Source of the DNA: a virus
Taxonomy: Duplodnaviria > Heunggongvirae > Uroviricota > Caudoviricetes
Length of the DNA: 34,080 nt
Virus record (IMG/VR): IMGVR_UViG_648276671_000020
Location: 1 to 34,080 of that record
Direction: 5' to 3' (one strand)
The notes under the pieces: generated by a model
What the model saw: the letters and a program-made list of their open reading frames with translations, nothing else
Told to the model about the DNA's origin: nothing
The model's database searches: none
Made by a program: the position numbers and the translations under genes
In this document: positions 1 to 34,080 of the stretch, in pieces
Layout of the letters: the number at the start of each line of letters is the position of its first letter
Numbering within the stretch: position 1 is the stretch's first letter

Positions 1-17664: not shown

Positions 17665-17730
17665 TTGTGCCATTCCCGACACCTCATCGTTACATTGCCG
17701 CCGGTATGACCCGGCGGCATCCTTCCCGTT

Positions 17731-18365
17731 ATGAACACTCTCGCAAATATCCAGGAACTCGCGCGCGCACTGCGCAACATGATCCGCACCGGCCTTGTCG
17801 TCGAAACCAACCTTAAAGCCGGTCGCTGCCGTGTGCAGACCGGCGGCATGTGCACCGACTGGCTTCAGTGGCTGACCTGTCGTGCCGGGCGTTCGCGCAC
17901 ATGGTGGGCACCTTCCGTGGGGGAGCAGGTGCTGATTCTGGCGTGGGCGGTGAACTTGACACGGCGTTTGTTCTGCCGGGGATTTATTCCGGCGATAACC
18001 CCGCGCCGTCTGCGTCGGCGGATGCCCTGCATATCCGTTTCCCTGACGGGGCGGTGATTGAGTATGAACCCGAAACCAGTGCACTCACGGTAAGCGGAAT
18101 TAAAACGGCCAGCGTGACGGCTTCTGATTCTGTTACTGCCACGGTGCCGGTGGTCATGGTGAAAGCATCAACCCGCGTCACCCTGGACACACCGGAGGTG
18201 GTCTGCACCAACAGGCTGATTACCGGCACGCTGGAAGTGCAGAAGGGCGGGACGATGCGCGGCAACATTGAACACACCGGCGGTGAACTCTCATCAAACG
18301 GTAAGGTACTGCATACCCATAAACACCCCGGCGACAGCGGCGGCACAACCGGGAGCCCTCTATGA
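17731..18365 (+). pseudogene. V: Baseplate spike protein V, disrupted by a 1-nt frameshift
   Basis: Track ORF 17731..18057 carries the N-terminal 71 residues and ORF 17850..18365 carries the C-terminal 140 residues in a different frame. They join at about 17943 (CTGGCG-TGGGCGG). The sum is 211 aa, the size of P2 gpV. Confidence 0.7.
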
Positions 18366-18709
18366 CAGCGCGTTATCTCGGAATGAATCGCAGTGATGGC
18401 CTGACTGTCACTGACCTTGAGCATATCAGCCAGAGTATAGGCGATATCCTGCGCACACCTGTCGGCTCACGGGTGATGCGTCGTGATTACGGCTCGTTGC
18501 TGGCGTCAATGATTGACCAGCCGCAGACTCCGGCGCTTGAGTTGCAGATTAAGGTCGCCTGTTACATGGCAGTGCTGAAATGGGAACCCCGCGTCACCCT
18601 GTCATCCGTCACCACTGAGCGCAGTTTTGACGGGCGAATGACGGTCACGTTAACCGGCCAGCACAACGACACCGGCCAGCCACTTTCGTTAACCATCCCT
18701 GTGAGTTGA
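18362..18709 (+). CDS. W: Baseplate protein W (gp25-like)
   Basis: 115 aa, ATG overlaps the V stop. Confidence 0.85.
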   Translation: MTARYLGMNRSDGLTVTDLEHISQSIGDILRTPVGSRVMRRDYGSLLASMIDQPQTPALELQIKVACYMAVLKWEPRVTLSSVTTERSFDGRMTVTLTGQHNDTGQPLSLTIPVS

Positions 18710-18713
18710 AACC

Positions 18714-19622
18714 ATGCCGATTATCGACCTGAACCAGCTACCCGCACCGGATGTGGTCGAGGAGCTGGACTTTGAAACCATTCTCGCCGAACGCAAGGCG
18801 ACACTGATTTCCCTTTACCCGGAAGACCAGCAGGAGGCGGTCGCCCGTACCCTGACGCTGGAATCCGAGCCTCTCGTCAAACTGCTGGAGGAAAATGCTT
18901 ATCGTGAGCTTATCTGGCGTCAGCGTGTGAATGAGGCCGCACGGGCGGTGATGCTGGCCTGTGCCGCCGGTAATGACCTTGATGTGATTGGTGCCAATTA
19001 CAACACCACGCGCCTGACTATCACCCCGGCAGATGATTCGACCCTCCCGCCGACACCGGCAGTGATGGAATCTGACACCGATTATCGTCTGCGTATTCAG
19101 CAGGCGTTTGAAGGTTTAAGCGTCGCCGGGTCGGTGGGTGCCTATCAGTATCATGGTCGCAGTGCTGACGGGCGTGTCGCGGATATCTCTGTCACCAGTC
19201 CGTCTCCGGCCTGCGTCACCATCTCTGTGCTGTCACGTGAGAATAACGGTGTCGCATCCGAAGACCTGCTGGCGGTGGTGCGTAACGCCCTGAATGGCGA
19301 GGACGTCAGGCCGGTGGCCGACCGCGTGACCGTGCAGTCTGCCGCCATCGTTGAATACCAGATAAACGCCACGCTTTACCTTTACCCTGGTCCCGAAAGC
19401 GAACCCATACGCGCTGCCGCCGTGAAAAAACTGGAAGCGTACATCACGGCACAGCACCGGCTGGGGCGCGACATCCGTCTGTCTGCCATTTATGCCGCTT
19501 TGCATGTGGAGGGCGTGCAGCGTGTCGAGCTGGCGGCACCACTGGCCGACATCGTGCTCAACAGTACGCAGGCGTCTTTCTGTACCGAATACTGCGTCGT
19601 GACCGGAGGCTCGGATGAGTGA
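18714..19622 (+). CDS. J: Baseplate protein J
   Basis: 302 aa, the size and position of P2 gpJ. Confidence 0.85.
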   Translation: MPIIDLNQLPAPDVVEELDFETILAERKATLISLYPEDQQEAVARTLTLESEPLVKLLEENAYRELIWRQRVNEAARAVMLACAAGNDLDVIGANYNTTRLTITPADDSTLPPTPAVMESDTDYRLRIQQAFEGLSVAGSVGAYQYHGRSADGRVADISVTSPSPACVTISVLSRENNGVASEDLLAVVRNALNGEDVRPVADRVTVQSAAIVEYQINATLYLYPGPESEPIRAAAVKKLEAYITAQHRLGRDIRLSAIYAALHVEGVQRVELAAPLADIVLNSTQASFCTEYCVVTGGSDE

Positions 19623-20145
19623 TTCGCGACTGCTGCCGACCGGCTCATCACCGCTTGAAGTCGCCGCCGCAAAAGCCTGTGCGGAAATTGAAAAAACGCC
19701 GGTCAGTATTCGTGAGCAGTGGAACCCGGATACCTGTCCGGCAAATCTGCTTCCGTGGCTGGCGTGGGCGTTTTCGGTCGACAGGTGGGATGAAAAGTGG
19801 CCGGAAGCGACCAAACGCGCCGTTATTCGCGATGCCTATTTCATCCACTGTCATAAAGGCACTATAGGTGCAATCCGGCGTGTGGTGGAGCCGCTGGGCT
19901 ATCTCATCAACGTGACGGAGTGGTGGGAAACCAGTGACCCGCCGGGCACCTTCCGGCTTGATATTGGTGTACTGGAAAGCGGCATCACAGAGGCAATGTA
20001 TCAGGAAATGGAACGGCTGATTGCTGATGCCAAACCTGCAAGCCGCCACCTTATTGGCCTGAACATTACCCGGGACATTCCCGGCTACCTGTTCGCCGGT
20101 AGTGTGGCTTATGACGGCGATGTAATTACGGTTTACCCCGGATAA
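19615..20145 (+). CDS. I: Baseplate protein I
   Basis: 176 aa, the size and position of P2 gpI. Confidence 0.85.
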   Translation: MSDSRLLPTGSSPLEVAAAKACAEIEKTPVSIREQWNPDTCPANLLPWLAWAFSVDRWDEKWPEATKRAVIRDAYFIHCHKGTIGAIRRVVEPLGYLINVTEWWETSDPPGTFRLDIGVLESGITEAMYQEMERLIADAKPASRHLIGLNITRDIPGYLFAGSVAYDGDVITVYPG

Positions 20146-20155
20146 GTGAGGAATA

Positions 20156-22366
20156 ATGAGCACAAAATTCAGAACCGTTATCACCACTGCCGGTGCAGCA
20201 AAGCTGGCAGCGGCAACCGCACCGGGAGGGCGGAAGGTCAACATTACCACGATGGCCGTCGGGGATGGCGGGGGTAAATTGCCTGTCCCGGATGCCGGAC
20301 AGACCGGGCTTATCCATGAAGTCTGGCGACATGCGCTGAACAAAATCAGCCAGGACAAACGAAACAGTAATTATATTATCGCAGAGCTGGTTATTCCGCC
20401 GGAGGTGGGCGGTTTCTGGATGCGTGAGCTTGGCCTGTACGATGATGCGGGAACGTTAATTGCCGTGGCGAACATGGCCGAAAGTTATAAGCCTGCCCTT
20501 GCCGAAGGCTCAGGGCGTTCGCAGACCTGCCGCATGGTCATCATCGTCAGCAGTGTGGCCTCAGTGGAGCTGACTATCGACACCACAACGGTGATGGCAA
20601 CGCAGGATTACGTTGATGACAAGATTGCAGAGCATGAACAGTCACGACGTCACCCGGACGCCTCGCTGACCGCAAAAGGTTTTACTCAGTTAAGCAGTGC
20701 GACCAACAGTACGTCTGAAACGCTCGCCGCAACGCCGAAAGCGGTAAAGGCCGCATATGACCTTGCTAACGGGAAATATACTGCGCAGGATGCCACTACG
20801 GCGCGAAAAGGCCTTGTTCAGCTCAGTAGCGCCACCAACAGCGATTCTGAAACGCTTGCGGCAACGCCAAAGGCGGTAAAGGCCGCATATGACCTTGCTA
20901 ACGGGAAATACACTGCACAGGACGCCACCACCGCGCGAAAAGGCCTTGTTCAGCTCAGTAGCGCCACCAACAGCGACTCTGAAACGCTTGCGGCAACACC
21001 AAAGGCGGTTAAGACAGCGTATGACCTTGCTAACGGGAAATACACTGCACAGGATGCCACCACAGCGCGAAAAGGTCTTGTCCAGCTAAGTAGTGCCATC
21101 AACAGCGATTCTGAAACGCTGGCCGCAACACCAAAAGCGGTGAAGTCTGCCTATGACAACGCTGAAAAACGTCTTCAGAAAGATCAGAACGGTGCGGATA
21201 TTCCGGGAAAGGATACCTTCACGAAAAATATCGGTGCCTGTCGTGCTTATAGCGGTGCTTTGAGCACTGAAGCCGGAAACTGGACAACCGCGCAGTTTAT
21301 TGACTGGCTAGAGTCTCAGGGAGCCTTTAATCATCCCTACTGGATGTGCAAGTGTTCCTGGTCATACGGTAATAACAAAATTATTACCGATACTGACTGT
21401 GGGACGATTCATCTTGCAGGTTGCGTGATTGAGGTTATGGGCGTTAAAGCAGCAATGACCATTCGTGTGACCACTCCGAGTACATCAAGCAGTGGTGGTA
21501 CCACCAGTGCGCAATTCACGTATATCAATCACGGAGCTGATTATGCGCCGGGCTGGCGACGCGACTACAATACGAAAAATAAGCAACCGGCTTTTGCATT
21601 AGGGAAAACAGGAAATACGGTTGCAAATAATAAAGCAGTAGGATGGAACTGGGACAGTGGTGCTTATTGTGCACAGGATGGCGGAGCATCAAAAATGGTG
21701 CTGCATTTTTACACGGGTGAGGGAAGTTGTCCGGCAATGCAGTTTCTTGTGGATTATAAAAACAGGGGGATTTTTTACAGGTCGGCACGTGATGGGTATG
21801 GATTTGAGGCTGACTGGTCAGAGTTTTATACCACATCACGAAAGCCAACACCTGCGGATATTCTTGCTCTGGCATTATCAGGCGGAAGCATGTCAGGCAG
21901 CATAAAATTTATCAATGATGCCTTCCTGATTTGGGAAAGAAACACTGACTGGGCGAAAATTGGATTTAAAAATGATTCAGATGCTGATTCTGACTCATTC
22001 ATGTGGTTTGAAACTGGTGATAATGGCAATGAATATTTTAAATGGCGCATCAGGTCTGGCAGCACAACAAAAGATCTGATGACGCTTAAGTCTGATGCAC
22101 TACGAGTTACCGGGCAGGTGATACCATCAAATTTCAGCAATTTTGACTCCCGCTATGTCAGGGATCTCCGGCTTGGTGGTGCCGCCACATACAAACCTGC
22201 GAACAATGGCATGACATGGACACATCAGGCACCGTCCGGGTGTGTATATACCGGCATTATTGTTCAGGATACCGGCTCAAACTCTGCCGATAACATTGGT
22301 GGCGTATATTACAGACCGGTGCAGAAATACATTAACGGGACATGGTACAACGTGGCGCAGGTATAA
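20156..22366 (+). CDS. H: Tail fiber protein
   Basis: 736 aa. N-terminal region conserved P2-H-like, internal 44-aa tandem repeats, AT-richer C-terminal domain (CGTIHLAGC..., Trp/Tyr-rich). Confidence 0.9.
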   Translation: MSTKFRTVITTAGAAKLAAATAPGGRKVNITTMAVGDGGGKLPVPDAGQTGLIHEVWRHALNKISQDKRNSNYIIAELVIPPEVGGFWMRELGLYDDAGTLIAVANMAESYKPALAEGSGRSQTCRMVIIVSSVASVELTIDTTTVMATQDYVDDKIAEHEQSRRHPDASLTAKGFTQLSSATNSTSETLAATPKAVKAAYDLANGKYTAQDATTARKGLVQLSSATNSDSETLAATPKAVKAAYDLANGKYTAQDATTARKGLVQLSSATNSDSETLAATPKAVKTAYDLANGKYTAQDATTARKGLVQLSSAINSDSETLAATPKAVKSAYDNAEKRLQKDQNGADIPGKDTFTKNIGACRAYSGALSTEAGNWTTAQFIDWLESQGAFNHPYWMCKCSWSYGNNKIITDTDCGTIHLAGCVIEVMGVKAAMTIRVTTPSTSSSGGTTSAQFTYINHGADYAPGWRRDYNTKNKQPAFALGKTGNTVANNKAVGWNWDSGAYCAQDGGASKMVLHFYTGEGSCPAMQFLVDYKNRGIFYRSARDGYGFEADWSEFYTTSRKPTPADILALALSGGSMSGSIKFINDAFLIWERNTDWAKIGFKNDSDADSDSFMWFETGDNGNEYFKWRIRSGSTTKDLMTLKSDALRVTGQVIPSNFSNFDSRYVRDLRLGGAATYKPANNGMTWTHQAPSGCVYTGIIVQDTGSNSADNIGGVYYRPVQKYINGTWYNVAQV
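20676..21165 (+). repeat. Tandem 132-bp in-frame coding repeats (about 3.7 copies) within H
   Basis: The unit ARKGLVQLSSATNSDSETLAATPKAVKAAYDLANGKYTAQDATT is repeated with few substitutions; unit boundaries at about 20804, 20936 and 21068. Confidence 0.85.
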
Positions 22367-22369
22367 TTT

Positions 22370-22897
22370 ATGCAGCATTTGATAAATATAACGGCAGGTA
22401 ATCCAAAAACGGTTGAACAATATCAATTGACAAAGGACTTTGATGTTGTCTGGTTTTTTTCAGAAGATGGTAAGAACTGGTACGAAGAACAAAAGTATTT
22501 TGCTGATGACACGATAAAAATAGCGTACGACAAAGATAATATCATCCGCTATGTGGAAAAGGATGTGACAGCTATCAGACCAGATGGATTAAGTGTGGTT
22601 GAAGTGGCGGATATTACTGCTAACCGACGGGCGGATATTTCAGGGAACTGGATGTTTAAGGACGGCAAAGTGATTAAACGCATTTATACGGCAGAGGAAT
22701 TGCAGCAGCAGGCAGAAAACCGGAAAGCCAGACTTCTTGCAGATGCTGAATCCGTAATTTTGCCGCTGGAACGCGCTGTCAGGCTGAATATGGCGACGGA
22801 TGAGGAGCGCACACGACTGGAAGCATGGGAACTCTACAGCGTTCTGGTCAGTCGTGTGGATCCTGCAAATCCCGAATGGCCGGAAATGCCACAATAA
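22370..22897 (+). CDS. G: Tail fiber assembly chaperone
   Basis: 175 aa immediately after H, the size and position of P2 gpG. Confidence 0.85.
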
Positions 22898-22931
22898 GTT
22901 GTATGAGCTCTGGTGTGAGCTTACATATCTA

Positions 22932-22973
22932 TGGCACAGAGTAAAGCCTGATCTGACAGTCCGCTCTGTGCCA
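22932..22973. repeat. 10-bp perfect inverted repeat (TGGCACAGAG ... CTCTGTGCCA) with 22-nt loop
   Basis: Seen directly, about 35 bp after the G stop. No T-run, so not a canonical intrinsic terminator. Confidence 0.4.
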
Positions 22974-23272
22974 AGATCGGACCTTAGGCTTCAGTAATTT
23001 GGTTAGCACAACCCCTTTGATAAACATACAGCTACAGTATTGCTTTTATAAGGAGCGTAGTTTCAATAGGACACCCCAAACGTTAGTCGGGAAAAGCCGA
23101 CTGAAAAAAAACTTGTGTGGACAAGTAGTGTCCATTTAATGCCATTTTTAGATTAAAATGTGCCATTTTGAGGGTATTCTTAAACGTGCATAACGTTCTG
23201 ATTTATCATACACAGAGCCTTATCATTTGAAACCATTCCGATGTACATCAAACAATGATTACAAGAGAAATT

Positions 23273-24790
23273 ATGACACCGCCAACCAAAATTGATACAT
23301 CAAGTCTACTTACCATATTGGGCGTTATTGCTGCTGTATGGGCCCTTATTACGCCAAACGCTCGACTACGTTTAAGGTTCTGCCTAGCGTGGTGGGATTG
23401 GGTAATTGTTGGGTTTGCATTCTTACTAAGCAATTATTTGGTGTTTGCACCGGCTTTAAAATCACTAGACTTATATTTTAGCTTTGGCCCCTGGAAATGG
23501 GGATTAGATAGTTCAAGTGCCGTATACCTGATATCACTCGCAGTTGCTATTTACATTTTATTTCGCTTAAAAAACCCTAAACTCTCAATTGGAAGAACAG
23601 GGATATTTCTAGAGTTAGTGGAAAATTTGCACCTTACTAAACGATACGACGATCTGGCACAATTGTTGGCACCTCAACTAGAAAAATTAATATCAATAAT
23701 TGATAGACCTGTGAAGAATCGACTTTGTGATAAGATAGCTAACAATCTCCGCATCTCTAATCGCGAGACAGCTGCTGAACATGCACATGAAGCATTGTTA
23801 AATATTGTCTCATCACCTGAACTTACCAATCACTTTGCACTTGCGCACCCATCCCTCTGCCTTGAGTTAATCAAGATCGAGCCAATAGTTCGTTCTGACT
23901 TTACTTCTAATTTTATCAGTGCATTACTTGGTTCACCTAACAGTCGTCTATATGTTGAGCTTAAAAATAATCTTAACGTTAGTCGAGGACATCGTTTATT
24001 GATTCCAAAAAACAACCGTATATTACATTTTTTCTTTTCCAATGCTAAGTTTGCAGCTGATTTAGCAATATACCGTGATATCGGTGACTATCTCTACTGG
24101 AGGTTAGATGAAGATGAAAAAATTATTGCTGCACTTAATAAGTCTTTAGGTTCCTATTACGATGCTTCAAAATATAAATGTCCTATTTACTCAGGTGTCA
24201 CGCTGTTTGAAATTATGGTTCATGAAGGTATTCACCAGGGTCTTCAGGATCATTTATGGTTGCATTACTATTCATATTTTGCAAGGAAAATTATAAAGAA
24301 TATGAATAGGCAATCGGATGAATATAGTGGTGAATGGGAAACACCTTTTCACTTCCTTCTCTGTCATTTATTTAGCGTCGCTACAGATTGGGCAGAACAA
24401 TGCGAATGGATAGATGAAAAGGAGATTCCTCAAGAAAATAAAGAAATAGATAATTTCGATCTTCATTATATTTCAAAAGAGGCTACCAAATTACTTGGTG
24501 CTATGCTGCAGTTGGTTATGCCTAATAAAAAACTCACCTTGAAATCTAAAAAACATATTCTTGATATAGTTGTATCTTGTTATATTAGATTGAAAAGGAA
24601 TAAAAAATTAAAAGACGTCGCTGACTCATTATTAATTTTCACCACTAGAGGCGAAGGTAATTCAGCACCGCCGCATTATCGTAGAGAACTTCTAGAAATA
24701 TTCAATACCCTTGATGATTATCGATTAAGAACTGATGCCCCGGAATTCCGAGCAGCTATAGAGTCTGCTATTCAAGCAAGGCCGAATTAG
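23273..24790 (+). CDS. Membrane-anchored protein, function unknown (3 N-terminal TM helices plus large soluble domain)
   Basis: Track ORF 23255..24790; ATG at 23273 is an alternative start. Hydrophobic segments near residues 15-33, 43-66 and 85-103, then about 400 aa I cannot place in any family. AT-rich; sits at the P2 Z/fun cargo locus. Confidence 0.65.
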   Translation: MTPPTKIDTSSLLTILGVIAAVWALITPNARLRLRFCLAWWDWVIVGFAFLLSNYLVFAPALKSLDLYFSFGPWKWGLDSSSAVYLISLAVAIYILFRLKNPKLSIGRTGIFLELVENLHLTKRYDDLAQLLAPQLEKLISIIDRPVKNRLCDKIANNLRISNRETAAEHAHEALLNIVSSPELTNHFALAHPSLCLELIKIEPIVRSDFTSNFISALLGSPNSRLYVELKNNLNVSRGHRLLIPKNNRILHFFFSNAKFAADLAIYRDIGDYLYWRLDEDEKIIAALNKSLGSYYDASKYKCPIYSGVTLFEIMVHEGIHQGLQDHLWLHYYSYFARKIIKNMNRQSDEYSGEWETPFHFLLCHLFSVATDWAEQCEWIDEKEIPQENKEIDNFDLHYISKEATKLLGAMLQLVMPNKKLTLKSKKHILDIVVSCYIRLKRNKKLKDVADSLLIFTTRGEGNSAPPHYRRELLEIFNTLDDYRLRTDAPEFRAAIESAIQARPN

Positions 24791-25064
24791 GTAAATCAAC
24801 CACCTGCATAGCGGGTGGTTTAGACATAGACCTCTAAGCATGCCTGAAAGCAGAGGTACCTCTAAGTTTCGATGTCTAGGTGTTGATCGGCTGTAATCTG
24901 GTAACCAGGTCAAGCTTAAAATTTTCTCAACATAAACAAGTAGTATTTCAAATATTGAACCATACTGACTCCCCCACTTTTTATAAGATTATGGAAATTT
25001 TTTGTACCAGTAAGTTCGAAAATTAGTGTTGTTCTCATCAGTCGTTATGAATAATTTTGAACTT

Positions 25065-25128
25065 CCGCTCCTCGCTCACAGCGGACCCTCAACTCAGCCA
25101 GCAATGTCCGCTGCTTGCCAGGAGCGGA
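25065..25128. other. Nested stem-loop between convergent cargo genes
   Basis: Outer arms TCCGCTCC/GGAGCGGA and inner arms CAGCGGAC/GTCCGCTG, each 8 bp, separated by 7-nt internal loops with a 20-nt apical loop. GC-rich inside an AT-rich island. Confidence 0.4.
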
Positions 25129-25165
25129 CGTAGTTTAATCTCTACTATGTTAATAAGTAATGATA

Positions 25166-25918
25166 TTAAATAAACTCATCATCAAGAAAGCCTGTTGATA
25201 AAAAGTTCTGAATGTGAAGATAAAAAGAATAACGTGTATCTTCATTTTTTTTCTTCGATGTGTTGAGTTCCGGCTTGAGATTGTAAATAAGATGAGACTC
25301 TATAAAGTCAAGTAATTCTATAGCTAATGATGTCGGACTAATCCAATCCAGTGAAATATAGTCTTTTCCATCATAAAACCATGGGGTGGCTCTATATATC
25401 CTCTTTTTCATATTATTATATTTGGGATCTAGCAACTTTAAGGCAGCCGAGTGACCGCCAATAAACCTTTTGGAGTTAACGGTTTTTCCGACATAAACAA
25501 TGTGTTCATTGGTATCATCCATATCAGAGCATGATATTAAATAGATTGGTAATGAGGGTTTGGGAGGAATGCCGATTTTTTTTTCGATTATCACCCTCTC
25601 CTTTTCATGAATAAAAATGGGAAGCTTTCCATTAAATTCACTCTTCACATTCCCCAAGAATGAATCTGTATTTTTCCTAGCTTCATGCAGTCCGACCCAG
25701 TTAAGACTATTGACCTGATGGAGAGGACAGCATTCCTGTATTGATAACCAAGCCTCCCAATCACTTGATGGATTATCACTACAGTTTTGGCCCGAAAATC
25801 TGTGTGAAAGGAATTTTCTCCCCTCGAACCAGGCTTGCAACGGAATATATATATCTGAAGTGTTCTGCTCGACTTCAATTAATGGACTATTAGTATCCAA
25901 ATTTATGCCTCCTTTCAT
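25166..25918 (-). CDS. Hypothetical protein with a C-terminal GIY-YIG-like nuclease motif
   Basis: 250 aa. PIYLISCSDMDDTNEHIVYVGKTVNSKRF resembles the GIY-X(10-15)-YVGK..KR core of GIY-YIG domains (compare UvrC VIYVGKAKDLKKR as I recall it). GGAGG-type RBS before the ATG; AT-rich. Confidence 0.55.
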   Translation of the reverse strand: MKGGINLDTNSPLIEVEQNTSDIYIPLQAWFEGRKFLSHRFSGQNCSDNPSSDWEAWLSIQECCPLHQVNSLNWVGLHEARKNTDSFLGNVKSEFNGKLPIFIHEKERVIIEKKIGIPPKPSLPIYLISCSDMDDTNEHIVYVGKTVNSKRFIGGHSAALKLLDPKYNNMKKRIYRATPWFYDGKDYISLDWISPTSLAIELLDFIESHLIYNLKPELNTSKKKNEDTRYSFYLHIQNFLSTGFLDDEFI

Positions 25919-26218
25919 TAAGTATTTGCATAAAAATATCTAAAAATAAGAAATTCTTTAATTAAGATTATAAGTTAAATATAAGTACCAATGAAGCTTT
26001 GAATGATTTCGCATCAATAAATTAATTCTAACACAATACCATATAATAACGAAAAATGTCACTGCTTGGTCGTTGAGGATATGACATTGCAATTAAAGAG
26101 AAAACCTTAACACACTATCTATAACGTCCGTTTCTCGCTCAAAGCAGACTGTCAGATTTGATAGCATTTGGGCTATGTAAATTGTCAGGCGGAAAATGAG
26201 TGAGTACAAATCAGGACA

Positions 26219-26245
26219 GGCGGGCGAATTGCCCGCCTTTTCTTT
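26219..26245 (+). terminator. Intrinsic terminator upstream of the FI late promoter region
   Basis: Hairpin GGCGGGC-GAATT-GCCCGCC followed by TTTTCTTT on the plus strand. Confidence 0.45.
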
Positions 26246-26341
26246 ATCTGTTGTTTCATCCACTGACCAGCCAGGTCAAATAGCGTCTCATGCTCTGCAC
26301 AACAGAAAATAGTTGCACCCATTAACCACGGAGTTAAACGG

Positions 26342-34080: not shown

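Follow-up and report, generated by a model that had tools for sequence, protein, structure and literature searches.

Phage P2 encodes its baseplate central spike, gpV, in a gene that is located between S and W in the V-W-J-I-H-G operon and whose product is made up of three Pfam domains. P2 V amber mutants need suppressor hosts for growth (PMC12407873), and V is therefore an essential gene. In the same tail gene cluster, the E/E' tail chaperone gene of P2 is read in two frames; slippage takes place at a conserved T TTT TTG site, and every relative shares the split. P2-like phages also have a described cargo hotspot between gpA and gpQ (PMC9122126). Loss of a morphogenesis gene through a single-base deletion has a counterpart in E. 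coli ETEC1748 (NZ_CP122719), which carries a P2-like prophage inserted at cpxP-fieF whose portal gene is a RefSeq pseudogene.

The window analysed in this work (the whole 34,080-nucleotide stretch of DNA) harbours a P2-like (Peduovirus) prophage that sits between cpxP and fieF. Its gene V shares with P2 the position between S and W and, once the frame is repaired, the three Pfam domains, but one C was lost at codon 71/72, so that a full-length product is no longer encoded. In the P2 reference, orf30 lies between S and V, whereas the window, like Yersinia phage HQ103, lacks it. The programmed site of E/E' is present in the window as it is in P2; by contrast, V has no slip site and is single-frame in its relatives. 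The portal gene Q of the window has the same A5 allele as ETEC1748, but ETEC1748 has also lost several kilobases, from the holin to the tape-measure gene, while the prophage of the window is otherwise complete, indicating a much earlier stage of decay.

Gene V is split between two overlapping reading frames

The features of gene V are the following:

17731..18365, + strand: gene V (baseplate central spike, gpV) with a 1-nt deletion; the intact gene has 636 nt and encodes 211 aa (HQ103/M45 alignment)
17942..17943, + strand: deletion site at codon 71/72, where CC loses one C and CTGGCCGTGG becomes CTGGCGTGG (alignment; every intact relative has CC)
17731..18057, + strand: ORF of the N-terminal fragment, 108 aa (71 native plus 37 out-of-frame residues), followed by TGA
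17943..18365, + strand: native C-terminal 140 codons (remainder of the OB domain, spike beta-helix and apex motif) in the -1 frame, which is open from 17850

The N-terminal ORF is followed by an overlapping second ORF (17850..18365, 171 aa), which ends with 140 native residues, gpV 72-211. The two frames overlap across 17850..18057; with respect to the V start, the second is the -1 frame. In tblastn searches, P2 gpV residues 72-211 matched 17943..18362 with 97.9% identity, in a frame that differs from that of residues 1-71. Alignment of the window gene with V of Yersinia phage HQ103 (NC_070908) and E. coli M45 (CP080119) revealed one gap and no other difference over 636 columns. The gap aside, V of the window matches the V genes of many E. 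coli prophages and of HQ103, a viable phage, with 100% identity. All of the relatives examined encode V in a single frame of 211 aa (213 aa in one case); the window has no uninterrupted ORF of approximately 211 aa, V being split into the 108-aa and 171-aa ORFs.

The missing base is a C (intact genes read CTGGCCGTGGG / CTGGCCGTGGGCGG, the window CTGGCGTGGGCGG). The deletion site is a two-base run, and it is hence untypical as a homopolymer. The initial annotation had described V as split by a single-nucleotide frameshift at approximately 17943, with pieces of 71 and 140 residues in separate frames that add up to the 211 aa of P2 gpV. The ORFs, the tblastn matches and the alignment with intact V confirmed the frameshift, and tblastn confirmed the two pieces and their total. 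The base itself had been given as a G, and here the alignment with intact P2-like V corrects the annotation, since it is one C of a CC pair that is lost. The reconstruction with a G (CTGGCGGTGGGCGG) encodes the identical protein (GCG and GCC both encode Ala71) and is present in no relative.

The protein obtained after repair of the frame aligned end-to-end with P2 gpV (PDB 3QR8) over all 211 residues, with approximately 96% identity, and PDB 3QR7 and 3AQJ aligned to its residues 86/97-211. The repaired protein contains the domains PF04717 (OB, residues 19-86), PF18715 (Phage_spike) and PF18946 (Apex). The frame is broken at residue 71/72, within the OB domain: the repaired protein covers 75 of the 75 positions of the PF04717 profile (E = 8e-20), whereas the N-terminal fragment, as encoded, covers only positions 1-61 of the 75. 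The C-terminal beta-helix spike was detected in the -1 frame fragment (PF18715, E = 3e-29). The Apex match reached 17.2 bits, under the cut-off of 20.8, and the intact homologue was likewise under the cut-off. Judged from sequence comparison, the gene is homologous to gpV, but its OB domain is predicted to be truncated as encoded.

Distribution of the deletion allele

Gene V was present in 1,583 of the 5,426 complete E. coli genomes, and the best matches differed from the window by the gap alone. An 80-mer spanning the deletion had no 100% match in these 5,426 genomes, and the deletion allele was also absent from the GTDB representative genomes, IMG/VR and the JGI metagenomes. Seven prophage assemblies of the same type, whose tail-fibre H protein or cargo protein is identical, harboured an intact V in DNA approximately 98-99% identical to the window. 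V was intact in 20 further P2-like loci as well; about 30 sister loci were intact overall. Compared to the sister loci examined, the 5.1 kb around V (15786..20883) are free of private substitutions in the window. Look-ups of the 108-aa and 171-aa fragment products gave no match, and only a 154-aa product did. Presence of the allele in one strain and absence of local private substitutions indicate that the V lesion arose very recently or is an artefact. The ratio of private SNPs to private indels across the whole window was dropped from the analysis, as the 78 'private' SNPs were clustered mosaic segments, not new mutations, and the local count around V alone was retained.

The deletion in run-level assemblies

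Over 22,211 nt, the window matches scaffold GL884380.1 of the draft assembly GCA_000176655.2 with 100% identity, which identifies this assembly as its source. The Logan per-run assemblies of SRR024231, SRR024214 and SRR024238 showed 0 mismatches to the scaffold and all carried a rare Orf80 variant, indicating that the three SRA runs come from the same strain. These runs are probably the assembly's own input; consequently, they provide support from re-assembled read subsets at contig level, not from independent resequencing. Exactly two contigs on record contain the 154-aa product (starting at ATG 17901): Logan SRR024214_961 and SRR024231_608. This product requires the deletion, and both contigs therefore carry it. 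Both span the site unbroken, read CTGGCGTGGG and have 0 mismatches to the window. SRR024214_961 also has a run-specific A6 to A5 error at 17397, which was corrected in the final assembly. Run-specific errors such as this one did not recur between runs and were fixed in the consensus.

Discrepancies between five run-level contigs and the final assembly, counted by run length, were the following (total for runs of at least five bases, 9 of 97):

two-base runs: 0 discrepancies in 3,271
five-base runs: 3 discrepancies in 67
six-base runs: 6 discrepancies in 30

Over 9 kb, contig SRR024231_621 differed from the source scaffold by 8 one-base deletions, all of them located in A/T runs of 5-6 bases, and by no substitution. 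This error profile points to raw data that are homopolymer-error-prone and to a pyrosequencing-like platform. An artefact of this kind would be expected in a run of at least five identical bases and would not be reproducible between runs; the V site shows neither property.

Other frameshifts and homopolymer variants in the scaffold

A second 1-nt deletion was found in the portal gene Q:

9475..9522, - strand: 5' end of Q, with an A-tract of A5 at codons 4-5 instead of the A6 of relatives (T-run 9509-9513 on the + strand)

It generates a 15-codon ORF that ends in a TGA overlapping the Met16 ATG, and a 329-aa ORF remains. The 329-aa Met16 portal product was recorded in at least 24 contigs (37 collection blocks). 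Ten of the 329-aa contigs were examined; they belong to differing assemblies and cargo contexts and present five A-tract combinations (A5/A5CA, A6/A6, A6/A8, A7/A8 and A5/A6). The portal of another locus (L067) has the intact A6/A7 haplotype. The varied A-tract lengths across unrelated assemblies indicate that the portal Q site is a recurrent hotspot of slippage or miscalls. Given the A6 to A5 bias of the platform, the change in the window may well be a miscall, with a probability no lower than that of a real mutation. The N-terminal residues of the P2 portal are removed on maturation, and a Met16 start might be tolerated if such removal applies.

In the host flank, the core gene rhaT has an A7 to A6 frameshift (approximately position 1415 of the source scaffold, about 6.1 kb left of the window). 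This allele was present in 9 of 5,424 complete E. coli genomes and is probably a residual homopolymer miscall. It is the one coding frameshift in approximately 15 kb of host flank, which is suggestive of the assembly quality but too little sequence to decide. The initial annotation had proposed a homopolymer sequencing error as one explanation for V. This is disfavoured, as the site is a CC pair and run-level miscalls were observed only at runs of at least five bases; homopolymer error fits the portal A6 to A5 and the rhaT A7 to A6 changes better than V.

Three further candidate signs of assembly quality were discarded. An intergenic A5 to A4 change is a natural variant present in 105 genomes, and a T5 to T4 change at 2438-2442 is common to sister prophages. 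The lack of sodA and int in the source gene table was uninformative, both genes being free of indels. In both copies of the att core (33054-33099 of the window and 7354-7399 of the source scaffold) the run is T7, against T8 in nearly all of the relatives that were compared; the difference may reflect natural variation, or the two copies may share one homopolymer under-call. The sister locus L009 has T7 rather than T8 at 25245, inside the gene of a 250-aa cargo protein.

Gene content of the prophage

All of the 36 P2 proteins from int to ogr were present and collinear in the window (tblastn), 34 of them full length in one frame. The exceptions were V (split) and Q (frameshifted at its extreme 5' end). 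Leaving this end of Q aside, each of the 35 proteins other than gpV gave one full-length match uninterrupted by stops. Full-length genes include those for lysis, replication, integration and the other tail genes, and the DNA of the morphogenesis genes is 96-98% identical to P2 and HQ103. The prophage thus presents the P2 gene order, the full gene set and the att repeats, of which the right copy is in the window:

33054..33099, + strand: attR core, 46-bp exact repeat of attL, which is located 117-162 nt left of window position 1

Window 1-1753 encodes an integrase, a C repressor and a Cox protein that are only 43-52% identical to their P2 counterparts, indicating that the immunity and integration module differs from that of P2. 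The E/E' programmed -1 site (GGTTTTTTG) is located at approximately 28366-28400 (slip at about 28380), and the 20 bases around the slip match P2 exactly. The tail fibre H has 736 aa, compared to 669 aa in P2, and contains an internal duplication of approximately 130 nt (20806-21015 and 20938-21145 both match P2 13252-13461).

Cargo was found at two loci. The gpA-gpQ hotspot (5775-8092) begins with a 1.1-kb AT-rich stretch (5775-6909) that has no ORF longer than 81 aa. It is followed by an M78 peptidase/capP-like gene (6910-7395; PADLOC capP, 3e-28) and by a gene for a 209-aa protein (7463-8092) with no Pfam or PADLOC match. The second locus (23255-25918) is located between G and FI, the position of Z/fun in P2, and encodes proteins of 511 aa (+ strand) and 250 aa (- strand), neither of which matched Pfam or PADLOC. 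Scanning the window against Rfam returned nothing.

Discussion

The deletion of one C in V could be a property of the strain or of its sequence. If the strain truly has CC and an intact V, the missing C would be a systematic under-call carried into the consensus. The 8 one-base deletions without substitutions in the SRR024231 per-run assembly are compatible with this, as are the portal A6 to A5 change (1 of 1,546 complete genomes) and the rhaT frameshift in the same scaffold, which show that the assembly contains errors, the absence of the V allele from every other genome and the lack of private substitutions in the surrounding 5.1-kb block. However, the V site belongs to the two-base class, in which no discrepancy was found, errors being restricted to runs of at least five bases; ordinary run-specific errors, such as that at 17397, were non-recurrent and were removed in the consensus; and the deletion is the sole allele assembled from two separate runs, in contigs continuous through the site. 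The assembly of only the CC to C allele from two runs, set against this error profile, favours a real deletion. We consider an under-call unlikely, and the presence of the deletion in the sequenced DNA highly probable. A real deletion might still leave gpV function intact if the full-length protein were made by -1 ribosomal frameshifting or transcriptional slippage, or if the fragments complemented each other. The downstream frame is indeed -1 and overlaps the first frame over 17850..18057, and the window does hold a genuine programmed -1 site, that of E/E'. Nevertheless, V has no X XXY YYZ slippery heptamer in 17731..18057 and no A/T run of five or more bases, and an SD-like motif precedes none of its in-frame restart codons; recoding or restart is therefore very unlikely. 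V is, moreover, single-frame in all relatives, and the break cuts one OB-fold domain in two. Production of functional gpV from the split gene is hardly credible, and the split is a lesion, not a recoding signal.

The history of the lesion was also considered. The initial annotation had suggested a prophage defective for tail assembly and had linked this to a domesticated prophage kept for its cargo. A tail-assembly defect is favoured by the deletion in two run assemblies, the break inside the OB-fold of an essential gene and the lack of a rescue signal. Domestication found no such support. An old immobilised element kept for its cargo, with the V frameshift as part of that history, would be in keeping with cargo at both known P2 hotspots (the M78 peptidase/capP-like and 209-aa genes at A-Q, the 511-aa and 250-aa genes at G-FI). 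But the other P2 genes checked are full length, apart from the 5' end of Q, the 46-bp att repeats are intact, V is otherwise base-for-base the same as that of a viable phage with no private substitution around it, and the allele is limited to one strain. The truly decayed relative ETEC1748 differs in its multi-kb deletion. Long-term domestication is thus highly improbable. The frameshift might instead be adaptive, the 108-aa OB-fold fragment or an internally initiated spike fragment acting as a putative dominant-negative poison of baseplate assembly. If true, a defective tail gene would thereby have become a means of defence against P2-like phages that superinfect the cell or against P4-type satellites. 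The allele, however, is present in one isolate only and the C-terminal fragment has no expression signal, and this possibility is extremely remote.

A genuine and recent C deletion that inactivates V of an otherwise complete P2-like prophage is, as a whole, very likely the best explanation of these results. In this scenario, the loss of a single C at codon 71/72 would be a strain-private and very recent event. Translation from the V start would give 71 native and 37 out-of-frame residues before the stop, truncating the OB-fold through which the spike sits on the baseplate hub, and the beta-helical spike and the apex would be left untranslated. The prophage would be expected to retain lysogeny, replication, head making and cell lysis, while functional tails, and with them infectious particles, would not be assembled. 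Baseplate and tail assembly should fail, gpV being essential. We infer that tail assembly was lost by neutral decay rather than through a selected mutation. V is probably an ordinary strain-private frameshift pseudogene of an essential tail gene, a case known in kind, and the frameshift most likely represents an ordinary early step of prophage decay.

From a practical point of view, the public Logan per-run re-assemblies can substitute for raw-read inspection. Here they allowed a lesion that is probably real, at the V CC pair, to be told apart from probable homopolymer miscalls in the portal and rhaT A-tracts of the same scaffold. For annotation, V becomes a frameshifted pseudogene and the prophage is predicted to be tail-defective, with little significance beyond that. 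The strain is predicted to be unlikely to release infectious P2-like particles or to provide tails to a P4-type satellite.

Follow-up and report, generated by a model that had tools for sequence, protein, structure and literature searches.

A mosaic tail fibre and its assembly protein in the late operon of a P2-like prophage

The analysed stretch of DNA, called the window here, is 34,080 nucleotides long and carries a tail-fibre gene, H, between the baseplate gene I and the assembly gene G of a late operon (Table 1). The start codon of G lies 4 nt past the stop codon of H. The window aligns with P2 (NC_001895), fiAA91-ss (NC_022750) and “Peduovirus P2” (NC_070905/OU784750) from R/S through H and then again from FI onward, and genes V to G are colinear with all three phages. 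In their records, H is annotated as tail fibre and G as tail-fibre assembly protein. The same H/G allele and module order are found in NC_070905, in fiAA91-ss and in NZ_CP151161.1, a complete Escherichia coli chromosome, with nucleotide identities across H and G of 96.8%, 96.2% and 99.3%, respectively. The annotated tail-fibre genes of NC_070905 (over the full length) and of the E. coli chromosome match H at these same values of 96.8% and 99.3%. We are highly confident that this is a P2-like (Peduovirus) prophage in which H and G, at the distal end of the late operon V-W-J-I-H-G, encode the tail fibre and its assembly protein, and that the two genes form a mosaic of swappable modules. By analogy to its homologues, H would trimerise into a virion fibre that mediates adsorption.

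Table 1. Features of the H/G region, in window coordinates
Feature	Coordinates	Strand	Basis or remark
H, tail-fibre protein, 736 aa	20156..22366	+	ORF, PF12571, four PF03406 stretches
N-terminal domain, aa 1-173	20156..20674	+	PF12571, residues 1-151, E 1.5e-58
132-nt (44-aa) shaft repeat array	20675..21157	+	three full units and the core of a fourth
Mu S'/P1 S' variable-part-like module, aa 328-571	21137..21868	+	start of the AT-rich region
Conserved joint module, aa 571-656	21866..22123	+	motif NTDWAKIGFKND...GDNGNEYFKW; homology to Mu S and P2 H
Distal tip module, aa 651-736, inherited with G	22106..22366	+	right-hand homology block
G, tail-fibre assembly protein, 175 aa	22370..22897	+	PF02413
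Conserved flank, ending in a hairpin element (22959-22982)	22898..22986	+	right-hand limit of homology in P2-like phages

The N-terminal domain of H is conserved in the family and presumably attaches the fibre to the baseplate. Its PF12571 match scored 197.5 bits (cut-off 23), its amino acid identity is 98-100% in 80 viral contigs, and its GC content of 0.565 is that of the late operon. In P2, where H and G have the same operon position, the N-terminal 251 residues are 96% identical, whereas the N-terminal baseplate domain of the Mu fibre is different. As already proposed in a preliminary description of this DNA, H is longer than its P2 counterpart (736 versus 669 aa), and the excess comes from the shaft repeats. 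Two additional repeat units contribute 88 aa over P2, and the part that follows the array is 21 aa short of its P2 counterpart, hence the net difference of 67 aa.

The repeat array was recovered by Tandem Repeats Finder (period 132, 3.4 copies, 20714-21157, score 685), as well as by a separate repeat search, which gave three in-register copies from 20674. In register with the protein, units begin at nt 20675, 20807, 20939 and 21071, and the fourth consists of the first ~29 aa of a unit. PF03406 matched four stretches of H (E 1e-80, 265 bits), compared with two repeat cores in the H of P2 and one repeat in the constant part of Mu S. Units 1-3 are identical at 40-43 of the 44 amino acid positions and at 80-94% of the DNA positions, and most of the base differences between them are synonymous, with 16/22, 19/26 and 7/8 of the differences falling on third codon positions.

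Variation in copy number is evident from the relatives. In each of the 77 sequences compared, neighbouring PF03406 cores are spaced by exactly 44 aa, and counting by this spacing gave two to five copies, most commonly four; these sequences were picked for a near-identical N-terminus and do not represent a population sample. In three pairs of alleles, each pair sharing one C-terminal type, the lengths differ by whole multiples of 44 aa (692/736, 621/709 and 772/816), and the H of fiAA91-ss, with 692 aa, has one unit fewer than the H studied here. The earlier suggestion that the repeats are substrates for copy-number change is thus borne out by the 2-5 copies of the relatives and by these allele pairs. 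The array would gain or lose entire units, in frame, when these recombine unequally or slip against each other, and such gains or losses presumably alter the length of the fibre. The array would also serve as one of the crossover points, and the breakpoint of the P2 type, at 20881, lies inside it (repeat 2).

The same preliminary description was concerned that near-identical repeats might have been mis-assembled, in which case the four-copy array would be an artefact of collapse or expansion. In principle, tandem units of 132 nt could confuse an assembly of very short reads, the longest exact tract between neighbouring units being 44 nt. Yet units 1-3 differ from each other at 8-26 of the 132 positions (6-20%), and from unit 4 at about 50, so that reads of at least 100 nt place each unit uniquely. 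Moreover, no gap interrupts the alignment of the complete E. coli chromosome NZ_CP151161.1 across the array (99.3% identity), other complete genomes contain the same span of 1101 nt, and NC_070905 has four copies in the same 736-aa H, four being also the commonest number among the relatives. Because the units can be told apart and the array recurs unchanged in copy number in independent complete genomes, the concern did not hold up, and we regard an artefact as very improbable.

Beyond the array, the fibre is composed of three modules, with counterparts in Mu, P1, P7 and phages of Pectobacterium, Cronobacter and Aeromonas, and solved homologues cover residues 334-736. The first module, residues 328-571, is related to the alternative fibre of Mu, with 71% identity to Mu Sv' over 246 aa (E 2e-129), likewise 71% between H residues 334-571 and the S' structure (PDB 8ju3), and a phmmer score of 396 bits against that structure. 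Its identity to P1 Sv' is 79%, and to P7 Sv 74%. The corresponding body of the P2 fibre is unrelated. The joint module, residues 571-656, is 64% identical to Mu S 182-267 and 68% identical to P2 H 391-471. It matches residues 184-267 of Mu S in PDB 5yvq_A, has a weak match to Pfam Gp34_trimer, and shows the lowest GC3 in H (0.34). The distal tip is 52% identical to Mu S 427-502 and 48% identical to P2 H 592-669, and also matches the C-terminus of the short tail fibre of phiTE (9cuy_c). With the P2 fibre, H shares the PF03406 repeat, the joint motif and the last 14 residues, although P2 carries about 120 additional residues before the tip. Mu S is matched by H in two places, residues 571-656 and 654-734. 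What is alternative in Mu is joined here: an S' body, an S-type joint and tip, and a U-type chaperone, with body, joint and tip in one polypeptide.

The mosaic nature of the fibre, predicted by the preliminary description, was confirmed by comparison with P2 and with 76 relatives. Neither a uniform GC content nor a fully P2-like H and G was found. From gene V to nt 20881, the window is 96% identical to P2; beyond this point, that level is regained only at 26123. In between, the P2 alignment is reduced to two islands of 78-82% identity, 21939-22102 and 22312-22986, the latter including G. The 76 relatives, selected by N-terminal 173 residues that are 98-100% identical, have at least 12 C-terminal types. 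Discrete joints recur among them at 20881, 21145-21157, 21201-21213, 21531, 21835, 22106-22145 and 22307-22322, with 21531 and 21835 lying inside the S'-like module. The idea of a horizontally exchanged host-range cassette holds in the main. Exchange and an AT-rich receptor-binding region are supported, but not a single cassette, as five or more segments reassort. Recombination at the conserved joints, homologous or through short homology, would swap body and tip modules and thereby change the host range. The partners could be other P2-like phages, Mu-like or P1-like phages, or unrelated ones.

Such variability could also be generated by a programmed mechanism, that is, an invertible segment, a diversity-generating retroelement or phase variation of the repeats. 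The body module is indeed homologous to the invertible Sv' of Mu and P1, and H does contain tandem repeats. In Mu, S/U form the G(+) and S'/U' the G(-) orientation of an invertible segment, whereas here neither an invertible segment nor an invertase accompanies the fibre genes. When the region was compared with the Mu G and P1 C segments, the homology of the variable part was present (71% to Mu Sv', 79% to P1 Sv'), and three features were lacking: an inverted second fibre/chaperone set, inverted repeats on either side and an invertase next to it. The ORFs that follow G are orf511 and orf250, without a Pfam recombinase domain in either. The search of the window found no inverted repeat flanking the variable part of H; the sole inverted repeat of at least 30 nt brackets the cargo island. 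A retroelement should leave a template repeat, yet the 3' end of H is not duplicated anywhere in the window, and no reverse-transcriptase gene is annotated near H/G in the annotated relatives. As 132 nt is a multiple of three, a change in copy number cannot switch the reading frame. A programmed origin of the variability is thus extremely improbable, and recombination between phages at the conserved joints is the explanation we prefer.

The chaperone is connected to one part of this mosaic. G matched PF02413 (Caudo_TAP) over residues 40-175 with 118 bits (cut-off 22.1). Its identity is 72% to Mu U (PDB 5yvq_B, E 1e-81), 56% to Mu U' and 74% to the G of P2, which has the same length of 175 aa. 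Two halves can be distinguished, a variable, AT-rich N-terminal one (22370-22639) and a conserved C-terminal one (22640-22897). Among the relatives, two main types of G exist; their N halves are 68% identical to each other and their C halves 84%. P2 carries the other main type, and its G is 67% and 82% identical to the one studied here in the N and C half, respectively. The types follow the last 20 residues of H, which read VYYRPVQ... or A[VI]FRPIQ.... In relatives with G type 0, the right-hand homology block starts at 22106, 22139 or 22145 and has 92-96% identity, while in those with type 1 it starts only at 22307-22322, with 77-86%. A matching chaperone had been proposed for the C-terminal receptor-binding domain; G does co-vary with H, but only with its last ~85 residues, the distal tip. 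We propose that tip and G are exchanged as a pair because they have to fit each other.

The 72% identity to Mu U and the known S-U complex suggest that G is needed for folding of the fibre and is bound to its tip. By this homology, the variable N-terminal domain of G would bind the tip, and the conserved C-terminal domain would drive trimerisation from the C-terminus. The two-domain layout agrees with the modular Tfa described for Mu (PMC9608196). In Mu, Tfa stays on the fibre (PMC10579305), and G, too, probably remains on the finished fibre.

The base composition of the region follows the same architecture. From about 21150, GC falls from ~0.57 to 0.46, and in the first half of G it reaches 0.385, compared with 0.54-0.61 (GC3 0.59-0.71) in the structural genes of the window. 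H residues 334-736 have a GC of 0.464 (GC3 0.44), a value not reached by any of 1608 windows of that size in structural genes (z = -6.4). The same is true for G residues 1-90 (GC 0.385, GC3 0.37; 0 of 1796 windows, z = -6.2). Neither the repeat array (z = -1.2) nor the rest of G, residues 91-175 (GC 0.512, z = -1.8), is a GC outlier among the structural-gene windows. The AT-richness noticed previously is therefore real, but its extent needs correction: in H it comprises the C-terminal 55% and not a third, and in G it is confined to the N-terminal half.

Low GC can easily be mistaken for a sign of recent transfer. Here, however, it is a property of the whole family. P2 shows the same drop (H 291-669, GC 0.468; G 1-90, GC 0.378), it was found in P2 and in 14 of 14 fibre/chaperone type combinations among the 76 close relatives, and all C-terminal types of H lie between 0.44 and 0.48, as do Mu Sv (0.45) and Sv' (0.47). 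The drop thus marks a shared pool of modules and no recent event in the studied prophage, and its uniformity means that it cannot date a transfer. A constraint on amino acids or function, instead of horizontal exchange, would also produce a low GC in every fibre type, and the common range does point to a stable property. However, third codon positions drop equally (from GC3 0.59-0.71 to the values given above), the drop begins at the commonest recombination joints (21145-21213), and the modules are demonstrably shared with Mu, P1, P7 and phages of Pectobacterium, Cronobacter and Aeromonas. We therefore consider a constraint decidedly unlikely. Low GC, including that at synonymous sites, would rather be the composition of the shared module pool.

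The receptor, the roles of the individual modules and the effect of the repeat number are inferred from homologues. For the P2-like phage P88, host range maps near the tip, to residues 716-746, and work on the hypervariable region HR2 of the P88 and pro147 fibres changed the host range by swapping a 31-residue stretch near the C-terminus (PMC5285337). These fibres belong to the same family, and the swapped stretch corresponds to the region that travels with G here; their C-terminal type is that of P2/Wphi, as opposed to the S'-like type of our H. The S'-like body is internal in H and lies ~90 residues farther from the C-terminus than in Mu S'. From the sequence, one could speculate that body and tip are two receptor-binding modules in series, the tip being capped by a U-type Tfa, and that this results in a dual or broadened host range, with the repeats tuning the reach. 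We consider this unlikely. If true, specificities that are alternatives in Mu, by DNA inversion, would be combined in one fixed polypeptide, and the number of 44-residue repeats would set the reach of the modules.

Taken as a finding on H and G, the mosaic is correct but ordinary. It holds no novelty, because near-identical H/G pairs are already in GenBank, and it is ordinary, because the patchwork of P2 tail fibres has been on record since 1992, when it was reportedly described by Haggard-Ljungquist, Halling and Calendar (J Bacteriol 174:1462). Its value is practical, not conceptual, and lies in a residue-level map of modules and natural joints. The useful joints are 20881, 21145-21213, 21531, 21835, 22106-22145 and 22307-22322, and G should be swapped together with the last ~85 residues of H. 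Together, the map and this rule inform the design of chimeric P2 fibres or tailocins with new host ranges. The map also comes with a warning, as the low GC of the region is no evidence of recent transfer.

Downstream, G adjoins a cargo island, a known variable locus of P2-like phages, which here carries the uncharacterised orf511 and orf250. This island may matter more than the H/G finding. The cargo between G and FI in NC_070905, fiAA91-ss and NZ_CP151161.1 differs from that of the window. As single sequences, orf511 and orf250 had no match in Pfam, PADLOC or NCBIfam. A partnership of the two was considered and rejected: the gene convergent to a Pseudomonas homologue of orf511 is unrelated to orf250, and orf511 is also found without orf250, so we treat them as separate cargo genes. 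According to a 2026 hotspot study, the recombination processes at such hotspots are still to be elucidated (PMC13586616). Rfam, at the gathering threshold, gave no match in the whole window. Hairpin elements lie at 22959, 25063, 25106 and 26126. The hairpin pattern GTCCGCT-N4-GC-N4-AGCGGAC occurs at 120 or more loci in genome contigs, mostly of GC-rich Alphaproteobacteria, and no G or FI homologue is encoded among the matches listed; the pattern is too unspecific to reflect the distribution of the hairpin. In relatives whose DNA extends beyond G, the homology with the window stops at 22970-22986; two of them, L071 and L074, have their cargo in common with the window and are exceptions. A conserved hairpin element delimits the cargo modules, and it is within this element that homology to another genomic island is lost.

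The window is a P2-like (Peduovirus) prophage. It shares 95-99% nucleotide identity with P2, fiAA91-ss, NC_070905 ("Peduovirus P2") and the prophage of E. coli NZ_CP151161.1, from R/S through the tail-fibre gene H and then from FI, the next conserved gene past the cargo island, onward. Pairs of H and its assembly-chaperone gene G (Tfa) nearly identical to those of the window are already deposited. The nonessential orf30, located in P2 on the opposite strand between S and V, is missing from the window and likewise from fiAA91-ss, and the S-V gap measures only about 65 nt (17665-17730).

When 76 relatives (72 viral contigs, three phages and one E. coli prophage) were aligned to the window, the high-identity block starting at the H start codon stopped at few positions: 20881 (within repeat 2, the P2 type), 21025 (copy-number variants), 21145-21157 (the array end), 21201-21213, 21531 and 21835. 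The right-hand homology restarted at 22106-22145 (92-96% identity) or not until 22307-22322 (77-86%). Past G, it stopped at 22970-22986 in relatives whose DNA extends that far, except for two IMG/VR contigs, L071 and L074, which have the window's cargo in common with it. Clustering at 90% identity gave at least 12 types of H C-terminus and two main types of G, type 0 (the window's) and type 1 (P2's). Which G type a relative carries goes with the final 20 residues of its H and with where the right-hand block begins, rather than with the S'-like body, a middle module resembling the variable part (Sv') of the alternative fibre S' of Mu and P1. For example, fibres of 772 and 764 aa share one C-terminal cluster at 90% identity, yet differ in tip and G type. 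The discrete joints, together with a G that tracks only the tip, indicate a series of at least five segments that reassort independently of one another. The preliminary description, which proposed a horizontally exchanged host-range cassette with a matching chaperone, was therefore right about the exchange and the matched G, but not about a single unit: judging from the alignments, G is truly matched only with the final ~85 residues of H.

Features of H, G and the variable loci (nucleotide positions in the window, or residues of H where stated)
Feature	Position	Strand	Description
H	20156-22366		736 aa; end of V-W-J-I-H-G late operon
G	22370-22897		175 aa; end of V-W-J-I-H-G late operon
N-terminal domain	H residues 1-173		family-conserved; PF12571; 98-100% identity in 80 viral contigs
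Repeat shaft	H residues 174-334		
S'-like body	H residues 328-571		71% identity to Mu S' variable part (PDB 8ju3), 79% to P1 Sv'
Segment following the body	H residues 571-656		64-68% identity to Mu S 182-267 and P2 H 391-471; motif NTDWAKIGFKND...GDNGNEYFKW
Tip	H residues 651-736		related to C-termini of Mu S, P2 H and the short tail fibre of Pectobacterium phage phiTE
Imperfect palindrome GTCCGCT-N10-AGCGGAC	22959-22982, 25063-25086, 25106-25129, 26126-26149		conserved
Cargo island	22987-26121		between G and FI; AT-rich, GC 0.37
orf511	23255-24790	+	no Pfam, PADLOC or NCBIfam match
Terminator-like hairpin	26218-26238	+	9 pairs, 7 of them G-C, then T-run; between right cargo boundary and FI
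ORF with M78 peptidase (IrrE/ImmA-like) domain	6910-7395		PADLOC capP model match, E 3e-28
209-aa ORF	7463-8092		unannotated; next after the M78 peptidase ORF

Segments of P2 tail fibres have reportedly been exchanged horizontally with Mu, P1, lambda and T-even phages, and G is said to be related to Mu U and U', both according to Haggard-Ljungquist, Halling and Calendar in 1992. The mosaic nature of H and G was correctly and well read in the preliminary description, but it was already known. G belongs to the PF02413 assembly proteins; it shares 72% of its residues with Mu U (PDB 5yvq_B), 74% with P2 G and 56% with Mu U'. Against P2 G, its N-terminal half is 67% identical and its C-terminal half 82%. 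In Mu Tfa, a variable N-terminal domain binds the fibre tip and the C-terminal domain is conserved (PMC9608196), and the fibre retains Tfa (PMC10579305). In the P2-like phage P88, the exchange of 31 residues near the fibre C-terminus altered the host range (PMC5285337). Mu S' is the fibre produced in the G(-) orientation. We consider it improbable that the S'-like internal body of H still binds a receptor, which would place two specificities one after the other in the same fibre.

Neither an inverted second fibre set nor an invertase was found after G in the window, nor was a template-repeat copy of the H 3' end, and the window's sole long inverted repeat flanks the cargo island, not H. On the evidence of the sequence, H is excluded as a target of programmed variation.

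The structural genes of the window have a GC content of 0.54-0.61 and a GC3 of 0.59-0.71, compared to 0.464 and 0.44 in H residues 334-736, and 0.385 and 0.37 in G residues 1-90. Both stretches lie below every equal-sized window of the other structural genes (z about -6), a comparison in which neither the repeat array nor G residues 91-175 (GC 0.512) came out as an outlier. The described AT-richness is thus real, but instead of the C-terminal third of H and all of G it covers the C-terminal 55% of H and the first half of G. The pattern is the same in P2 (GC 0.468 in H 291-669, 0.378 in G 1-90) and in all 14 fibre/chaperone type combinations among the relatives (0.44-0.48 and 0.38-0.40, respectively), and the Mu fibre genes have a GC of 0.43-0.47 versus 0.54 in a Mu baseplate gene. 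This shared drop shows low GC to be a property of the common fibre-module pool; it does not date any transfer into this prophage.

The repeats have a period of 132 nt and 3.4 copies at 20714-21157 (Tandem Repeats Finder). In the protein register, units start at 20675, 20807, 20939 and 21071, so that three complete 44-residue units are followed by a fourth of which only the first ~29 residues are present. Four stretches of H match PF03406 ("phage tail fibre repeat"), in agreement with this count; the repeat is already curated as a family in Pfam. Units 1-3 are identical at 40-43 of 44 residues, but at the DNA level only to 80-94%. Their differences fall mostly on third codon positions, which indicates that each unit is under purifying selection and that the units can be told apart. 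As described, H is longer than its P2 counterpart (669 aa, two repeat cores) through repeats: two additional units contribute 88 residues, and with the remainder 21 residues shorter the net gain is 67.

The proposed changes in copy number were also borne out by comparing relatives. The 44-residue core spacing is exact in all 77 sequences, which carry two (n = 13), four (~53) or five (n = 9) copies, besides two sequences with three, confirmed via protein length. The window's four copies are the commonest state and P2's two a minority. Three C-terminal types each hold alleles differing by exact multiples of 44 residues (692/736, 621/709 and 772/816), so whole units are gained and lost in nature. 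The longest exact tract between neighbouring units is 44 nt, which should suffice for homologous recombination or slippage, given the minimal homology lengths in E. coli. Because the unit is a multiple of three, copy change never disturbs the H reading frame. The near-identity of the repeats had also raised the concern of mis-assembly, yet 8-26 positions distinguish the units, the array aligns gap-free at 99.3% identity with a complete E. coli chromosome, and NC_070905 encodes the same 736-aa H. An assembly artefact is therefore unlikely.

The cargo island occupies the position of fun(Z) in P2, which we take to be one of the two anti-phage variable loci of P2-like phages. It carries two convergent ORFs, orf511 and orf250, both without a match in Pfam, PADLOC or NCBIfam. 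Anti-phage genes have been reported at two variable loci of these phages (PMC9122126). In the closest H/G relatives the site is filled by other genes, namely a restriction endonuclease, fun(Z), orf20 or a pair of hypothetical genes. Of 5426 complete E. coli genomes, only 6 have the cargo pair in full; in one of these, a heavily degraded P2 remnant kept the cargo and lost H. In L071 and L074, the pair stands behind another fibre (740-aa H, G type 1), and the window's H/G allele is found with restriction-endonuclease cargo in the NZ_CP151161.1 prophage (L084). Fibre modules and cargo, although adjacent, therefore assort independently.

The N-terminus of orf511 reads as membrane-spanning, and the remainder is all-helical in a confident AlphaFold model (pLDDT 87, pTM 0.80), for which the PDB gave no meaningful fold match. 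Its 165 homologues, all "hypothetical", come from Enterobacterales, Pseudomonas, Burkholderia and Delftia, and the family sits in integrase-bearing islands and Klebsiella phage-plasmids across Proteobacteria. We regard orf511 as a candidate for an anti-phage or abortive-infection protein encoded by a single gene.

The palindromic element marks the left edge of the island, occurs twice between the cargo genes and marks the right edge, at fixed offsets of 62 nt past G and 216 nt ahead of FI. Across 64 related loci, 107 copies lie in G-FI gaps, at these same offsets, versus 3 in 744 kb elsewhere, a ~200-fold enrichment. E. coli NDM6 carries the orf511 module in a non-P2 island, where two copies of the element flank it and contain the points at which homology to the window is lost. 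Without a T-run, the element is not an obvious terminator, and it could serve as a boundary of cassettes or as a site of their recombination. The title of a 2004 paper by Nilsson et al. reportedly suggests that site-specific recombination at P2-like variable loci was proposed earlier, and the element may have been described there. The terminator-like hairpin ahead of FI probably keeps transcription of the V operon and the cargo from running on into the F operon.

The second variable locus of P2-like phages, which lies between the replication gene A and the portal gene Q and in P2 contains old and tin, is here the home of the M78 peptidase ORF and the 209-aa ORF; it corresponds to 5775-8488 in the window and is also AT-rich (GC 0.39-0.43).

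Follow-up and report, generated by a model that had tools for sequence, protein, structure and literature searches.

Self-contained cargo genes that carry their own promoter and terminator, known as 'morons', have been described for lambdoid phages. Upstream of sigma-70 promoters, UP elements and phased A/T-tract bends are found. In bacteria, Acinetobacter pdif modules (XerC/XerD) and integron cassettes (IntI, attC) are discrete modules that have short, partly palindromic end sites and form arrays. For P2-like coliphages, fun is flanked by inverted repeats allowing site-specific exchange, according to a review that cites Nilsson et al. 2004 (PMC8987985). The GenBank records of these repeats (Nilsson, Karlsson & Haggard-Ljungquist 2004, Mol Biol Evol 21:1; AJ512681 and AJ512685, dated 2004) annotate a 'left inverted repeat' at the variable slot that separates gene G from FI. 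How cargo and defence genes are turned over was left open by a 2026 survey of the P2 and P4 hotspots (PMC13586616).

The window analyzed here (34,080 nucleotides, the IMG/VR virus record IMGVR_UViG_648276671_000020) has the same left and right repeats as these Z/fun regions, with cargo in between, and holds two cassettes in the arrangement L..R-19 nt-L..R, where L and R are the 24-bp sites described below. A first-pass annotation of the window had listed together a perfect 10-bp inverted repeat, a palindrome and repeated boxes upstream of the first cargo gene, and had read the boxes and palindrome as regulator binding sites for that gene. A check of the sequence found all three motifs in place, and they are two separate entities (the inverted repeat on one side, the palindrome and boxes on the other) with no single regulatory unit. 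The account that we consider probable, with considerable room for doubt, is that the inverted repeat is a hotspot boundary together with an L site, and that the boxes are the upstream part of a cassette promoter, either of the UP-element type or a region bound by nucleoid proteins.

The inverted repeat lies in the P2 backbone

The left side of the slot holds the following features, listed with the terminator at its far end.

22370 to 22897, plus strand: gene G, tail-fibre assembly protein (Pfam Caudo_TAP, E = 4e-34), the last late-operon gene before the cargo slot
22870 to 22982, unstranded: P2 backbone segment, the 'left inverted repeat' as annotated for the Z region, which contains the 10-bp inverted repeat
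22932 to 22973, unstranded: perfect 10-bp inverted repeat, whose right arm (22964-22973) covers the centre of the L site
22959 to 22982, plus strand: L site forming cassette 1's left junction, GTCCGCT-CTGTGCCAAG-ATCGGAC, a 24-bp hairpin
26218 to 26238, plus strand: intrinsic terminator upstream of FI, a 9-bp stem with 7 G-C pairs followed by TTTCTTTATC

The two arms of the inverted repeat, TGGCACAGAG (22932-22941) and CTCTGTGCCA (22964-22973), have 22 nt between them. Among shuffles, 0.9% contained a perfect 10-bp inverted repeat whose loop was 3-30 nt long (all chance frequencies given here come from 2000 dinucleotide-preserving shuffles of 22932-23272), and the repeat is clearly non-random. 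The first-pass annotation had grouped it with the boxes upstream of the cargo gene; it turns out to be P2 backbone. Gene G is 88-92% identical at the DNA level to P2-like phages, and the segment 22870-22982 aligns base for base to the repeat_region at positions 3-115 of AJ512685 and AJ512681. Across 66 distinct P2-like sequences the segment is kept as far as 22973, and in patches as far as 22985, with both 10-bp arms conserved whatever cargo follows downstream. P2 homology spans the inverted repeat and ends at 22982-22985, and the P2-like contigs begin to diverge after GTGCCA. Both arms are nearly invariant in these 66 sequences and give no informative covariation signal; the RNA fold of the repeat has a free energy of -23.4 kcal/mol (z = -2.8). 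The repeat belongs to the conserved left edge of the P2 'Z/fun' cargo slot and, as compared to the repeats of Nilsson 2004, the 10-bp hairpin is merely an internal feature of the left repeat.

A role of the inverted repeat as intrinsic terminator of the late operon was considered and rejected: the hairpin is stable, but AAGATCGGACC lies downstream of it, without a U-tract. A plus-strand terminator scan between G and FI returned no site before 26218, and the terminator at 26218-26238 is the sole canonical one found in this interval.

L and R sites mark the cassette ends

Two further features define the cassette ends.

25063 to 25129, plus strand: junction between the cassettes, made of an R site (25063-25086), a 19-nt spacer and a second L site (25106-25129)
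26126 to 26216, unstranded: R site (26126-26149) opening the 'right inverted repeat' annotated for the P2 Z region, equal to positions 1255-1345 of AJ512685

The L site consists of 7-bp inverted arms (GTCCGCT and AGCGGAC) around a 10-nt centre, CTGTGCCAAG; the right arm of the copy at 22959 differs from the consensus AGCGGAC by one G-to-T change at 22977. The R site is an inverted relative of L with the centre CCTCGCTCAC, and reads TTCCGCT-CCTCGCTCAC-AGCGGAC in the junction between the cassettes (25063-25086), where the composite fold of 25063-25129 reaches -35.2 kcal/mol (z = -5.1). On a larger scale, 22951-22986 and 26122-26157 form an inverted repeat with 78% complementarity.

Homology breakpoints coincide with these sites. 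Cassette 1 spans about 22974-25078, and its homology begins at L in four unrelated contexts (CS18F, Leclercia, Pectobacterium, and the contig of locus L008). At the other end, the homology shared by the window, Pectobacterium and locus L008 stops exactly after the R site, and Leclercia homology to the window breaks after CTCGCTCA at the right R site. Outside the window, four contexts have cassette 1 ending exactly at L and R. Junctions after GTGCCA (in L) and CGCTCA (in R) recur in P2 contigs, in Leclercia and around a recombinase gene (see below). Among 92 P2-like contigs, L on the left with R on the right is the commonest pattern (34 contigs), counted by a strict match, under which many contigs show one of the two sites only. 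Comparable cassette junctions were found in 716 of the 5426 complete E. coli genomes.

Short inverted arms, an asymmetric centre and precise homology junctions are what is expected of tyrosine-recombinase core sites, and the sites agree in sequence and position with the annotated left and right inverted repeats of the Z region between G and FI. L and R are most likely recombination sites rather than operators of the cargo gene, as judged from sequence comparison; they bracket each cargo cassette and mark where cassettes join the backbone. The 24-bp L/R cores, their copies between cassettes and outside P2, and the link to a 200-aa recombinase may or may not figure in Nilsson 2004.

Cargo genes

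23273 to 24790, plus strand: cargo gene 1, 505 aa, a helical N-terminal segment (read as membrane-spanning) followed by an all-helical domain
24798 to 24820, unstranded: hairpin just past the stop of gene 1, fold -18.1 kcal/mol (z = -3.7), each strand carrying a weak U-tract
25166 to 25918, minus strand: cargo gene 2 of cassette 2, 250 aa, matching phrog_16890 only

Cassette 1 codes only for the 505-aa helical protein, which has no known domain, and its neighbors differ in every context. The first-pass annotation had taken the gene to be 511 aa long from an ATG at 23255, which the comparison corrects: the conserved start is the ATG at 23273 (505 aa), AGAGAAATTATG is nearly invariant whereas the Providencia homologue has lost the upstream ATG, and the NCBI PGAP annotation of strain PSJ-12 starts at the equivalent of 23273. 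The protein belongs with phrog_13820 (a PHROG family of unknown function) and has 161 homologues across Proteobacteria; it has no match in Pfam, PADLOC or NCBIfam and no sequence homologue in the PDB. Its AlphaFold2 model (pLDDT 83, pTM 0.77) gave no fold match at E <= 0.001 against PDB and BFVD, where only generic helical-repeat matches appeared (TM-score <= 0.28). Cargo gene 2 also follows cassette 1 in a Leclercia locus (L006).

The G+C content of the cargo is 33-40%, versus about 50-59% in the backbone. With the lambdoid-phage morons, cassette 1 shares a single low-G+C gene, its own conserved predicted promoter, a hairpin after the stop (the terminator scan gave a terminator-like match on the minus strand at 24814..24800) and a position between two late operons. 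Unlike morons, the cargo unit here has precise repeated hairpin sites at both ends, and identical ends occur in other types of elements.

A conserved predicted promoter in the upstream region

22983 to 23272, plus strand: cassette-borne upstream region that travels with the 505-aa gene, as seen in alignments of homologues
23086 to 23112, plus strand: hairpin AGTCGG-GAAAAG-CCGACT (23086-23103) followed by A8 (23105-23112), fold -11.8 kcal/mol (z = -3.9)
23118 to 23134, unstranded: palindrome TGGACA-N5-TGTCCA, arms 23118-23123 and 23129-23134
23129 to 23169, plus strand: three related boxes, TGTCCATTT (23129-23137), TGCCATTTT (23140-23148) and TGCCATTTT (23161-23169), the latter two called box 1 and box 2
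23180 to 23209, plus strand: predicted sigma-70 promoter of cargo gene 1, -35 TTAAAC (23180-23185), 18 nt, -10 TATCAT (23204-23209)

The upstream region has been transferred together with the gene in an E. coli island and in Leclercia, Pectobacterium, Serratia, Enterobacter, Edwardsiella and Providencia contexts; the settings outside P2 include islands and a lambdoid prophage, among others. In Klebsiella phage-plasmids the homologues have an unrelated upstream region.

In eight of nine homologous upstream regions, the -10 hexamer sits at the same alignment column with a -35 hexamer at 17-19 nt; TATnAT is invariant, and TTAAC nearly so. Conservation scores are 0.91 for the -10 hexamer and 0.97 from the Shine-Dalgarno sequence to the ATG, as compared to a background of 0.78. 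The spacer of the window's promoter falls within 16-19 nt; its -35 is weak, with 4/6 matches, which is why a generic promoter scan missed the TTAAAC-TATCAT pair. In CS18F (E. coli), a 2-nt insertion lengthens the spacer to 20 nt. This promoter would drive the 505-aa gene from the ATG at 23273, with transcription starting near 23216. Since the terminator scan found none between G and cargo gene 1, late read-through is also possible.

Other readings of the same stretch fared less well. A weaker promoter (TTGAGG at 23168-23173, 17 nt, TAACGT at 23191-23196) is present in fewer homologues, and the candidate returned by the generic scan (TTGAAA-18-AACAAT, 23227-23256) is not conserved and overlaps the upstream ATG. 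Small ORFs (candidates of 20-46 aa) are broken by indels in CS18F and by the insertion in Serratia. An Rfam scan of 22800-26400 at E <= 1 gave two chance-level matches only, both in the coding region.

Palindrome and boxes

As the first-pass annotation had proposed, the cis-regulatory DNA of the cargo gene does contain the palindrome and the boxes, which fall between about -40 and -95 relative to the conserved predicted promoter. Conservation in homologues differs among the motifs. Box 2 (0.86 versus the background of 0.78) sits inside a conserved block directly upstream of the -35. Box 1 scores 0.79 and lies in a stretch of 21 bp that is absent from CS18F with the cargo gene intact, and the arms of the palindrome score 0.69-0.74, below the background. 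Both palindrome arms are intact in the window, CS18F, Pectobacterium and Serratia, one has a mismatch in Edwardsiella, and the palindrome is altered or absent in Enterobacter, Providencia and locus L030; in locus L032 an unrelated palindrome with 6-bp arms and a 5-nt loop occupies the same place. A palindrome of 6-bp arms and a 5-nt spacer turned up in 9.2% of shuffles and is by itself compatible with chance. The copies of TGCCATTTT are 21 bp apart from start to start and extend to 12 nt at 92% identity. The motif was observed three times in the window versus 0.68 expected, and a 9-bp direct repeat within 30 bp arose in 3.0% of shuffles, which makes the repeated box marginal with respect to chance.

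These data bear on several explanations. We consider most probable, as part of the two-entity account, that cassette 1 has a promoter region of its own, whose upstream part consists of the palindrome and the TG(T)CCATTT boxes. With positions of about -50, -72 and -83, the boxes have T-tracts spaced about 10.5-11 and 21 bp, i.e. in helical phase. They most likely serve as a bent, A/T-rich element resembling UP elements, or as a region bound by nucleoid proteins; this putative role is drawn from T-tract spacing only. The likeness to UP elements and phased A/T-tract bends is one of position and composition only (A/T-rich at -40 to -85, phased T-tracts), and the boxes have no close match to the UP-element consensus. 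Such boxes would tune a promoter able to work whatever the host element, which is what a self-contained 'moron' should have.

Identity in the upstream region is about equal to identity at third codon positions, so that neutral evolution could account for most of the conservation seen, and the boxes may be functionless. A full version of this explanation, in which the doubled box is left over from slippage or duplication of 21 bp and the palindrome arose by chance in A/T-rich, horizontally acquired DNA, seems to us rather unlikely, though it deserves serious weight. It is in keeping with the palindrome frequency among shuffles, with the 21-bp indel that occurs naturally in CS18F, and with the 14/21 identical positions of the two 21-bp units (manual count), as expected of an old tandem duplication. 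It is at odds with the retention of box 2 and of the block up to the -35 even where the proteins are 70-81% identical.

The same conservation of box 2, which extends to an adjoining GAGnGTATT, can be read as a sign that the boxes and/or the palindrome are operators of a sequence-specific host transcription factor switching the cargo on or off; this factor would have to be host-encoded because the cassette encodes no DNA-binding protein (none, cognate to these motifs, was found in cassette 1). Three similar boxes and an inverted copy, TGGACA, packed into 52 bp with spacings of 11 and 21 bp fit such operators, as does the rarity of so close a 9-bp repeat among the shuffles. We nevertheless regard them as unlikely. 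The gene stays intact where box 1 is deleted, the palindrome is less conserved than its surroundings and is replaced in locus L032, the region evolves at about the synonymous rate, and the Klebsiella homologues do with other upstream DNA. By eye, the consensus sequences of DnaA, CRP, PurR and IHF gave only a DnaA-like site with one mismatch and partial matches, all of a kind expected by chance, and we know of no E. coli factor whose consensus is recognizable by inspection in the boxes or the palindrome. In the sequences compared, nothing points to a dedicated regulator such as the first-pass annotation had suggested, given the loss of box 1 in CS18F, the poor conservation of the palindrome and the overall pace of change of the region.

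The more specific proposal of control by the prophage regulators C, Cox or Ogr, which would couple cargo expression to the P2 life cycle, draws on the location in a P2-like prophage downstream of the late operon. It also draws on the known binding of P2-type C repressors to direct repeats spaced by some two turns of the helix. But the palindrome and boxes travel with the 505-aa gene into elements outside P2 (islands, a lambdoid prophage), which makes control by C, Cox or Ogr unlikely, in our judgment extremely so. Moreover, the operator-like repeat of the prophage itself, CCTATATAGG, occurs only at 1356 and 1390 with up to one mismatch allowed. The Ogr-type dyad consensus, TGT-N12-ACA, is absent from 23000-23300, which is a weak test, as this consensus also missed the window's own late promoters.

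Finally, the hairpins could act as RNA. The AGTCGG..CCGACT hairpin and the palindrome, with their A8 and T-rich flanks, may insulate the cassette (the palindrome and the T8 on the minus strand forming a weak bidirectional terminator), or may stabilize a late read-through mRNA. The AGTCGG hairpin folds better than its shuffles and is kept in five homologues; in Enterobacter a base change leaves a U-G wobble, as would suit a stem in plus-strand RNA; T8 comes 6 nt after the palindrome on the minus strand, and the palindrome of locus L032 has the same geometry at the same place. We hold this explanation to be quite improbable: the terminator scan found nothing at the hairpin or the palindrome, the U-tracts do not adjoin the stems, the palindrome folds are not significant (z-scores of -1.25 and -1.05), and in Serratia an insertion of at least ~100 bp is tolerated between the hairpin and the distal region.

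A tyrosine recombinase gene beside L/R cassette arrays

Arrays of L/R cassettes are also present in E. coli and Leclercia islands, where they adjoin a gene for a 200-aa tyrosine recombinase. The settings of this gene include genomic islands, prophages and plasmids. In each of the six recombinase loci examined, L and/or R sites of one orientation lie within 9 kb, as compared to no L/R site in 119 kb of control loci, and the recombinase gene itself is bounded by half-sites, an R half-site at one end and an L half-site at the other. The recombinase was not found in the window or in deposited P2-like phages, so it would need to act in trans.

The recombinase was compared with known families. With the integron-integrase model (cut-off 265) it reaches 15.9 bits, which rejects an IntI-type integrase, and with Xer models (cut-offs 220-335) at most 58 bits. 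Scores against FimB/E-type invertase models are also far under the cut-offs, with no likeness of the core sites by inspection.

As in pdif modules and integron cassettes, identical ends occur in different replicons and a tyrosine recombinase gene lies beside some of the arrays. The differences are that L and R have by inspection no similarity to dif or to the attC core (of the core motifs RYYYAAC and GTTRRRY, no GTTRRRY is visible in the sites), that the recombinase has only 200 aa, and that each L/R cassette has its own promoter. Also, most neighboring L/R cassettes are separated by two sites and a spacer of 18-19 nt (15 nt in Pectobacterium), not by one site.

Together, the L/R sites and the recombinase-associated arrays suggest a testable mechanism of cassette exchange. 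L and R may be the recombination sites of an undescribed Enterobacterales system run by the 200-aa tyrosine recombinase, which consists of the catalytic domain only (WP_001305361.1, CFT073), with the P2 slot served in trans and with exchange of L with L and of R with R; from the sequences compared, we put the likelihood of this at somewhat below even. Under such a scheme, the slot between G and FI, which has no enzyme of its own, would be a docking site, and promoter-bearing cassettes (including the two in the window) would move between islands and phages. Full-text literature searches for the site sequences, ETEC_3214 and WP_001305361 returned nothing relevant.

Implications for cargo exchange in P2-like phages

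Taken alone, the palindrome, boxes and inverted repeat change little, as they amount to a routine cis-regulatory region and a repeat that had been annotated earlier. The boundary sites are of greater consequence: cassettes in P2-like prophages and in unrelated islands are surrounded by the same 24-bp L and R, with breakpoints at fixed positions within the sites. If the proposed scheme is true, it would show concretely how cargo and defence genes are turned over at the P2 hotspot. If the enzyme acts on L and R, this would account for the exchange of ready-to-express cargo, often candidate anti-phage genes, between P2 phages and chromosomal islands, and the sites and the enzyme would make up a simple natural system of cassette exchange.

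The cargo slot of the prophage

This window is a prophage of the P2-like (Peduovirus) group. The 3.4-kb interval between its genes G and FI has a G+C content of 33–40%, versus ~50–59% in the flanking genes, and is the 'Z/fun' slot, the variable region of P2-like phages. P2 relatives are homologous over 22700–22985 and again from ~26123. Neither ORF in the interval has a match in Pfam, PADLOC or NCBIfam.

Features of the window
1051–1344, minus strand: C-like repressor gene
1466–1753: cox-like gene
22370–22897: gene G, tail-fibre assembly (Pfam)
22932–41 and 22964–73: arms TGGCACAGAG and CTCTGTGCCA of the 10-bp inverted repeat
22959–82: L site, GTCCGCT-CTGTGCCAAG-A(G)CGGAC, overlapping the right arm of the inverted repeat
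23118–23 and 23129–34: palindrome, TGGACA, 5 nt, TGTCCA
23129–37: third related box, TGTCCATTT, newly added
23140 and 23161: repeated boxes 1 and 2, TGCCATTTT
23255/23273–24790, plus strand: first ORF of the interval
25063–86: R site, TTCCGCT-CCTCGCTCAC-AGCGGAC
25106–29: second L site
25166–25918, minus strand: second ORF of the interval
26126–49: second R site
26342–27532: gene FI, tail sheath (Pfam)

All motifs flagged by the first-pass annotation upstream of the cargo gene are present where it placed them. Of 2000 dinucleotide-preserving shuffles of 22932–23272, 0.9% contained a perfect inverted repeat of 10 bp (loop of 3–30 nt), 3.0% a direct repeat of 9 bp within 30 bp, and 9.2% a palindrome whose 6-bp arms are separated by 5 nt. 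A third exact copy of TGCCATTTT (32687–32695, minus strand, near the start of ORF 32663–32944) is probably a chance occurrence. The cargo product, previously given as 511 aa, is most likely a 505-aa protein starting at ATG 23273, since the PGAP start in E. coli strain PSJ-12 is the equivalent codon, a Providencia homologue has no upstream ATG, and AGAGAAATTATG is almost invariant among homologues.

The inverted repeat and the cassette borders

The 10-bp inverted repeat had been assigned to the control region of the cargo gene, but it belongs to the P2 backbone, as a separate and already annotated feature that is conserved whatever cargo follows. Positions 22870–22982 align without gaps to the 'left inverted repeat' of the Z-region records AJ512685 and AJ512681, and 26126–26216 align to their 'right inverted repeat'. 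A set of 119 IMG/VR contigs, collected with the end of G as anchor, includes 66 distinct P2-like left junctions. Both arms keep their sequence in these, every one of the ten pairs being able to form in 50–66 of the 66, and divergence sets in after GTGCCA at 22973, independent of cargo. As RNA the repeat would fold with −23.4 kcal/mol (z = −2.8); it was considered as a late-operon terminator and rejected, because no U-tract lies 3′ of it and the plus-strand terminator scan found nothing before 26218. Directly 3′ of G (22901–22921), a direct repeat GTATGAGCT / GTGTGAGCT lies at a 12-nt indel polymorphism that looks like slippage between the repeats, with CTGGTGTGAGCT missing from several P2-like contigs.

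The L hairpin at 22959–82 is perfect in PSJ-12 and has one mismatch in the window; R has the same arms as L around a different, roughly inverted centre. The order in the window (L, 505-aa gene, R, a 19-nt spacer, L, 250-aa gene on the minus strand, R) therefore defines two cassettes. In 92 P2-like contigs with both anchors, strict matching gave L on the left and R on the right as the commonest border pattern (both in 34, L only in 28, R only in 17). Homology of cassette 1 begins at L in E. coli CS18F, Leclercia tamurae, Pectobacterium polonicum and a metagenome contig, and ends immediately past R in Pectobacterium and the metagenome contig, so that the ends of this cassette are exact. A passage in a review citing Nilsson et al. 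2004 (PMC8987985) describes fun as flanked by inverted repeats enabling site-specific exchange, and the boundary repeats are thus already known in principle. In a Serratia marcescens P2-like prophage (L022, 3484–5518), an R-spacer-L junction precedes the same cassette between V-like and S-like genes, in opposite orientation to the flanking phage genes, and the docking sites are thus not confined to the G–FI slot.

A predicted promoter region carried by the cassette

The 290 bp from L to the ATG accompany the 505-aa gene into an E. coli island (adjoining an inovirus-Gp2-family gene, an IS30 element and a restriction enzyme), a Leclercia island, a Pectobacterium region with TraC and IS3, another position in the Serratia P2-like prophage, an Enterobacter island with antirestriction, RadC and CbtA genes, an Edwardsiella prophage-like region, Providencia (beside a umuDC-like gene pair with Peptidase_S24 and IMS domains), and a contig with a phage lysis cassette, KilA-N and lysozyme genes. 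Upstream of the Klebsiella phage-plasmid homologues the sequence is unrelated.

When nine homologous upstream regions (protein identity 70–99%) are aligned, the predicted −10 (TATnAT, 23204–09) is invariant and the predicted −35 (TTAAC, 23180–84) almost so, with an 18-nt spacer in most. A hexamer scan recovered this candidate sigma-70 promoter (23180–23209) in 8 of the 9 sequences and a weaker second candidate, TTGAGG-17 nt-TAACGT, in fewer.

Conservation in the nine-region alignment (column identity to the window)
Background, 23086–23272: 0.78
−10 hexamer: 0.91
Shine-Dalgarno to ATG: 0.97
Box 2: 0.86
Box 1: 0.79
Palindrome arms: 0.69–0.74

Judged from these sequences, the palindrome and boxes are part of the cassette's own predicted promoter region, so their proposed location in a control region for the cargo gene holds, while nothing indicates a dedicated regulator. 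Their conservation is mixed: box 2 exceeds background, whereas the palindrome arms fall below it and exactly the 21 bp with box 1 are absent in CS18F, where the gene is annotated as intact. One relative (L032) has a TAGTGA-N5-TCACTA palindrome in place of TGGACA-N5-TGTCCA. Action of a sequence-specific host regulator on this region is doubtful. For seven relatives, identity to the window over the proximal 160 bp (65–96%) is similar to identity at third codon positions of the gene (59–95%), which implies weak overall constraint; that the motifs have no function is a serious rival, albeit an unlikely one.

Most likely, the cassette is a self-contained expression unit, the predicted promoter (inferred start near 23216) driving the cargo gene in the lysogen; with no terminator in between, transcripts of the late operon may also read through into the gene. 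The boxes are placed at about −50, −72 and −83, with T-tracts spaced by ~11 and 21 bp, and from position and composition they may form a phased, A/T-rich element that assists or adjusts the promoter from upstream, perhaps via the alpha subunit of RNA polymerase or via nucleoid proteins with a preference for bent, A/T-rich DNA of horizontal origin. For the AGTCGG..CCGACT hairpin (z = −3.9) and the A8 run of the upstream region, a role at the RNA level as insulator or stabiliser is a minor and improbable rival. Control by P2 C, Cox or Ogr, raised in the first-pass annotation, is very unlikely indeed, because the cassette is portable, the prophage's operator-like repeat CCTATATAGG is found only at 1356 and 1390, and TGT-N12-ACA was not found nearby (a weak test). 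The two exact CCTATATAGG copies lie in the switch region (1345–1465) between the C-like and cox-like genes and probably serve as operator for this immunity type.

A candidate recombinase for the L and R sites

Of 5426 complete E. coli genomes, 716 carry R-spacer-L junctions resembling 25050–25140, and L/R sites also bracket cassettes in unrelated islands, prophages and a plasmid. The L/R arrays of CFT073 and DA33135 contain a 200-aa 'site-specific integrase', and in Leclercia the window's two cassettes are directly followed by the same recombinase (97% identical; 97–99% in three loci), whose gene is present in 863 of the 5426 genomes. In each of the six recombinase loci fetched (CFT073, DA33135, Leclercia, a Rac-like prophage of E. 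coli 042, a plasmid, and PK8261), L and/or R sites in a common orientation lie within 9 kb; 119 kb of control loci contained none.

The recombinase gene is itself bounded by an R and an L half-site: conservation begins inside an R-type site, between CTCGCTCA and TAAGGGAC, ~60 nt before the ATG, and ends inside an L-type site, between CCCTGTGCCA and GAAGCGGAC, shortly past the stop codon. In Leclercia, cassette 2 sequence common with the window changes to the recombinase leader exactly after CTCGCTCA. These breakpoints are those in P2 (after GTGCCA in L, after CGCTCA in R), and the upstream hairpin CAGGGCTGC-AACA-GCAGCCCTG, which abuts the TGCCA of the recombinase-side L site, parallels the 10-bp inverted repeat of P2. 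As read from the sequence, the protein keeps tyrosine recombinase catalytic residues (LRGCD, K in QQKTG, HSLRR, GHKK, VRYLG), and it scores far under the cut-offs of Xer, integron-integrase and invertase models. Since it was not found in deposited P2-like phages, any action of the enzyme on the P2 slot would be in trans. For exchange at P2 and P4 defence hotspots, a survey from 2026 considers transposons and homologous or illegitimate recombination without choosing among them, and does not mention the L/R sites (PMC13586616). From the sequence evidence, and at somewhat under an even chance, the sites and the putatively linked recombinase may constitute a cassette-exchange system, with putative recombination at L and R.

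The cargo proteins

For the 505-aa protein, which falls in a PHROG family of unknown function, 161 homologues were found in the Proteobacteria. Its AlphaFold2 model is confident and all-helical (pLDDT 83), with an N-terminal helical segment that may be read as membrane-spanning; it had no meaningful fold match in the structure search and no sequence relative in PDB. Autoregulation is unlikely because the protein gives no hint of DNA binding. The 250-aa gene, in its own L..R cassette and transcribed towards cassette 1, matches only phrog_16890, of unknown function.

Both cassettes, ~99% identical to the window, lie in a non-P2 island of Leclercia tamurae (NZ_JAMHKS010000063, 3687–7519), an array that points to a putative recent transfer between island and P2 slot. 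The P2 remnant in PSJ-12 (NZ_AP027622, 6171–15690) is strongly degraded, most of its structural genes being annotated only in pieces, yet both cargo genes are intact and 99.5% identical to the window, which suggests selection for the cargo after prophage decay. The cargo family (505–540 aa) is widespread in Proteobacteria, always in mobile-element or defence-like neighbourhoods (for instance beside SIR2_2 in Edwardsiella and beside DUF2971 and antirestriction genes in Enterobacter), and the 505-aa gene is a candidate anti-phage or exclusion gene.

Follow-up and report, generated by a model that had tools for sequence, protein, structure and literature searches.

A hairpin between two cargo genes of a P2-like prophage is the seam between two cassettes, built of two inverted DNA sites that probably serve recombination

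Introduction

The locus described here raises the question of what a GC-rich hairpin does between two convergent cargo genes of a P2-like prophage. The window, which is the whole stretch of 34,080 nucleotides that was analysed, is such a prophage, and the hairpin lies inside a 375-nt gap between an ORF of 511 aa on the + strand (23255-24790) and an ORF of 250 aa on the - strand (25166-25918). Both cargo ORFs are located between a tail-fibre-assembly gene (22370-22897) and a tail-sheath gene (26342-27532). P2/P4 hotspots are major reservoirs of anti-phage systems. A survey of these hotspots reported that their cargo is swapped very fast, also with plasmids and cryptic islands, and treated the mechanism of this exchange as unknown (NAR 2026; PMC13586616).

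Anatomy of the hairpin

On direct reading, the structure spans 25064-25128 and is composed of the following four arms:

25064-25071, + strand: outer left arm, TCCGCTCC (sequence reading)
25079-25086, + strand: inner left arm, CAGCGGAC (sequence reading)
25106-25113, + strand: inner right arm, GTCCGCTG (sequence reading)
25121-25128, + strand: outer right arm, GGAGCGGA (sequence reading)

The arms pair into two 8-bp stems, which are separated by internal loops of 7 nt each (25072-25078 and 25114-25120) and closed by a terminal loop of 19 nt. An earlier note on this DNA had described these stems and internal loops, which are indeed present, and had placed them at 25065-25128; the end of that interval is correct, whereas its start is one base late. 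The predicted RNA fold is considerably more stable than that of shuffled sequences, with -38.2 kcal/mol on the + strand against -19.7 +/- 2.9 for the shuffles (z -6.3, 0/200 equal) and -44.8 kcal/mol on the - strand (z -6.5, 0/200 equal). The G+C content, which is 64% in the element and 35% in the remaining gap, bears out the description of a GC-rich element in an AT-rich region.

The earlier note had overlooked that a single 7-mer recurs in all four arms, which read alternately as GTCCGCT and as its complement, AGCGGAC. The arms can accordingly pair in two equivalent ways, as the nested fold or as two side-by-side 24-bp palindromes of the form GTCCGCT-N10-AGCGGAC, which lie 43 bp apart. On this reading, the 64-nt hairpin forms because two inverted DNA sites adjoin each other at a distance of 19 nt.

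Sites and cassettes across the window

When palindromes within 2 mismatches were counted over the window, four were found at cargo boundaries, at 22959, 25063, 25106 and 26126, where 0.11 would be expected by chance. The sites belong to two types, A and B. With the doublet A·B that forms the hairpin in the middle and single sites at the two ends, B at 22959 and A at 26126, the cargo region has the order B-cassette1-A·B-cassette2-A, and this arrangement sits in the G/FI (fun(Z)) hotspot of P2. Its features are the following:

22947..22958, + strand: outer extension of the left-boundary site, CCTGATCTGACA, of which ~11-12 nt are common to P2-like phages and islands
22959..22982, + strand: lone B-type site at the left cargo edge, GTCCGCT CTGTGCCAAG ATCGGAC (pattern scan)
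22983..25062, + strand: cassette 1, with the 511-aa ORF at 23255-24790 (ORF list and homology limits)
25063..25086, + strand: A-type site, first half of the doublet, TTCCGCT CCTCGCTCAC AGCGGAC (sequence and pattern scan)
25087..25105, + strand: 19-nt linker, CCTCAACTCAGCCAGCAAT; in the family, the consensus is CTTCAGCTCAGT and 7 variable nt
25106..25129, + strand: B-type site, second half of the doublet, GTCCGCT GCTTGCCAGG AGCGGAC, an inverted diverged copy of A
25130..26125, - strand: cassette 2, with the 250-aa ORF at 25166-25918 (ORF list)
26126..26149, + strand: lone decayed A-type site at the right cargo edge, GTCCGTT TCTCGCTCAA AGCAGAC (pattern scan)
26150..26161, + strand: outer extension TGTCAGATTTGA, the mirror image of 22947-22958 (island/phage comparison)
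26218..26248, + strand: intrinsic terminator of the upstream tail operon, outside the element (terminator scan)

The lone B lies directly after the tail-fibre-assembly gene, at a position that matches in P2 and phage 899; in islands L002 and L004, homology to cassette 1 extends leftwards as far as this site. Upstream of the first B, P2-like phages and the unrelated E. coli islands L004, L007 and L008 share the same ~11-12 nt. The centre of the B at 25106 reads TTGCCA and is one mismatch further from the family sequence, GTGCCA. On the right side, the terminator at 26218-26248 precedes the tail-sheath promoter and defines the empty site. The window contains a fifth match, at 30015, which is probably due to chance. 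The two cargo proteins have no match in Pfam, NCBIfam or PADLOC, and the PHROGs that they hit are all of unknown function.

Two cassettes with separately acquired cargo genes thus meet at the hairpin, which is built of two recombination-type DNA sites.

Occupied and empty hotspots

The earlier note had proposed a search for the same structure at the cargo boundaries of other prophages, and this search was positive in phage 899, in P2 and in >120 viral contigs. Phage 899, which is identical to Yersinia phage GMG73, has the order B ... A·B ... A at the same hotspot, with two entirely different genes. In P2, fun(Z) lies between a B, which follows gene G, and a decayed A, which precedes pF. Phage 186 and the cargo-free E. 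coli P2-like prophages contain no palindrome, and their stop codon runs directly into the terminator, whereas occupied P2-like prophages have ~61 and 66 nt of extra flanks. The absence of the palindrome from empty sites, together with these extra flanks, implies that no pre-existing site was used for integration when the P2 lineage was first entered. The empty site was also considered as an attB and rejected, because cargo-free P2-like prophages and phage 186 lack the palindrome, which leaves no room for a simple attB x attP history.

The two cassettes of the window have different distributions. Cassette 1, with its B and A and without cassette 2, is present in ~70 E. coli genomes within a non-phage island, where its neighbours are other genes and where homology to the window ends at 25087, in the middle of the hairpin. 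Cassette 2 is found in 6 E. coli genomes only, always in this prophage. On the right side, ~1000 other P2-like prophages become homologous to the window again from 26116-26137, which places the limit at or within the right-hand A.

The 85-nt element by itself matches 866 of 5426 E. coli genomes, with 1-3 places in each, as well as 1021 plasmids, mainly from Klebsiella, Enterobacter and Pantoea. The exact A pattern occurs in >120 viral and >120 genome stretches from Enterobacterales, and outside this order in a few Idiomarina matches and one Pseudomonas plasmid. In lambdoid-type contigs it marks the variable, nin-like cargo region, and an IncFII plasmid of Lelliottia carries ~19 sites in 40 kb, all of them on one strand. 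The doublet of phage 899, including its 'variable' linker, is 93-98% identical in ~480 E. coli genomes in which the flanks are unrelated; a doublet that travels as a unit, from the centre of A to the centre of B, is consistent with crossovers at both centres.

Consensus, polarity and cargo of the site family

The family was defined from 252 fetched loci, in which 645 sites were scored. The consensus of A is (AAC)GTCCGCT-YYTCGCTCAY-AGCGGAC, usually followed by CTTCAGCTCAGT, and that of B is GTCCGCT-NNGTGCCARG-AGCGGAC, after which (G/A)TTG usually comes. As an inverted copy of A, B has a centre, GTGCCA, whose reverse complement TGGCAC differs by two transversions from the TCGCTC of A, and this difference gives rise to C·C and T·T oppositions on one strand of the long hairpin. 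The inverted 7-bp arms around asymmetric centres, TCGCTC(A) or GTGCCA, fit the core-site architecture of a simple tyrosine-recombinase site, in which two inverted binding arms enclose an asymmetric centre of 6-8 bp, and in many B copies the arms lengthen to 9 bp.

The distance from the start of A to the start of B is most commonly 42 bp (n=44), followed by 40 bp (n=17) and 43 bp (n=5), and the interval from B to A has a median of 1.7 kb. Within a locus, neighbouring sites are co-oriented in 95% of cases, and in 93% when doublets are left out. The longest ORF has a direction ratio of 91:61 relative to the sites (154 distinct cassettes). The cargo is very diverse, with 97 Pfam families across 127 cassettes, of which the 25 listed as most frequent include no transposase.

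The flanking context switches within the site

In a breakpoint test, all pairs of distinct A sites were compared, with the following results for pairs that are not phylogenetically independent:

Same left flank, unrelated right flank (n=29): positions 1, 8 and 9 identical in 96%, 93% and 82%; position 17 in 27%
Same right flank, unrelated left flank (n=233): positions 1, 8 and 9 identical in 63%, 44% and 42%; position 17 in 90%
Both flanks unrelated, background (n=40693): positions 1, 8 and 9 identical in 56%, 40% and 44%; position 17 in 28%

Positions 8 and 9 are linked to the left flank and position 17 to the right flank, which puts the join between positions 9 and 17. Although they come from phylogenetically non-independent pairs, these data are strong circumstantial evidence that the join falls inside the invariant centre. 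B sites have a like switch pattern, with a weaker left linkage (55 and 67%). In the sample compared, no pair of loci differed by one precisely inserted cassette. The sites are sequence-conserved and co-oriented in arrays, and they mark joins of unrelated DNA contexts.

A linked tyrosine recombinase of 200 residues

The gene that is linked to the sites encodes a protein of 200 aa that consists of the Pfam Phage_integrase catalytic domain only (residues 34-184) and in which the HxxR, H and Y motifs align with those of XerD; its tyrosine belongs to a conserved C-terminal VRY motif, and the CFT073 protein is WP_001305361.1. The proteins of an E. coli CFT073 island and of the Lelliottia plasmid are 96% identical. 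This int gene is flanked precisely by an A-like site and a B-like site in CFT073 (L007), in the Lelliottia plasmid (L005) and in two loci from the genome scan, L170 (Erwinia sp. S63) and L226. The A-like site upstream has an intact outer arm and centre, the B-like site downstream has an intact centre and outer arm, and the inner arm of each is degenerate; the gene thus occupies the slot of the usual 19-nt linker. Remnants of int are present at four further loci, and its orientation is that of the site polarity in 9/9 inspected loci.

A B-like site also follows int in Idiomarina, Proteus and Cycloclasticus-type contigs. The Idiomarina locus consists, in this order, of a core gene, int, the B-like site, 7 kb of cargo and a perfect A, and that of Proteus of int, the B-like site, a GNAT gene and A, in a locus that adjoins mutS-rpoS. 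A homologue from Agrobacterium (53% identity) has a hairpin and GCGCCAGAAGCGGTC downstream and keeps the B-like site. Near the homologues on a Pseudomonas plasmid (60%) and a Photobacterium plasmid (48%), no recognisable site was found.

The recombinase family is very large and highly conserved (76-96% identity between orders) and has been given no specific name; the 200-aa protein has no NCBIfam equivalog match. The int unit, which is 701 nt long, is present in several contexts in 904 of 5426 E. coli genomes. It was found in 5 of 120 genome stretches of 8 kb that had been picked solely for an exact A site, and its density in E. coli is ~0.035 copies per Mb, which corresponds to a rough enrichment of >100-fold near A sites. 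The gene is absent from the window. Likewise, among plasmids the carriers of the element (~1021) far outnumber those with a close integrase homologue (~112), so the action of the enzyme must be in trans or lie in the past.

A model for cassette exchange

With a probability of roughly 60%, A and B are double-stranded site-specific recombination sites for cassette exchange, served by a recombinase in trans. We infer that an enzyme carries out site-specific recombination here and that this enzyme is the 200-aa protein. In this model, A and B would act as double-stranded core sites for conservative recombination, with the exchange taking place in the 6-7-bp centre. Like pairs would recombine (A x A and B x B), and the two-base heterology of the centres would disfavour A x B. 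A segment from B to A would be replaced by a double exchange between replicons that bear the sites, or alternatively would be excised or inserted via one site type, and the exchange partners would be phages, plasmids and islands. The candidate enzyme would be the tyrosine recombinase described above, which has a catalytic domain alone and is encoded between A-like and B-like sites, and it would act in trans here, since the window has no copy of the gene.

Such a model would account for the B...A brackets at phage hotspots and the A·B doublets between cassettes, for the strict polarity of the arrays and the breakpoints in the centre, and for the cassettes that phages, plasmids and islands have in common. 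The earlier note had rightly listed a 'protein-binding palindrome' among its options. Against the model stand the missing pair with a precisely inserted cassette among the sampled loci, the lack of int in most site-bearing replicons and the first entry into the P2 lineage, which did not use a pre-existing site. Moreover, short-homology recombination at the sole shared 24 bp would also put junctions inside the sites, the breakpoint pairs are phylogenetically non-independent, with a weaker left linkage in B, and the Pseudomonas and Photobacterium plasmid homologues of int come without a recognisable site.

Alternative explanations

The sites could also be passive boundary repeats, similar to REP/BIME/REPIN elements or to MITEs, which would be selfish or neutral and would spread by another route. 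The mosaicism would then come from ordinary or phage-recombinase short-homology recombination, and int would merely target the repeats or hitchhike with them. The inverted layout of the doublets recalls REPINs and BIMEs, lone decayed copies are common, the integrase is missing from most loci, and any homology-based exchange predicts junctions within the only 24 bp that are shared. However, the sites have a low copy number and are confined to accessory DNA: 16% of E. coli genomes carry them, at 1-3 detectable places each, and a high-copy genome was not found among 120 genome stretches. Independent insertions would not be expected to leave 93-95% of neighbouring sites co-oriented over tens of kb, and the behaviour of positions 8 and 9, which follow the left flank, and of position 17, which follows the right, points to the centre and not to just any place in the repeat. 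In addition, the families listed in the cassette census include no Y1/RAYT transposase, and the integrase occupies one fixed slot in one orientation. Taken with these observations, a passive origin is unlikely.

Another explanation keeps a recombinase and changes its substrate. The folded doublet would rebuild a site of arm, centre and arm with fixed mismatches, as in the attC of integrons, and the enzyme would act on this single-stranded form during conjugation, phage replication or lagging-strand synthesis. The nested fold does appose an outer arm, a partly paired centre (7/10 consensus pairs) and an inner arm, pyrimidine-pyrimidine oppositions are conserved in the centre, many copies have AAC ... 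GTT flanks, and nested compensations slightly exceed tandem ones (~16 vs 7 events). Yet a lone A or a lone B is an equally good junction, which makes this explanation improbable. The resemblance to attC does not extend to the sequence either: the flanks are TTTGAAC ... GTAGTTT in the window and often AAC ... GTTG in the family, and the 7-mers do not fit RYYYAAC/GTTRRRY. The recombinase reaches 15.9 bits with the integron-integrase model TIGR02249 (integrase_gron), whose cutoff is 265, and the cassette ORFs are not co-oriented towards the site (91:61).

A role at the RNA level, as a bidirectional stabiliser of 3' ends, a Rho-independent-like pause or part of a small RNA, is suggested by the very stable fold that is predicted on both strands and by the convergent genes that flank the hairpin in the window. 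REP hairpins, for their part, stabilise upstream mRNA. The earlier note had considered an RNA-stability element and a small RNA, for which no support was found: no Rfam match overlaps the hairpin at E<=10, and the covariation check that it had suggested gave a negative answer, as 104 distinct doublets contain 219 arm substitutions, of which ~80% lack a compensating change, whichever pairing scheme is applied. Its statement that the hairpin is not a textbook terminator holds, since there is no T-run and the terminator scan is silent at 25063-25129, as is the promoter scan. Cassette 1 already has its own small hairpin at 24798-24820, the extended stem contains conserved C·C and T·T oppositions, and some sites lie upstream of genes or near promoters, for example before pF. 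The blank Rfam search, the loops that are conserved as sequence, the uncompensated arms, the lone sites that mark boundaries too and the independence of gene direction from site polarity together argue that selection acts on the sequence of a DNA site and not on an RNA helix. A primary function in RNA therefore has very little to recommend it, and the hairpin may have a secondary effect on transcripts.

Operators, that is, paired sites at which a dimeric or tetrameric transcription factor would silence or insulate the cargo, would suit conserved intergenic palindromes that lie 43 bp (~four helical turns) apart, but they can practically be dismissed, given that no regulator gene is consistently linked to the sites, that the sole linked gene is the recombinase, and that the sites coincide with homology breakpoints and in many cases lie at 3' ends, far from promoters.

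Relation to known systems

Inverted repeats around fun(Z) were reported in P2-like phages, and a gene exchange between phages and bacteria via site-specific recombination was proposed (Nilsson, Karlsson & Haggard-Ljungquist, 2004, Mol Biol Evol 21:1; as summarised in PMC8987985). A variable gene between G and FI that is bracketed by inverted repeats is found in P2, in the window and in phage 899. Since B and A flank fun in P2, they are almost certainly the repeats of 2004, and the element of the window therefore belongs to a kind first noticed then. The accessible summary of that work makes no mention of two site types, A·B doublets, plasmid arrays or a recombinase. The literature searched contained no account of two site types, of doublets or arrays, or of the candidate recombinase. 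A search with six exact site sequences returned no paper, and where Enterobacterales or P2 were searched for reports of cassettes, palindromes or integron-like systems, only the citation of Nilsson 2004 was found.

The system resembles integrons in that co-oriented imperfect palindromes part diverse cassettes of one or a few genes, with hybrid sites at the junctions, and in that a tyrosine recombinase gene adjoins a primary site. In contrast to the single attC type of 57-141 nt, there are two alternating types of 24 bp, with junctions in the centre of short sites of the double-strand type. The recombinase, with its 200 aa, has no core-binding domain, and the genes lie in either direction and often span 1-6 kb with their own regulators.

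In the pdif modules of Acinetobacter plasmids, XerC/XerD sites flank modules. Like the sites described here, those of pdif are short, inverted and alternating, and their modules move between replicons and encode no transposase. The linked enzyme here is a dedicated mobile mini-recombinase and not the chromosomal XerCD, and the hosts are phages, plasmids and islands of Enterobacterales. A dif-like site has the layout 11-6-11, GGTGCGCATAA-TGTATA-TTATGTTAAAT. To such XerC/XerD sites A and B have no sequence similarity, and the recombinase scores far below the XerC and XerD cutoffs.

REP, BIME and REPIN elements share with the family that they are short, GC-rich, extragenic palindromes with inverted doublets that fold into long hairpins and with singletons that are decayed doublets. 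They differ from the sites reported here, which are low in copy number, restricted to accessory DNA and strictly polar in arrays and have their junctions inside the palindrome centre. Classical REP elements, which are species-specific and number tens to hundreds of extragenic copies in a chromosome, were rejected on the basis of copy number and range, with 1-3 places per genome in 866/5426 E. coli and 1-3 copies per 8-kb stretch in many genera. An association with RAYTs, the Y1 HUH transposases that mobilise such elements, was likewise rejected, as no Y1 gene is among the families listed for the 127 cassettes and the gene flanked by sites is a tyrosine recombinase. Ends of the IS200/IS605 type (PATE), set on one strand at a fixed distance beyond subterminal hairpins, or of other HUH elements do not agree with context switches inside the palindrome or with A and B being mutually inverted.

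In genetic engineering, heterospecific lox or FRT pairs permit double reciprocal replacement of the flanked segment. By analogy, A and B, which have shared arms and apparently incompatible spacers, could be a natural counterpart of such pairs, allowing clean replacement. FimB and FimE are similar to the recombinase in their length of ~200 aa, their being nearly a catalytic domain alone and their short inverted repeats, but Fim-type invertase models give the recombinase only 25 bits against a cutoff of 222, and its role here would be exchange between replicons rather than a local switch.

Taken together, the sites and the 200-aa recombinase may constitute a previously uncharacterised, integron-like exchange system that is built differently, with two alternating heterospecific double-strand sites and a minimal mobile enzyme in trans; this wider claim is tentative, and we put it at slightly less than even odds.

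Significance

With these sites, the question of how defence genes and other cargo move through prophage hotspots becomes directly testable, and herein lies the interest of the locus. Conserved sites at every cassette edge, found in just those types of element that exchange cargo, together with a widespread mini-recombinase that is tied to them, offer a concrete answer on cargo exchange that can be tested. The sites would also be a practical marker with which cassettes can be delimited and defence genes found, such as, possibly, the two unannotated proteins of the window, and a natural pair of heterospecific sites is potentially useful for engineering. If the model is true, it would supply the missing mechanism by which defence and accessory genes are shuttled among P2-type and lambdoid hotspots, plasmids and cryptic islands, in Enterobacterales and in some marine Gammaproteobacteria.

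Sites and recombinase at other loci

The comparison loci below carry the palindromic A or B sites that edge cargo cassettes, the candidate tyrosine recombinase (int, 200 aa) encoded between A-like and B-like sites, or both.

Features of the comparison loci
L007 (E. coli CFT073), ~3300-3345: perfect 12-bp hairpin ACTCAAATCTCC-N8-GGAGATTTGAGT at the start of the recombinase gene
L035 (lambdoid-type contig), ~4600-8500: variable NUDIX/HAD cargo region, with an A site at 5992
L254 (Idiomarina sp. X4 chromosome), 10001-17534: int, B-like site, 7 kb of cargo, perfect A site
L256-L259 (Proteus mirabilis), ~7900-11400: region adjoining mutS-rpoS
L269 (E. coli AR435), 2990-3240: recombinase gene with an internal deletion

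In L035 and many other viral loci, the NUDIX/HAD region ends on the right at an A site, which has a conserved TAGAAGGTTAGCTTG... after it. The region lies 5' of the HNH (phrog_96) and RusA genes of lambdoid-type contigs and is therefore a second phage hotspot that uses A/B-type sites. In Idiomarina, the module adjoins gcvP, and its cargo, coding for a histidine kinase, a response regulator, an EptA-like phosphoethanolamine transferase, PAP2, DAGK and a sulfatase, is a lipid-A-modification-type module carried as a single large cassette. In the Proteus loci, the polymorphic mutS-rpoS region contains the recombinase together with a GNAT cassette, A sites and a B-like site that has decayed. In AR435, the A-like and B-like sites are intact on both sides of the deleted gene, which adjoins a SMODS/SLATT (CBASS-like) pair; this locus shows an int unit decaying in place.

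The start-site hairpin of L007 is also found in a Lelliottia plasmid, in Erwinia sp. S63 and in the genome-scan locus L226. The hairpin holds the Shine-Dalgarno sequence of the recombinase gene and abuts its ATG, which suggests tight translational control.

Sites and cargo genes of the window

Features of the window
22932-22941: TGGCACAGAG, 27 nt 5' of the left-boundary B site
22965-22974: CTCTGTGCCA, centre of that B site
23255-24790, plus strand: cargo ORF 1, 511 aa
24798-24820: small hairpin AACCACCTGC-ATA-GCGGGTGGTT, immediately 3' of ORF 1
25166-25918, minus strand: cargo ORF 2, 250 aa
30015-30038: GTCCGCTTATGAGGCGGTGGGGAC, arm pattern with 2 mismatches, within coding sequence

TGGCACAGAG is the exact reverse complement of CTCTGTGCCA, a pairing kept in P2 and phage 899. 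Either a decayed site in inverted orientation or an alternative pairing may account for it. The centre of GTCCGCTTATGAGGCGGTGGGGAC is of neither the A nor the B type, and the match probably arose by chance. The small hairpin accompanies cassette 1 in island copies too and is probably a 3' structure of the 511-aa gene itself.

The 511-aa protein apparently has an N-terminal membrane anchor. Neither cargo protein has a match in Pfam, NCBIfam or PADLOC, and the two fall into PHROGs 13820 and 16890, both of unknown function. Both genes lie in a known defence hotspot and are therefore candidates for unknown anti-phage genes.

Follow-up and report, generated by a model that had tools for sequence, protein, structure and literature searches.

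The minus strand of a P2-like prophage, at positions 25,166 to 25,918 of the window (the whole stretch of viral DNA analysed here, 34,080 nucleotides long), very probably encodes a GIY-YIG nuclease with an intact predicted active site, in which a family-specific module precedes the nuclease core. Read from its sequence, the gene is most likely an uncharacterised single-gene defence system that would cut the DNA of invading phages or mobile elements, a reading that we put at about an even chance. A fuller version is tentative and carries clearly less confidence: an undescribed immune family that combines a core like that of T4 endonuclease II (EndoII) with a novel N-terminal sensor, possibly a remote TacA-type derivative, and that shuttles as a hairpin-bounded cassette of promoter plus gene. 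The fold is known and single-gene GIY-YIG defence already has precedent in CMoRE; none of the resources searched describes the nuclease family, its reversed order of domains or its N-terminal module.

The gene and its GIY-YIG core

In the ORF list the frame at 25166-25918 (-) encodes 250 aa counted from an ATG, and it is a real gene under purifying selection rather than a chance ORF, given a dN/dS of 0.11 against a Proteus copy with 87% identity, 83 homologues at E<=1e-3 and invariant motif residues. The ATG at 25918 has no ribosome-binding site upstream when the sequence is read, a strong Shine-Dalgarno sequence precedes a TTG at 25900, and two other starts agree with this TTG: RefSeq WP_001471804.1 is the identical gene, annotated from the TTG with 244 aa, and the Proteus orthologue begins at the same codon. 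The coding sequence is therefore likely 25166-25900, with the true start probably 6 codons inside the ATG frame. Residue numbers follow the 250-aa (ATG) numbering throughout. The features of the gene are as follows.

25166..25900 (-), likely coding sequence, 244 aa from TTG (Shine-Dalgarno geometry, RefSeq start, Proteus orthologue start)
25908..25915 (-), Shine-Dalgarno AAA GGA GG, AAAGGAGG, 7 nt upstream of the TTG start and within the ATG-start version of the ORF
25553..25900 (-), family-specific N-terminal module, residues 7-122 (model: extended 55-65, helices 66-71, 77-94 and 105-114)
25253..25552 (-), GIY-YIG nuclease core, residues 123-222 (PIY, VYVGKT, Arg151, His156, Lys172, Glu207, Asn219)
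25169..25252 (-), C-terminal tail, residues 223-250, with a conserved HIQNF strand (Ile236, Asn238; alignment, and model strand 234-238)
26033..26062 (-), sigma-70-like promoter candidate (GTGACA, 18-nt spacer, TG-TATTGT; consensus scan only)

The original prediction placed a GIY-YIG-like core in the C-terminal half, and this was borne out by profile alignment, by Pfam matches across the family and by residue conservation. The strings on which it relied are all present, with PIYLIS at residues 124-129, IVYVGKTVNSKRF at 140-152, IELLDFIE at 200-207 and LKPELN at 214-219. The check that it proposed, a search with profile PF01541, bore it out in part: at E<0.01 the profile matched 4 of 24 relatives, but the window protein alone scored 14.9 bits (E 0.033) against a cut-off of 22.6. 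A second GIY-YIG model, PF20815, gave a similar result, with 13.1 bits (E 0.094; cut-off 22.4) for the window protein, which by itself thus falls below the curated gathering thresholds of both models, and matches at E<0.01 for 9 of the 24 relatives. The two matches of the window protein cover complementary halves of the domain. The best relatives reached E values of 4.1e-5 and 2.4e-4 against the two models, and two relatives carry a precomputed PF20815 match.

The best structural and profile match to the core was T4 EndoII (DenA, PDB 2wsh). HHalign aligned the family with EndoII over 90 columns (67% probability, pairwise E 5e-5), pairing VYVGKT with VYIGKT, Glu207 with the catalytic Glu118 of EndoII (the residue mutated in 2wsh) and Asn219 with Asn130, so that the downstream Glu and Asn candidates of the original prediction find counterparts in a known enzyme. 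The key residues of the core include Tyr126 in PIY and Tyr142, Gly144 and Thr146 in VYVGKT. Among relatives drawn from 50%-identity clusters, Tyr142, Gly144 and Arg151 are each present in 109/109, Tyr126 in 107/109, His156 and Glu207 in 108/109 and Asn219 in 105/109. An AlphaFold model of the window protein (pLDDT 88.5, pTM 0.85) has the alpha/beta fold of GIY-YIG domains, with PIY and VYVG on strands 125-132 and 139-145. The two tyrosines lie 16 aa apart in the window protein and 14 apart in most relatives; the classical GIY-YIG spacing, 10-11, is shorter.

Four independent lines agree on the GIY-YIG assignment, including the Pfam matches of the homologues, the EndoII profile alignment and the residue conservation, which is why we regard it as highly probable. 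From these data we infer nuclease activity and DNA as the substrate, and the gene product would be a soluble, catalytically competent endonuclease whose core is closest to EndoII. The two proteins nevertheless differ in build and setting. EndoII has 136 aa and, unlike the window protein, neither an N-terminal module of about 120 aa nor an HIQNF tail; as the enzyme of a lytic phage it breaks down host DNA that lacks modification, whereas the window gene is prophage cargo with predicted expression of its own.

The N-terminal module and known GIY-YIG systems

The original prediction had left the N-terminal half without assignment, and it stays so: a profile of this part searched against PDB and Pfam returned chance-level matches, giving no fold or family, and the module has no likeness to a known modification reader or sensor. 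It closes with a conserved LG-PP-P linker, and it was only the full-length model that showed its strand 55-65 docked on the core. Evolution is faster in the module than in the core: mean pairwise identity among relatives is 46% in the module and 62% in the core, and dN/dS against the Proteus copy is 0.15 in the N-terminal half and 0.04 in the C-terminal half. The full-length profile matched the TacA antitoxin (DUF1778) weakly, at E 0.07, and HHalign of the module against a small TacA alignment (DUF1778, PF08681) gave 52% probability over 70 colinear columns, too low a score to establish homology.

One metagenomic relative, P0211 (231 aa), keeps the YVGKT...RF-x-GH...E...N part of the nuclease core, but where the N-terminal module usually stands it carries leucine-rich repeats (LRR_8, E 1.7e-6). 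This single sequence, perhaps truncated, hints at the swapping of sensors onto the nuclease core; the idea carries little weight because it comes from one protein that lacks the first strand.

Stand-alone GIY-YIG proteins have been described in defence before. CMoRE (PD-T4-3, PDB 9u75) is a published precedent for such a protein as a type IV restriction enzyme, and it resembles the window protein in being a single-gene E. coli defence of about 250 aa with a GIY-YIG nuclease and one extra domain; its order is the opposite, with an N-terminal GIY(x)Y-YIG domain and a C-terminal modified-cytosine sensor (PMC12923530). PD-Lambda-1 and Uzume are likewise single-gene defence systems reported to contain a GIY-YIG domain (bioRxiv 10.1101/2024.10.26.620412), which is their likeness to the window protein. 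The latter is not PD-T4-3/CMoRE, PD-Lambda-1 or Uzume, because it matched no model of PADLOC-DB v2.0.0 (5027 models) at E<=10. When 24 relatives were compared with PADLOC, no model was matched either, the best hit being two members at E 0.0019 to the candidate PDC-S14. PADLOC, NCBIfam and PHROGs supplied no functional name (PHROGs: phrog_16890, function unknown), and a literature search by protein accession found no mention of the protein. The GIY-YIG type II restriction enzymes Eco29kI and Hpy188I differ in having a cognate methyltransferase, of which there is none in the window cassette or island.

The Z-region island and its hairpin-bounded cassettes

The window takes in a whole P2-like prophage, a host cation-efflux gene lies at its right end, and the landmarks are as follows.

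1-1011 (-), integrase
3456-5774, replication gene A
20156-22366 (+), tail fibre gene H
22370-22897, tail-fibre assembly gene G (Caudo_TAP)
26342-27532, sheath gene FI

A 3.1-kb insert, rich in AT (GC 33-40%, against 50-59% in the flanks), separates G from FI; it is the P2 Z-region, the site of Z/fun in P2 itself. P2 uses the same G-FI slot with the same inverted repeats; its slot differs in holding one 299-aa gene on the opposite strand, and the Z/fun protein is unrelated to the window nuclease. Z/fun excludes phage T5. In GenBank records of other P2-like phages (AJ512676, AJ512682) the cargo at this place varies and has an annotated inverted repeat on its left and another on its right. A 2026 survey of 1511 P2 elements located defence systems in hotspots within P2 tail genes (PMC13586616); the better-studied P2 hotspot lies between genes A and Q (PMC9122126).

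The 250-aa gene and a 511-aa gene are the only ones in the island, and no methyltransferase domain is encoded by them. Rfam and tandem-repeat scans of the island gave no match, and hence there was no sign of an RNA antitoxin. A 24-nt palindrome, GTCYGCT-N10-NCGGAC, occurs in exactly four copies in the 34-kb window (22959, 25063, 25106 and 26126), and these bracket each cargo gene separately.

22959..22982 (unstranded), left island boundary motif, inside the left inverted repeat of the P2 Z-region
23255..24790 (+), 511-aa gene, a separate cassette and not an obligate partner of the nuclease gene
25063..25086 (unstranded), boundary motif closing the 511-aa cassette (motif scans, RNA fold)
25106..25129 (unstranded), A-type boundary motif GTCCGCT-N10-AGCGGAC, 37 nt past the nuclease stop codon (motif scans, RNA fold)
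25123..26049 (-), mobile unit common to a Proteus lambdoid prophage (84% nucleotide identity, blastn against L010 and L025)
26126..26149 (unstranded), B-type boundary motif at the other end of the nuclease cassette, inside the right inverted repeat of the P2 Z-region

As the original prediction had it, the nuclease gene is convergent with the 511-aa gene; the two lie 375 bp apart, and in this gap the motifs at 25063-25086 and 25106-25129 fold as RNA into a double hairpin of about 70 nt. The unit common to Proteus spans the upstream region, the nuclease gene and the start of the downstream hairpin only; the small-ORF list showed no second conserved ORF in this shared cassette, and the Proteus copy has an A-type motif 36 nt past its own stop codon. 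The -10 element of the candidate promoter falls within the shared block. The nuclease gene runs against the flanking late operons, and this orientation, together with a promoter-like site of its own, is as expected for a lysogenic-conversion gene. The gene is a single-gene 'moron' cassette occupying the Z/fun site, and with its candidate promoter the lysogen probably expresses it independently of the P2 late operons.

The separate transcription of the two convergent genes, which had been proposed from their orientation, proved to go further: they are independently acquired cassettes and not a two-gene system, since the 511-aa module is found alone from motif to motif and Proteus identity is confined to 26049-25123. 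Of 5426 complete E. coli genomes, 76-81 carry the 511-aa gene and 6 carry the nuclease gene. In non-P2 islands of other E. coli the 511-aa module stands alone among differing neighbours, with homology running from motif to motif (window 22952-25087), and no 511-aa gene lies near the Proteus-type nuclease copy in viral contig L025.

Three stretches within the first ~110 residues of the 511-aa protein are hydrophobic and probably span the membrane; the protein has no match in Pfam, PADLOC or NCBIfam (PHROGs: phrog_13820, function unknown), and its cassette has matches of about 74% nucleotide identity in Klebsiella phage-plasmids; the gene is a defence or exclusion candidate in its own right. Both genes also occur together, at 98-99% amino-acid identity, in Leclercia tamurae (L033, NZ_JAMHKS010000063.1, 3031-8960), outside a P2 context (no G or FI match within 6 kb) and in an array with at least one additional pair of hairpin motifs, a sign that the two cassettes passed between genera as one block not long ago.

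Related 24-nt hairpins of two types, A (GTCCGCTCTGTGCCAGGAGCGGAC) and B (TTCCGCTCCTCGCTCACAGCGGAC), surround single cargo cassettes in the P2 Z-region, in non-P2 E. coli islands and in Leclercia, Proteus, Serratia and Rouxiella (besides the window, loci L002, L003, L010, L033, L037, L039 and L047-L050). Where two cassettes meet, the junction is a B-A pair, spaced by 16-19 nt, that folds to a hairpin of about 70 nt, reminiscent of an integron attC site. Copies of the double-hairpin junction (window 25055-25135) with 77-83% identity were found in 610-716 of 5426 complete E. coli genomes, at 845 places, all intergenic. In 3 of 4 sampled loci (L047 6614-7216, L048 2342-2944 and L049 1490-2092) a tyrosine recombinase of 200 aa, made up of nothing but the catalytic domain (PF00589), is encoded 1.5-3.5 kb from the junction, and the single-gene cassettes around it include reverse transcriptase and dynamin-family genes. 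The outer motif copies in the window are the inverted repeats annotated in AJ512676 and AJ512682, and the A/B hairpins are probably a rediscovery of the Z-region repeats. These repeats were reportedly first described by Nilsson et al. in 2004. At 26218-26238 (+), between the right boundary of the island and the start of FI, there is also a canonical intrinsic-terminator-like hairpin with a 9-bp GC-rich stem and a T-run, which in other P2 phages probably terminates transcription of Z/fun and similar cargo on the plus strand.

Relatives and candidate function

Most homologues of the window protein are about 226 aa long and about 50% identical over their full length, with hosts among Pseudomonas, Acinetobacter, Burkholderia, Halodesulfovibrio and Bacillales. 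The family is sparse: an exhaustive profile search of 1.84 billion representative proteins yielded about 250 clusters at E<=1e-3 (109 of them supplied the residue counts given above), a pattern scan found 14 loci in 185,579 species genomes, IMG/VR holds 10 relatives, and tblastn of the nuclease gene against 50,697 phage records gave no match. The gene is absent from almost all P2-like phages. In a sample of 10 contexts, taken without a background control, relatives lay on mobile elements in 7/10 and had known defence genes within 8 kb in 6/10; the neighbourhoods seen include the following.

Proteus lambdoid prophage end, just after the tail fibres: SIR2 and a STAND NTPase adjoin
Acinetobacter Tn7-like cargo: Shedu or DUF3800 adjoins
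Halodesulfovibrio integrative conjugative element: Thoeris adjoins
Virgibacillus: Gabija adjoins
Microbulbifer: an integrase and type I restriction-modification genes adjoin
Peribacillus: Mrr adjoins
Another prophage: relative about 3 kb after the tail-fibre genes

Three of the 10 contexts (Pseudomonas, a betaproteobacterial metagenome-assembled genome and Neptuniibacter) had no defence genes near the relative. Relatives always stand alone, with neighbours that differ at every locus and no conserved partner gene, and no conserved adjacent antitoxin gene was found across the sampled loci or in the window cassette. A TacA/TacT-like pairing with a downstream GNAT acetyltransferase, seen at two loci, was considered and set aside as coincidence, the GNATs being mutually dissimilar and absent elsewhere.

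This genomic context makes more likely the reading as an anti-phage effector that had been offered for the gene from the start. We infer a defence role, and a role for the N-terminal module within it, along these lines: the protein would act as a stand-alone defence by cleaving invading DNA, the module of about 120 aa would pack against the GIY-YIG core, and this variable module would supply discrimination. It might do so by permitting cuts in non-self DNA only, for instance in DNA that carries modifications, as type IV restriction enzymes do, or by holding the nuclease inactive until an infection cue. The hairpin cassettes may shuttle, much as integron cassettes do, among the P2 Z-region, lambdoid prophages and chromosomal islands of Enterobacterales.

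The competing account that we weigh most heavily, at a probability well below that of direct defence, is an abortive-infection or toxin-type nuclease, latent in the lysogen and triggered by infection to degrade host and phage DNA (or RNA), with death or arrest of the cell. EndoII, the nearest relative, cuts ordinary cytosine-containing DNA, so an unregulated copy would be self-toxic, and the cassette carries neither a methyltransferase nor an immunity gene; the fact that strand 55-65 docks in the full-length model alone would suit an autoinhibitory lid, and many systems of P2 and P4 hotspots work by abortive infection (PMC9122126). Set against this, no antitoxin-like partner or small ORF is conserved, and the GNAT genes downstream at two loci are unrelated to each other; sequence cannot tell abortive infection from direct restriction. 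The original prediction had also raised a homing-endonuclease-like gene, and a selfish enzyme that cuts empty sites, for example the boundary palindrome, to spread its own cassette is now improbable. Many cassettes without a nuclease, that of the 511-aa gene and other cargo of the Z-region among them, are flanked by the same motifs, and relatives outside Enterobacterales lack the palindromic motif. I-TevI and the Seg proteins have an N-terminal catalytic domain followed by a linker and C-terminal DNA-binding modules, the reverse of the window protein, in which Pfam found no NUMOD, IENR1 or HTH DNA-binding module; nor is the gene intronic, and the 50,697 phage records do not contain it.

That the nuclease serves the phage itself, breaking down host or competitor DNA in P2 lytic growth for nucleotide salvage or takeover as EndoII does, would fit the match to EndoII and the location of the gene within a phage genome, but it is slightly less probable again: the gene opposes the late operons and is preceded by a promoter-like site of its own, it is dispensable cargo missing from almost all P2-like phages, and relatives reside as well in Tn7-like elements, integrative conjugative elements and chromosomal islands. 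A cellular repair or recombination nuclease (UvrC-, Cho- or Slx1-like) that lies in the prophage by chance is very improbable in view of the rare, patchy spread of the family, the AT-rich cargo composition and, in Pfam, the lack of UvrC- or Slx1-type partner domains. Single-gene defence against invading DNA is thus the reading that we prefer. If it is true, the P2 tail-region hotspot gains a compact nuclease defence of about 0.9 kb including its promoter, and the target of the N-terminal sensor could reveal a new way of discriminating self from non-self DNA, because the module matches nothing known; a new modification- or structure-specific nuclease tool might also result, as CMoRE gave for 5hmC. 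Candidates for single-gene nuclease defence are now numerous, and this nuclease is a moderate-priority lead. The 24-nt hairpin pair offers a sequence handle for finding swappable cargo in enterobacterial prophages and islands.

Elsewhere in the prophage, the other P2 cargo hotspot, from gene A to the portal gene Q, encodes at 6910-8092 (+) a 161-aa Peptidase_M78 (ImmA/IrrE-like) protein and a 209-aa protein without a Pfam match, and may be a second accessory or defence module of the same prophage. The tail fibre gene H (20156-22366, +) contains four tandem copies of a repeat of about 44 aa (TAQDATTARKGLVQLSSATNSDSETLAATPKAVKAAYDLANGKY), and related prophages with the same cargo island carry another fibre variant, 85% identical at the N-terminus and divergent at the tip.
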